Shown: positions 1-64,000, counted from the stretch's first letter. The stretch is 64,000 nucleotides of DNA from an uncultured Chthonomonadaceae bacterium (GCA_963835065.1 CAWIEK010000063.1:128001-192000); one strand, 5' to 3'. Translations and numbers: made by a program. Notes: generated by a model not told the origin, from the letters alone.

Positions 1-48
1 TTTCGCAGCCTTCAAGCAATCCTCACTCATGTCCTGCCACGTTGCCAC
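1..48 (-). CDS. 5' end of a probable HEPN-domain protein (runs off the window)
   Basis: GAGGGA RBS, then GTG; translates MATWQDMSEDCLKAAK, resembling the first helix of HEPN proteins. Only 16 codons are visible. Confidence 0.4.
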   Translation of the reverse strand, partial: MATWQDMSEDCLKAAK

Positions 49-70
49 CGCATTTCCCTCAGTTGATGTT

Positions 71-102
71 TAAAAAAGGCGCGTGAAACTGTTCACGCGC
101 CT
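71..102 (-). terminator. Intrinsic terminator downstream of the distal ppdK 3' copy
   Basis: Perfect stem AGGCGCGTGAA/TTCACGCGCCT (77-87, 92-102) followed by a T-run on the - strand. Confidence 0.75.
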
Positions 103-132
103 CTTTATTATACGCCCGGTTTGCAGGAATGT

Positions 133-330
133 CTACCTGTCGCGTTCGGTTCCGCTGTTGAGGGCGGCTTGGGCGGCCAGTCGGGCAATGGGGACGCGGA
201 AGGGCGAGCAACTGACGTAGTTGAGGCCGATCTTGTGGCAGAACTTCACGCTTTCCGGTTCGCCTCTATGCTCGCCGCAGATGCCTAACTTGATGTCGGG
301 ACGCACCTGCTTGGCCGACGCAACCGCCAT
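133..330 (-). pseudogene. ppdK: Duplicated 3' end of ppdK (distal copy, 198 bp)
   Basis: Aligns to 5701-5901 with a one-codon deletion, G>R in EHGGEP and several synonymous changes; homology stops abruptly at 330. Confidence 0.95.
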
Positions 331-474
331 AACAGGCTGCTTTCTCAATCGGGCATTCCTACGGTTCGTCCGTCACACGGTTGGCAAAAGGCCGTAGAAT
401 CCTTTTGGCGCGCATCAAAACTGTGGAACACAAACAAACGCGAATGGTTCGCGCCTGTTTTTGAGTCTGCTTTG

Positions 475-759
475 CTATGCCGCCTGCTTTTCCGGCGCTT
501 CAATTTCTTCCTGCGGGGCCATGAGCGACAGCAGAATGTTCAAATGCTGCTGATCTTGCAGTTCAATTTCTACATCGGCGAGCGTATCGTACAGTTCGAA
601 CGTCCGGGCGGGCCAGACATTGGGGCGCACGGGAACTTGCCACAACGTTTCCATTTTACGAACGCCCGCGTCCAGAACTTCAATGGTCGCGCCGCTCGGC
701 TGACGCCCTTCAAAGCGTTCGCGCACCATTTGCGCTACGGCTTCCGCGTTAATCTCCAT
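475..759 (-). CDS. Small acidic protein, putative partner/antitoxin of the upstream HEPN gene
   Basis: 94 aa ORF whose start overlaps the end of the HEPN fragment. Confidence 0.6.
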   Translation of the reverse strand: MEINAEAVAQMVRERFEGRQPSGATIEVLDAGVRKMETLWQVPVRPNVWPARTFELYDTLADVEIELQDQQHLNILLSLMAPQEEIEAPEKQAA

Positions 760-961
760 TGTCTTTTATCTCCAGAATGTCGAATACAAGCCGAACGTCA
801 TGGATTCTGTTGAGCGCTGTACGCCGGTCTACCAGAACCGCCGGACGATAATCCGCATTTTCGCGTTCGATACGGAGGCGGCGGAGCGCTTTGTTCAGTT
901 GATAACGCTTGCTGCGATGCAGGCTGGTATTGTTGAGTACCAAATCCGGCACTTGCTCATG
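749..961 (-). pseudogene. 5'-truncated HEPN-domain gene
   Basis: HEQVPDLV...LRRLRIERENADY carries the HEPN R-x-x-A-D-Y motif; there is no plausible N-terminal half or start before the stop of the next gene at 1008. Confidence 0.65.
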
Positions 962-1007
962 TTTGCCGAAATGTCTATAAACTGGAAGAGACGATCTTAT
1001 TGTTGTG

Positions 1008-1301
1008 CTATACCAGACAAAAATCCTTAAGAACCTTCGGAATGCCTTCCGTATCCCAAGCCGTTTCCACACAGACTCGCATTTCCACGTCAGGTAATGC
1101 CTCCAGGCGCAGACGTTGGAGCAGAGTTTCATCTATCACCTGCACGACCAATGGACAGCGTTTCTGAGTTCCATTGCGCAGGGTAAGCGTCATGACACAT
1201 CCGAGCCGTGCAGGAGTCCCTTCCACAATTCCTGTTGCTGTAACGCGATGCCAGGCCGTTTTGCGTCCCACCCGGTTCGCCGTAATTGTCTCACTGCTCA
1301 T
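1008..1301 (-). CDS. Hypothetical protein, paralogue of 2357-2722
   Basis: Shared motifs W.R.T.TG...G.P, V.DE.LL.RL, E.R.C.ET.W, LKDFC; ATGA overlap with the upstream gene. Confidence 0.8.
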   Translation of the reverse strand: MSSETITANRVGRKTAWHRVTATGIVEGTPARLGCVMTLTLRNGTQKRCPLVVQVIDETLLQRLRLEALPDVEMRVCVETAWDTEGIPKVLKDFCLV

Positions 1302-1855
1302 TGTTTGTTTCCTCTCCGAACTCTGACGTGATCTCTCGTTTCCAGTTGCAGCAGTCTCTCGTCTGGCGGTGGGCTGCCCGGAACCGGCAGCCCTGTTCCT
1401 CCTGTATCTATCTCTACGCCAGTCGCCAGGTGGAAAATAGCAATCTGATCACTCTCCAGCGCAAAATCTCGCGCTACACTCTCCTCATAAACCAGAACAG
1501 ATAGATCGAGAAAAAAGCTTTCTACCCCCTCATCGTTGATACCTTTCCATATTCCAATGCAGCAACGCGGGTGCTGCAGCAGGCTATAGTGCTTTTCAAT
1601 GAAGGCTTGCAGTTCCTCGGCAACGCTTTCTGCATCTGGATAGGCCGTTAGATCGTTGTCTAATCCAACCGCAAAGAACGGCTGGCTTATTTGATCACCG
1701 AAGTACAGGCTATAAGTTGCGCCCCCGCCGTTCTCAGGCTTCTCCAGAATTTCCAATATCTCATCAAGCGCCTTCGCGACTTCGCGCATATTCGGCAGGG
1801 AGGCAGAGACAGAAGAGAGGTATTCCAACAGGTTGTTCGCGCTCACCCCGGACAC
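1298..1855 (-). CDS. Hypothetical protein, paralogue of 2722-3255
   Basis: Shared GG.TYSLYFGDQ..QPF.AVGLDN, LL.HPRCC.GIW, D..VLVY.E..AR.FAL...QIA. Confidence 0.85.
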   Translation of the reverse strand: MSGVSANNLLEYLSSVSASLPNMREVAKALDEILEILEKPENGGGATYSLYFGDQISQPFFAVGLDNDLTAYPDAESVAEELQAFIEKHYSLLQHPRCCIGIWKGINDEGVESFFLDLSVLVYEESVARDFALESDQIAIFHLATGVEIDTGGTGLPVPGSPPPDERLLQLETRDHVRVRRGNKQ

Positions 1856-2027
1856 CGCCTTTTCATTCTACCTACAGGACAAATGTGTTTTGAATTAATT
1901 GGCGCATCGAACAACCAATTGTTGTAGATATTGTAGCATAGAATAGACAGACCGAACGAGGCACAAAGGGAAAATTGAATTTCCCCTCTGTGCCTTTGTG
2001 TCTCTAGCGTAGCGGGGGACTATGCGG

Positions 2028-2368
2028 CTATTTGTCCCGATGCGCGGTATCGCCAAGCGCGGCTTGGGCGGCGGCCAGTCGGGCAATGGGAACGCGGAAA
2101 GGAGAGCAGGACACGTAGTTGAGGCCGATCTTGTGGCAGAACTTCACGCTTTCCGGTTCGCCGCCATGCTCGCCGCAGATGCCCAACTTGATGTCGGGAC
2201 GCACCTGCTTGGCGCTTGCAACCGCCATCTGCATCAGCTTGCCCACGCCGGCTTGATCTACGGTGTCGAAGGGATCGGCAGCCAGGATTTTCTGCTCGAT
2301 GTAGGGCACGAGGAACTTGCCCGCATCATCACGGCTGAACCCAAACGTCATCTGCGTCAGGTCGTTGG
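2028..2368 (-). pseudogene. ppdK: Duplicated 3' end of ppdK (proximal copy, 341 bp) with alternative tail GDTAHRDK
   Basis: Colinear with 5701-6041; protein identical from MTFGF to AAQAAL with only synonymous changes; homology stops at 2368. Confidence 0.97.
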
Positions 2369-2722
2369 CTGCTTGTAAAGCAACTCAGGCGTTTCTGACG
2401 GCTCTATGCAGCAGAAATCCTTGAGTGTCGCGGCAACATCCGCTGTGTTCCAATCGGTTTCTATACAGGCGCGTATTTCAACGCCTACAGAAAGTTTCAT
2501 AAGCCGGAGCAACAGGTTTTCGTCCGTCACGCGCACTGCCTGCGAGAAGTGCCGGGTGACACCGCTTTGCGTTTGCCCAACCGCATGAAATGTCACGCAG
2601 GTAGGATTGCCCGGTGTGACGCCTGTAAGCGTCATGCGCTGCCAACGAGCGTTCGGCTTAGAGGACGTTACTGCCTGCTGTGTTTCTAAAATGGCGATGT
2701 CGTTGCTCATAATTCGCTCCAT
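2357..2722 (-). CDS. Hypothetical protein, paralogue of 1008-1301; stop codon supplied by the ppdK fragment
   Basis: Motif similarity; its last codons (CCA ACG ACC TGA) are read from ppdK-derived sequence in another frame. Confidence 0.8.
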
Positions 2723-3255
2723 TATTCCGGCTTGTCCTGCGTATCCAGTCGACGCAACCGCTCCAAACTGGATTCGCCTGTACCGCCGATTGCAATCTCC
2801 CCTGAACCGCCTTGTCGAAGATCGTACAAGGCGATCTGGTTTCCCCCGAGTGCAAATTCGCGCGCCCTTGCTTCATTGTACACCAGAACGGCAACATCTA
2901 TCCAGGCGGTTTCTACGCCATCCACATCTTTTGTTCGCCAGATACCAACACAGCAACGCGGGTGTGTCAGCAAATCACGACGCGCTTGCAGAAACCCGGT
3001 CAATGCTTCCGTCAGGGCTTCCGGTTCTGCTGTCCATGTGAAATTGTTGTCCAGACCCACAGCGTAAAAAGGCTGGCCGAATTGATCGCCGAAGTAAAGG
3101 CTGTAGGTCACTCCTCCATCCCGCTCAGGTTTGTTCAGAATAACTTGCATGTCTGCAACTGCCTGTATCGCCGCTTTCAACGCAGGCAACGATGGGGCAA
3201 CTTCGCTGAACAAGTATTCAAACAACGTTCCCGCAACGTTACCAGACATCCACAT
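2722..3255 (-). CDS. Hypothetical protein, paralogue of 1298-1855
   Basis: Motif similarity; stop/start coupled to both neighbours. Confidence 0.85.
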   Translation of the reverse strand: MWMSGNVAGTLFEYLFSEVAPSLPALKAAIQAVADMQVILNKPERDGGVTYSLYFGDQFGQPFYAVGLDNNFTWTAEPEALTEALTGFLQARRDLLTHPRCCVGIWRTKDVDGVETAWIDVAVLVYNEARAREFALGGNQIALYDLRQGGSGEIAIGGTGESSLERLRRLDTQDKPE

Positions 3256-3662
3256 TACCTCGTGACTCGTTGATGCGCCAGATCGAGAAGATGTTCCGAC
3301 TTGTCAATAAGCGCATCCGCCTGCTGGTCGCGCTGTGCCCTTATCTGCTCTTGAGCCATGCGCCCATTGAGCGCGCTCATTTCAATGCGAAGCGCGTCCA
3401 TACGCTTTTCTTCCGCGCGGCTGATCGTTCGCATCAAAGCCTTTTCTGTCAGCCGTTGATACTCCTGCCGCAGCGAAGCAAGGTTTTCCATTGCCTGAAA
3501 CTGTTGAACCATATCTTCGACTATTTGAGCAGGGGTGGTACTTCGCGCCTGCGCCATCTGTTCTAAAATGTGGTAAGTACGGGGCGTCAGTTCCAACCGC
3601 TCACCTGTTTGTGCCAACTCATTTTCTCCTGTTCCATTGGCGTTGCGCTTTCCTTCATCCAT
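3255..3662 (-). CDS. Hypothetical protein, ribbon-helix-helix-like N-part plus coiled coil (antitoxin-like)
   Basis: RLELTPRTYHILEQMAQARSTTPAQIVEDMV pattern; TAATG coupling to the next gene. Confidence 0.6.
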   Translation of the reverse strand: MDEGKRNANGTGENELAQTGERLELTPRTYHILEQMAQARSTTPAQIVEDMVQQFQAMENLASLRQEYQRLTEKALMRTISRAEEKRMDALRIEMSALNGRMAQEQIRAQRDQQADALIDKSEHLLDLAHQRVTR

Positions 3663-3722
3663 GTCAAAAAGAGGACGCGAACATTCTCGCCCTTCTCCAT
3701 TATACGCCCGTTTCGCTAAATC

Positions 3723-3944
3723 CTATGGTAACGGTTCAGAATCACAGAAAGCATCGAAAGCCTTTCCTGTTTCGATGTAAGCCGTAAATTCAATACTTTC
3801 CTGCTCGGACCAATCCATAGCCGCCAATATGCCGAAGAACTCCGTGACATCTACTTTGTCGTACCCCTCGCTCAATATAGCATCTGCCATCGTCTGAAAA
3901 TTAGTCGGTATCAACTCCTCATTCAACATCAGCCCCTTTTTCAT
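3723..3944 (-). CDS. Small acidic hypothetical protein
   Basis: 73 aa ORF with an AGGTAGG-like RBS upstream. Confidence 0.5.
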   Translation of the reverse strand: MKKGLMLNEELIPTNFQTMADAILSEGYDKVDVTEFFGILAAMDWSEQESIEFTAYIETGKAFDAFCDSEPLP

Positions 3945-4400
3945 AAGCCTACCTACCCTTACTGTAATTCGCTGCTACAACCACAGTCCAAATTTCGCAA
4001 CAAAAAGGTTCCTACTAAACTGCCTTATCCCCCCTGCGCCTTTGTACCTGACGTGAAAGAGTTGTAGATCAGCGGATTCGCAAAAGGCGAGACATGTCAA
4101 CTCTATTTTTGCATAACGGCACATTCAAACCATTTTGTTATCCATGCTTATTTATTGTAGACTGTCACAAGAGGCTCATCCTGACCATTGAACGATTTTG
4201 AACTGTTTTTTTCGACGTTTTCTGTCCATTGAAACTATGCAATCTGTTGGCATCCAAGATTTAGAAATATGGATTTCATGTCTCACTATATTTCTCGACG
4301 GTCAGCCGAACGGCAACGGACGTCTACTGCTATGCGCCTGTACGTTGTTACGTTTCGATTCAACGCTTGGTTTCAAGCGTTACGACAAAAGGAGAAGCAA

Positions 4401-4721
4401 TTGGTTACTAATCCCTGCACCCCTGCTTACTAGCTCAACCGCCTTCTCATCCTTTCCGCGCATGCGGCACAGCGTTGTAAAGAGCGCGGCCTGCCCCATC
4501 TGAATTATCTGCCAGCCAATGCTCGGCTCGTGGACACGGATGTGGACGTGCATGGACGACTGGAAGCGCTGACGTTCAAAGTTTTGGACGATGAGTGCCC
4601 CTTCTTCGTTGTGGTTTCGGTGAACGCAGTTGTCATCACGGTGTTCATAAACGAGGAACAGATGTTCGCCAAATCGCAGCGTCGCAAGCAGTACCGTAGA
4701 CGCTGCCGACAGATGGGCTAA
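4401..4721 (+). pseudogene. DUF4258/BrnT-like (RelE-fold) toxin-like gene interrupted by an in-frame TAG at 4431-4433
   Basis: AAGGAG RBS, then TTG at 4401; the frame continues past the TAG as LILSAHAAQRCKERGL...FVVVSVNAVVITVF. Confidence 0.6.
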
Positions 4722-4794
4722 AGCAACACAAAACATATCGTGAGTACAAGATCAGGCTGCTAGTGCAGTGCCTGATTTTTAAACGCCTTCACAC

Positions 4795-4830
4795 AAAGGC
4801 GCTTTGCACGGAGGGCAGCAAAGCGCCTTT
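4795..4830. terminator. Stem-loop between accessory genes
   Basis: AAAGGCGCTTTGC...GCAAAGCGCCTTT inverted repeat. Confidence 0.55.
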
Positions 4831-4863
4831 ATTGTGAGGCTCAGGTGAAAGGGCAATACGCAT

Positions 4864-5580
4864 ATGGAACAAAAATATGCTTTGTCAGCATACAAACCGA
4901 CGCACATCACCCCGCAACTTATTAAAACAGCCTATCACGAAGCCGGTCACGCGCTCGCCTGCGTGTGGCGTCGCTCACTGGTACAGCGCGTCACAGCAAT
5001 GCCACAGCCAGGCTCACGCGGGCATTGTCTGTATTCCATCAGCAACGCGACATCGCCGTTGGATCGCGTCAAGATGAGTCTGGCCGGAGCCATCGCCGCC
5101 CGCATTGCCACACAACCACAATGGTATCCTGTTCCGGGTTGGCGTCCCTCAGCGGAAGAGGGAGCAGGCGCAGATATGCAGGATGTATTCCAGTTTCTCC
5201 GAGAACACACAAGCGGTTCTTGTGTTTCGTGGAGTGACCGTAGCGCAGGGTTTTCAGAAAAGGAGGATGCCATACTTGATGGCCTCATTGCTGAAGTCTT
5301 CAAATGGCTGAGTGCCCCGGCGCGGCGGCAGGCGTTGGATGTGGTGGCGTCTCTGTTGATGGATCAAGGAACTCTGGTTATGCCATTGGTTAATCAGATC
5401 ATCCGCGACTCGATGACTTTTCCGTCACATCAAGGGTTCGTGTTTGCGCCTGATTTTAGCTATCGGCACTGGAAACGAATGGTTGAATTAGGTGGCGTGT
5501 ACGACCCGCGCCGCCGCGCCTGGTGGATTCCACCCTCACAAATCAACAGCCTTAACAATTTGAGGCGCAGGCAAGGATAG
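4864..5580 (+). CDS. Stand-alone FtsH/M41-like zinc metallopeptidase domain with a C-terminal DUF5710-like segment
   Basis: TAYHEAGHA, SLAGAIA and GAGAD motifs; C-terminal LGGVYDPRRRAWWIP. Confidence 0.7.
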   Translation: MEQKYALSAYKPTHITPQLIKTAYHEAGHALACVWRRSLVQRVTAMPQPGSRGHCLYSISNATSPLDRVKMSLAGAIAARIATQPQWYPVPGWRPSAEEGAGADMQDVFQFLREHTSGSCVSWSDRSAGFSEKEDAILDGLIAEVFKWLSAPARRQALDVVASLLMDQGTLVMPLVNQIIRDSMTFPSHQGFVFAPDFSYRHWKRMVELGGVYDPRRRAWWIPPSQINSLNNLRRRQG

Positions 5581-5651
5581 CACGTTTTGCAGAGATGCGC
5601 AAGAACCTGAACCTGTGCAATTTACTCATCCGCCCTCACGACACCTGCAAA

Positions 5652-5686
5652 CAACAACAGGCAGGGCTTATTTCTGCCTGTTGTTG
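5652..5686. terminator. Hairpin terminator between convergent ppdK and peptidase genes
   Basis: CAACAACAGGCAG/CTGCCTGTTGTTG 13 bp stem. Confidence 0.7.
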
Positions 5687-5700
5687 CATGAGTATAACAC

Positions 5701-8391
5701 CTACTTATCGCGTTCGGTTCCGCTGTTGAGGGCAGCCTGGGCAGCGGCCAGTCGGGCAATGGGAACGCGGAAGGGAGAGCAGGACACGTAGTTGAGGCCG
5801 ATCTTGTGGCAGAACTTCACGCTTTCCGGTTCGCCGCCATGCTCGCCGCAGATGCCCAACTTGATGTCGGGACGCACCTGCTTGGCGCTTGCCACCGCCA
5901 TCTGCATCAGTTTGCCCACGCCGGCTTGATCTACGGTGTCGAAGGGATCAGCGGCCAGGATTTTCTGCTCGATGTAGGGCACGAGGAACTTGCCCGCATC
6001 ATCACGGCTGAACCCAAACGTCATCTGCGTCAGGTCGTTGGTTCCGAACGAGAAGAAGGCCGCGTTGCCATTAGCCGGGTCTGCCAACTGATCGGCGACG
6101 AGGCAGGCGCGCGGGATTTCGATCATCGTGCCGAACATGTAGTCGAGTTCGACGCCCGCGTTGGCGATTACGTCGTTGGCGACCCGCTCCAGATTGCCAC
6201 GCACGGACTTGAGTTCGTTGACGTGGCCGACGAGCGGGATCATGATTTCGGGGTGAACGTCCTTGCCCCGCTTCTTCACGGCTGCCGCGCCCTGCAAAAT
6301 GGCGCGTACCTGCATTTCGACGATGCCGGGGAACACAATGGAAAGACGGCAGCCGCGCAGTCCCATCATTGGGTTTGCTTCGCGCATTCCCTCGACGGCT
6401 TGCAGCAGGGCTTCCTTCTTGTGCAGTTCCTCGCTGTCGCCCTTTGCCCGCAGTTCCGTCACCTGTACGAGCAGTTCGTCGTGGGAGGGCAGGAACTCGT
6501 GCAGGGGCGGGTCAATCAGGCGGATGGTGACGGGCTTGCCGTCCATGACCTCGAAGATGCCCTCGAAGTCCTTCTGTTGTATGGGCAGCAGCCGATCCAA
6601 GGCGTTTTTGCGGACGGCTTCATCCGTCGCCAGAATCATTTCCTGCACGATGGGCAGGCGATCCTGCTCGAAGAACATGTGTTCGGTGCGGCACAGGCCG
6701 ATGCCTTCCGCGCCCAGATCAAGCGCCTGCTGCGCGTCGCGGGGGTTGTCGGCATTGGTGCGGACGCCCATTTTACGGAAGCTGTCGGCCCATACCATCA
6801 GTTCGCTGAACGCGCCGGACACTTCGGGCGCGATCAGTTTCAGCGCGCCCACATAAACCGCGCCGCTGGAACCGTCCATCGTAATCGTGTCACCCTCGCG
6901 CACAACCACGTCGCCAACGGTCATGGTTTTAGCTTCGGCGCTCACTTTCAGGCTTTCCGCGCCCGCTACGCAGGGGATACCGAAGCCGCGCGCCACAACT
7001 GCGGCGTGACTGGTTTTGCCGCCCCGGGCGGTGAGGACGCCCTGCGCCGCGAGCATACCATGAACATCGTCGGGGTTGGTTTCGTCGCGGACGAGAATCA
7101 CTTTGCCGCCCGCGCCGCCGTGTACGCCCTGCAAAGCGGCGGTGTCGGCGTCAAAAACCGCTTTGCCGACGGCAGCGCCGGGAGAAGCCGCAAGCCCGGT
7201 CGCAATCTTTTTCGCGCTGTCGAGTACGGCGGGGTCAATGCGCGGGTGCAGCAGTTGGTCTACGTGCGAACCCGTGACGCGATTGACGGCCTCTTCTTTG
7301 GAAATCAAGCCCTCATGCACCATGTCAACCGCGATACGCACGGCAGCCGGCCCCGTGCGCTTGCCGGAACGACACTGGAGCATGAACAGTTTGTTGTGTT
7401 CAATGGTGAACTCAATGTCCTGCATGTCCTTGTAGTGGTCTTCCAGACGGTCGCAGGTTTCGATAAACTGCTTGTAAATTTGCGGGTTCTGCTGCTCCAA
7501 GTGGGAAATCGGAACCGGGGTGCGGACGCCGGCAACCACATCCTCGCCCTGCGCGTTCATCAGGTACTCGCCGAAAATGGCCTTTTCACCGGTAGAGGGG
7601 TCGCGGGTAAACGCAACGCCCGTGCCGCAATCGTCGCCCGCGTTGCCGTACACCATAGACTGGATGTTGACGGCTGTGCCGATGTCATCGGGGATTTTTT
7701 CGGTGCGGCGGTACACAATGGCGCGATCCGTATTCCAGGAACGGAACACGGCCTCAACCGCCAATTGCAGCTGCTCGTAAGGATCGGTGGGGAATTCGCG
7801 GCCCGCGTGTTCGCGGACATGGGCGAGGAACAGTTCCGAAACCTGCCGCAGGTCGTCGGCGTTGAGTTCGAGGTCGTCCGTGACGCCCTTCTTTTCTTTG
7901 TATTCCTTGAAGATGTGGTTGTCGAAATCGTGCTTGGACAGGCCGAACGCCACATCCGAAAGCATCATAATGAAGCGACGGTAGGCGTCGTAGACAAAGC
8001 GGGGGTTGTCGGTTTCTTTGATCAGGGCGTCAATTGTGGTGGGATTGAGGCCGAGATTAAGCACGGTGTCCATCATGCCGGGCATGGAAAACTTCGCGCC
8101 GGAGCGCACGGACACGAGCAGGGGTTTCGCGTCGCCGCCGAACTCGCGCTCCATTTGCTTTTCTACGGCGCGGATAGCCTCTTTGACGGCGGGCATCAGG
8201 TCGGCGGGAACCTGCTTGCCATTGGCGTAGTAGGCGTTGCAGGTGTCGGTGGTGATGGTGAAGCCGGGGGGTACGGGCAGGCCGATGTTGGTCATTTCGG
8301 CGAGGTTGGCGCCTTTGCCACCCAGCAGGTCGCGCATGGATTTGTCGCCCTCTGCAAACAGATAGACGCGCTTCGTTGCCACTGCGGTCAT
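5701..8391 (-). CDS. ppdK: Pyruvate, phosphate dikinase
   Basis: LLGGKGANLAEM, LLVSVRSGA, GGKTSHAAVVARG (phospho-His), [19 protein letters not shown]; 896 aa. Confidence 0.99.
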   Translation of the reverse strand: MTAVATKRVYLFAEGDKSMRDLLGGKGANLAEMTNIGLPVPPGFTITTDTCNAYYANGKQVPADLMPAVKEAIRAVEKQMEREFGGDAKPLLVSVRSGAKFSMPGMMDTVLNLGLNPTTIDALIKETDNPRFVYDAYRRFIMMLSDVAFGLSKHDFDNHIFKEYKEKKGVTDDLELNADDLRQVSELFLAHVREHAGREFPTDPYEQLQLAVEAVFRSWNTDRAIVYRRTEKIPDDIGTAVNIQSMVYGNAGDDCGTGVAFTRDPSTGEKAIFGEYLMNAQGEDVVAGVRTPVPISHLEQQNPQIYKQFIETCDRLEDHYKDMQDIEFTIEHNKLFMLQCRSGKRTGPAAVRIAVDMVHEGLISKEEAVNRVTGSHVDQLLHPRIDPAVLDSAKKIATGLAASPGAAVGKAVFDADTAALQGVHGGAGGKVILVRDETNPDDVHGMLAAQGVLTARGGKTSHAAVVARGFGIPCVAGAESLKVSAEAKTMTVGDVVVREGDTITMDGSSGAVYVGALKLIAPEVSGAFSELMVWADSFRKMGVRTNADNPRDAQQALDLGAEGIGLCRTEHMFFEQDRLPIVQEMILATDEAVRKNALDRLLPIQQKDFEGIFEVMDGKPVTIRLIDPPLHEFLPSHDELLVQVTELRAKGDSEELHKKEALLQAVEGMREANPMMGLRGCRLSIVFPGIVEMQVRAILQGAAAVKKRGKDVHPEIMIPLVGHVNELKSVRGNLERVANDVIANAGVELDYMFGTMIEIPRACLVADQLADPANGNAAFFSFGTNDLTQMTFGFSRDDAGKFLVPYIEQKILAADPFDTVDQAGVGKLMQMAVASAKQVRPDIKLGICGEHGGEPESVKFCHKIGLNYVSCSPFRVPIARLAAAQAALNSGTERDK

Positions 8392-8489
8392 ATAGGTAAG
8401 GTCTCCTTCTTCGGGTTCAATACTTGGGATGCGTCTGTTATTGTACCAGAAAACGGCGGGAAGGGGTTACTGCGCGGCCAGGAAGGGAT

Positions 8490-8616
8490 TCACCACAGAG
8501 GCACAGAGGGGGCACAGAGGAAGACAAGGAGAAAAGGAGAAGAGGAGAAGAGGAGAGGGGAACCGCGAAAGACACCAAATAAACGAAAAAGACGAAAACA
8601 AAGTAGACAGGATGAA
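8490..8616. repeat. Composite dispersed repeat (CACCACAGAGGCACAGAG + AACCGCGAAA..AAATAAACGAAAA modules)
   Basis: The same modules recur at about 20905-20935, 59121-59160 and 61182-61203/61321-61350. Confidence 0.6.
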
Positions 8617-8660
8617 TGGAGGCTGTTGGGAAACAGGATATTGGTTCGCGCCAACCGGGT

Positions 8661-9020
8661 TCATTTTGCCGCGCCCTGCAACAGAGCGGCGGCGCGTTGT
8701 CCTGCGGCGCGTACTTCGGCGTGGACAAGCCGCTCTATTTCCGCCTGCAATTCGGCGGGAACTTCCTGGTTGGCGTCCTGCGCTTCGCGCCATTGCGTCC
8801 TCAGTTCTTCGCGCCGTTGCTGTTCGGCAGTAAAGAAACGATCCGGGCGCTGCTTTTGCATCACGATAAGGGTAGCGGCGTTATCATCGTCTTCCAATTG
8901 CGGCGTCAGGGCGTCCAGAGCCTCCCCCATCGTGTTGCCTGATGCCTGCTTGTTGCCGGCGACAGCGTGATACGCTGTTTCAGACGCGCTATCGGTTACG
9001 GGTACAACAGCAATGACCAT
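8661..9020 (-). CDS. Antitoxin-like hypothetical protein (family usually found upstream of an HNH gene)
   Basis: YHAVAGNKQASGNTMGEALDAL...RPDRFFTAEQQ...AELQAEIERLVHAE; AGGAG RBS; family link is from recall. Confidence 0.65.
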   Translation of the reverse strand: MVIAVVPVTDSASETAYHAVAGNKQASGNTMGEALDALTPQLEDDDNAATLIVMQKQRPDRFFTAEQQRREELRTQWREAQDANQEVPAELQAEIERLVHAEVRAAGQRAAALLQGAAK

Positions 9021-9056
9021 ACATTTCTCCCTTGTTCGCTAGAGGTAGCAACATAC

Positions 9057-9871
9057 TTAAACAACCCACTTATTCTTGAGGGCGTTCTGCCCTATTTTGC
9101 TTGCAGCAGCTATGATCTTTGAACGATTCCGAGCCAGCCACGCTTCTAATTCTAAAAAGAGTTCGGCAGAAGGGAATTGGTTGATAATCTTCTCATAACC
9201 GCACATGCTTAAATTAACACTTATAAAAGCAGTTAAGCAAACAGCGCCCGTCAGCAGTCCCGGTGTCATCTCCTCCGAGAAGTGGTCAAATGTGTAACGG
9301 AATATCCTAATGTATACATCATGTTCGTACCCTTCTATTCCGATAAGGTAGGCGTATAAACCCTCCGTTCCCTGCTGAACTTGCTGTAAGACAATTGTTC
9401 TTCTAAGCCTAAAATAATCAAGCACATGAAATAGGCGGCGTATGCCATTCTGACAATAGGCTGCGAACCAGCATCATACGCTTCAATGTAGTTTGCAAGC
9501 GGCTCTGCTTGCAGCAATTTGCGCATTACTACGATTAGTTGAGTATCAAATGGCGTAGTGCCGGTGAATTCGTCGCCGCAAGAAACCTCGCCTCCCGCGC
9601 TACGCTTCATTTCTACGACGTAATCTCCACGCCTGAAACTTTCCCAAGACAAACTGTGCTGTTGCATCCCTTCTTCCATCAAATCTATAAGCCAGTGAGC
9701 AAACACTACATTTTCGGACGCAGCATATCTTGTCGCTTCCATGATTACCAGTGTTTCCTCGCGGTCAAGCCGGCTTGCTTCTGGTGTTTCCCTTCCTGTA
9801 TCGTGTTTTCGGTAAATTCTCTGCATGATGGTTTGCAGGTAATCATCGTTGCTCATGCTTGTAACCTTCAC
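9057..9871 (-). pseudogene. Low-GC hypothetical gene split by an apparent frameshift near 9425-9430
   Basis: ORFs 9335-9871 and 9057-9425 join as ...AAYFHVLDYFR... if one T is restored in TATTTC. Confidence 0.5.
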
Positions 9872-9901
9872 GATGTTGTGTCCGCACAGGGGGCTGCGAC
9901 T

Positions 9902-10240
9902 TTACACAAGATAAACGGCAACGCACAAGGCTTGCTCCACCTGATTTAGTGTAGCATCGGATACCTGTCCCATGCGTCGAACAAGCCTTGTCTTATCTAT
10001 GGCGCGGGCTTGATGGTAGAGAGCAACAGAGTCGCCGGTCAAGCCGCCTTCGCCTACCGCAACCTCTACACAGAAAGGATAGCCCGCCCAATTCAGATTG
10101 GACGTAAAAGGAACCACAACCGCAGTGCGCAAAAAGACGTTGAATGAATCGGCTTGCAGCACGAGAACGGGGCGCGTTCCCGCTTGCTCGGAACCTCGTG
10201 TCGGGTCCAGCGAGGCCATCCACAGTTCGCCGCGCTTCAT
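9902..10240 (-). CDS. mazF: PemK/MazF family endoribonuclease toxin
   Basis: MKRGELW..LDPTRGSEQAGTRPVLVLQ...VVVPFTS...DSVAL.HQARAIDKTRL. Confidence 0.93.
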   Translation of the reverse strand: MKRGELWMASLDPTRGSEQAGTRPVLVLQADSFNVFLRTAVVVPFTSNLNWAGYPFCVEVAVGEGGLTGDSVALYHQARAIDKTRLVRRMGQVSDATLNQVEQALCVAVYLV

Positions 10241-10335
10241 GCTTTGTCCGCCTCTTGAAGTTGCTAATTGTAACCGTCCATGCCTGCTTCTGCCAGAGCC
10301 ACATCTTCATCAGCAAGTTGGCTGTACAGGTTGGG
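10237..10335 (-). pseudogene. Remnant of the antitoxin gene upstream of mazF
   Basis: LYSQLADEDVALAEAGMDGYN*QLQEADKA* with the TGA overlapping the mazF ATG; internal TAG at 10264-10266; no clear N-terminus. Confidence 0.6.
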
Positions 10336-10395
10336 CGGCAAGTTCCCGCTGGACGATGTTTGCCTCACGCCGCAGAATACGTAATGCCTCACCAA

Positions 10396-10434
10396 AAGCC
10401 ATGCCCATGAGCAAAAAGGCTCATGGGCATGGCT
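10396..10434. terminator. Long hairpin downstream of the large secreted-protein gene
   Basis: AAGCCATGCCCATGAGC...GCTCATGGGCATGGCTT perfect inverted repeat. Confidence 0.7.
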
Positions 10435-10513
10435 TCGCGCCGCCACACACAGTGGGGCGTTACTTTGTTCAGATTGGCGCTGCCGACATCGTTCGCGCCG
10501 CCACACAGAGGGA

Positions 10514-13500
10514 TTATTTTTCCAGCGTGATGGCGGCGATTTTCAGGTCGGGCGCGTTGGGCAATTGTAAAGCGACAAGGTTGCGCGGCTCCTTGATCTT
10601 GATGGTGTAGTGGAACAGGGCCACCGCGCTGTTTTGTACCCCTTTGGGCGTGGCATACCGGCGCGACAGGAACGCGATCTCCTCGCCATGATGGGGCGGC
10701 TGATCCCAGCGCCCCGCAGCAAAGGTGTACAAATCCTCCGACTGGCTGGTCGGCTCCTGAAAAATCAGTTTCAGGCTGGCCGTCACGTCCTTGCCGGTGC
10801 AGGCGGCGAGGATGTGCAGGACGCGAACCGTGCCATTCGTTTTGCCCAGTTCCACGCGCTGACCCTTACAGGCGATGAAGTTCTTGTTTTTGCCGTCCTT
10901 GTCGCCCCACCGGAAGCTGATGCGCCGCGACGAGTCCGGCCCGGTCTTTTCGGAAAACAGCCACACGCCGCTGGACACAACCGGGCCTGTCGCATACGGC
11001 GGCAGCAGGGACGCGGGAAAGGCGTTGCCCTGCCCGTCAAAGTCGCCGTCGCCCGCGTGTTCCTCGTCCGTGATGCCGTCGAGATTGAACGCTTTGCTCA
11101 GGTCTACGAAGTTCAAGCGGCCATTGCGCACCTGAATCGTGTGTACCACTTCGTCGGCGGGATGCGTGGCGGCAAGCGTGGATGCCCACGTATCCCCGAC
11201 CTTGACATCCCAAACCAGCGTGTACGTGCCATCGTAGGGCGGCGGAGTCAGCCATGCCAGCACGTCACCCGTTGTCTGTCCGGGCGCAACGTCCTGTGAA
11301 ATGGGCGTGGTTTCATCCTCCCAGCTGTATTCGGCTCCGTCCTGATAGTACCAGTGGTAGCCGATGCGAACCTGGTCTTTCTTCCAGATTTGCGGGCCGT
11401 TGTTCAGCACGGTCAGGCGCACGGGCTGGCGGCGCTCGGCGGGCAGGGAGGGAAGGGTAGAATCGGACACGAACCGCGCCCCGAAATCCAAATCCACGAT
11501 GCTGACAGGCGTGGAGTGGGTTTTCGCGTTCCCACGCTGGTGTCTCCGTTTTCGCCCTGCGCCACTTCCCAATGTCCCGCGTAGGTCCACGTTTTCTTCC
11601 GGCGTCCAGACAGGCAGAGGTTTGCCGTCTGCATCCATAGCCGGGAATGGTGACGCGGGCCGTGACAGTTTGACCGGCGCAGACGTCACTTGGTCAGTTC
11701 CATCGTGGCGTCGGCAAGGGAAGACGGGCGTTTCAATCGCCGATCCTCAGGTGATTGTGGGCGAGGCGATGCGGGTCAGGCGGAAAGTGACACGCGCTCC
11801 TGCTGCTTTGCTCCACGTTACTCGCGCCATCATTGCGCAGAGTGGCCGTCGCCGCGTACACGCTTCCGGCTTCCATAAACGCGGGCACGTCAGCGCGTAC
11901 CAGGGTCGCGGCGAAGTCAGGCAGGCGTTTGTCGCCCGCCGCCGCAATCGTTATGGGAATTTGCAGCGCGGCTCCTGGATCGGTTCCGATATTCACTCCC
12001 TGCGCGCCTTTTTTGGCTTCATCGGCAAGCCGGATTTCCAGGGTGTAGTCGCCGGGCGCAAGCGGGCTGCCGTTTGCGGACGCGGCAACGCTCAAAGCGC
12101 TGTTGACGTTTTGTGTGGGCAGGGTTAAGGTCGCCAGAATTGCGCTCGCGCCCGCGCCAACCGGCGTACCGCTGCGCAGCCAGCGATAGGTGAACTGCAC
12201 GGGCGGATTGCCCGGAACGAGCGGCCCGCCCCAGGGTTCCACTCCCGTATTCTGCGCCCGCGCTTCTATGCTATAGGTTTGTCCGGCCAGCATGGTTTGG
12301 GGCGCGTTGTGAGACAGGAATTTTACGCTGCGCTTTGTCAGGCCGAGATACTGGCGCGCGTATTCGCGGGTGATGTCCGCCGTGCTGTACCCGGCTTCCA
12401 GCGTGGGCGCGATTTCCGCTCCAACGTCGTAATCGTTCCAGCCGTCGAGCAGTATCCAATCGGGGTTTTGCTTCAGCGCGGCCTTCCAGTTCTGGCGATA
12501 CGTGTCGCCGCTGTGGCGCGGCAAATAAGGCGCGTCGGGCGCGGTTTCCCCCGGCGCGTTTTCGCCCTGTGTGCCGTCGTAGCCCGCCCCGATACTGCCC
12601 GTTTTGATCCAGCCGCTGTTTTCAAACTGAAAACCCTTGTCGCGGGTGTCGGTAAAGTAGCCGTCCAGACCGGCTTTGCCTTTGAAGTCGCTGCCGCCCA
12701 AAACGAGCAAATCCGCGCCGTTAAAATCCTGTGCGAACCGCGTTCGCAGCGCATGAACGAATTGCCCGTCCATGTCCTTCCAGGCCGCCGCCGAGGACAG
12801 AAAGACAGGATACGCGACCCGCCCGCCACTTGCGGCTTGCAGCGTCACCTGCGCGCGAAACGCAGCCGGTATCTGGCGGTAAAAGTCGCGTACCATACCG
12901 TACAAAGCGGCCTGCGCCCCGGCTTCCTTCAAATCGGCCTGCGCGCCAAGCGCATCATTAAGGCTTGTGGTATCCAGGTACAAACCGACCTGCGGATAAT
13001 CCTGCCCGGTTTGCGCCAGCGATTGCAGGGCGCTTGCCATCACGCGCAGTCCCTTGTCGGCGTACAATCTACGGGCAGCCGCATCGCCCCGATATTCCGG
13101 CAGAACCACGTCAATGCCCGACCTCCGCATTTCGCGCAGTTGGTTGCGATGCCAGTCGGCCCGGTCATAACTGAGCCAGGGACCGACGCCTTCCAGGGGA
13201 TGATGGGCCAGGGCCGTGCTGCCGTTGGCGCGAACCACGCCGACAAGCGGCGCGGCCTTGCGCGGGTCGCCCTGATAGCGGTACGCATACCGCGCCATGA
13301 CCAGATGGGCAAGGGCTTGCGGCTTGTGTTCGGGCAGGTCCGGGACAGGGGGAGTGACGGCGCTTGCGGCAAGCATTTGGGGTGAAAATCGGGCGGGCGT
13401 GGCGGCAAACACGGGGCGGGCGCGGGCATCCAGAGTGCGCTGAAGCGAAAAATCTCCGCCTACTTCGTTGCTGCTGCCAAACTCAAACCTTGCCTGATTG

Positions 13501-14324
13501 TTCCACTCGCCCGCCAGCACGTCGCCGTCAATGTTGGGTTTGTTGGACGTGACGCGGGGGCTGAACAGCAGGCCGGGGCGCGAAGGCAGGGAGGAATTGT
13601 GCAGTTGGATTTCGTCCCACAGGCCGGGATTGTCCACATCCGCAGGCGCTTTCACCCGCGCGGACAGGCTTTGCACAGCGGGACTGCTCGGCACGATGCT
13701 TTGCGCCACAACGTTGAAGCCCATACGGGTTTCCGCGCTCGGCCTGCCGCCCAGATCCGCCCAGGGAATTGCGGCCTCAACCGTATAGCCCAATGCCGTG
13801 CCGCCGCTCGCCCGCCCCGCGCCTTTGGGCGTGACGACAAACTTGATGACACGCGAAAACAGAGCCGCCCGCGCCGCTTCCTGCTGCGGCTGCGTCAGGG
13901 ATTTGTCCGCGCCCAAGTCGGTAATTCGCTTCTGAATGTCCCCGATGCCGTTAAACAACGGGGTTTTCGTCGCGCCCGTATACAACTGCGCGCCGCCCGC
14001 CGCGCTTGCCACCAGGAACACGGTATGCGGGTTGGGCCTGGTTCCCTGATGGTCGTTGTCGGTTTGCAGGCTGACGATAACGGCGTCGTCTTCCAGGGGG
14101 TTAGAAAAAGGCGTGGCGTTTTTGCCGCTCGTGACCGGCTTGTTGACCTGAACCGCCACGTAGAAAAAGTCATCGTCCCAGGCGGTATAGCCCGCGATGT
14201 GATTGGCCGACTCAGTGGCAGTGGCGCGCGCCCCATTGGCCGGGGGCGCGGGCGTTTGTGCCCGGAGGGGAACCGCTATCGGCAGCAGCAGCGCCGCCGC
14301 AAGCGTCAGGGCTTGTTTACCCAT
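10514..14324 (-). CDS. Large secreted multidomain protein (CBM9-like, GH99/71-like barrel, Ig-like repeats); several frameshifts at about 11530-11830
   Basis: Signal peptide MGKQALTLAAALLLP; AWDDDFFYVAV, YTVEAAIPW, GIDVVL, WILLDGWND; repeated N.G...W and G.YTL Ig motifs; ORFs 11733-14429 and 10514-11689 are one reading path. Confidence 0.75.
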
Positions 14325-14521
14325 GAGAGCGCTCTCCTTACAAAAACGCCCGCGCAGTCGGAAGTTCCCGAAGCCCTTCGTATATGGCAACGGAAAGTAT
14401 CCACAGCGCACAGGCGCATGTTGTCTCATCTATTACAGGAATACGTGTCGTGTCTTACGTCTATTAAGAATACGTACAAGGCCGCCGAATGTGAACATTT
14501 TCGTCGGCTTAAAGATGGCGG

Positions 14522-14550
14522 ATAGTAGCACACATTCGCCGGGTTGTCAA
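14522..14550 (-). promoter_or_regulatory. Sigma70-type promoter for the large secreted protein
   Basis: TTGACA-17 nt-TACTAT with TG extension. Confidence 0.6.
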
Positions 14551-14665
14551 GGAAGCGTTTAGAAGCAGCAGGGCCGGCGCATCTTAACTGCGGCAAGCGT
14601 TGACATAACCCCGATAATTTAGGCAAGTGGGCATGTTCGTGCCAATGGCGTACAACTCGCTTCCC

Positions 14666-15424
14666 TTAAAAAGAGATCGGTTCGTAGGGGAGGGCCAGGC
14701 GCATGGACGAGGCGACAAGCTGCTGCTGCCAGTCCGCTTGTTCCCGCTTTTCGCGGATGTCGTCGTCGTAATGCACCAGGTACATGCGTTCGCGGAACTC
14801 GGCGGGGTATTCGCGTAACTGCTCGAAATGCGAATGAACCGTGTTGGCAAACAGGGGCTTGAAGGTGCAGTCGTGGAACACGCAGGCCGTGTCTTCAAAG
14901 AACCAGGGATCGGCGACGGCCAGCGTGTCGCAGGTGAAGCCGACAGACACGCGGCCTTCGGTAAGTTTCAGGCCGTAGGAAACCGCGTTGGGCACATGGG
15001 GAACCGGATGAATGTCCAGCGTCAGTTCTTCCCATTGATGCGGGACACCGACGCGCAGGGGAACCACGTCGAAATAATCCTTGAGTTCGCAGGAACAATC
15101 GCACACTTGCCCCATTGTGCCCGACAGCACATTGTTCCACAACCGGTCGGGCAGCGTTTCCGGGATGAACATGGTGGGGCGAATCTGCCATTGCAGCATG
15201 TTCCGAAAGCCCCACTCTTCCAGCCCATAGATATGGTCGCCGTGCAGGTGGCTGATGAAAACCGCGTCCAGGTCGCGCAGCGATAACTGCATGGCTTGCA
15301 GGCGTCCGGGAACCGTATGCCCGCAGTCAATCAGCAGGCGCTTGCCCCCGCTTTCCACAACCGCCGAAGAATTGCCCCAGTGCGTGGACCAGGCCGAACC
15401 GGTTCCGTTCCAGGTGATGTTCAT
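14666..15424 (-). CDS. MBL-fold metallo-hydrolase (RNase Z-like)
   Basis: GTGSA, LLIDCG, SHLHGDH, HVP, FTCDT, FHDC, VHSH, LVHY. Confidence 0.9.
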   Translation of the reverse strand: MNITWNGTGSAWSTHWGNSSAVVESGGKRLLIDCGHTVPGRLQAMQLSLRDLDAVFISHLHGDHIYGLEEWGFRNMLQWQIRPTMFIPETLPDRLWNNVLSGTMGQVCDCSCELKDYFDVVPLRVGVPHQWEELTLDIHPVPHVPNAVSYGLKLTEGRVSVGFTCDTLAVADPWFFEDTACVFHDCTFKPLFANTVHSHFEQLREYPAEFRERMYLVHYDDDIREKREQADWQQQLVASSMRLALPYEPISF

Positions 15425-15639
15425 GGCAAATCCTCCATGCGCGGCGCGTGATTGATTTTCAATGCGCAGAGCGCGTCAATTCTCCGGGTGCAAAGCGCAA
15501 AGCGCGGTGCCGCAGGCAAGCCCCGTGTAAAAATAAAATCGGCACAGGTATCTTACGCTTGTACATAACATTGTACACGAAAAGATACCTGTGCCGAATC
15601 ATTACGCCGGAAATATCAGCGCAAATAGTAATGCAAGCG

Positions 15640-16329
15640 TTATTTTTCCGTGCCGAACGCTTCCGCGCGGTCCCGTTTGGTCAGCGAATGGACCAGTTCC
15701 GCCGCCTGGCTTGCCGGCGTGGCGGAAGAGGTTGGCATGGCGGGCGTTTCCTGCATCGTCGTTGCGGGCGCTGCTGTGGCGGTTTCCGGCGTTCGCAGGC
15801 TGGGGTTCAGGCTGGCCGCGCTGCGGTACGTGCCCAGGCACTTGTCGGCGAGCGGGAAGAACACGTTCAGGTTTTGCAGCATGTACTTGTGGTGGATGCG
15901 GTGATGCTCCTTGACAAAGCGGTACACGCGCAGTTTTTCAAACCAGCGTCCATCGGGAACGTGCATGCAATAGTGGAAATACTCGTAGACGGTGTAGTAC
16001 GCGACCACGGAAGCCACGCCGCCCCACAAACTTTGCCAGCCGGTGAAATGCTGAATCAGCCAGAAGATGGGCAGGTGAAACGCGACGAACAGGGGAAGGG
16101 CAAACCAGTCCATCGCGATATGGTCTTTTTCCTGGCCTTCCTGCCACTCATACGAGGAGGGTTCAAACTTGTAGCGCTGATGATGCACGACGGTATGCGC
16201 GTTAAAGGTCTGTTTGATGAACTTCGGGGAGTGAAACAGATGTTTGTGAAACGCCCACTCGAAAAAGCTTTCGTACAGGAAGTAAACAACGAACGCGGCC
16301 AATTCCTGGCCGATGAGATTCCATGTCAT
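15640..16329 (-). CDS. Sterol desaturase/fatty acid hydroxylase family protein
   Basis: His boxes HKHLFH, HTVVHH, HYCMH, HHRIHH; TM segments. Confidence 0.9.
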   Translation of the reverse strand: MTWNLIGQELAAFVVYFLYESFFEWAFHKHLFHSPKFIKQTFNAHTVVHHQRYKFEPSSYEWQEGQEKDHIAMDWFALPLFVAFHLPIFWLIQHFTGWQSLWGGVASVVAYYTVYEYFHYCMHVPDGRWFEKLRVYRFVKEHHRIHHKYMLQNLNVFFPLADKCLGTYRSAASLNPSLRTPETATAAPATTMQETPAMPTSSATPASQAAELVHSLTKRDRAEAFGTEK

Positions 16330-16480
16330 ATCGAACAGTTTCCCTTCTCACTTCTGCGGCTTTGCGCCCCCGGCAAACGCAATTCAGCATTTCCTGACCA
16401 ACTCGCGGCAACATGCCAAAGTATATAGCGCACCAACCACTACGAACTAATCACCACTAAGGTTTCAGCGCTTTAACATA

Positions 16481-16517
16481 GAAAAACGGCCTGGCACTTG
16501 CGTGTCAGAGGCCGTTC
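16481..16517 (-). terminator. Intrinsic terminator in the leader of the desaturase gene
   Basis: AACGGCC-TCTGACAC-GCAA-GTGCCA-GGCCGTT followed by TTTCT. Confidence 0.7.
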
Positions 16518-16579
16518 CGTGGAAAACTTACCGGAGACAACCATAGCGCCAGTTGAACGAACAGCGGCAGGCGATTCAT
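16505..16579 (-). CDS. 24-codon upstream ORF/leader peptide MNRLPLFVQLALWLSPVSFPRNGL
   Basis: ATG at 16579 with GGAAGGTGG upstream; TGA at 16505 lies inside the terminator 5' arm. Confidence 0.45.
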   Translation of the reverse strand: MNRLPLFVQLALWLSPVSFPRNGL

Positions 16580-16616
16580 TTTGCCCCGCCACCTTCCCAA
16601 ACAACGTGATTGAGGA

Positions 16617-16645
16617 ATTGTACCTGCTTTAAGTTTGGCTGTCAA
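16617..16645 (-). promoter_or_regulatory. Sigma70-type promoter
   Basis: TTGACA-17 nt-TACAAT. Confidence 0.75.
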
Positions 16646-16765
16646 CAAAATTTCGGCTGCCGGAGTTGATTTTTACGAATTTGCAAAGCAAAACAAACAG
16701 CCACGCAATTCCCCTGTCGCTCCTTATCCCTTATCCCTTACCACTTATCCCTACTGCCTACTCCC

Positions 16766-17065
16766 TTACTTATGGCGAAACACAAAGAAGTAAAGCAGCG
16801 CGATTATCAGCAGGAGCAGCGCGGCAAGGATTAGTACGGCAGGGTTTGCGCGGCGCGCGGCCAGGCGCTCCTGCTTGCGCTGCGCGACGCGCTCTTCCAG
16901 ACTCAATTGCGTTTTTAGTTTCTGCCCGTTCGCGTCTATTTCTCCGGCGGGCGCGGCTTCGGGCGCTGCGGAAGCGGAAAGCGGTTTGCCGCACTTCCAG
17001 CAGTTGTCTTTCGCGGTCACATCCTGGTTCATCGCGCCACAGTGCGGGCACTTGATCTTATCCAT
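16766..17065 (-). CDS. Zinc-ribbon protein with a C-terminal TM helix
   Basis: CPHCG...CWKCG, hydrophobic C-terminus. Confidence 0.8.
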   Translation of the reverse strand: MDKIKCPHCGAMNQDVTAKDNCWKCGKPLSASAAPEAAPAGEIDANGQKLKTQLSLEERVAQRKQERLAARRANPAVLILAALLLLIIALLYFFVFRHK

Positions 17066-17411
17066 GCGTTTCTGTCCCTGAGCGTTTTTTATCGTGAACG
17101 TTTCTTACATCGTGGATATTTTTCCCGGCGCGTTTGCGTGACTCATGCTTTCCTCTCCCTCCGACAGCAAAATGCCCGGCACAATGCGCAAATTCGAAAG
17201 GAATATGAAAGAATGGCGGCAGAAAGTCGTGGTTTTATCAAAAGTTGCGGTACAATTCCCTACGAGTAACAACGCGCAAAGGTTACGCGCCGATCAATCA
17301 TTGCTCGCTCACTTCTTTCCTGCCCTGTATCCTTGCTCGTAACTTTGCGCGTTGTCAGCAGGCCCCCTCTGCAAGCGCCTGCTGCAAATACATTATGGAG
17401 TTTTCCACATT

Positions 17412-18227
17412 ATGCTTGAACTTGCGCTGGCACTGCCGCCCCTGCTTGCCTGCCTGCCGTCCGAAGCGGCTTCCCCCTCGCAGCGTTTGTTGAAACGCGC
17501 GCAGCGGCACATCGCCCACAAGCACTACGACGAAGCCGTGACCGCTTTGCGCCGCGCCATTTTACTGGGTGCGGACGCTTATGTGTGTACGCTGCACATT
17601 GCCGATCTGGAATGTCGGCGTCAGAACTGGCTTCTGGCTCTGGGCGCGGCGGAACAGGCGGCAGCCCTCGCCCCCGAACGCCTGACCGCGTATGAAGCCC
17701 TGATGACCATTGCGCTCCATGCGGGCGACTGCGAACGCGCCCTTGCCGCCTGCCAGATGCTGCTGAAACGCGCGCCCCGCCATCTCGCCGCGCACGAAAC
17801 CCTGGGCATGATTTATATGCAGGCCGGCGACGTGGACGCCGCCCTGCGCGCTTTGAATACCCTGCTGCGCCTCACGCCCGACAATCCCGCGTGTTATTTC
17901 CGCAAGGGGCTGCTGTGCCAGCACAAGGGCGAAATCCGCGCCGCGCTCCAGGCGTTCCATACCACGCTCCACCTCGACCCGGACGGTCCCTTCGGAGAAG
18001 AAGCGCGCGACGCGATGGAAGCCCTGGACGCCTTCCAACTCAACCAGATTTTGACATTGGGCATGGACGACATGCTGTTTCGCGCCCAACTCCGGCGCGG
18101 GGCCGGGGAAGCGGCGGCGGCGCGCGGCTTCGCTCTGAGCGAACAGGGCGCGCATATCCTCGCCGACCTGTGCGCCCACCTCCTGCCCGATGCGCTCGAC
18201 TATTGCCGCTCGCTGCGAGTGAATTGA
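17412..18227 (+). CDS. TPR protein with a C-terminal NHLP/Os1348-like helical segment
   Basis: Multiple TPR repeats; tail DDMLFRAQLRRG..EAAAARGFALSE. Confidence 0.75.
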   Translation: MLELALALPPLLACLPSEAASPSQRLLKRAQRHIAHKHYDEAVTALRRAILLGADAYVCTLHIADLECRRQNWLLALGAAEQAAALAPERLTAYEALMTIALHAGDCERALAACQMLLKRAPRHLAAHETLGMIYMQAGDVDAALRALNTLLRLTPDNPACYFRKGLLCQHKGEIRAALQAFHTTLHLDPDGPFGEEARDAMEALDAFQLNQILTLGMDDMLFRAQLRRGAGEAAAARGFALSEQGAHILADLCAHLLPDALDYCRSLRVN

Positions 18228-18374
18228 AGAAGTGGTCGGTGGTCAGTGGAGGGTGAGTGATTGGTTTGCTTGAATGGTGGCGCATAAACATGTCCGAACA
18301 CCGAACACCTGAACACCTGAACACCGACACCGACACCCGAACACCCAACGCCCGCCTCTGCCCGTCTCCAGGAA

Positions 18375-19220
18375 TTGCTGGACATTGCCCGCGCCGGACA
18401 GCGCACCCTTATTATGGGCATCCTCAACGTGACGCCCGATAGTTTTTCGGATGGGGGCAGGTATTGGGAACCGGAGCAGGCCGTTGACCGCGCCCGGCAG
18501 ATGGTGGCGGAAGGCGCGGACATTCTCGACATCGGCGGCGAATCCACGCGCCCCGCCACCTTTGCAAGTCATGCGCCCCTGGCGGTGGAAGAAGAATTGC
18601 GCCGCGTTTGCCCCGTGATCGAAAGCCTTTCCGCGCTGCTGCCCAATGTTCCCCTGTCCATTGACACCTACAAAGCCTCCGTTGCCCGACGCGCGGTTGC
18701 CGCCGGAGCCGCAATGGTCAACGACATCAGCGCCCTTCGCGCCGATCCCGCTATGGCCGCCACAGTCGCCGAGCTTGCCGTTCCCGTCTGCCTGATGCAC
18801 CTGCCCGGATTGCCAATGGCTATTCCTTCCCATCCCGAATATGGCGACGTGGTACAGGACGTAGCCGACCATTTACGCGAACGGGCCGCGTTTGCCGCGC
18901 AGGCGGGCATTGAATCGCGTAACATCGTGCTTGACCCCGGCTTCGGCTTCGGCAAAACCGTTGAGCAAAACCTCGAATTGCTGCGGCGTCTGCGCGAATT
19001 GACCGTTTTGGGCTACCCCCTGCTGCTCGGCACATCGCGCAAATCCACGATTGGCAAAGTGCTGGGCAACCTGCCGCCCGAAGAGCGTCTGGAAGGCACG
19101 GCGGCAACCGTCGCGCTGTGCATCGCCAACGGCGCGGCCATCGTGCGCGTCCACGATGTCAAGGCAATGGCGCGGGTCGCAAAAATGAGCGACGCCATCG
19201 TTCGCGGCTACGCAAGTTGA
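18375..19220 (+). CDS. folP: Dihydropteroate synthase (true start may be 18290 with a frameshift)
   Basis: IMGILNVTPDSFSDGG, DIGGESTRP, SIDTYK, DPGFGFGK, GTSRKS, RVHDV. Confidence 0.97.
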   Translation: MLDIARAGQRTLIMGILNVTPDSFSDGGRYWEPEQAVDRARQMVAEGADILDIGGESTRPATFASHAPLAVEEELRRVCPVIESLSALLPNVPLSIDTYKASVARRAVAAGAAMVNDISALRADPAMAATVAELAVPVCLMHLPGLPMAIPSHPEYGDVVQDVADHLRERAAFAAQAGIESRNIVLDPGFGFGKTVEQNLELLRRLRELTVLGYPLLLGTSRKSTIGKVLGNLPPEERLEGTAATVALCIANGAAIVRVHDVKAMARVAKMSDAIVRGYAS

Positions 19221-19235
19221 TCTTGTGATAGGGAT

Positions 19236-19661
19236 ATGGACATTTCCGTTCACGACAATCGCCTGCTTTCCTATTGCGTGAATAGTGACACACGCGAAAT
19301 TCGCCTGCACACTGCTTACGAGGATAACGAGCCGCAGGAGGCCACAGACGTTGTGTTTTCGGGCGTTGTCGCCTATCACTTTGAGCAGGACAATTTCGGC
19401 ACAATCATTTTTGACATACGCGAAGCAGAGGCCGCAACAATCTACGCCGGAGACAAAGAACGCTTCGAGGTAGGGCAAAAATACGGCTGGCCGGGAACGT
19501 GGAACACGTCAGAAACGGCAGTGTTGGCGTACCTTCTGGCGCAGGGCGTCAAAGGCTTTGTACTCTCTTCGTCGTATGGCCTGAACGGGTGGGTATTGGC
19601 GCGAAGCATGAGTGTCGTAAAGACAAAAGCATTGGATGATGGCGCAGAATGCAGGAAGTAA
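19236..19661 (+). CDS. Hypothetical protein
   Basis: 141 aa ORF with RBS; SVHD...SSSYGLNGWVLA. Confidence 0.7.
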   Translation: MDISVHDNRLLSYCVNSDTREIRLHTAYEDNEPQEATDVVFSGVVAYHFEQDNFGTIIFDIREAEAATIYAGDKERFEVGQKYGWPGTWNTSETAVLAYLLAQGVKGFVLSSSYGLNGWVLARSMSVVKTKALDDGAECRK

Positions 19662-19785
19662 CAGGAAGTAAGCAGTAAAGATTAACACGGAAGAACAGCC
19701 CGGCGAAGAAAACAAGTCTTTGCCGGGCATTTTCATGCTTGCTGAACGTAGTTGAAAACAAAGCGCGTGAATGGGAGTGAACAGC

Positions 19786-20850
19786 ATGGGCAGGAATATT
19801 GCGGTGATTGGGGCGGGTATGGCAGGGCTGGCGGCGGCGCGGGAACTGACCGCTGCCGGGCATACGGTCACGCTTTATGAGAAGAGCCGGGGCGTTGGCG
19901 GGCGCGTGGCGACCCGGCGCATCGAAGGCTGCATTGTGGATCACGGCGCGCAGAACATCAAGCCGGCAGGTTCCGCGCTGGAACACGTCATGCTGCGCGA
20001 ATTGTCCACGGACGAACTCGCCGCGATTGAACTCCCCGTGCGCGTGTACGACAGCAAGGGCAACATCTGGCCGCCCGACACCGACAAGAACAGCGAGGCG
20101 AAATACTCCTACCGCAACGGCATGACCATGCTTGCCAAACTGCTGTTCAACGCCCTGCCGCCGGAACAAACGACCATCCGTTACGAAACGCGCATTACCC
20201 GTTTGGAAGAAACCGACAAGGAAGTGATACTGAAAGAGGAAAATGGGCAGGAAGCCGGGCGGGCGGAAATCGTAATCGTCACCGCGCCTGCGCCCCAGGC
20301 CGCCGACCTGTTGGGCGAAAGCGCCCCCCGGATGCGCAGCACGTGGGAAACTCTGGACCGCGTGAAGGCGCTGCGGCAGGTGGAGTACCATCGCAACCTT
20401 ACCGTTTTGCTTGGTTTCGCTGCGCCCGCGCCACCCCCGCCCGCTTACGCCCTGCTTGCCGAAGACCGGGCCACCGACCTGCTGTGGCTGGCCTTCGAGC
20501 AGACCAAATCCCCCGAACGCGCCCCAAATGGCGAGGCGGTTTTAATCGCGCAGATGAGTCCCAAATTCAGTAGCTTTTTCTACGACGGCGACGATAACTT
20601 TCTCACCTGGCGCGTTCTGGACGAACTGCAAACCCTGTTCGGCAACGCTTACACAGCCCCGCTCTGGTCACAGGTGAAACGCTGGAAGTTCGCACAGCCG
20701 CACGGCATGGTGCGCTTCGAGGAAGTGAACTTTTCCGGCATGGCGTCTTCCGTCCTCGTCTGCGGCGACGCCCTCCGCCCCGAAGGCGGCAGGGTGCATC
20801 AAGCCTACGAAAGCGGCCTGGAAGCGGCAAAACTTGCAAAAGAGTTATAA
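19786..20850 (+). CDS. Renalase-like FAD-dependent oxidoreductase
   Basis: IGAGMAGL, EKSRGVGGRVATRR, DHGAQ, RWKFAQP, CGD...AYESG. Confidence 0.9.
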   Translation: MGRNIAVIGAGMAGLAAARELTAAGHTVTLYEKSRGVGGRVATRRIEGCIVDHGAQNIKPAGSALEHVMLRELSTDELAAIELPVRVYDSKGNIWPPDTDKNSEAKYSYRNGMTMLAKLLFNALPPEQTTIRYETRITRLEETDKEVILKEENGQEAGRAEIVIVTAPAPQAADLLGESAPRMRSTWETLDRVKALRQVEYHRNLTVLLGFAAPAPPPPAYALLAEDRATDLLWLAFEQTKSPERAPNGEAVLIAQMSPKFSSFFYDGDDNFLTWRVLDELQTLFGNAYTAPLWSQVKRWKFAQPHGMVRFEEVNFSGMASSVLVCGDALRPEGGRVHQAYESGLEAAKLAKEL

Positions 20851-21132
20851 CCACGGGGAACACGGGGACACGGGGAGGAGAAGGGGAAAACATCAGGAAA
20901 GTAGAAACCGCGAAACACACGAAATAAACGAAAAAAATACAGGCAAATCCGCAACTGCCGCCGCACGTTCCGAACAAACAGGCTTCTCTTCTCGGTTCGT
21001 AATCCTGTTTAATCCTTCTAATCCCGATAATCCTGTCTATTTTCTTTTAGTTTATTTGGCGTGTTTCGCGGTTTCTACTTTCCTGATGTTTTCCCCTTCT
21101 CCTCCCCGTGTCCCCCGTGTTCCCCGTGGTTA
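20848..21132. repeat. Long inverted repeat (arms about 70 bp, 20848-20918 and 21061-21132), MITE/REP-like, between convergent genes
   Basis: TAACCACGGGGAACACGGGG...AAACCGCGAAACAC mirrored almost perfectly. Confidence 0.85.
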
Positions 21133-21134
21133 AG

Positions 21135-22076
21135 TTAGGGCTGGTCGGCGTAGATGGAGTACGTCGGCGTGGACAGGTAGCGCTCGCCGGTGGAGGGAAT
21201 GATGACGACGATCAGCTTGCCCGCGTTTTCTTCGCGGTGCGCCACTTGCAGCGCGGCCCAGACCGCCGCGCCGGACGAGATGCCCGCGAAAATGCCTTCT
21301 TCCCGCGCCAATCTACGGGCGTATTCCATCGAATCGTTATTGGAAACCTGAATGATTTCGTCGTAGATATGCGTATTCAGGTTGTTGGGGATGAAGCCCG
21401 CGCCGATGCCCTGTATGGGATGCTGTCCACGTGGCTTGCCGCTCAGAACAGCGGACGCGGCGGGTTCTACCGCCACCACTTTGAAACTCGGCTTACGCGC
21501 TTTGATCACTTCGCCCACGCCCGTAATCGTGCCGCCCGTTCCCACGCCGGCGACCAGAAAATCTACCTGGCCTTCCGTGTCGCGCCAGATTTCTTCCGCA
21601 GTGGTTTTGCGGTGAATTTCCGGGTTGGCGGGATTGTTAAACTGCTGCGGGATATAGTATTTGCCGGGCGATTCCGCCGCCATTTCCTCGGCCTTGCGAA
21701 TGGCTCCCTGCATCCCTTCGGGGCCGGGCGTCAAAATCAATGCCGCGCCCAGCGCGCGCAGCATGGCGCGGCGCTCGTGCGACATGGTTTCCGGCATAAT
21801 CAGCGTACACTTGTAGCCTTTGGCGGCGCAGGCAAATGCTAGCCCGATGCCCGTATTGCCACTCGTCGGCTCCAATACAGTTATGTCCGGCGTCAGCAGA
21901 CCGTCCCGCACCGCCGCCGCGATCATAGCGACCCCGATGCGGTCCTTCACGCTCGACAGCGGATTGAAATACTCCAATTTACACGCGATCTGCGCTTTCG
22001 CCCCCGCAGCCATCCGGTTCAGCCGCACGAGGGGCGTATTTCCAATTAATTCGGTTACGTCGTTTGCAATTCGCAT
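21135..22076 (-). CDS. cysK: Cysteine synthase A
   Basis: [48 protein letters not shown]. Confidence 0.97.
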
Positions 22077-22089
22077 GGGGCACTCCAGA

Positions 22090-22196
22090 GGTAGACGGTA
22101 GACGGTAGACGGTAGAGAAACCATCTATCCTACTTCAAAGTTTGCGCATTGCAAAGAGCAGACAGGCATTTCTACCGTCTACCGTCTACCGTCTAC
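22090..22196. repeat. Inverted pair of heptamer tandem repeats (GGTAGAC)n / (GTCTACC)n
   Basis: Directly visible, 3-4 units per arm. Confidence 0.85.
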
Positions 22197-22206
22197 TGAC
22201 TACTTC

Positions 22207-22662
22207 CTAAATTCCCGGCATAATACTCAGCGAGTCATCCAGGTCGGTTTTACGATGTACCAGGTCGGCCAGTGTGGTCGCGTCGAGATGGCGCGTGAGC
22301 AGGGTTTCTACCTTTTCTTCAAATTCGCGCACCACCCATGTCACGCCGGGGGCGTTGATGTCGGCGCTCTCCTCTTCGTTGTGGCAGGAAAACAAGCGGT
22401 CGCCGCGCATCAAGGCGCGCGTGATGTCACCGACGCTGATACGGTCAGGAGCGCGCGCCAGATTGTAGCCGCCGCCCGCGCCCCGGATGCTGCGGACGAT
22501 GCCCGCGCTTTTCAGGGCGGCGAGTATCTGATCCAGATAGGGGCCGGGAATCTCCTGGCGTAAGGCGATTTCGCGGCTCTGGCAGGCTTCCGTTGTCGGC
22601 TGCATCGCCAAATCCACCGCTGCGCACAGCGCATAACGCAGTTTTGAATTGAAGAATCCCAT
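22207..22662 (-). CDS. Rrf2 family regulator, CymR-like
   Basis: YALCAAVDLA, EIA.RQEIPGPYLDQIL, SIRGAGGGY.L; lacks the IscR three-Cys set; lies upstream of cysK. Confidence 0.9.
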   Translation of the reverse strand: MGFFNSKLRYALCAAVDLAMQPTTEACQSREIALRQEIPGPYLDQILAALKSAGIVRSIRGAGGGYNLARAPDRISVGDITRALMRGDRLFSCHNEEESADINAPGVTWVVREFEEKVETLLTRHLDATTLADLVHRKTDLDDSLSIMPGI

Positions 22663-22730
22663 GCGGCACACGCCTCTCGCAGCTATGCCACTCGCCACAG
22701 AGCAGTATAGGCATAAAAGTTGATTGATTT

Positions 22731-22759
22731 AGTATACTTTGTCGGAGCGGCAGTGTCAA
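22731..22759 (-). promoter_or_regulatory. Sigma70-type promoter of rrf2-cysK
   Basis: TTGACA-17 nt-TATACT. Confidence 0.75.
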
Positions 22760-22873
22760 GCCGAAGAAGTGGAGAGTAAGAGCAAAGAATGTTCACTCTC
22801 ACTCTCCACTTTCTATCATGGTTCAAAGGGGCGCTTCTAATGGAGTCGCTTTGTAGGGGAATTGCGAACAGGC

Positions 22874-23056
22874 TTATTCCATGTATTCCGTTGTGTCGTT
22901 GCTGCCCATGAGGGTGACGCTTTGCGTGGGCGCGGCGAGTTTGATGGTCAGGGTGGAACCGTCCTCGAAATCAATGTCGAGTTCGGTGTCGCGCTGTCGA
23001 ACGCTGTCTACTTTGCGGCCAGCCAGCAGTTTCGTGAGTTTTTGGTTGGTTGCCAT
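22874..23056 (-). CDS. Small hypothetical protein
   Basis: 60 aa, AAAGGAA RBS, coding-like codon use. Confidence 0.65.
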   Translation of the reverse strand: MATNQKLTKLLAGRKVDSVRQRDTELDIDFEDGSTLTIKLAAPTQSVTLMGSNDTTEYME

Positions 23057-23396
23057 GGTGTCTTTGTTCCTTTCGGGCGGTGCGCAGAGGCGGGAAGTGG
23101 CATGGGGAACGGGGCGTTCTCTCTTGCCGGGTCGGGTGCAGGCCGAATAATCAGGCTTATCGGGGTGTTATTCGCCTGTGGGCGGTGATAATCCTGCTAA
23201 GGAAGGGAACAAAGAGAAGACAGGCGCGCAAAATTGAAATAGATTGCCCCTTTCCTCAGTTAAGGGTCTGTAAAAGAACAAGTTCCCGATACATTTGTAG
23301 GGGCGTGATTTATCACGCCCGCGTGATGGGAAGTTATAGATTTACGGACGCTAAGATGCGCCGGCTCTGCACAGGATGCCGCTGCGATAGTCAACG

Positions 23397-24053
23397 CTAT
23401 GGCTCAACCAAGCCGCCGCGCGCCGCGAGCATGGCGGCTTCCGTGCGGTCATTCACTTGCAGTTTGAACAGAATGTTGCTGATGTGGTTCTTCACGGTCT
23501 TTTCACTGATGAACAGGGTTTCGCCGATGTCGCGGTTGCGCTTGCCCGTCGCCACTTCCTTCAAGACTTCGATTTCTCGATCCGTAAGTTCGGAAAACAG
23601 TTTCATGTCCGCCGCGCGCTGCGAAGATAGGCGGTTGAATTCGGCGAGAACGCGGGACGCGATGCCGGGATGCAAACGGCTGCCGCCTTCCGCAATGGCG
23701 CGAATGGCCGCAACGGTCTCTTCCAGCGGGCTGTCTTTCAGAACGTAGCCCGTTGCCCCGGCTTTGATGGCCTGGAACACATTGGCGTCGTCGTGATAGA
23801 TGGTCAGGATGCACACGCCGACATGCGGCATTTCCTTCTTGATGCGCGTCGTCAGTTCGATGCCGTTCATTTTGGGCATGTTGATGTCGGCCAGCAGCAC
23901 ATCGGGCGTTGTTTCGCGGGCGAGGCGCAGCGCGCCCACGCCGTCCGCCGCCTGTCCCACGACGTCAATGTCGTCTTCCATCGCCAGCAGGCGGGCAAGC
24001 GCGTCCCGCGTCAGGCGTTCGTCCTCGGCAATCAGCAGTTTGATGTGTTCCAT
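23397..24053 (-). CDS. NarL/LuxR family response regulator
   Basis: REC domain (AEDE, DINMP, GYVLK) plus LuxR HTH (LTDREIEVL...ISEKTVKNH). Confidence 0.95.
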   Translation of the reverse strand: MEHIKLLIAEDERLTRDALARLLAMEDDIDVVGQAADGVGALRLARETTPDVLLADINMPKMNGIELTTRIKKEMPHVGVCILTIYHDDANVFQAIKAGATGYVLKDSPLEETVAAIRAIAEGGSRLHPGIASRVLAEFNRLSSQRAADMKLFSELTDREIEVLKEVATGKRNRDIGETLFISEKTVKNHISNILFKLQVNDRTEAAMLAARGGLVEP

Positions 24054-24390
24054 AGTTTCGGTGTTCGGTATTCGGGTGTTCAGGTGTTCGGGTGTTCAGG
24101 TAGTTGAATTGTCTTGTTGTTCGCGTGTTTGTGGGAAACTTCCTGCCTTTTGGGGCGCGGCAGGCGTATTTGTGGCTGGAAGCGGTCACATACTGCCCGT
24201 TCGTGATGTATAATAGGGAGTGGGGAGTAGGCAGTAGGGAGTAGGAAAGTCACTGTACATACATTACAAAAGGCATTAATTCACTTTGCCCTGTCAAGAT
24301 TGTTATGTGTGAGCCGGTTTTCCTAATCCCTAATCCCTAATCCCTAATCCCTAAGACGGAGTTTACGGTATCAACTGGATTGCCTGGACA

Positions 24391-25287
24391 TTGCTGATAA
24401 TCGTTCTTGCGGGCGTGGCGGGCGCGGCAATTTGGGTCGTTGGCGGCTCCTACGTAATCGCGTACCTGGCGACGTTCCCTCCGCGCCGCCGCTTGAAACG
24501 GACGCCGGAGAAATTCGGGGCCGAGTATCAGGACATTTGCTTTCCTTCCCTGGACGGCACGGCGCTGTCGGGGTGGTTCGTGCCGTCTGCGGAACCGGAG
24601 CCGCAGGGCATCATTGTGCTGTGTCACGGCATGATGGCGAACCGGGCCGAAATGCTGCCCTGGGCCGAAACCTTATGGAATAATGGCTTTTCCCTGCTCC
24701 TGTTCGATTTTCGCGGCACGTCACAAAGCGGGGGCGATATGTGTACATCGGGCTGTTTCGAGCCACAGGACTTGCGCGGAGCCGTGGATTACATCGAATC
24801 GCGCCCGGATTGCGCAAACTTGCCGGTGGGCGTGTTCGGCTTTTCCATGGGCGGCGCGACGGCGATTATGGCGGCTGCCGACGACCCGCGCTTTCAGGCT
24901 ATTGCCACGCACGGCGCGTATGCCACGCTTAATGGCGCGATACGGCAGCGCTGCAAGCACCATTTCGGCCCGTTTGCCCCGCTTGCCGAGCGTCTTATGA
25001 TGAGCCTGGGCAACCGCAAGCAATGGTTTCCCGCCGCGCCTTCCACCGTTTCGCCCCTGCTCATGATTCCCCGGCTTGAGTCGCGTCCCCTGCTGATTTT
25101 GCACGGCGAGCGCGACCCGATTATTCCCGCCATCCACGCCCACACTCTGTACGCGGCGGCAACCGGCCCAAAGGAACTGCATCTGTTACGTCGTTCGCGC
25201 CACAAGCGCATTTACCGCAAAATCCGTTCGCAGGCGCACGCGCATGTAGTCCAATTCTTCTGCGATCATCTCGTCTCGCAAATATAA
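24391..25287 (+). CDS. Alpha/beta hydrolase
   Basis: LCHG, FDFRG, GFSMGG, ILHGERD, H; N-terminal TM; start approximate. Confidence 0.9.
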   Translation: MLIIVLAGVAGAAIWVVGGSYVIAYLATFPPRRRLKRTPEKFGAEYQDICFPSLDGTALSGWFVPSAEPEPQGIIVLCHGMMANRAEMLPWAETLWNNGFSLLLFDFRGTSQSGGDMCTSGCFEPQDLRGAVDYIESRPDCANLPVGVFGFSMGGATAIMAAADDPRFQAIATHGAYATLNGAIRQRCKHHFGPFAPLAERLMMSLGNRKQWFPAAPSTVSPLLMIPRLESRPLLILHGERDPIIPAIHAHTLYAAATGPKELHLLRRSRHKRIYRKIRSQAHAHVVQFFCDHLVSQI

Positions 25288-25302
25288 TGAGCACTTATTT
25301 CC

Positions 25303-28300
25303 ATGCCAATTATTTACAGGCGTATTATGGCGCTATTCTCTTTTGCACACACCGCAACCTTTTCTCACGCACCAACGCGCCTGCCGAAAACTGCGCCCGG
25401 TAAGGCGCTGTTGTTGGTTGGCCTGATATGCGCGTGTCCGTCCGCCGATTGCCAGAACGCCGACAGCAAGGGACAGAAGCCGCCAACCGCGAAAACAAAG
25501 CCACAGCAACCCCCGCCCGCAAACGCCGCACCCTCAAAATCCGCGCCCAAAACAACGCTTCCAAATCAAACTGCGCCCCAACAATCCCCCCTTCTCAATC
25601 CGCAATCCCCAATCGGAAATCCAAATCGTCAATTGTCAATCGTCAATCCGCCTGCCGCTGCTTGGGCCGCTTCCTGTGACATTGCAGCAGAAGGCCGTTC
25701 GCGTAGATGTGGAAGCGGGCGCGTTGGGCAATTCCCTGCCGACGTTCTGGCGCGGCGATGCGCGGACGCCCGCCTTCGGACTTGCAAACACCCCTCTCGT
25801 GCCGCCTGCTTCCCCCAATTTCATTTCCCTGCGCAAAGGTTCGGGAGCCACGCTGACGCGGCTGCTGCCTTTTGCCACGCCCGGAACCCTGACGCTGCAC
25901 CCCGATGGAACGCCGATTGTGCGGTGGGAAAGCGTAGACGCGGCGCTCCGGCAGGCGGGGCAGGCGGGCGAAGACGTTATCTTTAACCTCCAGTATCCCG
26001 CCGGGTTATCGCCGGACGGATGGCATGCGCTTGTGGAAGCCGTTCTGCGCCGTTACCGCGACAACCCGCCCGCGCCTATCGCCCGCTGGGAAGTCGCTTT
26101 GAGCGCGGGAGAAGTGGGCGCGCGCTACGAGCCGTTTGCGCGGCTTGTCCGTTCGTTTTACCCCACTACGCCTGTCGGCCTGAACCTGCTTACAGAAAAT
26201 GCGCCTGCTGCCGCCAACGCGCCTGTCGGCAATATGCCTGTCGGCAATATGTCTGTCGGCGGCAAGAAATTTGTTGCGGGCAACGCGCCTGTTGCCGACA
26301 ATGCTTCTGCCGCTGGCATGGTAGCGGAAGGGGTTCGGCGCGTGGCGCAGGTTTGCGTTCAAGGGAAAGTTCCTCTTGATTCCATTGCCTGGCGTTTGGC
26401 GGACACGCCTGCTCCGGCAACGCAGCAAGTGGAGCGCGTTCGGCGCGTTCTGGCTGCCTTTCCCGCTCTGAAGAACGTATTCTTGTTGCCCACGCTTGGG
26501 CTGGAAAGCGCAGCCGGTACACCTGTTCAGGCCGCTTCTGCTCAAAACTCCGCGAGGCAAGGCATTTTGCCGCTATCGGTTTCTTCACAAGCTCCTGATT
26601 CGCAATCCTTTGTTTCGGCGCGTTTGCTTGCGTTTGTGGCGAAGATGCTGGACACGGGGCAATTCTCGCCGCCCAATGCGTTTGTCGGCGCGCTGCTGGA
26701 AGAACCAACGAAGCCTTTGCCGCGCCATAGTTCGAGTGTGGGAAACGCGCTTACCGTTAAAGACGGGGCAGGACTGCTGGACGAGGAAGCCCGGCAGGAA
26801 CAGGACGAGGAACTTGCGGCGGAAGCGAACGCGCAAGCCCGTCTGCAAACCGCGCAGCAGGCGCTTGCCCTGCTTAATCGCATGGCGGGAACGCGAGTAC
26901 GCGCGCAAAGCGACGACAGCGGCATCGGTTGCCTGGCCGCGCGCTCGCAGGGACATACCTTCGTACTTTTGTGGCGGGAACCGGCGGCAGGAAATAAGCC
27001 GGGTCGCCCTTCACGGCTGACGGACGGCGGCAACGCCCTGATTGTCGCGCATCTGCAGCATCTTGGTTTGGAAAACAGCGCGGGCATACGGGTCACGCAA
27101 ACCGACCTGACGCAAACGCTTGCCAATTCTGCAAACATGCCTTCAACCGGATTGCCGGTTCGCGCCAATGCAACGAGCGCGGCAGGCGCGGAAACCAACA
27201 CGATTTTGCCGCCCTCCGGCGTTTCCACAACGTATTGGAGCAGCAATCCCGCCCCGACGAATGTTGTGCCGCCATCGGCTGTACCGACGGCCACAAAACC
27301 GGCTTTTGCCAGGCCGACTGCTATTGTACCGCCTTCCACAAGACCAACAGCCACCAGACCGACAACGGCTGCGCCTCCAACTGCCGCGCCGAAAAACTCC
27401 ACGCCGAAAAACTCTGCGCCCAAAAGTTCCACACTGCCAACCTCTAAACCAACCTCTAAACCAACCTCTGCGCCAACAAACGCCACGCAGCCAAATGCCG
27501 CGCAGTCCAACGCCGCGCCGATAACTGCAACGAACGTCAGTGCCGCGAACGTCAATGCCGCGCCGACAGACGTGGAAATCCCCGTGCTGCTGGAACCGGG
27601 AAGTGTCTGCCTGCTGGAGATTGCGCCCATCAAGGCGAAACCGGTTTTGGCGCTCACGCTGTCTACGCAGGACGCCAATCTCAACGGCGGCGATCCGTTC
27701 AGCGTCGTTCTTGCTGTGCGCAATCTGTCTGCCCGCCCGCAAAATTTGGAACTGGCGCTGGCTTCGCGGATGCCGGACTTGCTGCCGCAGGGCGGGGCGC
27801 AGTTCAAGCCGGGGATGCTGGCCGCGAATGGTATCCGTTCGTTTCGCTTCGGATTGCGCGCCCCGGTGCTGGCTGCGGGAGCCAATGTTTCGCTGACGGC
27901 GCGTATCGGCGACAGCGCCGCTGCGCTAACCGTTCCCGTGCAGTCTCCCCTGGAAGCCAGTCTCGAAGCGCCCGCGCACGGATGTGGAAAGCGGCACGGG
28001 ACGCGCCAACATCCGCGTCCGCCTGGCGAACCGCAGCCGCGCGCCCCTCAGCATTCACTTGCAGGCGGGCGATTCAGGCGAAAACAAAGCGGGAACGTCC
28101 ATTACAGTTCCGCCTGGCGGCAAGCCCGTCACCACAATTCTGGCGGTATCCCCTGCCTCCCATACGCCGGGATTATACCCAACTCAGGTGCGCGTGGAAA
28201 GTTCGGCGCGACTGCTGCAAATCCTGCGGCCTGTGATTGGCGTACCCCTTGTGTGTCCGTATGCCGTCGCCAAACCCGCGATAGATGGCGATTTGCGAGA

Positions 28301-28922
28301 ATGGTCGGGGAATGTGCCTCTGGGCATGGGACGCGCGGAGCAGGCGCGCGGCAAGGCATGGGGCGGGCCCGCCGACGTTTCCGCGTATGCGTATGCGCTG
28401 TGGGATGAGCAATACTTTTATTTTGCCTGCGCCGTAACCGACGATGTGTTCACGCCGCCCCCTAATCCGGCAGGATTGATGCAGGGGGATTGCATCCTGT
28501 TCGCGCTTGCCGTAACGCCGCGCGCCGGAGCGCAGGCAGACCATGCGCTGTATGCGAAATTCGGCATGGCAGTGGTGCAGGATGGACTTGGCGCATCGCA
28601 TCCGGTTCTGGTCCGCCTGTCGCCCGCGCCCAAAGCATCGAATAGACAAACCTCCGCTTTCCGCGAAACAGCCACGCCCGTAAAGAACGCGCGCATCGCC
28701 GTTCGCCGTGAAGACACGCGCGCGTTCTATGAAGCGGCGATTCCGTGGAGCGAATTGCTGTCCCAACCGCCAACGCCCGATTTTATTGTATCGCTTGCAA
28801 TCACCGTTAATGATGTGGATGGGCGCATACAGGGTACAATGGAATGGGGAAGTTTGCTGACAGGCGCGATAAACCCTCTGCTCTTCCCGCCGCTGCGCCT
28901 GGTGAAGTTGCCCGCGCGCTGA
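25303..28922 (+). CDS. Large secreted protein (GH39-like N-part, Pro/Thr linker, Ig-like, C-terminal CBM9-like); frameshifts at about 25670 and 27975
   Basis: Three overlapping ORFs give one path; PAIDGDLREW, LWDEQYFYFA..VTDD, YEAAIPWSEL. Confidence 0.7.
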
Positions 28923-28928
28923 CCCGGC

Positions 28929-31151
28929 ATGTTTTGGTACGCACCTTCAAGTTGTTTCGTAATTGCGCCTGTTTATTTACAGGAGCGTTCCTTGCCCTTT
29001 CACCTGAAAACCTGGAAGCCGCGTTCCCTCAGTGAAGCGGCCGGCCTGCTGACCGTCGCGCTTGTCGCCCTGCTGCCTTTCCTCCCGCTTATGGAACGGC
29101 TGGAATTGGGCAGTTACAATGTGCGGTTTTCGCTGCGCCACGCCCGCCCGACCCATGCCAAAATTGTCATCGTGAGCATTGACGATGACACCGCGCAATC
29201 CTACGCCGAGGAACTGCATGATCCGAACCGCGAAGGCGGCAGATGGACGGAGCCGATAGTCTTTTGGGGAGCGCGACTGGCAAACGTCATCAAGGAATTG
29301 CATCGGGACAAAGCCAAAGTGATTGGCATAGACTTTTTAATGGCTGCCGATCCCGACAGCCTCATTGCCACAGAATTGGATAAGGCGCTCGACAACGCCC
29401 ATGTTTCCCGAAGCGTCGCGCTGAATGTAAGCAGCAACCTGCCACCCGCCTTGCAGCCCTGGAAAACGTTTGTCGGCGCCCTGGAAGAAGCCGATGGCAG
29501 CGTACTGCTGGCCGATCATCCTTTGTTGAAAAATGCGCAAATGGACCTGTTGCGCTATAATCTGGATGCCACGCAGGGATGTTTGGGCAATGCCATTCTG
29601 CCGAGCGACTTGGATGGCGCGGTGTGGCGCGTCCCTTTGTATACCCGGCTGGTTTACAACGGGAAGGAGAATACCACGCCGGAAGGAGAAGCGCCCCCCG
29701 AGGGGAAGCCGGAAGAGAGGCCATCAGGAGCCGACGCGCCGGACAACATCAAGCCGAACGTGAACACGCCGGGAGTCAGCGCGGCGGCAAGTAACGCCTC
29801 CAGCGGTAACGCGGCGGCAGGCGAAAAAGGGGAGGAAGTCATCATTCCCGGATTTGCTGCGCTGATCGCTGCCCGCGCGAGCGGCATTGATCCCCATGAC
29901 GAAGCGGCGCTGCGGCGGATGGGAGGATTGCCGCTCGGACAGGCCACCATAAACACTGATGTGGAATTCGGCATCAATTATATTGATACCAACGCCATCG
30001 AAAACCTACCATACATTTCCGCCCGGCGTGTGGCGAATGGCGAGTTGACCCAACAGGAACGCGCGCTGTTGCGCGATGCTGTTGTAATGGTTGGCTCGAC
30101 TTATAACGGCAATGAGGATACGCACTATGCCCCGCGCCTGCAGCTCGTCAACGGCGTGGATATTCAGGCGCAGGCGGTTGCGACCCTGCTGGACGGCAAA
30201 ACGCTGCACCGCTGGACTCGCGGCGGCGAAGCCCTGGCGACCCTGCTGATTGGAATTCTTGCCGTTTGTTTCGTGATACGCCTGCCCATCGGCAGAGGCG
30301 GCGCGCTGGTTGTTGCCGCTGAATTGACCTGGTTTCTCATTGTGCAGGGATTTTTCGACGTGGGCGGGCGGATGCTGCCGCAGACCGGCCCCGCGCTGGC
30401 ATTGCTGTTGCCGTTTGTGTCCTGTCACCTGATGCGTTCCCTGGAAGAAGCGCGGCGACGGCATAAAATCGAGGAAATTTTAGGGCGCACCGTTTCTCCC
30501 GCTATTGCCGACCATCTTATGTCGAACCCCGGCGCGCTGGAACTGGGCGGCAAACGCATTGAGGGCAGCGTCCTGTTTTTCGACATTCGTGGATCGAGCG
30601 CGTTCGCGCAGTATCAGCCGGCGGAAACGGTGTTTGCCGAGTACAACGGGCTTTTCGGCGTGGTTGTGCCGGAAATCGAAAAGCACGGCGGGCTGTTGTA
30701 CCGCTATCTTGGCGACGGCTTTATGGCCGTGTTCGGCGTTCCCACTCCCTTAAAAGGGGAACTGAAAGACCATCGGCAGGCGGCAGTCCGGGCCGCGTTT
30801 GCCGCAATACAGGCCGTTCACGCCCGCAATGCCGTTCAGCCGCGCATTGACGGGCAGCCCTGGCGCGTCGGCTGCGGCGTCCACACCGGCGAACTGGCAT
30901 ACGGCAATTTGGGACAGGAGGAACGCTCAGAATTTACTGTAATTGGAGATACAATAAACGTAGCGGCTCGCCTGGAGTCCATGAACAAGAAGCTGAACAG
31001 CGAAATCGTTTTCAGCGCGGCCACCCTTGCCGATGCCCCGCTTCCGCCGGGTTTGCATGGCCCGGTTGATATGCCGGTTGACGGCAAGGTGGGGGATATG
31101 CCAGTCTATTACAAGTGTCAGGAAGATGCGCAGGCGTCGGAGGAATCTTGA
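28929..31151 (+). CDS. CHASE2-domain adenylate/guanylate cyclase
   Basis: IVIVSIDD, VIGIDF, DLDGAVWR, NGVDIQA, 3 TM, VLFFDIRG, LGDGFMAVFG, GVHTG, IGDTINVAARLE. Confidence 0.93.
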   Translation: MFWYAPSSCFVIAPVYLQERSLPFHLKTWKPRSLSEAAGLLTVALVALLPFLPLMERLELGSYNVRFSLRHARPTHAKIVIVSIDDDTAQSYAEELHDPNREGGRWTEPIVFWGARLANVIKELHRDKAKVIGIDFLMAADPDSLIATELDKALDNAHVSRSVALNVSSNLPPALQPWKTFVGALEEADGSVLLADHPLLKNAQMDLLRYNLDATQGCLGNAILPSDLDGAVWRVPLYTRLVYNGKENTTPEGEAPPEGKPEERPSGADAPDNIKPNVNTPGVSAAASNASSGNAAAGEKGEEVIIPGFAALIAARASGIDPHDEAALRRMGGLPLGQATINTDVEFGINYIDTNAIENLPYISARRVANGELTQQERALLRDAVVMVGSTYNGNEDTHYAPRLQLVNGVDIQAQAVATLLDGKTLHRWTRGGEALATLLIGILAVCFVIRLPIGRGGALVVAAELTWFLIVQGFFDVGGRMLPQTGPALALLLPFVSCHLMRSLEEARRRHKIEEILGRTVSPAIADHLMSNPGALELGGKRIEGSVLFFDIRGSSAFAQYQPAETVFAEYNGLFGVVVPEIEKHGGLLYRYLGDGFMAVFGVPTPLKGELKDHRQAAVRAAFAAIQAVHARNAVQPRIDGQPWRVGCGVHTGELAYGNLGQEERSEFTVIGDTINVAARLESMNKKLNSEIVFSAATLADAPLPPGLHGPVDMPVDGKVGDMPVYYKCQEDAQASEES

Positions 31152-31153
31152 AA

Positions 31154-32191
31154 ATGAAGCAAACTTTACAGCTTAATCTGCGTCAAAATAAATTCATGCT
31201 AAATCGAACCCTAATCCAGCCCATAAATCAGTTGGTCACGCGGGCGCGGCTCTGGAAGCGGTTCCGCTCCCTGCAAATCAGCCCGGCAGAAACGGGTTGG
31301 CTTTTCGCTTGCGGATTGGTGGCAGGCTGTTGGAGCGTGAGCGTAATGGCGCAAAAGCCCGCTTCGGTCGGTCCTGTCGGGCAGTTGCTCAATGTGCGCG
31401 GCGGAGTGAAAATCGAACACGACGGCAAGGTGACGAACCCGCAAGCGCATACCTGTGACCTGCTGCATGAGGGCGATGTTGTGACAATCGCTCCGGGCGC
31501 GAACGCGCAGGCGTTGCTTTCCAGCACGGGTCTGCGCTACGCCCTGGCAAGCGGCAGCAAGATACAGGTGCAATCCGGCTTGAAAACTCTATCCGGCGCT
31601 GCGCCCAAAGAAATGCCCCGCATTGGCCGCGCCCTTGCCATGAACCGTCCCGGCAGGGCCGGGGCCACACTGCTGCGCGGATCGGAGGATACCGATGGCC
31701 CTTCGCATCCTTCTCCTACCGGCCTGGTTCCTGCCAAACCCGTCGTGCTGCGCTGGTCGGGAACCACAGAAGGCAGCCTGATTGTGCGAGTACTGGAAGC
31801 GGATACGGATAAACTAGTGTATACTGAAACCATAGCCGCAAACGTTCAGGAGCAAAAAATACCTGACGACAAATTGCATCTGGGCGTTTGGTACTCCTGG
31901 TCTGTGCAGGCTATGCCCTCCGACGCGCCGGGGCGGGTCTGCAAGAGTCTGTTTCGCCTGCCCCTGAAAACGGATGCGGCCCATTTAGCTGCCCTGGAGC
32001 AGGACGCGATGGCCGCCCGCAAGGCTGACAAGGACGATGTCACGCCGGACATCCTGCTGGCGCAAGGGTATGCCGAGCTGGGATTGTTCGACAAAGCGCG
32101 GGGCGCTTACGAAGCCGCCCTGAAACTGCGTCCCGATGACGCCGGCATTCAAAAAGCGCTGGAAAATTTGAACCGGCTGCTTAATCCGTGA
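31154..32191 (+). CDS. Secreted protein with FecR-like N-part, DUF928-like middle and C-terminal TPR
   Basis: VGQLLNVRGGV, LHEGD.V, L.LGVWYSWSV, YAELGLFD.A; start uncertain. Confidence 0.7.
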   Translation: MKQTLQLNLRQNKFMLNRTLIQPINQLVTRARLWKRFRSLQISPAETGWLFACGLVAGCWSVSVMAQKPASVGPVGQLLNVRGGVKIEHDGKVTNPQAHTCDLLHEGDVVTIAPGANAQALLSSTGLRYALASGSKIQVQSGLKTLSGAAPKEMPRIGRALAMNRPGRAGATLLRGSEDTDGPSHPSPTGLVPAKPVVLRWSGTTEGSLIVRVLEADTDKLVYTETIAANVQEQKIPDDKLHLGVWYSWSVQAMPSDAPGRVCKSLFRLPLKTDAAHLAALEQDAMAARKADKDDVTPDILLAQGYAELGLFDKARGAYEAALKLRPDDAGIQKALENLNRLLNP

Positions 32192-32329
32192 GAGTAGATA
32201 TAAGATATTAGATATTAGTTCGTACCTGCCTTTTACAACCTTGTACGCCGAGGTGAAGAGTCAACGATTATCTTCTACTAATATCTAATATCTTATATCT
32301 TATATCATATCTCCCTCCCCACTACCACC

Positions 32330-35300
32330 ATGCACACAACTCCTACACACAATCCTCGCTATAGCGCGGCGTTCCAACGGCACAGGGGCAAAGGGGAGGC
32401 CGCGCGCCTGCTGTTGACGCTTTCCCTTTGCCTGCTTCCTTTCTGCGCATGGAGTCAGGCTGTTTTGCCGGATAACAGCGCGAAAAAAACAGGAAACAAG
32501 CCTGCTGCCATGCCTGATGCGGTGCACATGCTGCTGGATCAGGCGGACCGTCAGCAGAAAAACGAGCAATTCGCGGACATGCTGGCTTCCGCGACGCGCG
32601 CCCTGGAAATGGCGCATGCCGCAGGCGATGTCGGGAGCGAGGTAGCCGCGTTGGCAAGCAAGGCAAGCGCGCTGGCCGCGCAGGGGCGCGATGTGGAAGC
32701 CGCCGCCGCCTGGCAGTCCACCGCCGCGATTTATGCGGATGCGGGTGAGGATGCGCGCCGCATGGATGCTCTGGGCAAAGCCGGGGCCTTGCTGCTGCGC
32801 ATTAACCCCACCGAAGCGAAACAACTGCTGGATCAAACGCTGGCCTGGAGCGGGAAATGGCGGCGTCCGAAGGAAGCCGCGTCCGTTCTCAATTCCACCG
32901 GGCTGCAGCTCCGGGACCGTAAACGCTATACGGAGGCGCAAACCTTTTTTACCGCCGCGCTCACCCTGTTTACCCAGGTGGATCCCGAGTCGGGCAATGT
33001 GGCAAGTTGCCTTAACAATCTGGGCATCGTTGCCGCCAGCCAGGAACATCTGGAACAGGCCGACGTTTATTTTCGCAAGGCGCTTGCCATCCGGCAAAAA
33101 ACTCCTTCCGACTTGCTGCCCATTGCGGATAGCTGGAACAATCTGGGCTTGAACGCCTGCCACCGGGGCGACGCTAAAGCCGCCGGGGAGTATTTCCACA
33201 AGGCGCTGGAATTGCGCCAGAAAGCCGAGCCGGACAGCCTGCCCGTAGCGGAAATCTGGAGCAATGAGGGCTATCTGCTGCGCAGTCGCGGCAGTCTGAC
33301 CAGGGCGGATCAGTATTTCCTGCGCGCGCTGACCCTCCGGCAGAAAATCGCGCCCAATTCCCTGCTCGTAGCGGAAAGCCTGAGCAGCCGGGGACAAATC
33401 GCCAAGGATCGCGGCGACCTGGCCGGCGCTGAAGATTACTACAAGCAGTCGCTGACCATCCGCGAAGCGCAGATTCCCGCATCGGGAACCCTGGTCACGC
33501 ATCTGGATGGATTGGGACAAATCGCGTATGACCGCAGCGATTACGCGGCGTCGGAAGAGTATTTCAAGCGTTCCCTGCGCTATCTATGGCCGGAGGCCGA
33601 CGCCTTCCTGCGCAGCGCGGCCAATGGCAGCGCCAATAACGGTAATCTTAATAACGCCAGGAATGACGTGAAACAAGCAAACCTGCCCCACTCGGTGGAA
33701 GTGGCAAACTGCCTGCTGAACCTGGGCCGCGCCGTTGCCAAACGGCAGGGGGTTGCGGCGGGGGAACCTTTCTTCCGCGCCGCGCTGACGATTTACGACA
33801 CCGTTGCGCCCAATTCATTGAACAAAGCCAACTGCCTGGTGGACCTGGCGGCAGTGGCGGAAGGCCGTCAGGATTATGGGGCCGCGCGCAAGTATACGGC
33901 GCAGTCCCTGCAGCTCAAGCAGAAAGACAAATTTGAAGGCTCCGACCTGCTGGAAGAATCGTACAGCCTCAGCACTATGGGCGTTGTCGCGCTGAATCAG
34001 GGCGATATAAGCGTGGCGGAAAACCATCTGCGGCAGGCGCTGGCAATCACGCGCAAAATCAATCCGCGCTCGCTGGAAACCGCCTGCAATTTAGGCTTAC
34101 TTGGATCGGCGGCGGAACAGCGCGGCGATTATCCTGCCGCCTTGAAATACGCTCAGGAAGCCTGGGACATTGTGCAAAAGCAGGCGGCGCAGGTGATTGG
34201 CGATGAGGCGCGGCAAGCCTTTCGGGAAGCCCGCGCTTCCTATGCGAACAATTTGATGCGCTACCAACTCAAACTGCATCAGCCGGAAGCCGCCCTGGTC
34301 ACGCTGGAACAGGGACGCGCCCGCGCTTTGGAGCAGATGATTTCCGAACGCCGCGTTCTGATGGGCATGGGTGGCAACGCGCAATGGGACGCTTACCAGA
34401 GCGCCAAAATTGCGCATGAGGCGGACGTGCAGACGCTGACAAAAGTTTCGACCACGCTGGCCCAGATTCAGCGCCGTATTGCCCGATTGCAGCAGGCTAA
34501 AGCGGGAGGGGCGCAGATCGCGGCGCTTCAAGAAAAATTTCGGGAAGCCGACAATCAAGTGCAGCAGGCCACGAACGACGCGATACGGAGTCGCGTGAAG
34601 ATGGAATCATGCTATGGCGACTTGCAGCGCGCCCAGGTTCGCGCCTGCCCGCCGCCCCTGTCCCCCCTCGAAGCCATGAAGTCCCTGCCTGCCGATGCCG
34701 TTTTCGCGTACTTCAGCGTGGGCGAGGAGGAAACGACCCTGTTCCTGCTGCGCAACGGCAAAACCCCGCAGGTATTTTCCATTCGCGTCAAACGCGACCA
34801 ACTACAGCAGCAGGTGCGCCAATTGCGCAGCCTGGTTTCCGTTCCCGTTTCCACAGTGGAAGAGGTCGGCGCGTCAGGCCGAAATTTATTCTCGCTCCTG
34901 TTTCCGCCCGCCGCCCGTGCCACGCTGATGGGCGCGAAACGCTGGATCGTCTCGCCAGATGATGTCTTATGGGAAGCGCCCTTTGCCGCGCTGGTCGTCA
35001 ATGCGTCCGGGCCGCCGCAATGGCTTGGCCTGGCGCATCCTCTGTCCTACTCTCCCTCGCTCACCCTTCTGGCTCTCGCCCGCGCCGACAAAACCACGCG
35101 CGCCCCACATCAGCAGCTTGCCGCAGTGGTTGTCGGCGACCCCGTATTCGACCACATGGCGGCGGGCAAGATCGAGGGCAAAACGGAGGGCAAGAATGAG
35201 CAAACGGGGGCTTCAGCGACACATCCACTGACGGCGGAAGCGGCAGGCGAGCGCGGCTACCTGTGGGAAAACGGCGCGCCGCCGGATCCCCTGCCCGGAA

Positions 35301-35917
35301 CCCGCGAAGAAGCCACGCAGATCGCCCGTCTCTATCAATCGTCCGCCTTGTTGGGAGAAGACGCGACTGAAGCCGAGGTCAGGAAGCGCATATCTCAGGC
35401 CGACATCATTCATCTGGCAACGCATGGCGTCCTGCGCCGCGACGTGCCGACGGCTTCAGGCTTGCTGTTGACCGCGCCCCTGGTAGACCCGGCTCCCTCC
35501 GACAATGATGGCGCATTTCAAGCGTGGGAAATGTTCGGGCTGAAACTGAAAGCCGAACTGGTGATTTTATCAGCCTGTGAAACGGGCAAGGGGAGCAGCC
35601 GCAAGGCCGAAGGCTTGATCGGGTTGGCGCGGGCCTTGCAGTGCGCCGGATGCCGCTCCATTGTGGCGAGCCAGTGGTCGGTATCGGATGCCAGCACGGC
35701 CACCCTGATGATCGCCCTGCACCAAAACTTGCTCAAAGGCGTCAGCAAGGACGCGGCCTTGCAGCAGGCGATGCAAACCGTAGCGGGAGATGCGGAAGGG
35801 CGCACCACGCACCCCTTCTACTGGGCCGCCTTCGCCCTGACCGGCGACCCCGACAACACGCTCCTGCGCGCGCCCGCCTCCCTCACTAAAACCGCGCCTC
35901 CAACACTTCAGCATTAG
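32330..35917 (+). CDS. TPR-CHAT domain caspase-like protease
   Basis: Long TPR array; VSPDD.L...PFAAL, LPGTREEA, IHLATHG, LSACETG, SQWSVSD, HPFYWAAF. Confidence 0.95.
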   Translation: MHTTPTHNPRYSAAFQRHRGKGEAARLLLTLSLCLLPFCAWSQAVLPDNSAKKTGNKPAAMPDAVHMLLDQADRQQKNEQFADMLASATRALEMAHAAGDVGSEVAALASKASALAAQGRDVEAAAAWQSTAAIYADAGEDARRMDALGKAGALLLRINPTEAKQLLDQTLAWSGKWRRPKEAASVLNSTGLQLRDRKRYTEAQTFFTAALTLFTQVDPESGNVASCLNNLGIVAASQEHLEQADVYFRKALAIRQKTPSDLLPIADSWNNLGLNACHRGDAKAAGEYFHKALELRQKAEPDSLPVAEIWSNEGYLLRSRGSLTRADQYFLRALTLRQKIAPNSLLVAESLSSRGQIAKDRGDLAGAEDYYKQSLTIREAQIPASGTLVTHLDGLGQIAYDRSDYAASEEYFKRSLRYLWPEADAFLRSAANGSANNGNLNNARNDVKQANLPHSVEVANCLLNLGRAVAKRQGVAAGEPFFRAALTIYDTVAPNSLNKANCLVDLAAVAEGRQDYGAARKYTAQSLQLKQKDKFEGSDLLEESYSLSTMGVVALNQGDISVAENHLRQALAITRKINPRSLETACNLGLLGSAAEQRGDYPAALKYAQEAWDIVQKQAAQVIGDEARQAFREARASYANNLMRYQLKLHQPEAALVTLEQGRARALEQMISERRVLMGMGGNAQWDAYQSAKIAHEADVQTLTKVSTTLAQIQRRIARLQQAKAGGAQIAALQEKFREADNQVQQATNDAIRSRVKMESCYGDLQRAQVRACPPPLSPLEAMKSLPADAVFAYFSVGEEETTLFLLRNGKTPQVFSIRVKRDQLQQQVRQLRSLVSVPVSTVEEVGASGRNLFSLLFPPAARATLMGAKRWIVSPDDVLWEAPFAALVVNASGPPQWLGLAHPLSYSPSLTLLALARADKTTRAPHQQLAAVVVGDPVFDHMAAGKIEGKTEGKNEQTGASATHPLTAEAAGERGYLWENGAPPDPLPGTREEATQIARLYQSSALLGEDATEAEVRKRISQADIIHLATHGVLRRDVPTASGLLLTAPLVDPAPSDNDGAFQAWEMFGLKLKAELVILSACETGKGSSRKAEGLIGLARALQCAGCRSIVASQWSVSDASTATLMIALHQNLLKGVSKDAALQQAMQTVAGDAEGRTTHPFYWAAFALTGDPDNTLLRAPASLTKTAPPTLQH

Positions 35918-35986
35918 TCTGCTGTTGCGAATAATGCGGATAAGGGGTATAGTGGAAGAATGTAGATATGTATCAGGAGCAAACCT

Positions 35987-36454
35987 ATGTCCACTACCAC
36001 CGAAACCATCCTGCCTACCGATCAGGATGCTAGACAAGCGCGGGAGTTCCGCGCCCTGCTTGCCCCCCTTACGTTACGGGAAGTTACCGCGCGCCTTCAG
36101 TTCAGCGGCAGCAACGCTCCCGATACAAATTTAATGCTGCCTGCTTCTGTGGTGCGCGTGTTGCTGGGCGTTCTTGAGGAAATGGGAAAAGGGAATGGCG
36201 TTTCCATCACGCCGCTTCAGAAAGAGTTCACCACGCAGCAAGCCGCGGATTTTCTGAAGGTTTCCCGGCCTTTTCTCATTGCGGAGTTGCTGGAAAAGGG
36301 CGTACTTCCCTATCGCAAGGTGGGCAATCGGCGGCGTATTCGTGTCGAAGACCTGTTGTGCTATAGGGAGACCGAGGAGAAGGAGATCGCGCGGCGCGAA
36401 ACGGTGATGCAGGAGTTGATGGCCGAAACCGAGCGGTTGGGCCTGTACAAATAA
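35987..36454 (+). CDS. Excisionase-like HTH antitoxin
   Basis: EFTTQQAADFLKVSRPFL...VGNRRRI; precedes a PIN gene. Confidence 0.85.
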   Translation: MSTTTETILPTDQDARQAREFRALLAPLTLREVTARLQFSGSNAPDTNLMLPASVVRVLLGVLEEMGKGNGVSITPLQKEFTTQQAADFLKVSRPFLIAELLEKGVLPYRKVGNRRRIRVEDLLCYRETEEKEIARRETVMQELMAETERLGLYK

Positions 36455-37011
36455 TCGCTCTGCTCGATGCCAACGTCTTGTATCCACCCGCTTTGCGGGA
36501 CCTGCTGATGTGGCTGGCCGTCGTGGCGGCGTATGAGCCGCGCTGGACGGAGGAGATACACAGCGAATGGATGCGCAACGTCCTCAAAGACAGACCTGAA
36601 GTAACGCCCGCGCAATTAGAGCGTACGCGCAGACTGATGGATCAGGTGAACCCGAAGTGTTTGGTGAGCGGGTACGAGACGCGCATTGCCGCCCTCACGT
36701 TGCCGGACGCAAATGACCGCCACGTTCTGGCTGCCGCCCTTCATGCAGGCGCGGAAGTAATCGCTACTTTCAATCTGCGCCATTTCCCCCGGAAGACTCT
36801 GGCCCCACTTGGAGTTCGCGCGCTGGCTCCTGATATGTTTCTGGAGACCCTGTTCGTACAGAATCAGCCCCGGTTCCTGCGCGGCATACGTCAGCATCGG
36901 GCATCTCTGCACAACCCGCCCAAAACTGCCGAAGAATATCTGTTCGCGTTAACCGCTCAGGGACTAACGCGAACATCGGCGCGACTGGCAGCGCATCAAG
37001 ACGAAATCTGA
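36451..37011 (+). CDS. PIN domain toxin (VapC-like); apparent start is ATA overlapping the upstream TAA
   Basis: IALLDANVLYP...RDLL...I..EW...LPDANDRHVLAAA...TFNLRHFP. Confidence 0.85.
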   Translation: MIALLDANVLYPPALRDLLMWLAVVAAYEPRWTEEIHSEWMRNVLKDRPEVTPAQLERTRRLMDQVNPKCLVSGYETRIAALTLPDANDRHVLAAALHAGAEVIATFNLRHFPRKTLAPLGVRALAPDMFLETLFVQNQPRFLRGIRQHRASLHNPPKTAEEYLFALTAQGLTRTSARLAAHQDEI

Positions 37012-37025
37012 ACCCGGAGAACCAC

Positions 37026-37313
37026 TTACAAGGCGCGTTCGGTATACTCGCCCCGTTGCTGCGCGCGCATTTCCTTCAGCATGCTGTTGCCCGACGCCAG
37101 GAAGCAGAGAACCGAGGGAATCATGCGGACAATCCAAAAGTTCAGGAAAAATGGCAGGGGCAGCCAGATAAGCGGCAGCAGCAACAGCCAAAAGCCCAGC
37201 GCGGCAAACCGCAGGGACTTTTGCGCGTTGCGCCCCTTCACTTTGCTCGACAGCCACCACGCGCCCGCCCCCACCAGAATCGGCCACAGCCACGCAATCA
37301 ACACTTCCATCAT
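37026..37313 (-). CDS. Small membrane protein
   Basis: Three hydrophobic segments, AGGAG RBS. Confidence 0.65.
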   Translation of the reverse strand: MMEVLIAWLWPILVGAGAWWLSSKVKGRNAQKSLRFAALGFWLLLLPLIWLPLPFFLNFWIVRMIPSVLCFLASGNSMLKEMRAQQRGEYTERAL

Positions 37314-37669
37314 TGTCTTTCTCCTGTATTCCTGCCGGTTCCCGCGCAGGGAACACACTCAGCGCCCAAGCCCAAAGGCTATGTTGTCATCACCGCTATT
37401 TTGCTGTTGGAACATGCTTCCATGACCACAACATGCGCGGCGACATTATCATTGAGGGATGACGGCGGAACTCCCCCATGCGTATTATACACGGATTCCC
37501 GCCCTGCACAAGAGTTACGAACGAACCGCCCCGTTGGTGTCACGGAATAGGAAGGAAAAAGGGAAAAGGAGAAAGGAAAAAGTACATTCTATTATGGATT
37601 GTTACTTGCGCGTGTAAAGTTAGCTCCGGGCAACACGCCTTTTTCTTTCTCCTTTCTCCTTTTTCCTTC

Positions 37670-38089
37670 CTACCCCGGCATGACCACGCCAATGGTCAGC
37701 AGAATGTTGGCGTACACGCGCTGTTCCCCGGTGGCGATGACAAGGCAGGTTTGCGGCTGCGAGGCTTGCGCGTAGAAACTGAACCGCTCGACCGGCTTCA
37801 GTGTCAGGCCGGGCAGCAAGTCTCGAAACTCGCTGAAAATTCCCGGCTCCGAGCCGTCGGCGGTCTGCATCACATGCGCGGCCTCAATGGGAATCGCGCT
37901 TGTCAGGACACGCAGCACGTCGGTCGCATTCACCAACCCCGGCGCGAGATTGAGGTACACGCGGATGGTCGTTGGCGCAACGCCCGTCGAGTGTGGATAA
38001 TTGCCGTCGGAAATCAGCACCTGCGCGCCATGCCCCGCCCCGGCCAGCGCGCGTAAAATGTCCGGGTGCAGCAGCGTCCCTTTGAGCAT
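37670..38089 (-). CDS. RbsD/FucU family sugar mutarotase/pyranase
   Basis: MLKG.LLHP..L..L..AGHG..VLI.DGNYP...ERFSFY...IATGE...YANILL..GVV. Confidence 0.92.
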   Translation of the reverse strand: MLKGTLLHPDILRALAGAGHGAQVLISDGNYPHSTGVAPTTIRVYLNLAPGLVNATDVLRVLTSAIPIEAAHVMQTADGSEPGIFSEFRDLLPGLTLKPVERFSFYAQASQPQTCLVIATGEQRVYANILLTIGVVMPG

Positions 38090-38320
38090 GTCAGCCTCCA
38101 AGTAGTTGATAGTTGATAGTTGATAGCGCGATGTGCCGGGGAGATTGCGACATGCGCCTGCATCTGTCTGCGGGAATAGAAAACATGTAGTGGAACATCT
38201 ATCAACTATCAACTATCAACTAAATTCTTCCTGCCCTGCCTTTCCTCCTGCCAACCAGGAAGAAAATTACAGGAAGAAAATAAACTGTTGACGCAGATTT
38301 TTCAGGAAGCGGGAAATTTT

Positions 38321-38348
38321 TGCAACATCGGGTTTGGCGTGGCGTCAA
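38321..38348 (+). promoter_or_regulatory. Candidate ECF sigma promoter
   Basis: TGCAAC-16 nt-CGTCAA upstream of an anti-sigma gene. Confidence 0.45.
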
Positions 38349-38409
38349 ACCAAGCAGGTTTGTGGATAAGTTCGCCGATACGACTGTTCCAAGAGTGAAG
38401 GAAACGCGC

Positions 38410-39657
38410 ATGTCCGCCGAGTTCAATACGAGTAATAACAACAGCCGATTTTTTGTATCTTCGTCCTCCGTTCCCCAACGGAAAGATGCCGATGATCTCA
38501 TGTGGGAACTGCTCAGTCTGTATGTGGACGGCGAAGCGTCGCCCGATGAAGCCGCGCAAGTGGAACAAATGCTCCGCCACGACGCGGAATATGCCCGCGC
38601 GTACTCGTTCCTGAATCAAACGGGCCATGCGGTACGCGCCATTGTCGAGGTAGAACCGCCCGCTTTTCTGCGCGACGCGATTCTGGCGAAGACCAGCCAT
38701 CGGCTTACGTTTGCAAAGCGCCTGTCGGCGGCGATGACTACCCTGCGGGCACAGTTGGCCTTGCCTCCGATGGGCAGATTGGCGCTTGCGGGTGGCAGCC
38801 TTGCCGCCTGCGCCCTGCTGGTCGGCGTATGGACCGCGCGGTCTGCGGGCAACGGCAATTCTGCGCCCGTCATGTCCGAAGCCGCCTCCCAACCGAATAC
38901 ATCTGTTGCCGCAGCGCCCGCGCCGTTGGTTTCATCCTCTTCCGTCGCTAAAAACGTGGAAGCCCATCCTGAAACCGAAACGCCCCGTGAATCTGCTGCG
39001 GTTCCTTCCGTTCCCGACGGCAAATCGGCCATTGCCAAATTGACTCCCGCTCCGGTCAATGCGCTGCCTGCTGAAGTCAAGATTGACAAGATTGACATGA
39101 AGCAATTGCGCTCGGAACCGCCTATTGCCGCGTGGAACGTTGGGACTGCCGATAAAACTAAATCGCCTGCGACTCCGAGCGCGAAAACCAATGGCCCTGT
39201 CTTCGGCAAGCGCAGCGACAGGGTAATTGCTTCAAATGACAAGCAGTACAAAATCCCGCAGCCGCCATACAAACAAGGTGGATTCGCTGGTGACAGCAAC
39301 GTAATTACGCAAAATGTGTCGCCCATGATGGACGATAACGTACAGCATCGTCAGCCTCCTATGATGCTCGCGTCTCTGAAAACCGATGATGATCTGGATA
39401 AGAAGGACGTTGTCACAAGTAATGGCGACGGCAGCGCGTCAACAACGGTTGCTTCAACGGACACGGATACGCCGCCCAAAGGCACGATTGTCGGCAAACT
39501 GCAACTGAGTAAACTGCCGCCTGCCTCGCGCCACCTCCAAACGGCGGCGGACATTCAGCGCATTCAGGAAGCCCGCAACATGAGCTTTACGGCAACGGCC
39601 ATGGAAGGCATGCAGCGCCGTGACGCCGACTTGTCCGTAATCTCCGGCAAGTTCTAA
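38410..39657 (+). CDS. Anti-sigma factor-like membrane protein
   Basis: ELLSLYVDGEASPDEAAQVEQML, EPPAFLRDAIL, single TM, disordered C-part. Confidence 0.8.
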   Translation: MSAEFNTSNNNSRFFVSSSSVPQRKDADDLMWELLSLYVDGEASPDEAAQVEQMLRHDAEYARAYSFLNQTGHAVRAIVEVEPPAFLRDAILAKTSHRLTFAKRLSAAMTTLRAQLALPPMGRLALAGGSLAACALLVGVWTARSAGNGNSAPVMSEAASQPNTSVAAAPAPLVSSSSVAKNVEAHPETETPRESAAVPSVPDGKSAIAKLTPAPVNALPAEVKIDKIDMKQLRSEPPIAAWNVGTADKTKSPATPSAKTNGPVFGKRSDRVIASNDKQYKIPQPPYKQGGFAGDSNVITQNVSPMMDDNVQHRQPPMMLASLKTDDDLDKKDVVTSNGDGSASTTVASTDTDTPPKGTIVGKLQLSKLPPASRHLQTAADIQRIQEARNMSFTATAMEGMQRRDADLSVISGKF

Positions 39658-39886
39658 ATCGGTATTCGGTGTTCAGGTGTTCGGTGTTCGGGCAGATCGC
39701 TGGTGTGCATCGCCGCGCAAATGTCATACTTGAGTAGTTGAGGCCGCAAAAACACGGCGCGGCTTGTGGTTGAGATTTCAGTTTACGATTTTGAGAAATG
39801 TGGCTCCGGTTGGTCACACCAGCGGTCGGACGGAAACGGCCGACCGCTTATCTTTGACGATGTTGGTAGGTTAGGATTGGTTCGCA

Positions 39887-42800
39887 ATGGGTGTGATAAC
39901 AGCAACGCAGGCAAATCAGAAAATTAAAGGAGCGCGCGGAGGCGGGCGTTTGCGCCGGTTTTGCGCGCGTCGGCTTACGTTGCGCGTTTCAAGCGCGGTG
40001 TTGCCCCTGCTTTTCGCCGCGCCCGTTCATGCGCAAACGCCGCCCGTCACGGATGCGGGCAAGACGGCAGACAGCAAACAAAAAGCAGAAGCCGTAACGC
40101 CGCTCACAATCGTCAATCCACAATCCACAATCGTCAATTCCTCCACCGTGCCGCTGAACGTGCTGAACGTGGGCAATGCCGCCGCGTCTGCTGTCGCGTC
40201 GCCGGGCGTCGGCGCGCTGGAAACCCTGCGCGGCAACGGCGGGCAGACGGGTTATACGCTGGCGCACAACCCAATTGTGCCGACTTCGTTAAGCGTGTAT
40301 GCGAGCGGCAAGCGCCTGAAAGTAAATGAAGATTTCTGGCTGGACGCGAGTTCCGGCACGCTGTACTTCGCTTTGCCGCTCCACGCTTCCGAAAGCCTCA
40401 GCGTGGCCTATCGCTATCTGGAAGGCGACGCGGCGAAAGCATTGCAGCAGAGCGCGGCAGGCTTGCAGCTGAACTTGAGTGAGACCACCCATTTCAACGT
40501 GCTTTACGGGCTGAATTCCCTGCAGGAAAACGGCGCGAATCTGGCGCTAAACGGCCTGCGCATGGACAGCCTGTTCGGTTCGTCCGGCAAATCGCGCTAC
40601 AGCGGCCTTGTGTACCTTGCCGACCTGCATCCCTCCACCGATACTTCCGCTTCCTGGCGCGACCTCCTGAATCCTGCCAAGTCGAAGTCCTCGCCTGCGC
40701 CTTCCCTGACAGGTTCCGGCTCCGGCCATATTCTGTCGCAATCGCTGGCGGTGCAGACAAGCGGCCTGCGTCTTTCCGCCGATTTTCAGGACGTTAGCAA
40801 GCAGTTTGCCGGGTTCGCCGATCTGAAAAAGGGCGCGGCAAGCGACAAAACCGCGCTGGCGCAACTGGCGCAGATGGAAAAAGAAAAGGGGTTGCAGCGA
40901 TTGGGCTTCGGCGTGGGGTTGGGCGGACTGCAAGCCGCAAAACCGACAGACGGCCTGACAATCGAATGGAACCAGATTCAGGATAAGACCGCCAACGACG
41001 CCAAAAAACACGCGCCCGCTTCCCCCTTCGCCGTTAAGCTCGCAGGGCAGACGGACGCCCCCGGAACTTCCAAGACAGCAGATAAATCCGCGCCGGAACC
41101 TGTTCCTGCCGACACGCTGCCCGCGTCGCGGCGCCAGAGTTTGGGACTGCAAAGCGGTGGGCTGAACTTCAGCCTGACCCGGCGCGAAACCGACAAAGCC
41201 TTCAAGCGCCTGAGCGACCTGAGCGATAGTGAAAAGAACGCCCTTGCCCTCGACATTCGCCGCCAATTCGATCCGAACGCCAAATTGGAGCAGGTGACGC
41301 AGGCTGAGCGCGACCAAATCATCCACGAAGCCGGCCTGTCCCGCCAAACCATGCTCGGACGCTTCCAATTAGGCAAAACCGAACGCGACGGCGTTTTCAC
41401 CTTCGGCCAATTCTCGCTGGACGCAGAGGAAGAAAAGGAGAAAAGGAGAAAAGGAGAAAAGGAGACAGGAGAGCAGGATTCATCCTTCAGCCTTCATCCT
41501 TCATCCTTGTCTGCCCCCTCAATACTGAGTGGCATTACCCGGCAGACGTTGGGCTTTACCAACGCGCATTTGCAGTTTTCCACGCTGTCGCAGACCATTG
41601 TGAGCAATTTTGCGCGTATCGGCGACCTGTCAGACGTGGAAAAAGCGCAGTTCGGCAAGGAAACCGGCCTGAAGCGCGATCAAATGTCCCTGCTGTGGCA
41701 GCCGGACAAAACTACGAAAATCGGGCTGGACAAGCTGCGTATCGGCGGTTCGCTGGAAGCCATTCAAGCGGCGGTTGGAAAAGCAACCGACGCGGGGAAA
41801 GTGGAAGCCGCCAAAGACGCGCAGGCGAGTACGGGTGACAGCGCCGCGAATGCCGCAAGCGCCGCCAAAATTGACAAGAGCATTGTGGACGCGCGCAAAA
41901 CAGCGGAAGCCGCTACGGAGCGCGAAACGATGCGCGTGGAACTCAAAGGCTTCAAATACCTTGCCAGCCAGGCGCATACGGACAAAGAATTCGCCCGTTC
42001 CGCCGACCTTGCCCTGCCGGACGCGGACAAGCAGCAGATCGAAAAAGAGCGCGGCTATGACCGCAAAGATACCACTTTACATCTTGACGCAATCAAGGGC
42101 CTGACGCTGGACCGCTATACGTACCAGGCGGACAACAAATTGGATCGGCTGACGCATGACATTATTAAAGACAGTCTTGCATACGCGCCCTCCAAAAACT
42201 GGTCGCTGACGTATGCCGCCGACCACGACGCCACGCTTGCGCCCGATCCGAGCAGCGCGCAGGGTCAGGCTGCCCCAACCGGTACAAGCCTTGTAAGCGC
42301 AAGTGGCGACATGAAAAACGGTAACGTTCCGCTTAGTGACCGCAAGATAAGTGGAACCGCGCATACCAAGTTCGGCTTAAAGGGCGCACTTGCCCGCAAT
42401 TATGGGTTGGACTGGCAGCGCGACGAAACCAGAACGCTGGAAAACGACAAAACCAAGAATGTCACGGTCACGGATGCCCTGACGCTGGGAGCGCCCAAAG
42501 ACAAAGTCGGCGTTGGCCTGACCTACAGCGATAAACGGATCGCGTACCAAAGCAACACGATAGACAAGCTGGACGCCAAATACGACAACACATCAGAGTT
42601 CAACCTTCACGTCAAGCCGACCAAGACGCTGACGCTGCAATACGGGCAAAAGCTGCTTGACCGGCGCATAGACACCGCAGACACCAAAGCGGAAAATAAG
42701 CTGGATGGGCAAGTCACGACGGACTCGCTGGAATTGGACTGGCAGGCGGCGAAAAACTTTGATATTATTTTGGGCACGTCGCAAACCGATGCGCCGGACG

Positions 42801-43855
42801 CGCCTCGCCTTGCCGCCGACAAACTGGCCGTCACGCAAAAACTGGATGCGGCGATCAAGCAGGCGCAGGACGGCGTAGCGCAACTGGAAGCCGGCAAAAC
42901 GCTGAACGGCAAGCCGGGAGACAAGCCGACGCCCGTGAAAAAGCCCGATTTTGCCGTTCCCCTGATTACGGACAGCAACACCGTCTCACTTGGCGTGAAA
43001 TCGGAGCCGGTGAAAAACGTCGCCCTTGCCGCCAAGTTCGATACCGTGCATGAGGAAGGTCGCAACACCAAAGACGTAGCCGACTTTTCTATCGGCAACG
43101 CCAAGCCGCTGCAAGTCGGCGTCCTGAAGGATGTGACTATCAAGGCCGGGTACGCTTCGCTGAACGACAAGAGCCTGCTGCAAAACGAGACTATGACGGG
43201 CCATGCGGAATGGAAGCTGTACAAGCACGAGTTTCTGCTGGATTACGGCGGCTTTTCCAAGCTGGAAGGTCTGTCGCTGACGGAAACCATCGCCCGCACC
43301 TATTCGTTCAAGACCAATCCTGACCCGAAGCTCTGGTTTCACGGCGGCTACTATTACAAAGTGCGGACGCTGGCGGACGGCAAGGAAAAGCACATTCGCC
43401 GCTTTACAGCCGACGCCCTGCTTGCTAAAAGCACCCATTTCACCTACATGTATGGAACCCTGCCGGAAGACGATAAAGGCAACATTCAGCCCTTGGAAAC
43501 GCTGGAACTGGCGCTGTCGCATACCCTGCGCCCCAAAACCAACCTTTCCCTTTTCTACCGCCTGAACGACCAGGTAGAAAAAGGCAACTGGACGCGCGGG
43601 CTTGGCGTGAGTCTGGACGGATTTTTGGGCAGCAAAACAAAGTGGGGCGTGGCGATCAGCCGCGAAGCCACCGGCTATTACGGCATTTACAGCGACCACG
43701 CCGAACATGCGCGATTTTCAGTGGATCAGCAGCTCAATAGCGACAACTTCCTGTCGGTTTCCGCCGAATACCGCCTGCACGACGGCAAGGATGGCGACGG
43801 CAAGATCGTCAACGACGAAGTTCGCGCCACCCTCGACTTCAGCCGTAAATTCTGA
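39887..43855 (+). CDS. Large exported protein, probable outer-membrane beta-barrel
   Basis: Signal peptide ...APVHA-Q, alternating beta strands, C-terminal LDFSRKF. Confidence 0.75.
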   Translation: MGVITATQANQKIKGARGGGRLRRFCARRLTLRVSSAVLPLLFAAPVHAQTPPVTDAGKTADSKQKAEAVTPLTIVNPQSTIVNSSTVPLNVLNVGNAAASAVASPGVGALETLRGNGGQTGYTLAHNPIVPTSLSVYASGKRLKVNEDFWLDASSGTLYFALPLHASESLSVAYRYLEGDAAKALQQSAAGLQLNLSETTHFNVLYGLNSLQENGANLALNGLRMDSLFGSSGKSRYSGLVYLADLHPSTDTSASWRDLLNPAKSKSSPAPSLTGSGSGHILSQSLAVQTSGLRLSADFQDVSKQFAGFADLKKGAASDKTALAQLAQMEKEKGLQRLGFGVGLGGLQAAKPTDGLTIEWNQIQDKTANDAKKHAPASPFAVKLAGQTDAPGTSKTADKSAPEPVPADTLPASRRQSLGLQSGGLNFSLTRRETDKAFKRLSDLSDSEKNALALDIRRQFDPNAKLEQVTQAERDQIIHEAGLSRQTMLGRFQLGKTERDGVFTFGQFSLDAEEEKEKRRKGEKETGEQDSSFSLHPSSLSAPSILSGITRQTLGFTNAHLQFSTLSQTIVSNFARIGDLSDVEKAQFGKETGLKRDQMSLLWQPDKTTKIGLDKLRIGGSLEAIQAAVGKATDAGKVEAAKDAQASTGDSAANAASAAKIDKSIVDARKTAEAATERETMRVELKGFKYLASQAHTDKEFARSADLALPDADKQQIEKERGYDRKDTTLHLDAIKGLTLDRYTYQADNKLDRLTHDIIKDSLAYAPSKNWSLTYAADHDATLAPDPSSAQGQAAPTGTSLVSASGDMKNGNVPLSDRKISGTAHTKFGLKGALARNYGLDWQRDETRTLENDKTKNVTVTDALTLGAPKDKVGVGLTYSDKRIAYQSNTIDKLDAKYDNTSEFNLHVKPTKTLTLQYGQKLLDRRIDTADTKAENKLDGQVTTDSLELDWQAAKNFDIILGTSQTDAPDAPRLAADKLAVTQKLDAAIKQAQDGVAQLEAGKTLNGKPGDKPTPVKKPDFAVPLITDSNTVSLGVKSEPVKNVALAAKFDTVHEEGRNTKDVADFSIGNAKPLQVGVLKDVTIKAGYASLNDKSLLQNETMTGHAEWKLYKHEFLLDYGGFSKLEGLSLTETIARTYSFKTNPDPKLWFHGGYYYKVRTLADGKEKHIRRFTADALLAKSTHFTYMYGTLPEDDKGNIQPLETLELALSHTLRPKTNLSLFYRLNDQVEKGNWTRGLGVSLDGFLGSKTKWGVAISREATGYYGIYSDHAEHARFSVDQQLNSDNFLSVSAEYRLHDGKDGDGKIVNDEVRATLDFSRKF

Positions 43856-43876
43856 ATATGCTCGCATGCGCCGGCG

Positions 43877-44434
43877 TTAGCGGATGGTAAATAGCCGATC
43901 CACTGCAAATCGCCAATCCGCTATTACAGGTTCAGCATCCGCCGTGTCGCCGCGCCGAAAGATACAGGGAGCGTCCGGGCTGTCGGCGCGATACGCTCTG
44001 ATGACATCCATACTCAGCAAATCTACGTCCCAGACGATTTGTGTGCCCGCCGCGAAGTAATCCGTGATTTTGGCGGCGATAGCGCGTTCCGCTTTGGGGC
44101 CGTAGTCGTGTTCGCTGCGCACCTCTACGGCGAAAATGGGCGCTCCCTGCAAAAACTCCATGGTGTCCACATTGCCGATATGCCAGGCGGCATCCGGGCT
44201 GAACGATTCACGATTGGGTAAATCCACAAGGAACCCGACGTTGTCGGGAATGGCATAGCCGCCTCCCTGCTCTTCTTCATGCCTTTGCAGGCTGACGTAA
44301 ATTTTACCGCCCGCTCTGCCCGGAATACTTCCTGTGGGACACATCCGCATCAATTCTCCATTTACAAGTTCGGCTTTGCCGTGTTCCGGCACATTGTACA
44401 GGTCTTGGAGGGTGGCGTGAGACTTGGAAATCAT
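43877..44434 (-). CDS. Uma2 family endonuclease
   Basis: ELVNGEL, SPDAA, P.FAVEVRS, K..DYFAAGT..VWDVD. Confidence 0.9.
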   Translation of the reverse strand: MISKSHATLQDLYNVPEHGKAELVNGELMRMCPTGSIPGRAGGKIYVSLQRHEEEQGGGYAIPDNVGFLVDLPNRESFSPDAAWHIGNVDTMEFLQGAPIFAVEVRSEHDYGPKAERAIAAKITDYFAAGTQIVWDVDLLSMDVIRAYRADSPDAPCIFRRGDTADAEPVIADWRFAVDRLFTIR

Positions 44435-44701
44435 GCTAGTGTCTCCTCATATTTTCATCGCAGCGTCACGTTCAAAACAATTTGTCTGGCGCTGTACTCT
44501 ATAATACGCTTACGCGGCAAATTCTCCTGCTTGATATTCTGTCTGCGCGTTCATTCATGTCAGGTGGGTTGAAACGAAAGACACAGAAAAGAAGTTTTGC
44601 TTGTTGCTGCGTTTGCCTGGTGCTTTGCCTGGGGAACAGAACCTCCGGCGGCATCGTACTTCATACAGGAACACGCCCGAAAAATCAAGCCTTTCGAGAG
44701 A

Positions 44702-44730
44702 TTGAAAGCAAGGCGCAAATGCGGTACAAT
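44702..44730 (+). promoter_or_regulatory. Sigma70-type promoter for nuoB
   Basis: TTGAAA-17 nt-TACAAT. Confidence 0.6.
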
Positions 44731-44742
44731 GTAGGTGTGAGA

Positions 44743-44760
44743 TTGTGAAGAATAGAACAA
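44743..44760 (+). promoter_or_regulatory. Candidate Rex operator
   Basis: TTGTGAA-GAAT-AGAACAA versus consensus TTGTGAA-N4-TTCACAA, just downstream of the -10. Confidence 0.4.
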
Positions 44761-44864
44761 ACTTGCGTGACGTAGGGCGTGAGCCACGCTTCCGCCCTGA
44801 TGTTCGCGTACAGCAAGCCTGCGCGCGATGAAACCAGCGCTTGAAAATTGAGGAGCCAGAAACA

Positions 44865-45455
44865 ATGGCACGATCCGTAACCGAAATATCCCTGCACGAC
44901 TCCGGTACGCCCACCCCTTCCTTCGGGCCGGGCGGTTCGCCGTTCGTGCTTGCAAAACTGGATGAGTTGGTCAACTGGGCGCGGCGCAACAGCCTGTGGC
45001 CGCTCACGTTCGGGCTGGCCTGCTGCGCGATTGAGATGATGGCGACGGCGGGTTCGCGCTTCGACATCAGCCGCTTTGGAGCCGAAGTGTTCCGCGCCAC
45101 GCCGCGCCAGGCCGACGTAATGATTGTGGCAGGCCGCGTGTCCACCAAAATGGGACCCGTTCTGCGCCAGATTTACGACCAGATGCCCAACCCGAAGTGG
45201 GTCATCAGCATGGGCGCGTGCGCCAGCACGGGCGGCGTGTACAACAACTACGCCATCCTCCAGGGCGTAGACCAGATCGTTCCGGTTGACATCTACGTAC
45301 CCGGCTGCCCGCCCAGCCCCGACGCGCTGATTTACGGCATCCTGAAACTTCAGGAGAAAATCAAAGCGCAGGGTTCGGGAGCCACCATTGAGTTCAAGGA
45401 ATTGAAAAACATGTTCTCGCGCCCGGGCGGCAATCCGACGGCGGGGGGGAAGTAG
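44865..45455 (+). CDS. nuoB: NADH-quinone oxidoreductase subunit B
   Basis: [40 protein letters not shown]. Confidence 0.98.
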
Positions 45456-45528
45456 GCATTAGGCATTAGGCATTAGGCATTAGGAAATGCGAATTCCTCT
45501 AATGCCTAATGCCTAATGCCTAATGCCT
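45453..45528. repeat. Inverted heptamer arrays (AGGCATT)4 / (TAATGCC)4
   Basis: Directly visible between nuoB and nuoI. Confidence 0.9.
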
Positions 45529-45539
45529 GGAGCGCAGTG

Positions 45540-46133
45540 ATGAGTTTTCTAGCCGATATGAACAACCGCATGAATCTGGTGAAGGCGAAGGGCGAGGAGA
45601 TCAAGATCAAGGCGCTGGAGCCGGCCAATGGAACCAAAGCGCTGGCGACGGGGTTTGGCATCACGTTCAAGCACTATCTGGAACAGCAGCTCAAGCTGAA
45701 GCCGAATACGACGGTATCGTATCCCGAACAGATACGCGAGCAGTTTCCGCGTACGCGCTGGCGTCACGCCCTGACCCGCTACGACAACGGGCTGGAAAAG
45801 TGCATCGGGTGCAGCCTGTGCGCCGGAGCCTGCCCTGCCCGGTGTATTTATGTGGAAGCGGCGGAAAACACGGACGAGGAGCGGTACTCGCCGGGTGAGC
45901 GCTACGCCACCAAGTACGAGATCAACATGCTGCGCTGCATCTTCTGCGGCTACTGCCAGGACGCCTGCCCCACCGGAGCGATTGTGCTGCGCAAGGATTT
46001 TGAACTGTCCACCTACAACCGCGCCGACAACCTGTACACCAAAGAAATGCTGCTCGAACCCGCGCCCCTCACGTCGGCCACCATTCCGATTTCGGAAGTG
46101 ACCGTTGTAGACCGCGAGGCAAGCACCCATTAA
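45540..46133 (+). CDS. nuoI: NADH-quinone oxidoreductase subunit I
   Basis: T.SYPE, CIGCSLCAGACP, CIFCGYCQDACP. Confidence 0.97.
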   Translation: MSFLADMNNRMNLVKAKGEEIKIKALEPANGTKALATGFGITFKHYLEQQLKLKPNTTVSYPEQIREQFPRTRWRHALTRYDNGLEKCIGCSLCAGACPARCIYVEAAENTDEERYSPGERYATKYEINMLRCIFCGYCQDACPTGAIVLRKDFELSTYNRADNLYTKEMLLEPAPLTSATIPISEVTVVDREASTH

Positions 46134-46788
46134 TCTTAGGGCCGGGGTCTCTAAACTGGAAAAGAAAAAGAGTATGTAGAGACAGCGTCGAAATCTTGGC
46201 AATGCAGCGCTTCCAGCACAGTGTCTCGTTGTGTCAGATTGTAGTGGAGAGGCGTCGTGACCTCGTGAGCGTCAGGGCGAACGGGGAGAGTGACCAGGCA
46301 TCTTCCAGCACCTCCCTTCCAGGTTAGATTGTTGAGCGTTGCTAGGGACTAGGAACTTTCAACGGCCCGCCACCTGGCTCGTTAGCGTCTCTATTTAGTA
46401 GACGTGTATGTGTACTTAGACGAGTTGGAGGCAGAGAAGGTTCGTTGTTTGTGCTGTTTATGTAGATATTTTTCTACTTTCTTGCACATTCTTTTTGTCT
46501 TGGTCAACCCGGAGGAGGCAGCAGACACAGCACAGGGGCGAATGACCTACGAGGGGATAAGTGTTGAGCATTTTAGATGCGCTAGCCTGCCTTTAATCTA
46601 ATGTTGAATTCCTACAAGAAATGCCGGTGTGACTGCTGTAAAGTATGTTCACATCGGCTTTGTTTTACGGCCATACTTCGGAAGGGCTGGCTCAAACGCG
46701 CTCAACACCTTTTTCCGTATAGCGAAGCCTTTCCCTGTTGTCAACATTACTGGCAGGCTGCTGTACGCCATAATGCAGCAAATCCTTA

Positions 46789-47673
46789 TCACGCGGGCGG
46801 CGTATCGTCGGCTTGCGTAGGGCGGAGGAGTTCGGCAGGAGGAATGGAAGATAGGGAAGCGGCGGGACGGAGCAGGGTATCGGGCGTACCGGCGTGGCGG
46901 GTGGAAGCGCGGAGCAGGGTTTGCGTGGAAGCCACTTCGCCGCTATTGGCGCGGAGCAGGGGCAGGCACTCCGCCGCCGCTTTCTGTATTTCGCGCTGCC
47001 GGGTGTTGCGCGGGCGGCAGTTAGCGAGACGTACCACAACCGGAACCGCTTTGGCATCCCCGACCTGCTCATACGCTTTCAGGACTGCAAGCGCGAAAGC
47101 GTGATCTACGCCGCCCAATTTTGACGGCAGCAGGCTGGAACCGATCAGAACATTGAGTGTATGACGATTGCTTGGCGTCAGCAGGTTGGCGTCGGAAGCC
47201 TTCAGTTGCGGCAGCAGTGTCGTCAAAGCGCGCATCACGCTCTTGCGGTGTCCCACGCTGGAACTGATATTAAATGCATCGAGCAGGGTAGAAATCGCGC
47301 GCAGGCCACCCTCCCGCTCTAAACTCTGGATATCTAAGGAAACAGGCTTGTACATTATAATTAGCATAATCAGCACTGCTGCCAAATAACACACAAACAG
47401 CGAACCCTCGGTATTCGGTGACCGCATCATAAGACCACAAAAAGCCGCTGTCAGGCATAGCCCAAATCCGGCTAAATAGGACTGTCGGCGACGGTGTATT
47501 TTATGCTGCGCGCGGTTGAGCAGATTCGTGACCGCCTGTGTTGACGCGGCTGTCTGCAATTCTTCCGCAGCCGTTACTCCCTCAGCCGTTTCTTCCGCCG
47601 GGTTAAGTGTCGGAACAACGTAGGGAGTAACTTCTGCGGACATTTCGGAAATTACCAACTGGTTTTGCATCAT
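46789..47673 (-). CDS. Hypothetical membrane protein with a HEAT-like C-part
   Basis: Two TMs; LAVLKAYEQVGDAKAVPVV.RLA. Confidence 0.75.
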   Translation of the reverse strand: MMQNQLVISEMSAEVTPYVVPTLNPAEETAEGVTAAEELQTAASTQAVTNLLNRAQHKIHRRRQSYLAGFGLCLTAAFCGLMMRSPNTEGSLFVCYLAAVLIMLIIMYKPVSLDIQSLEREGGLRAISTLLDAFNISSSVGHRKSVMRALTTLLPQLKASDANLLTPSNRHTLNVLIGSSLLPSKLGGVDHAFALAVLKAYEQVGDAKAVPVVVRLANCRPRNTRQREIQKAAAECLPLLRANSGEVASTQTLLRASTRHAGTPDTLLRPAASLSSIPPAELLRPTQADDTPPA

Positions 47674-47719
47674 ATTAAAATATGTAAATTTGCAGCAGTA
47701 GGAGTAAGTTGAAGGTTTC

Positions 47720-49351
47720 CTACTTCACTAAAGCTGTGTCGTGTCCCTGCGCATCGGCGGGCGGCAGCAGGGTGCGGCTTTCGGCGGCAATCAGGCGCGC
47801 GTACCGCTCCTTTAATCCCGCTTCATTGCTTTCCTGCAACCTGTGCGCCAGGATCACGCTTTTTGCCAGGCGCACAAACCGGATGATTTGTGAGCCGGCG
47901 ATTTCCTGTGCCTCCATGTCCCGCTCCGCTTTGTCTACGGCTGCGTCCGCGTCCAGCAGGTCTTTCCATTTATTCTGATCGGCTTCCCGGGTCAATTGCG
48001 CAATCGCGGCCTGACGCGCTTCCCGGCGGGCGGCAGGGTCGGAAAGTTTCAGGTTGGGGAACTGGCGCAGCAGCATGGATTTGCTGTCGCCTTGTATGGC
48101 GCGGAAGCGTTCGCGCGCTGTTCGGTACTCGCCCATCTGCCGCCGGTTCGGACCGGCCATGTTGAGCGCCGCCCCGAACTGCGCATACGCCGCACTCAAC
48201 CGGCTGTTGCCGCCGAGTTTCAGCTTGTCGGAAAGCGCGTCCAAAGCCGCCCGCTGCGCCACGCTCGCCCATTGCCGTACCTCTTTATAAGAGGTTTGGA
48301 ACAGTTCCCGATCTTCGGCAGGCTTGACGAACCGGCGCAGAAATACGTCCGAAGTGCAGACGGGCGCGTCAATGCTGTCGTCGTAAATCAGCGTATAGCA
48401 GTACGCCTCGTCCATACCCACGCGCCCGTCGCCATTGTAGTCCGCCCCGGTCACGCGCCGCCCGACACGATCCCGTCCCGTCAGCGCGGCAAAAAAGAAA
48501 CTGGTAAAATCCCGGTATTCGGCTTCATTCACCGCCGAAGTACAGCCTGCCGCTACCCGGTTACTGACCGTCGCGTAAAATCCACAAATGTCTCGCTTTG
48601 CCAGATCGCCGTTCGGGTCGCCGTTCTCGAATATCAAATTTGCGAACGCGCCCGAATAGCACTGCACCATGACTACGGTGACGGGCACATCGTTGGGCAG
48701 GCGGGCAATCTGGCGGGACAGATCGCGTACGGTCAGCGCGGCGCGCTCGTTCTGCTGCGCGTTGCGTCCCTCTTCCCACAGGTCGTACATGTTGTTGTCG
48801 AAGTTCTGGCGGCTTGGACTGCCATGCCCCGTAAAATACAGCAGCAGTTGATGCGCGCCCGGATCGGCGCTTTCCGCCTGCGTCAGTTGCCCGAACACGC
48901 GGTTAATATCGTCCTGTCGGGACGCGCCATCCAGTTTCACGCCCAGGTTCGGCTTGCGGAAATGCAGGCTGCTTTCATCCTCGCCGTTCGGATTGATGAG
49001 GTTGAGCAACTGTTCGCCAATGGGCTGCGCGCGCAGATCATCGTCGTACAGCACAGTGGCATGGTTGGCGTTGCCGTCCGCGAACAGCGTGGTGCGCGGC
49101 GTAGTAGGCGGCAGCAATTTTTCCACATAGCGCACGTTGCTTTCAATCGCCACCTGATTGTTTATCAGGTTCGGCCCGCCGCCCACAATCAGGACGCGCA
49201 GCGGCAATTCGGCGGCAGGCGCATGGGCGCGCGTGGCAAGCGGCAGCCACAACAGCGCCCCCACACCCACGAGCGCGGATGAACGAGCGGAGCGACGCGC
49301 GCGCGGACGATGCAGCCGCGCCATACAACGCGAAACCAAAGACAGCGACAT
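47720..49351 (-). CDS. Secreted clan CD (caspase/legumain-like) peptidase
   Basis: LLLYFTGHG and VVMVQCYSG His/Cys dyad; signal peptide. Confidence 0.8.
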   Translation of the reverse strand: MSLSLVSRCMARLHRPRARRSARSSALVGVGALLWLPLATRAHAPAAELPLRVLIVGGGPNLINNQVAIESNVRYVEKLLPPTTPRTTLFADGNANHATVLYDDDLRAQPIGEQLLNLINPNGEDESSLHFRKPNLGVKLDGASRQDDINRVFGQLTQAESADPGAHQLLLYFTGHGSPSRQNFDNNMYDLWEEGRNAQQNERAALTVRDLSRQIARLPNDVPVTVVMVQCYSGAFANLIFENGDPNGDLAKRDICGFYATVSNRVAAGCTSAVNEAEYRDFTSFFFAALTGRDRVGRRVTGADYNGDGRVGMDEAYCYTLIYDDSIDAPVCTSDVFLRRFVKPAEDRELFQTSYKEVRQWASVAQRAALDALSDKLKLGGNSRLSAAYAQFGAALNMAGPNRRQMGEYRTARERFRAIQGDSKSMLLRQFPNLKLSDPAARREARQAAIAQLTREADQNKWKDLLDADAAVDKAERDMEAQEIAGSQIIRFVRLAKSVILAHRLQESNEAGLKERYARLIAAESRTLLPPADAQGHDTALVK

Positions 49352-49520
49352 AAAGCAAGCCTTTCCTAACCGGTTTTCTGTTGTTAAGCTATCAGCCGCG
49401 AATGAACGGAAAGAAGGAATAAACTAAACAAATGAGGAATACGGATATAGACGCATTCACCGGGGATTTGTTGTCAACAAGTGGTTAAGCGTTGAGGGTA
49501 AAGAACCTCCCTGTCCTGAA

Positions 49521-49572
49521 AATACCTCACCCCAACCCTCCTGGCCGCTCGTTCCTCGCTAAGAGAGGGGCT
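49521..49572. repeat. CCTCACCCCAACCCTC...GAGAGGGG hairpin repeat
   Basis: Self-complementary ends; resembles a common dispersed palindromic repeat type. Confidence 0.45.
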
Positions 49573-50159
49573 TTTCATGCTCAAAGGTGTGCGCAGCGCA
49601 TGGAGACTATCCTGTATTTTCAAACACCAGAAAGGTCACGGTACATATACTCTAAAAAAGCTTAGACAGATCTGCTTATCTAAGCATATAAGTAGTATGA
49701 GGCGCTTGAGTAGTTTCCTATTCCTGAGTTGTTCAGATTGGAGGAGCAAATGGTTAAGAGCAGGTTGCGCAGATCACTTGCATTGTCTCGGCGAGAGGTC
49801 AGTGTACTATTGGAGGCTCTGTGCCTTAGTAACTCTGAGAGATCGACGACAACAACGCTGTTGCTCCGCGTCGCTGACCTCTACTATCAAATGCACGGGG
49901 TGGACATAGCTGTTGCTCCTCATACGCGCCTTTTCTCGTGCAGCACGGCTTCGGGTGCAGGTGGAGCGAAGAAGAAACGGATGGCCTCTGCCTTGCCGAC
50001 CCGTTAGAATAGAAAGGAGACCATAGGCACATTTACAGCCTTGCAAGCTGACGCGAACAGTCGCGGAAGTTGGTTTTATCAAATTGCTAACGTTTCAGTT
50101 AATGTGCTGTCCCTCCACTACACAATAGGAGGACAGCGAACACCAAAAGGACAAAGAAA

Positions 50160-50453
50160 ATGAAGTACGCTTTTTTGTTGTTTGCATTGGCCTCTGTGAT
50201 CAGCGTGAGCGCCACGCTTCTGTTCCACTTCGCCGTCATGCCGACGCGCGTTCAATTGTCCAATCTGTCTACCAAGCCTCCTATGACCGCTAAGGCGATG
50301 GACAATGAGGCGGTTCCCGTCGTGAAAGGGGTCACTCTCATCTCCGGCACTGAAGCCGCTTCTACTCGCGGGCAGGGCTTCTTCAGTAGCCTGTGGAAGG
50401 CGATTGTTAATTGGTTTGTTGGCTACGTCACCGACGCCGCTGTCAGTATGTGA
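50160..50453 (+). CDS. Small exported peptide, bacteriocin/RiPP precursor-like
   Basis: Hydrophobic N-terminus; LISGTEAASTRGQ followed by amphipathic GFFSSLWKAIVNWF. Confidence 0.45.
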   Translation: MKYAFLLFALASVISVSATLLFHFAVMPTRVQLSNLSTKPPMTAKAMDNEAVPVVKGVTLISGTEAASTRGQGFFSSLWKAIVNWFVGYVTDAAVSM

Positions 50454-50869
50454 CTCAGAAAAGACGGAGATGTAACTGGCAGAGACGAAGGTGTGACCAG
50501 TCAAGCCGGCTGCGGCTACGCCACTGGCAGCCACGGAAAGATGGAAGCATACTAAATGCCATGCGGAGACACTTCGTAAATTCTACATCTTGGAAACCAC
50601 GAAGTTTCTCTGCGGGGTTGCTTAACCGGCGCGGGGCGAATGGAAACAATAAACATCTCCATTCGCCTGCGCCACAAGGAATACTGCGATGCGTCAAAAC
50701 ACCCGAACAAGACTCACTTTATTATCGCTGCTTGGTTTGCTGACGTGGATGCTGCTGCGCGTCATTGTTCCGACATCAATGCGGACTATGCGTTTTTGCA
50801 AAGCCGTGCAGATTATGCGGCGGCTGCTGCGCACGTTGCTCAACTCTATGAACGCAGCGAAGCGGAAAG

Positions 50870-51500
50870 AAGGAGTGGAGGGGGGGGGGGGGGAGAAAGC
50901 GGGGGAGCGCAGAGAAGCACGCAGACGGGCGCGCGGGCAACGGACCACGCTATCTCGCTGACCCGCGGAAGCGAGCGGAGAAGGCGAAGGGGGCGGGAGC
51001 GACGGCAGCGCGGGGCGGAAGGGGGACGGCGCGCTTTTGGAAAAGGATGAAGATTAGGAAACAGGAAGGAAGAGGGGAGGGGAGAAAAGGGGAGGGAGGA
51101 AAGGAAAGGGGGGGAGGGAGGAGAGAGAGAAGAGAAGAGGGAGGGGGGGGAGGGGAGAGGGGAGAGGGAGAGAAGAGAAAGAGGGAGAAAGGAAGAAGAG
51201 GAGGAGGAGGAGAGGAGAAGGGAGGGGAAGAGGAAAGAAAAAAGAGAAAAAGGGAGAGAGAAAAGAAGAAAGAAAAGGAAAGAAAGGAGAAGGAAGGAGG
51301 AGGGAGAAAGGAGGAGAGAAAGGGGAGAGGAAGGGGGAAGAGGAGGAGAGGAGAGGGAAGGAGAGAGGAGGGGGGAAGGAGGAGGGGAAGAGAAAAAGGG
51401 GAAGAAGGGAGAAAAGAAACAGGAAACAGGGAACAGAAGAGAAGACAGGAACGATAGAAGATAGAAGAGAATGATCCTCAAAGATAGGAAGATAGAAGAG
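50870..51500. other. Purine-only low-complexity tract, probable sequencing/assembly artefact
   Basis: About 400 nt core of almost only A/G with no periodicity, flanked by degraded sequence. Confidence 0.75.
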
Positions 51501-51768
51501 AAAGAGTTCGCTGACTTGCTGCAGGAGCTAAAATTGCACGCCGCTGCTATAAATCGGAAGCGTTGCTGACTGATCGCGATAAATCAATACGCCTGGCGCG
51601 GCGGAAATGTGGGCGCACTCACTGGCTGTGACCACTGCGCGGTACAATTTGCCGCCTTGTCGAAAGTTTAACAGATGGGAGGCAAACCCAGCTTTGCCTA
51701 CCGTTGGCGATACGCTTTGCGTGTCTGCCGCATGTCTGGTGAACGCTTACTTCGCCGAATTGCTCGGC

Positions 51769-53125
51769 ATGAACCGGTATCAATGGACGGTCTTGTTCGC
51801 GGCCTGGCTGGGTTGGGGCTTCGACATGTTTGACGCGACGCTGTTTACCCAAGTGGCGGATAAGTGCGTCCCAACCCTGCTGCATGTACCTTCGGCTCTT
51901 CGCAGGTTTCCCTGTGGATGGGCATACTGACATCGGCGCTGCTGCTCAGTTGGGCGGCGGGCGGTGTGTTATTCGGGTGGGTGGCGGATCGGATCGGACG
52001 CGCTCGTACCCTAATGCTGACCATACTCCTATACGCCATCGGCACAGCCTGCTGCGCGTTTGCGCCCAACGTCTGGGTGCTGCTGCTGTTTCGCGTGATT
52101 TCGGGGATGGGCATTGGGGGCGAATGGGCGGCAGGCGCGAGTATCGTGGCCGAGACGGTTCCCGAAGAGCGGCGTGTGCAAGCGGGCACACTGTTGTATA
52201 CCGCCGCGCCAGTCGGCCTGTTTCTCGCCACATTCGCCAATGCGCAGATCGCGGGCAATCTCCTCAAAGGGCACCCGGATGTATCCTGGCGCTATGTGTT
52301 CCTGTGCGGCCTGATCCCTGCCGCCTTTGCCCTTCTGGTGCGCAGATGCGTGAAGGAGCCTGAGGGTTGGACAACTGCGACAACGACAGCGTCTCACAAG
52401 CCGCGTTTGCGCGAGATGTTTGCGGACGTGCGCGAACTGTTTAAGCCCGAAAACATCCGATCCACCCGAAGCGGTCTGATCACGTCCCTGATGGCTTTGA
52501 CTGCCTGGTGGAGCTGCTATGCTTTCATCCCGGAAGTAGCCAGAAACCTGGCGATAAAGAGCGTGGGTGAGCGTCATTTTGACCACCTTAAGATGATGAT
52601 CTGGCCGAACAATACAAGGCGCTGGCAGCCAATAGCTTCCACTGGGGCGGATTGTTAGGAATTTTGCTCATGATGGTTGCCGCCAAATACATGAGACGGC
52701 GCAACATGTTCAACGTATACTTTCTGTGTTCCGCCGCCGCCCTGTTCGCCACGTTCGGGCTGGACCTACAGGCCGAAACGCTCCTGCGCATGTATTTCTT
52801 GCTCGGCGTGACCGTATTCGGCGTGTTCAGCAGTTTCACCTACTATTTGCCGGAACTGTTTCCCACGCGGCTGCGCGCGACTGGATCGGGCTTCTGTTAC
52901 AATATCGGGCGCATTATCGCCGCCTTCGGAACGTTTTGGGTCGGGCACGTGGCTGCCGGCGGCCTTGAAGCCGTGCTGCGCGCGCTGTACTGCATCGGGT
53001 TTGTGCTGCTCTTTGGCCTGCTGTTCGTGCCCGGGATCGTCGAGACGTACAAACTGAATCTGGGTCATGGAGACCTGGCACCAGGTGTTGGCATGGGACC
53101 AGCCCTCCCACAAGGTGGAACGTAG
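51769..53125 (+). CDS. MFS transporter, frameshifted at about 51885 and 52600-52650
   Basis: WLGWGFDMFD, GWVADRIGR, FRVISGMGIGGEW, YLPELFPTRLRATG. Confidence 0.85.
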
Positions 53126-53287
53126 ATGATCATGAAACATACATTACGGAGAAACACAGTGGATATGTGTAGAATCTATATCGCGCAGGCACAAACGTTA
53201 CAATGGGAGAAGGCCGCTTGCCCGATGAGAACACTGCCTTTCGAATTCTGCTCTTTGCAGCATCAAGCGGTATCAACTATCATACTA

Positions 53288-54451
53288 TCACACATCCTTC
53301 ATCCTTTCGGCACTCGCATCATGCGCGGCAAGCGTCAAATCCGCGCCGGAATGGGAGCGGTCTTCCGCTGCCTGCCGTCCATGCCGCATGAACTCGTAAT
53401 CAGCGGCGATTTCCGCGCCGAGCAGCAAAATCGCCATTGAGTAGTACATCCACACAACCAAAATCACGATGCTGCTCAGGGAGCCGTACAAAATCGCGTA
53501 GCCCTGCGAATGGAGCAGGTAGTAGCCGAAGCCGAACTTGGTAATCTGCCAGAACAGCGCGGCGACGCCCGCGCCCAAAAACGCGGACTTCCAGGGCACG
53601 TGCCGGTTGGGGAGAATCTGGTACAAGACGGCAAATAAAATGGTGGTAATCAGCAGGGGAAGCAGGCCCGTCGCGGCTTTCAGCAGCGTGGACTGCACCG
53701 CGCTGTTAAACCAGTGCCCGCTGTAATTGGCAACGTAAGTGACAAGGGCGGAAGCGGCCATATCTGCCGAAAGAAGTACCAGGGTGAAAAAGGTGGCTCC
53801 AAGCGCAATCATGCGCTGCCGGAACCAGTGGCGCGTTTCCGGCACGACCCAGATGATGTTCATGCCCGGCTGCATGGCGAGAAACGTCTGGTGCGCCCCG
53901 TAAATCAGAAACGTCAGGCCGAACAGCCCGGTTACGCGCCGATTTGCAAGTACAGCCGTAAGCTGGTCACGCACAAAATCGAACTTTACAGGAATATAAG
54001 ACTGAATGGCATAAATGGTTTCTCGCAGCGCGGCTTCGCGCCCGCTGAGGAAAAATCCCAATATGGCGACGCCGACAATCAGCAGGGGAACGAGGGACAG
54101 AACCGCGCAGTACGCGCACGAACAGGCCATCAAACTGCATTGGTGCGTGGCGTAAGCGTCGGAAAGGCGGCGAACATAGCGCACAGCGCGCAGACCCTGC
54201 TGACGCGGCTTGGCGTTCACCGGATCGGTATGCTCGATAAACTTGCGGACATGGTGAAACAGCCGGGGCGTAGAAGAATCTACCGGCGCAAGTTCTGTCT
54301 GCGGCAGTTTTTGGATTGGCTGCGCCCCGACTTGCATCGGCGGCATATCGGCTTGGTCGGCGGCATCGGCGGCGTCTTCTGCCCCGACGGCAGGCGTTTC
54401 CACAGCAACAGGTTGTTCAGGCGGTGTTATTTTCATCGGCGCGGGCGGCAA
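53288..54451 (-). CDS. YihY/virulence factor BrkB family membrane protein
   Basis: A...AY...LSLVPLL, YGSL...V....W.YY...ILLLGAE. Confidence 0.9.
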   Translation of the reverse strand: MPPAPMKITPPEQPVAVETPAVGAEDAADAADQADMPPMQVGAQPIQKLPQTELAPVDSSTPRLFHHVRKFIEHTDPVNAKPRQQGLRAVRYVRRLSDAYATHQCSLMACSCAYCAVLSLVPLLIVGVAILGFFLSGREAALRETIYAIQSYIPVKFDFVRDQLTAVLANRRVTGLFGLTFLIYGAHQTFLAMQPGMNIIWVVPETRHWFRQRMIALGATFFTLVLLSADMAASALVTYVANYSGHWFNSAVQSTLLKAATGLLPLLITTILFAVLYQILPNRHVPWKSAFLGAGVAALFWQITKFGFGYYLLHSQGYAILYGSLSSIVILVVWMYYSMAILLLGAEIAADYEFMRHGRQAAEDRSHSGADLTLAAHDASAERMKDV

Positions 54452-54618
54452 GTGCTTTAGCGTAACGACGAATCAAACCGCCGGTTAGTGCCGGGAATAT
54501 TGGAGAGGGAACAGGGAACAGGGAACAGGGAACAAAGAAAAGAAGACAGAAGACAGAAGAAGAGGATGCACTATCAACTATCAACTGTTTTTCATCCTTC
54601 ATCCTTCATCCTTCATCC

Positions 54619-55377
54619 TTACCCCCGCATATCCACGCCGCCGTCTACCGTGACCGTTGTGCCCGTGATGAAGCCGGACAAGTCACTGAGCAGAAACACG
54701 GTGGGGCCGGCTACGTCGTCGGGCAGGCCGATGCGTCCGAGCGGGAAATTACGCGCCACTTCTTCGCGGCCTGCGGCATCCAGACTCGGCGCGGCCATAT
54801 CCGTGTCCGTCCATGCGGGCGCGATGCAGTTGACGCGGATGTTGTCGGGAGCCAGTTCCTTCGCCATCGAGCGCATGAACATAATCTGCGCGCCTTTGGA
54901 GGTTGCATACGCGGAGTATACGTTGGAACCGCGCTGCCCCGCCGTTGACGTGTAGATGACGATACTGCCGCCATGCCCGCCCTGCCGCATCAGACGCGCC
55001 GCTGCCCGCACGGTCAGAAATGTGCCGCGCAGGTTGATCGCCATCGTGCGCTCCCAGAATTCCAGCGACATTTCTTCAATCGGGCAGCCCTCGAAAATGC
55101 CGGCGGAAACCACCAGCCCGCGCAAGGGTCCTAACTTTTCTACCGCCGCGTCCATCGCGTTTTCGGTGGCGGATTCGTCGGAAATGTCGGCCTGCACCGC
55201 AAACGCGCGCCGTCCCACCCTTTCCACATCGGACACAACGGCGTTGGCCGCGTTCGCATTGCGCAGGTAGTTGACCGACACATCCGCGCCGCACCGCGCC
55301 GACATCCGCGCCGCAGCGGCTCCGATGCCCCGGCTGCCGCCCGCAATAAAAATATGCCTGCCTGTCAAATCAATCAT
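54619..55377 (-). CDS. SDR family oxidoreductase
   Basis: AGGSRGIG, YATSK, IRVNCIAP, VDGG. Confidence 0.93.
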   Translation of the reverse strand: MIDLTGRHIFIAGGSRGIGAAAARMSARCGADVSVNYLRNANAANAVVSDVERVGRRAFAVQADISDESATENAMDAAVEKLGPLRGLVVSAGIFEGCPIEEMSLEFWERTMAINLRGTFLTVRAAARLMRQGGHGGSIVIYTSTAGQRGSNVYSAYATSKGAQIMFMRSMAKELAPDNIRVNCIAPAWTDTDMAAPSLDAAGREEVARNFPLGRIGLPDDVAGPTVFLLSDLSGFITGTTVTVDGGVDMRG

Positions 55378-55515
55378 AATCTGCTCCGATTATTCTGCGA
55401 CGTAAGTCTTCGCCAGTACCCGGCATATACCATCTAAATCTCTTTGCCGGTTGTTAGACCTGCGGCCAATCGTCCTGCGGACGAGGGATTGTGCTGTGTT
55501 TAAGTGGCTTGCCTA

Positions 55516-56607
55516 TCAGGGATGCGTGGCGGGTAAGGGTTTGGCGAGCGCGTTCAGGTCGCCGAAGTTTTTCTTTACATAAGCCGCGTACCATTTGGCT
55601 TCCTCGCCTTGATTGGTTTCACGCGGGTAAATCGCGTCTACGGTGGCTTTGGTGATTTGTTCCGTGCCGACATCCACCCAGCCTTTGGGCAGGGGCGTTT
55701 TGTCGCGCAAATGGCGCACCATAGCGAGAACCGGCAGATAGCCTTGCAGGTACGGATGCTGTCCCAAACTGATCTGCGTGGTTCCCGCCTTAATGGAGTC
55801 CAGCGTTTCCGTGTTCAGGTCGTAGCCGCCGATGAGCCATTTGCCATTGGTGCGCGTTTTCAATTTGGCGAGGTTGGGAATGTCCATCGAACAGAGGCCG
55901 ACAGTGGCGACGGCATCGGGGTTCGCGGTCGCCTGATTTTCCCATGCGGAATAATTGGCCGTGTTTTCCGTGCCCACGTCTTTGGGGTCGGTGACGGTGT
56001 ACGCGCTGCCTTCCAGTCCCTTCTTGAACCCCTTGTAACGCTCTTCCAGCACGGCAACGCCCGGTTTGCAAATCCCTGCGAGGATTTTGCCGCTTTTCTT
56101 GCCGTCCGCTTCCAGCATTTTGCGCAATTCTGTCGCCAAAATCACGCCGCTCTGGTACTCGTCCTGCCCGAACCACGAGGCCGCGCCCGACTCCGCGCTC
56201 GTAATGTTGGAGGTGACGACAGGAACGCCCGCATCCGTCGCTTCCTTGATAGGCTTGACCCACACTTCACCCGGCATCGGAACCACGACCATGCCGTCCA
56301 ATTTCTTCTGCACCATGCCCTCGAACATGCCGATGGCTTCCGTCGCCTCAAAACTCGACGGCCCCTGTACCTCCACATCCACGTCCAAATCGCGCCCCGC
56401 CTGCTCCGCGCCCCGCTTGATAACAGCGGTAAAGTCGTTCAAGCCATGCAGCACGTAGCCGATTTTAAGCCGTTTCTGCTCCTTGCCATTCGCGGCAGGC
56501 TTTGACGTACCCATATCGCCGGCAGTCGCGGGCGTGTCGGCAGGCCGGTTGCACGAGGCCAAAAGCAGAAAGGGAAGCGCAGTCCACAGTGAGCGCAAGC
56601 ATTTCAT
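55516..56607 (-). CDS. Sugar ABC transporter substrate-binding lipoprotein
   Basis: Lipobox LASC; periplasmic binding protein type I motifs (ERYKGF, GGYD, Q.PYLQGY). Confidence 0.9.
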   Translation of the reverse strand: MKCLRSLWTALPFLLLASCNRPADTPATAGDMGTSKPAANGKEQKRLKIGYVLHGLNDFTAVIKRGAEQAGRDLDVDVEVQGPSSFEATEAIGMFEGMVQKKLDGMVVVPMPGEVWVKPIKEATDAGVPVVTSNITSAESGAASWFGQDEYQSGVILATELRKMLEADGKKSGKILAGICKPGVAVLEERYKGFKKGLEGSAYTVTDPKDVGTENTANYSAWENQATANPDAVATVGLCSMDIPNLAKLKTRTNGKWLIGGYDLNTETLDSIKAGTTQISLGQHPYLQGYLPVLAMVRHLRDKTPLPKGWVDVGTEQITKATVDAIYPRETNQGEEAKWYAAYVKKNFGDLNALAKPLPATHP

Positions 56608-56748
56608 ATAGGGTTCCTTTTTAGGAGGGTGTTCAGGTGTTCAGGTGTTCGGGTATTCAGGTGTTCGGATAATACTCTTGCTGCGCTAAAGTAAACTTCG
56701 ATACTTTTGCATTGACCTGAATACCCGAACACCTGAACACCTGAACAC

Positions 56749-57738
56749 CTACTTCGTCCGTCTTCGCACGAACGAGTCAATGGCGACGGCGACGATGATG
56801 GCGGCTCCGGTCACGGCGACATCGGTATTGGGTGGAGCGCCGAGCAGGATGAGGCCGTTGCGAATCACATAGATAATCAATGCGCCCAGAATGGCTCCGG
56901 GAACCGAACCCCTGCCGCCGCTCAGGGCCGTGCCGCCGATAATCACGCTGGCAATCACCCACAGTTCATAGCTTGGGCCGGTGCTGGGGTCGGCAGACTG
57001 CAAGAATGCAAGCGCGGCAATCCCGGCAAGCGCGGCAATCATGCCGTTCATGGTCATCACGGCGATGCGAACATGATCCAGGGCAAGCCCGGACAGGCGA
57101 GCGGCAGTCGGGTTGCCGCCAATGGCTTCGATACGCCGTCCCGCAACCGTGCGCGTCAACACCAGCCAGCCAAGCGCAGCGGCGATAATCATGACAATGG
57201 CGCTCGTGGGCATGCCGAAGATCGCGCCGCCGCCAACCGTAAAGAACCATTGGTTTTTGGGAAACCGGCTGACGGGCGCGTTGCTGCACAATATCAGCGC
57301 GATGCCGCGATAAATGCTCAACGTTCCCAATGTGACGATAATCATCGGAATGCGCAGCAGCACGGCTACAACGCCATTGAACAATCCGCAAACCGCGCCC
57401 GTTCCCAATCCAATCAGCAGCGCAAGGGGAACCGGCAAGCCTTTTTGCAGGGCAAGCGCGGTGACAACATTGGTCAGCGTGAGTATGGAGCCGACGGACA
57501 AATCAATGTCGCCCATCGTCACGACAAACACCATGCCGACTGCCATGATGCCGATATAGGACGATTGCCGCGCCACTTTCAGCAGGTTCAGCGCAGTAGG
57601 GAATGTGGGCGTCGCAATCGTAAGCGCCACACAAAGCGCCACGAGGGCAATCAAAACGCCGAGTTCCTGTAACGCCCGCAAGCGTTGATACGCGCGCCTT
57701 GCGCTTCCCGCCGCGCCGGGAACCTGATTGTCACTCAT
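56749..57738 (-). CDS. Sugar ABC transporter permease (RbsC-like)
   Basis: DIDLSVGS, IVTLG, GRRIEAIGGN..AARLSG, YEL.VIA.VIIGGT.L.GG.G. Confidence 0.93.
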   Translation of the reverse strand: MSDNQVPGAAGSARRAYQRLRALQELGVLIALVALCVALTIATPTFPTALNLLKVARQSSYIGIMAVGMVFVVTMGDIDLSVGSILTLTNVVTALALQKGLPVPLALLIGLGTGAVCGLFNGVVAVLLRIPMIIVTLGTLSIYRGIALILCSNAPVSRFPKNQWFFTVGGGAIFGMPTSAIVMIIAAALGWLVLTRTVAGRRIEAIGGNPTAARLSGLALDHVRIAVMTMNGMIAALAGIAALAFLQSADPSTGPSYELWVIASVIIGGTALSGGRGSVPGAILGALIIYVIRNGLILLGAPPNTDVAVTGAAIIVAVAIDSFVRRRTK

Positions 57739-57778
57739 AACAGTGCCGTCCGTGCAATAACATTTCAAATAAGAATCC

Positions 57779-57945
57779 GTAGGGACACAACATGTTGTGT
57801 CCGCCCGCTGCGGCACATCCTCTTCCTATAATGTAGAGTGCGGACACAACATATAGAGCGCGGACACAACATATAGAGCGCGGACACAACGTATGGAGCG
57901 CGGACACAACGTATGGAGCGCGGACACAACATGTTGTGTCCCTAC
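57779..57945. repeat. GTAG-type REP doublet with four internal 20 bp tandem repeats
   Basis: GTAGGGACACAACATGTTGTGTCC ... (CGGACACAACrTATrGAGCG)x4 ... GGACACAACATGTTGTGTCCCTAC. Confidence 0.85.
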
Positions 57946-58058
57946 CGCCTTGTTTTTGCGGGAAAGGTGTTTTATTTTAACGGCTTTGTCCATAATACCG
58001 TTTGAAATGCGTATTTCCCGAACACCCGAATACCTGAATACCTGAACACCGCTCGTAA

Positions 58059-58961
58059 TTATTGTTCATCCAGCACATGCGCCATCGTTACCAGATGCGA
58101 CATTGTGTGATCGGCAAACGTCCAGACAACTTTCTTATCCCGCGTGACCTCGAAGAAGTGAACGCCCGTGCCTTCCTTGCCCTGCAAGAAGTTGGCGACG
58201 ACCAGATTGCCGTTTTTCAAGCGCTGGATTCCTGTAATCCAATACAGGCCGAGAGTGGGCGCGTCCTTGGGGCCGAATTCCCACACGATTTCGCCTTTGG
58301 GCGTGATTTCCATCACCTTCGCGGTTTTGCCGCCACCCACAAGCGTGTTGCCGTTAGGCAGGCGCGCGGCCTCGAACACGCTGTCCACGCCGGGGTACTC
58401 CCACGTTATTTTTCCCGCAGGATCGTACTCGCGGATCACGCCGTCCCCCTCATGGCAGGCGAGAATGTTGCCGTTTTTGAGTTTGTGCAGAGAGCGCAAT
58501 TGGCGATGCGCCCCTTTTTCGTTCGTCGTCAGGGGCGTGATATGCGCTTCCTCGCCTTTGCGGTTCACTTCCACCGCCTGACACGGCCCCTCTTCCCCAA
58601 CCAGAACATTGCCGTTCGGCAGGCGGCTGAAACCCAATACTTGCTCACATTTCGCCGTGTAATTCCACACGATATGATGCTGCCGATCCACTTCCTGAAC
58701 GCCCGTCGGGTTGCCGCCGTAAGCGTACATCACATTGCCGTTTTTCAAAACCTCGAACATCACGGCCAGACTCGGCACGGGATGCTCCCACAACACTTGC
58801 CCGTCTTCCGACAGTTCAATCAACTTATTTCCCGGCGAGTATTGCATGAACATAAAATGGTGACGTTTGGGCGGAGGCGTGTCGGCGCGTGGCGCGTTCA
58901 CCGCAGCGGTAAGCGCAAGCAGCGTCAGCGCAGGCAACAGGATGTGAGCAGCAAATCGCAT
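58059..58961 (-). CDS. Secreted beta-propeller protein
   Basis: Repeated L.NGN.L...V.E....G..VW blades; signal peptide. Confidence 0.85.
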   Translation of the reverse strand: MRFAAHILLPALTLLALTAAVNAPRADTPPPKRHHFMFMQYSPGNKLIELSEDGQVLWEHPVPSLAVMFEVLKNGNVMYAYGGNPTGVQEVDRQHHIVWNYTAKCEQVLGFSRLPNGNVLVGEEGPCQAVEVNRKGEEAHITPLTTNEKGAHRQLRSLHKLKNGNILACHEGDGVIREYDPAGKITWEYPGVDSVFEAARLPNGNTLVGGGKTAKVMEITPKGEIVWEFGPKDAPTLGLYWITGIQRLKNGNLVVANFLQGKEGTGVHFFEVTRDKKVVWTFADHTMSHLVTMAHVLDEQ

Positions 58962-59199
58962 ACAGCGTATCTCCAGAACTCGGAACCAGCCTTGTATTCC
59001 GAACAGCAGCCTTGCAGCGGAGGAACGAGCAGACATTCGCCGTTCTTACGGGAATATCCTGCTGAAAGTTGAAAAAAGAAATTAGCCGCGAATGAACGCG
59101 AATAAACGCGAATGTAAGTTCACCACAGAGACACAGAGACACAGAGGGGTCACAGAGAGATAAGGGTTGACAGGCGTTTTCAACCACCGGCTCAAACGG

Positions 59200-61314
59200 C
59201 TACTTCTTCGCCACCGTCAGCGCAATGGCGGGAACGAGAATGACGGAATTGCCGATGTGCGCCTGTACGATGATGTTGGCGAAGTCGGCGGGGGCGTCGG
59301 GCGCGGCGGTGAGCGTGATTTTGCCGTCCGTTTGCCCGTCCGGGATGGCTGTTGCGGTCAGCGTTACTTTGGCAGGCAGGTTACGCGCGTCCAGTTTGAT
59401 TTCGCCTTTAGCGTTCGGTTCGCGGAGGATGTGAATTGGAATTTCTGCCGTTACGCCCTGCGTCAGTTTTAGATTGGAAACGGGCGTTGTCACGGTGATA
59501 GCGTTGGTACGCTCCGTTGTGGCGAGTACCAGCATATCCCACAGATGATGCGGGCGCGTGTAGCTGAACTCGACGGACAGCAGCAGGTCAATGGAGCGGT
59601 GTTCGTACTGTTCCCACGCGGGCGCTTCCTGCACAACGGTTTTGCCGCCAACGGTGGCTTCGCCCCGAATGTGAACGTCGCTTGCGGCAAAGGGCGTGTT
59701 GGGCGCAGCCGTCAGGGTCAGTTCGGTTGTGTTTTTGCCCGCCGCGATTGTGCCGCCCGCGCAGGTAACGCCGGGGAGCAGATTGGCGACATTCACCATC
59801 ACCGCGCCGTTGAAACCGCCCAATCGTTCCAGCGTTACGGGCAGCGCAATCGTTCCGCCAACGGGCACGGCCAACTTGTCCACGCCAATCGCCAGCCGAA
59901 AATCCGGCACAACGGGGCGAACGGCAAGCCGATAGCCGCAATCCGGGCCGACAACTTCCTCGACGTTGCTGATTTCAACCGTGTAAGTGCCTTCTGCGGG
60001 CGCGGCAAATTCCAGTTGCGCGTCCTTGCCCAATCCCGGCGCGTCGTCATTGGCGGCGAGTTCCTTGCCTGCCGCGTCCAGTATGCGGATCGCGCCATCA
60101 ATGCGCGACCCGATGCGCCGCCCGAACAAATCAAACATAATTCGCGTTTTAGGCGTGGCGTGGAACGCGAAGCGGGCGCGGGGCGAACGGGCAAACACGC
60201 CGTCAAGGTTTGCAGGCAAGGGCGGCAGCGACTGCAAACTTTCCACGCTCCCGACATTCTGCGCCGTTGCCAAATCCACCATTAGCGGCACAAGCAGCAC
60301 ATTCGAGCCGTCGGAAGTACCGGAAATACCGGTACTACCCGGCGAACCTGCCTTGCCAACCGCAACATCGGCCCAATACACGCCGGAAGCAACATCGGAA
60401 GGAAGCGTAACCGGTATGGTTGTGGCAGCAAGGTTCGCGCCCTGTAAGGTCAATTCAACGGTTTTGCCTGGCTGTCCGCCATGCGGCAGCAGCGTAGAAA
60501 TCAATCCCGCGCGCCCGGCAAGCAGACGATAGGTGTAATTCGGACCGCCGTTGTACTCCGAGTCGCGCACGGTCAGGAAATAGCGTCCGGGTTTGGCAAA
60601 CGTATACCCGAAGCGCGGGTCGCTTTCCCATGTAGACTGCGCCAGCTTCAAACTCACGCCCTTCGCGTCCGTAATCTCCAACACGGGATCGAAGCGGGAA
60701 CGGATACGGTCGGCAAAGCAATCGAACGTCCACGTTTCGCCCTGCATCGCGGTAAACGCGAATCTGTCCCGCCCCGCCCGCGCTGCAATCCGTCCGTTAA
60801 TCACCGCGTTGGCTTTGCCGTCCAATTCAATCGGCACTGCGCTTTCCGCCAATGTCTGCTCCAGTACCTGATTGCCGCGCACATCCACCCAGAAGCGCAG
60901 CCCGCCGGAAACCCCTTTCGGCGTGGTCACGCGCACCTCATGCGGCCCTAACCGCGCCCCCGTCCCCACTTCCAATTCCGCCGTCAGCCCGTTCCCATCC
61001 GCCGGCGCCTGCACCGACTTGACAGCAATCCCGCCCCCACTCACCTGTAAGCGACTGCCCGCCAAATTCTTGCCGTCAATTCTAATGCGCGTCGTCTGCC
61101 CGCGCGGCCCGCCGGAAGGCAGCATCCCGCCCACGTCTGGAGCCTGCGCCCACGCAGAAGAAAGTGAACCACCCGCTAACGCTAGAGACACAGAGACACA
61201 GAGGAAAAGCCGATGCGAGGAGAATAAGAGAGGACGAAGGAAACCTCTAAACATGCCTGCCTTCGTTCCATTTGATTGGCAACTCTCCTCTCTTATCTTC
61301 TTTTTTTCTCGCAT
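59200..61314 (-). CDS. PPC (pre-peptidase C-terminal) domain protein of DUF1501 clusters
   Basis: PSGG.RG, D.F.F.A..G, RIRSRFDPVL, NDD..G.DA.L.F, G.Y...V.D; start uncertain. Confidence 0.85.
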   Translation of the reverse strand: MREKKKIREESCQSNGTKAGMFRGFLRPLLFSSHRLFLCVSVSLALAGGSLSSAWAQAPDVGGMLPSGGPRGQTTRIRIDGKNLAGSRLQVSGGGIAVKSVQAPADGNGLTAELEVGTGARLGPHEVRVTTPKGVSGGLRFWVDVRGNQVLEQTLAESAVPIELDGKANAVINGRIAARAGRDRFAFTAMQGETWTFDCFADRIRSRFDPVLEITDAKGVSLKLAQSTWESDPRFGYTFAKPGRYFLTVRDSEYNGGPNYTYRLLAGRAGLISTLLPHGGQPGKTVELTLQGANLAATTIPVTLPSDVASGVYWADVAVGKAGSPGSTGISGTSDGSNVLLVPLMVDLATAQNVGSVESLQSLPPLPANLDGVFARSPRARFAFHATPKTRIMFDLFGRRIGSRIDGAIRILDAAGKELAANDDAPGLGKDAQLEFAAPAEGTYTVEISNVEEVVGPDCGYRLAVRPVVPDFRLAIGVDKLAVPVGGTIALPVTLERLGGFNGAVMVNVANLLPGVTCAGGTIAAGKNTTELTLTAAPNTPFAASDVHIRGEATVGGKTVVQEAPAWEQYEHRSIDLLLSVEFSYTRPHHLWDMLVLATTERTNAITVTTPVSNLKLTQGVTAEIPIHILREPNAKGEIKLDARNLPAKVTLTATAIPDGQTDGKITLTAAPDAPADFANIIVQAHIGNSVILVPAIALTVAKK

Positions 61315-61379
61315 TGCTTTTCCTCTGTGTCTCTGTGTCTCTAGCGTTAGCGGGTGGTTAGTTTTCCTCCCTGTCTCCT

Positions 61380-62723
61380 TTACGAGAACAGGCCGGGGAT
61401 GCCGGGGGAATCGCGGACGATGCGGGCTTCGCGCAGGCGGGCGGACACGTCCATGTTGAGCAGTTTGGCGACGCTCATATACGTGTCTTCGGGCGTGACG
61501 GGCAGTTCGGCGGGGTATTTGGCCTGCGCGTCGCTGGAACCGATCACGCGCCCGCCGGGGATGCCCGCGCCCGTAATCAGGAACGAGTACACGAACGGCC
61601 AGTGGTCGCGGCCCGCCGAGCCGTTGACAGTGGTGCGCCCGAACTCGCCCGTCACTAAGACAAGCGTTTTTTTGTTCAGGCCGCGCTGGTACACGTCTTC
61701 GATCAGGGCGGATACGGTTTTGTCCATTTCGGGCAGTTGGCGCTTGCAGCGGTTGAAGTTGTCGCCGTGATTGTCGAAGCCCATTTTATCCACATCATCG
61801 TTGATGGGATGCGCCCGCCAGTTCACCTGCACGAAGCGGACGCCCGATTCGATCAGCCGCCGCGCCATCAAACAGCCCTGCCCGAACTGCGTCATGCCGT
61901 AGCGTTCGCGGGTCTGAACCGTTTCTTTGGTCAGGTCGAACGCTTTTTTGGATTGGGGCGACGTGACAAGCGTAAACGCCTTTTCATACGCGGCGTCGTG
62001 AACGCGGGTGTCGCCGGATTCGATGTGGCGCTGGAAACTGTCTACCTGCTTGTACAATTCGTGGCGCAGGTTCAGGCGGTCGCCGGTCATGCCGGTCGGC
62101 GGGGTCAAAGCGGCCAGTTTGTCAACAGGCTGCATTGAATCGAGGACGCGGAAGGGTGAACTGGCGTTGCCTAAAAAGCCGCCGTCCTGTCCGAGGGGGC
62201 CGTTTCCCGCTGTGTCGTACATGCGCGGCCCGATGTGGATCGCGGAGGGGAGGGCGTTGCGCTGCGGCATGAATTTGGAGATCACGGAGCCGATGTTGGG
62301 AGCCTCGCGTCCCGGAGCCACTTTGTTGCCCGTGAGCGTATAATGCGCGGCCTGCGCATGAACCGACTGGTCGTGCGTGGCGGAGCGAATAATGGTGTAC
62401 TTGTCGGCCATACGCGCCATCAGGGGCAGATGTTCGCAGATTTGGATGCCGGGCACGTTGGTCGGGATCGGCTTGAAGATGCCGCGCACCGCTTCGGGCG
62501 CGTCGGGCTTCATATCGAACGTGTCCTGATGCGGCGGCCCGCCCCACAAAAACACGAGGATGACGGACATCTCGTTGTCAACATTGCTGTCCGCGCCCGC
62601 TTTTTGCGCCGCCAGCAGGCCGGGCAGCGTCAGGCCAAGAAAGCCCGCCGACCCGATCTGCAAAAATTCGCGCCGGGTAGGTCCATCGCACGTATTAACC
62701 GTCTCGTGTCCAAATTCAATCAT
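61380..62723 (-). CDS. DUF1501 domain protein (Tat-exported)
   Basis: TRREFL, SVILVFL.GGP.HQDTFDMKP, CLMARRLIESGVRFV, GEFGRT, GRDHW. Confidence 0.95.
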   Translation of the reverse strand: MIEFGHETVNTCDGPTRREFLQIGSAGFLGLTLPGLLAAQKAGADSNVDNEMSVILVFLWGGPPHQDTFDMKPDAPEAVRGIFKPIPTNVPGIQICEHLPLMARMADKYTIIRSATHDQSVHAQAAHYTLTGNKVAPGREAPNIGSVISKFMPQRNALPSAIHIGPRMYDTAGNGPLGQDGGFLGNASSPFRVLDSMQPVDKLAALTPPTGMTGDRLNLRHELYKQVDSFQRHIESGDTRVHDAAYEKAFTLVTSPQSKKAFDLTKETVQTRERYGMTQFGQGCLMARRLIESGVRFVQVNWRAHPINDDVDKMGFDNHGDNFNRCKRQLPEMDKTVSALIEDVYQRGLNKKTLVLVTGEFGRTTVNGSAGRDHWPFVYSFLITGAGIPGGRVIGSSDAQAKYPAELPVTPEDTYMSVAKLLNMDVSARLREARIVRDSPGIPGLFS

Positions 62724-62762
62724 GGTCGATTCCTTTCCGTAATCGTTGTGTCGTTTTAATGG

Positions 62763-64000
62763 TTAAACAGGAACTCTTTGCTGTTCACCAGCACCCACAG
62801 CATATCCTCTAAGCGCATGGCGTCTTGCGGTGTTGTCTTTTGGCGCGGAAGCAATCACGCGTTCGCAGAGTGGCTTGCAGGTTGGCAGGCTTCGTTCCGG
62901 TCGGCGGAGGGAGAACGCCCGAAGGTTGTCCAGTACAATTCGTTGAGAATGTCGGCGTCGTTTTTGCCGGCTTTGAGCAGGCGGTTCACCAGTCCGGTGT
63001 CCGCCGTCACTTTGCGGTTGAGCAGGTCGCCGTTGATGAACAGGAGCGCCTGCGCCATGTTGGGTTCCTGGCTGCGCTCGCACTCGCACGTAATCACGCG
63101 GGCGGGACGGCCCAGCGCGTCCATAAAGTCGGATTTGACGTGCGTATCGGGCAACTGCACGGCGCGAAGTCCGGGCGGCATGTTGGGAAACTCTTCCGGA
63201 TTGGCCGGATACCTGACTCAGCGCGTCCAGCAGCTCTTCGGCCGTCATGCGGCGCACCATGAAGTGGCTGAAGTAGCGGTCGTCTTTGCTGTTTTGGGGC
63301 GTGGACGCGGACGAAAGCTGATACGTTCGGGACGTCACGATTTGCCGAATTAGATGCTGCAGGTCAAACTTATGTTTCACGAAGTCGGCAGCAAGGGCGT
63401 CGAACAATTCCGGGTTGGTGGCGGGGTTGGTTTCGCGCAGGTCGTCTACGGGTTCTACCAAGCCCCGGCCCATGAAGTGCGCCCACACGCGGTTGACAAG
63501 CGAATGGGAGAAATACCAGTTGTCGGGGCGCGTCAGCCATTTGGCGAAAAAGGCGCGGCGCTCTTCGGGCGCGTCAAGGGCAAGCATCGGCCCGCCGAGC
63601 GGCTTGGGCGGCACGGGTTTGCCCAATCGCGGCTGTATCACATCGCCGGAAGGGGCGTTATAAACGGTCATTTCGTCATTGACGTAAATGCCCAAGTCGG
63701 CCTTGAACTTCACGCGGGCGAACAGATTCGCCATGCCATAATATTCGTTCTGCGTCCACTTTTCCAGCGGGTGGTTGTGGCACTTGGCGCACTGTACCCG
63801 GATGCCCATAAAGCCCTGCGTGATGTTTTCGGCCAGTTCTTCGGGTTTCAGGGCGGTGCGGAAATAGTTGGCGGGGCCGTCCAGAAACGTGTTGCCCCGC
63901 GCCGTCAGAATCTCGCGCGCCATCACGTCCCAGCCCTTGTTGTCGCGCACGGCGTCATGGATGTAGCTGTAGTACGCCCACATGCCCTTGTCTTTGAGCG
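62763..64000 (-). CDS. DUF1549/DUF1553 domain protein (partial, frameshifts near 3' end)
   Basis: FMGIRVQCAKCHNHP..KW, VNRVW.HFMGRGLVEPVDD, ITCECER, QAL. Confidence 0.92.
   Translation of the reverse strand, partial: LKDKGMWAYYSYIHDAVRDNKGWDVMAREILTARGNTFLDGPANYFRTALKPEELAENITQGFMGIRVQCAKCHNHPLEKWTQNEYYGMANLFARVKFKADLGIYVNDEMTVYNAPSGDVIQPRLGKPVPPKPLGGPMLALDAPEERRAFFAKWLTRPDNWYFSHSLVNRVWAHFMGRGLVEPVDDLRETNPATNPELFDALAADFVKHKFDLQHLIRQIVTSRTYQLSSASTPQNSKDDRYFSHFMVRRMTAEELLDALSQVSGQSGRVSQHAARTSRRAVARYARQIRLYGRAGPSRPRDYVRVRAQPGTQHGAGAPVHQRRPAQPQSDGGHRTGEPPAQSRQKRRRHSQRIVLDNLRAFSLRRPERSLPTCKPLCERVIASAPKDNTARRHALRGYAVGAGEQQRVPV

Follow-up and report, generated by a model that had tools for sequence, protein, structure and literature searches.

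The window, a stretch of 64,000 nucleotides from a soil Armatimonadota bacterium, opens with an array of small genes and repeated gene ends that lies behind ppdK, a gene of sugar metabolism. Read along the minus strand, two cargo segments lie beyond intact ppdK, each closed by a repeated ppdK 3' end: cargo A by one of 341 nt (copy A) and cargo B by one of 198 nt (copy B), after which comes a terminator. This layout, proposed in the initial annotation of the sequence, was confirmed by ORF calls and alignments. The features are as follows, counted from the first nucleotide of the window:

5701..8391, minus strand: intact ppdK, 896 aa, tail NSGTERDK (ORF call; Pfam PPDK_N, PEP-utilizers and PEP-utilizers_C)
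5653..5685, minus strand: perfect hairpin, 15 nt past the ppdK stop (alignment; coordinates worked out from it by hand)
4864..5580, plus strand: cargo A, 238-aa ORF with an HExxH motif, convergent with ppdK (ORF call)
3723..3944, minus strand: cargo A, 73-aa ORF, no family matched
3255..3662, minus strand: cargo A, 135-aa ORF, no family matched; one paralogue on contig C37
2722..3255, minus strand: cargo A, 177-aa protein, gene 1 of an unnamed two-gene module
2357..2722, minus strand: cargo A, 121-aa protein, gene 2 of the unnamed two-gene module
2028..2368, minus strand: copy A, displaced ppdK 3' end, codon 784 to its own stop, tail LGDTAHRDK
1298..1855, minus strand: cargo B, 185-aa protein of the same module family as the 177-aa protein (47% identity)
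1008..1301, minus strand: cargo B, 97-aa partner protein (36% identity to the 121-aa protein)
749..1132, minus strand: cargo B, 127-aa HEPN-like protein (by likeness to the neighbouring ORF C63:127668-127874)
475..759, minus strand: cargo B, 94-aa partner of the 127-aa protein
133..330, minus strand: copy B, displaced ppdK 3' end, codon 831 to its own TAG stop, tail NSGTERDR
77..135, minus strand: ancestral post-stop region with a promoter-like site (135 to 107, 11/12 matches) and a hairpin with a T-run (77-102), both kept behind ppdK in the sister genome G002

Repeats this long and this identical cannot be due to chance. The core of copy A (2056-2368) is 97% identical to positions 5729-6041 over 313 nt, and its final ~28-35 nt, up to its own stop, are of a different allele; copy B is 90% identical to intact ppdK across 198-201 nt, with one 3-nt deletion. 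The initial annotation had also described copies that end at their own stops and begin abruptly at different sites within ppdK, and indeed both 5' starts are abrupt and fall at the two different codons listed above. The inserts measure 3.3 and 1.7 kb and the flanking repeats 313-341 and 198 nt, and the lower GC content attributed to the cargo was borne out (41-56% versus 55-66% in ppdK). Across the whole genome (an 8-Mb assembly of 71 contigs, 92% complete) the ppdK 3' end exists in only three copies, the two displaced ones included, which rules out the further fragments that had been expected to the left of position 1.

The 238-aa ORF of cargo A matched Peptidase_M41 weakly (E 1.6e-4; 22 bits, under the Pfam cut-off of 29.9). 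At the other end of this cassette, the reading frame of the 121-aa protein crosses the junction and continues 12 nt into copy A, thereby giving the protein a C-terminal extension that is absent from three other family members; a break so close to the end of the last cargo gene is as would be expected of a non-homologous join. The two-gene module is rare and is present in both cassettes, which would not be expected of a process entirely blind to its cargo. For the 185-aa module protein of cargo B, we obtained a confident structure model (pLDDT 93), and none of the solved folds compared with it matched. The 127-aa protein gave no match in a Pfam search of its own and is read as HEPN-like only because the similar neighbouring ORF (51% over 69 aa) matches Pfam HEPN (E 3e-7); together with its 94-aa partner, it recurs in at least six further places in the genome. 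No methylase or restriction family was found among the window cassettes. As for the genes that leave the window past copy B, they had been taken for further cargo, a view that we do not uphold: they form a HEPN-type pair, and the same pair stands behind ppdK in G002, which carries no insert.

In G002, a sister genome of the same genus, ppdK is followed directly by the flank that adjoins copy B here. Copy B and ~80 nt past it align with the G002 ppdK end and its intergenic flank over 281 nt, versus 194 nt for the gene-proximal copy, whose alignment ends at the stop codon. Because the copy and its flank are both orthologous to the insert-free end and flank, the alignment marks the far copy as the original ppdK end. 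The last ~12 codons of intact ppdK, copy A and copy B are unlike one another, and the tail of copy A is closer to the G001 type; the three tails are different alleles. The distinct C-terminal allele in copy A fits a serial stack with the newest element nearest ppdK, and the last codons of intact ppdK probably arrived together with cassette A. Likewise, the hairpin at 5653..5685 is unlike the ancestral terminator and may be read as part of the imported DNA.

The differences between the copies show the codon profile of working genes. All nine differences between copy A and intact ppdK are third-position and synonymous, and those of copy B are spread 3/3/12 over codon positions 1/2/3. When 19 repeat pairs at 18 genes were pooled, positions 1/2/3 differed 38/37/133 times, so that 133/208 (64%) were third-position, with 126 synonymous versus 59 non-synonymous codons; among the working ppdK orthologues of three sister genomes the third-position share is 67-73%. 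Since the differences are mostly third-position, the ends are alleles of different lineages and not decayed self-copies. The match of copy B and its flank to G002, the allelic tails and the synonymous differences together support the earlier proposal that incoming DNA, carrying a ppdK 3' allele and cargo, displaces the older end. That the far copy is the native one is shown only for ppdK and acrB, because at galT (95.3 vs 92.2%) and DUF1501 (82.4 vs 79.7%) the gene-proximal copy is slightly closer to G002 than the far copy.

A survey for the same pattern behind other core genes, as the initial annotation had recommended, found the scar at ~18 other genes of this genome, including recA, dnaA and acrB. 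Among its direct-repeat pairs, 22 are purely of the type in which the 3' end is repeated downstream, while 5 have the 5' end repeated upstream and 3 the 3' end repeated upstream. The cargo behind ppdK and the other scarred genes comprises toxin-antitoxin, restriction, defence or HNH genes.

The scar is also found behind ppdK of other Chthonomonadaceae and of Capsulimonadaceae. The relatives carry 0, 1, 2 or 3 downstream fragments with differing cargo. Such fragments occur at 3 of 4 relatives' ppdK loci and at 5 of 80 species-representative loci, where every one is C-terminal and lies downstream on the strand of ppdK. In Chthonomonadaceae, they start 198, 341, ~368, ~378, ~279, ~132 and ~408 nt upstream of the stop, and eight Capsulimonadaceae-type fragments start 87-136 nt upstream of it. 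We saw no junction common to two genomes, each fragment start being different. One fragment, in G023, shares no more than 74% identity with the ppdK of its genome, which is too divergent for simple RecA pairing in that region.

The array lacks a nearby recombinase gene. A genome-wide search with PF00589 and PF00239 gave six Phage_integrase (tyrosine) and two Resolvase (serine) matches, the nearest to the array being C63:45721-46161; the description of the array as integrase-free thus stands, with no tyrosine or serine recombinase within 82 kb. By Pfam searches of the window's cargo ORFs, neither the inserts nor the sequence beside them hold a transposase or integrase. Tyrosine and serine recombinases were likewise absent from five ppdK loci (75 ORFs), from 20 loci (150 ORFs) and from five Capsulimonadaceae-type loci (45 ORFs). 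No 8-10-mers were common to the 18 repeats beyond shuffle expectation. With respect to DNA uptake and end joining, ComEC was found and Ku was searched for and not found, which speaks for the recombination favored below; against it, DprA was not found in the 92% complete genome, and the sole recA is split across two frames in this assembly.

We therefore favor, with a probability of about 60%, the reading that the array consists of two stacked small foreign cassettes that were acquired from DNA of related bacteria by recombination in which a dedicated recombinase likely took no part, with an illegitimate join at the far side. The incoming DNA would carry its own ppdK 3' allele plus cargo, so that the older end would be shifted downstream at each insertion. 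One homologous crossover within ppdK, for which RecA is the presumed agent, would be accompanied by a presumably illegitimate, non-homologous joining of the donor's far end to ppdK 3' sequence of the recipient itself. Cassette B would have entered before cassette A, the donors probably being related lineages in both cases, and the persistence of cassettes between direct repeats might reflect cargo (toxin-antitoxin, restriction, defence) that punishes its loss or is selected. Far more tentatively, and as a distinctly unlikely extension, gene 3' ends in Armatimonadota, those of ppdK and of about twenty further genes, could be reusable docking sites for a recombinase-free, integron-like capture, in which addictive and defence cassettes accumulate newest-first, each with its own tail, and in which general recombination between the repeated tails would suffice to loop them out, reorder them and hand them from one lineage to another.

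An active role of the cargo would offer another route, whereby a cargo nuclease cuts a naive ppdK 3' region and repair copies in the cassette with a cleavage-resistant tail, displacing the native one. This nuclease-driven homing is unlikely but has points in its favor: HNH endonuclease genes with a small partner, resembling PtuB-type HNH nucleases, occur in 3 of 20 loci here (L021, L022, L032) and in the third slot of the G013 ppdK array, Capsulimonadaceae-type ppdK arrays hold restriction enzymes (PvuII-type, GmrSD; RM units in L054 and L061), imported ends diverge most at the extreme tail with several bringing a new stop codon, and the mitochondrial cases described in the relevant portions of PMC3630166 have an identical anatomy. 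However, neither window cassette holds a DNA nuclease recognisable with Pfam, PHROGs or PADLOC, the confident 185-aa model resembled no solved fold, RNase-type toxins, ATPase pairs or ordinary enzymes make up most of the cargo at other loci, and the fragment starts are scattered across ~300 nt. Alternatively, the ppdK fragment and its cargo might propagate themselves: recombination between the direct repeats would release them as a looped-out circle, or they would travel on a fragment-cargo-fragment piece, and a single crossover of the Campbell type would then bring them into a naive ppdK, the junction being made once and inherited thereafter. We regard this as quite improbable, given that no junction was seen to recur between genomes and all fragment starts differ, that an illegitimate event is still required for the first junction, and that the module family lacks flanking fragments at two long metagenome loci (L130, L131). 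Nevertheless, the anatomy is exactly that of insertion-duplication, and the 200-430 nt repeats with 90-99% identity are good substrates; such a life cycle was proposed by the Kobayashi group, with amplification shown experimentally, in the pertinent part of PMC2853133. On a 3.6-kb metagenome contig (~90% alike), parts of the two cassettes stand in a different order and the 177-aa gene is missing, although it is a single assembled record running through a repeat.

Both remaining explanations are highly improbable. A site-specific recombinase from elsewhere (an integrase in trans or a Xer-type enzyme) could act on a fixed core within the final ~87 nt of ppdK; the starts would then vary with how much ppdK-like sequence each element carries. 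The final ~87 nt are indeed common to all fragments in all genomes, leaving room for a hidden core, and integrase-driven islands that restore gene 3' ends are well known; yet ~30 arrays or loci contain no recombinase gene in or beside them, the genome has only eight site-specific recombinases versus at least 18 different target genes, and the repeats share no motif. The array could also be an artefact of mis-assembled strain haplotypes, or have arisen in situ by local tandem duplication of the ppdK end and module with later divergence. The uncultured-type assembly in 71 contigs, frameshifted genes such as recA, several exact head-to-tail duplications in the genome and the module common to both cassettes would suit such an origin. 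It is countered by the same architecture in relatives with 1-5 contigs (G001, G013, G023) and in chromosome-level records (L051, L054, L055), by differing copy lengths and unique flanks, by module proteins only 47% and 36% identical as opposed to 90-97% for the ppdK pieces, and by a copy A tail unlike both neighbours.

The acquisition by homologous crossover and illegitimate joining that we favor resembles several known systems. Homology-facilitated illegitimate recombination and Campbell-type insertion-duplication belong to the laboratory genetics of transformable bacteria, in which recipient DNA is usually deleted. The ppdK array would share with the former one homologous anchor and a non-homologous join, with the latter the single crossover of a piece bearing one chromosomal fragment, and with both an insert beside a duplicated stretch that needs no site-specific recombinase; unlike them, it is natural and recurrent, and the gene is always kept whole. 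As in integrase islands and integrons, sequence borne by the element makes the target gene whole again, and small promoter-proximal cassettes accrete in tandem, but the junctions here are variable. An integron was rejected, as there is no integrase and the cassette boundaries are ppdK ends and not a common attC-like element; an integrase-driven island is likewise disfavored, since neither this array and its surroundings nor the relatives' arrays contain a tyrosine or serine recombinase gene. No att-type motif was common to the target genes, although the last 87 nt of ppdK leave room for a core. Rhs/CDI polymorphic toxins form C-terminal displacement arrays in which a variable C-terminal toxin domain is paired with an immunity gene, and two such loci (L031, L038) are present in this genome. 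Stacked displaced 3' ends, small partner genes and, presumably, a newest element adjoining the main gene are common to these and the ppdK array; an assignment to this class was nonetheless discarded, as ppdK is a metabolic enzyme with three enzyme domains, its tail is no toxin domain and the cargo genes are no immunity genes to it.

The scar itself is an 'insertion with long target duplication', which has already been published for restriction-modification genes (PMC2853133) and for the endonuclease ORFs that fungal mitochondria carry (PMC3630166), and the novelty implied by the initial annotation is accordingly not retained. According to the relevant portions of the latter source, which cites the original Allomyces paper, mobile endonuclease ORFs insert a foreign C-terminus and displace the native one (Allomyces atp6; Glomus atp6, atp9, cox2 and nad3). 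An intact hybrid gene with an imported C-terminus, and a native C-terminus behind the insert that matches a sister species, are seen in both settings; the ppdK array differs in its window cassettes without a recognisable endonuclease, its bacterial chromosome, its varied cargo and its several layers. For restriction-modification units, the corresponding sections of Furuta, Abe and Kobayashi 2010 (PMC2853133), which cite Nobusato et al. 2000, describe inserts of <20 kb between direct repeats of host sequence of >30 bp, with observed repeats of 46-423 bp, often spanning a stop or start codon, and one lone HNH gene among the inserts. To the extent covered by these sections, the ppdK array agrees in its small accessory units, its long direct repeats of variable length, a relative with an empty site and the repeat sequence present once (here G002), the lack of a transposase or integrase, and the RM cargo of Capsulimonadaceae-type arrays. 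A true duplication of a single target was rejected, the tails being different alleles with synonymous, third-position differences; compared with the described units, the ppdK repeats are thus alleles of different lineages and not a copied target, the window cargo consists of unnamed two-gene modules and a HEPN-like pair in place of an RM system, and the stack comprises two inserts in this genome and three in relatives.

Alignment within the locus confirmed the two displaced ppdK 3' ends of the initial annotation, which are 341 and 198 nt long and begin abruptly at different positions inside the gene. The array, for which genes were called with a home-made codon-usage caller, comprises the following features:

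5701-8391, minus strand: intact ppdK (pyruvate phosphate dikinase), 896 aa, with all three Pfam domains
Between intact ppdK and copy A, downstream of ppdK: cargo A, 3.3 kb
2028-2368, minus strand: copy A, a 341-nt ppdK 3' end with an abrupt start in codon 784
Between copy A and copy B, downstream of copy A: cargo B, 1.7 kb
133-330, minus strand: copy B, a 198-nt ppdK 3' end with an abrupt start at codon 831
77-102: hairpin with a T-run, behind copy B

Copy A is 97% identical to intact ppdK over 313 nt, while the final ~28-35 nt leading to its own stop codon have diverged; copy B is 90% identical and carries a 3-nt deletion. The cargo is indeed lower in GC, as had been suspected (41-56% versus 55-66% in ppdK). 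Further ppdK fragments had been expected to the left of position 1, and none was found, with only these three copies present in the whole 8.0-Mb assembly.

All nine differences between copy A and intact ppdK are synonymous third-position changes, and those of copy B fall on codon positions 1, 2 and 3 as 3/3/12. Pooling 19 intact/displaced pairs at 18 genes of the source genome gave 38/37/133, with 126 synonymous versus 59 non-synonymous codons; a single pair, at a xylose-isomerase-like gene, ran contrary to this trend (2/15/9), perhaps through an offset in frame or alignment. At 64%, the third-position share of the pooled pairs is far higher than the ~45% that we ourselves estimate for one freely decaying copy, and close to the 67-73% between the working ppdK genes of three sister genomes. 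Given this excess, most of the divergence accrued in working genes of different lineages, and this shows the duplicated ends to be imported alleles and not copied targets. This confines the mechanism to recombination that is anchored by homology and involves related donors; the same test can be used on any scar of this kind.

The scar itself, 'insertion with long target duplication', is known from restriction-modification units of many bacteria (PMC2853133, where Nobusato et al. 2000 is cited). That paper reports repeats of 46-423 bp, often across the stop or start codon, the absence of mobility genes, a single HNH gene found alone in such a scar, and a mechanism that is unknown. How toxin-antitoxin, restriction and other small defence units move from chromosome to chromosome without a recombinase of their own has been a standing question since that description. 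The structure behind ppdK is set apart from a literal target duplication by the divergence gained in working genes. A keyword literature search, which does not in itself demonstrate absence, returned no housekeeping gene behind which arrays with cargo other than restriction-modification genes are stacked, and no precedent closer than PMC2853133 and PMC3630166.

The initial annotation proposed that an incoming ppdK 3' allele with its cargo displaces the older end downstream, and a flank match in a relative, the allelic tails and the codon test together support this. In G002, a relative from the same genus, ppdK has a short flank and then a HEPN-type pair directly behind it, representing a site without an insert. 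Together with the ~80 nt that follow it, in which a promoter-like site and the terminator lie, copy B aligns to the G002 ppdK end and flank over 281 nt, compared to 194 nt for the gene-proximal copy, the alignment of which ends at the stop codon. Because the alignment of copy B continues past the stop into the flank, this copy is the original ppdK end, now 5.4 kb away from the gene. The C-terminal tails of the three copies aligned as different alleles: the type of intact ppdK and copy B is also present in G002, and the copy A tail is of another type, nearer to the relative G001. The simplest history would be that cassette B arrived first with a copy-A-type tail, followed by cassette A with the present tail. 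The same synteny test in G001 and G002 gave a result like that of ppdK for acrB, the flank of the far copy being the one kept in G002, and no clear assignment of the native copy for galT and DUF1501. As a side observation, the promoter-like stretch 92-124 behind the ancestral ppdK stop resembles 3684-3716 (79% over 33 nt), which immediately precedes the 135-aa gene in cassette A, and one metagenome contig joins a ppdK stop directly to position 3691; both hint that 3692-5700 might be a later arrival. G002 has no downstream ppdK fragment but carries an inverted 103-nt copy of the tail and terminator ~1 kb upstream of ppdK (locus L018, 11857-11959), with 92% identity to copy B and its flank.

The ppdK end was matched in 37 of 41 genomes of the order, and the loci of four relatives were examined. 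Apart from G002, these carried a VapBC-type pair and, behind it, a ppdK fragment of 369 nt (G001), three fragments of decreasing length with cargo that includes IS3 and an HNH pair (G013), and one fragment (G023). Extra C-terminal ppdK fragments were also found at 5 of 80 species-representative loci (~30 of the 80 from Armatimonadota), all in Capsulimonadaceae-type records, downstream and on the same strand, with at most three per locus. The starts of these fragments lie between 87 and 136 nt ahead of the stop codon, and their cargo comprises restriction-modification, GmrSD, ATPase-pair, XisH/XisI, PIN and HEPN genes. G023 has a second ppdK 3' fragment of 600 nt (aa 675-878; locus L140, 7416-8128) ~110 kb from its ppdK, with 94.7% identity to the intact gene. 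The flank downstream of it (L140, 8812-9285) is 87% identical to that behind the G023 ppdK array, and the two sites share a stretch of 1.2 kb at 100% identity.

The same pattern recurs behind other core genes, for which the initial annotation had suggested a survey. Self-comparison of the genome (direct repeats of 80-900 nt, at least 80% identity, at most 15 kb apart) yielded 130 local pairs, 22 of which fall purely into the class where a real gene has its 3' end repeated downstream; the corresponding counts were 3 (3' end upstream), 5 (5' end upstream) and 4 (5' end downstream). End-anchored short matches (score of at least 40) for all 4,833 long genes pointed in the same direction, with 42 (3' end downstream), 24 (3' end upstream), 15 (5' end upstream) and 9 (5' end downstream), in a scan that is noisy from tandem paralogues and large duplications. 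Among 20 annotated loci, two were Rhs or SUKH-type toxin loci, where the pattern is expected, and 18 involved other host genes, including recA, dnaA, acrB, galT, lactate permease, a KdpD-type sensor, an M16 peptidase, a subtilase and a DEAD helicase. Repeat identity stops at the stop codon or a few codons earlier, and several new tails use a different stop codon. Apart from HNH genes with a small partner, the cargo at these loci consists of PIN, ParE and Gp49/HTH pairs, AAA_21 with DUF4276 pairs, and pieces of methylases and IS elements. A recurrent pair adjoins displaced gene ends at four loci (L021:1682-2067, L022:1874-2637, L032:1740-2569, L015:8055-8905); its first gene encodes a protein of 57-112 aa and its second an HNH nuclease of 160-180 aa, resembling PtuB from Septu, in which the HNH is N-terminal. 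The only recA of the genome lies in two reading frames (contig C54, 62385-63171, locus L032), split near 62737-62741 so that Pfam RecA positions 1-145 and 144-262 fall in different frames, and its displaced 3' end is located 6.5 kb downstream; the split may stem from an indel in the assembly or from a genuine frameshift, which bears on any RecA-based model.

The description of the array as integrase-free held up as well. Site-specific recombinase matches in the whole genome numbered 6 tyrosine and 2 serine enzymes, the nearest of which is 82 kb away from the array; the 64-kb window contains none. Recombinase domains were likewise absent from 75 ORFs around ppdK (left flank of the source genome plus the four relatives), from 150 ORFs at 20 further loci and from 45 ORFs of five Capsulimonadaceae-type arrays. 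The sole mobility genes among these loci were IS transposase pieces, in some of them; since IS200 or IS4/5 pieces sit inside the cargo (e.g. L036 at C68:81000-88000 and L020 on C8), the cassettes also gather insertion sequences. No 8-10-mer was common to the repeats of the 18 target genes above shuffled sequence, and a shared att or dif-like motif was accordingly rejected. A diversity-generating retroelement, considered for repeat pairs of 110-135 nt like the one at the lactate permease locus, was also rejected because the differences there are third-position (1/1/8) and the cargo lacks reverse transcriptase.

Both cassettes contain a two-gene module (177 + 121 aa in A, 185 + 97 aa in B; 47% and 36% identity) without a family in Pfam, PHROGs or PADLOC. 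The model predicted for the 185-aa protein is confident (pLDDT 93), with no solved relative in Foldseek at E <= 0.001 and a best Z of 4.3 in a wide structural search. Atlas matches for the cargo were confined to unnamed, mostly viral clusters (0.90-0.92). The unnamed 177-206-aa family (1298-1855 and 2722-3255; L120:1025-1567; L121:1183-1803) has an invariant PRCC..G.W plus GGTG pattern, always has a partner of ~100 aa ending in LKDF directly after it, and matched weakly a hypothetical protein from Rhodococcus phage E3, with no match to plasmids. The reading frame of the 121-aa gene crosses the junction into copy A, producing a tail absent from its three relatives; the join therefore cut the extreme end of that gene. 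Cassette B additionally harbors a HEPN-like pair, named solely through a neighbouring paralogue, and cassette A a HExxH protein and two small ORFs. The label 'toxin-antitoxin-like' fits by size and pairing, and as a function it is putative only. Accessory small genes also occur upstream of ppdK (8661-10240), including a MazF/PemK toxin (9902-10240) and an ORF with an 80% identical paralogue on contig C47.

We favor a homology-anchored, recombinase-free insertion behind ppdK, a reading drawn from sequence to which we assign a probability of roughly 0.6. Homology-facilitated illegitimate recombination (HFIR) and Campbell insertion-duplication are known precedents. DNA from a related lineage would pair with the recipient ppdK and bring in the donor ppdK end with the genes that follow it; the far end of the donor DNA, lacking homology, would enter the ppdK 3' region of the recipient by a non-homologous join, and this region would persist as a displaced fragment. 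The route might be HFIR-type strand invasion, a looped-out unit that enters by a Campbell-type crossover, or the repair of a break made by a nuclease. The preference for 3' ends would arise because only inserts that leave the gene whole are viable, and the cargo spectrum because only cargo that punishes its loss or is under selection would last between direct repeats.

That nuclease homing placed the cargo is unlikely, yet worth weighing: fungal mitochondria show the same anatomy as the ppdK array, driven there by endonuclease ORFs according to PMC3630166, and HNH genes with a small partner occur at 3 of the 20 loci. A unit that propagates itself is a still weaker candidate. The module is present in five copies in the genome, and a 21-codon repeat of the host gene's end flanks another of these (C54); the family is rare, with only 10 loci in the metagenome collection, mostly short; flanking gene fragments were not seen at the two long ones (L130, L131), and L124 is apparently a palindromic assembly. 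As a driver of insertion, the 177/185-aa module was rejected. A hidden site-specific enzyme is very improbable, the ORFs around the arrays being free of recombinase domains and the repeats sharing no motif. We give equally little credence to an artefact or in-situ duplication, against which stand the ppdK fragments in relatives and the differing tail allele of copy A. No sequencing run contains the stretch, and 8% of its words occur in two metagenome runs, the contigs of which are mainly ppdK of other organisms plus one rearranged relative, the uncovered parts being uninformative.

Recombinase-free insertion could be studied here in a rich natural series, with ~18 scarred genes including the essential dnaA and recA, a sister genome with an empty site, and ppdK hit repeatedly in two families in stacks up to three deep. 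For annotators, short 'pseudogene' tails behind core genes are marks of insertion history.

Six stretches of the source genome, 1.1-5.3 kb long, are also duplicated in exact head-to-tail tandem (98.3-99.7% identity), either as real recent events or as assembly artefacts:

C12:67267-77834; C37:154696-160353; C41:109882-116750
C41:163419-173689; C44:386723-394145; C30:36232-38431

In addition, C53:449200-468200 carries ~7 repeats of 0.6-0.9 kb with 81-89% identity, spaced roughly 2-3.5 kb apart.
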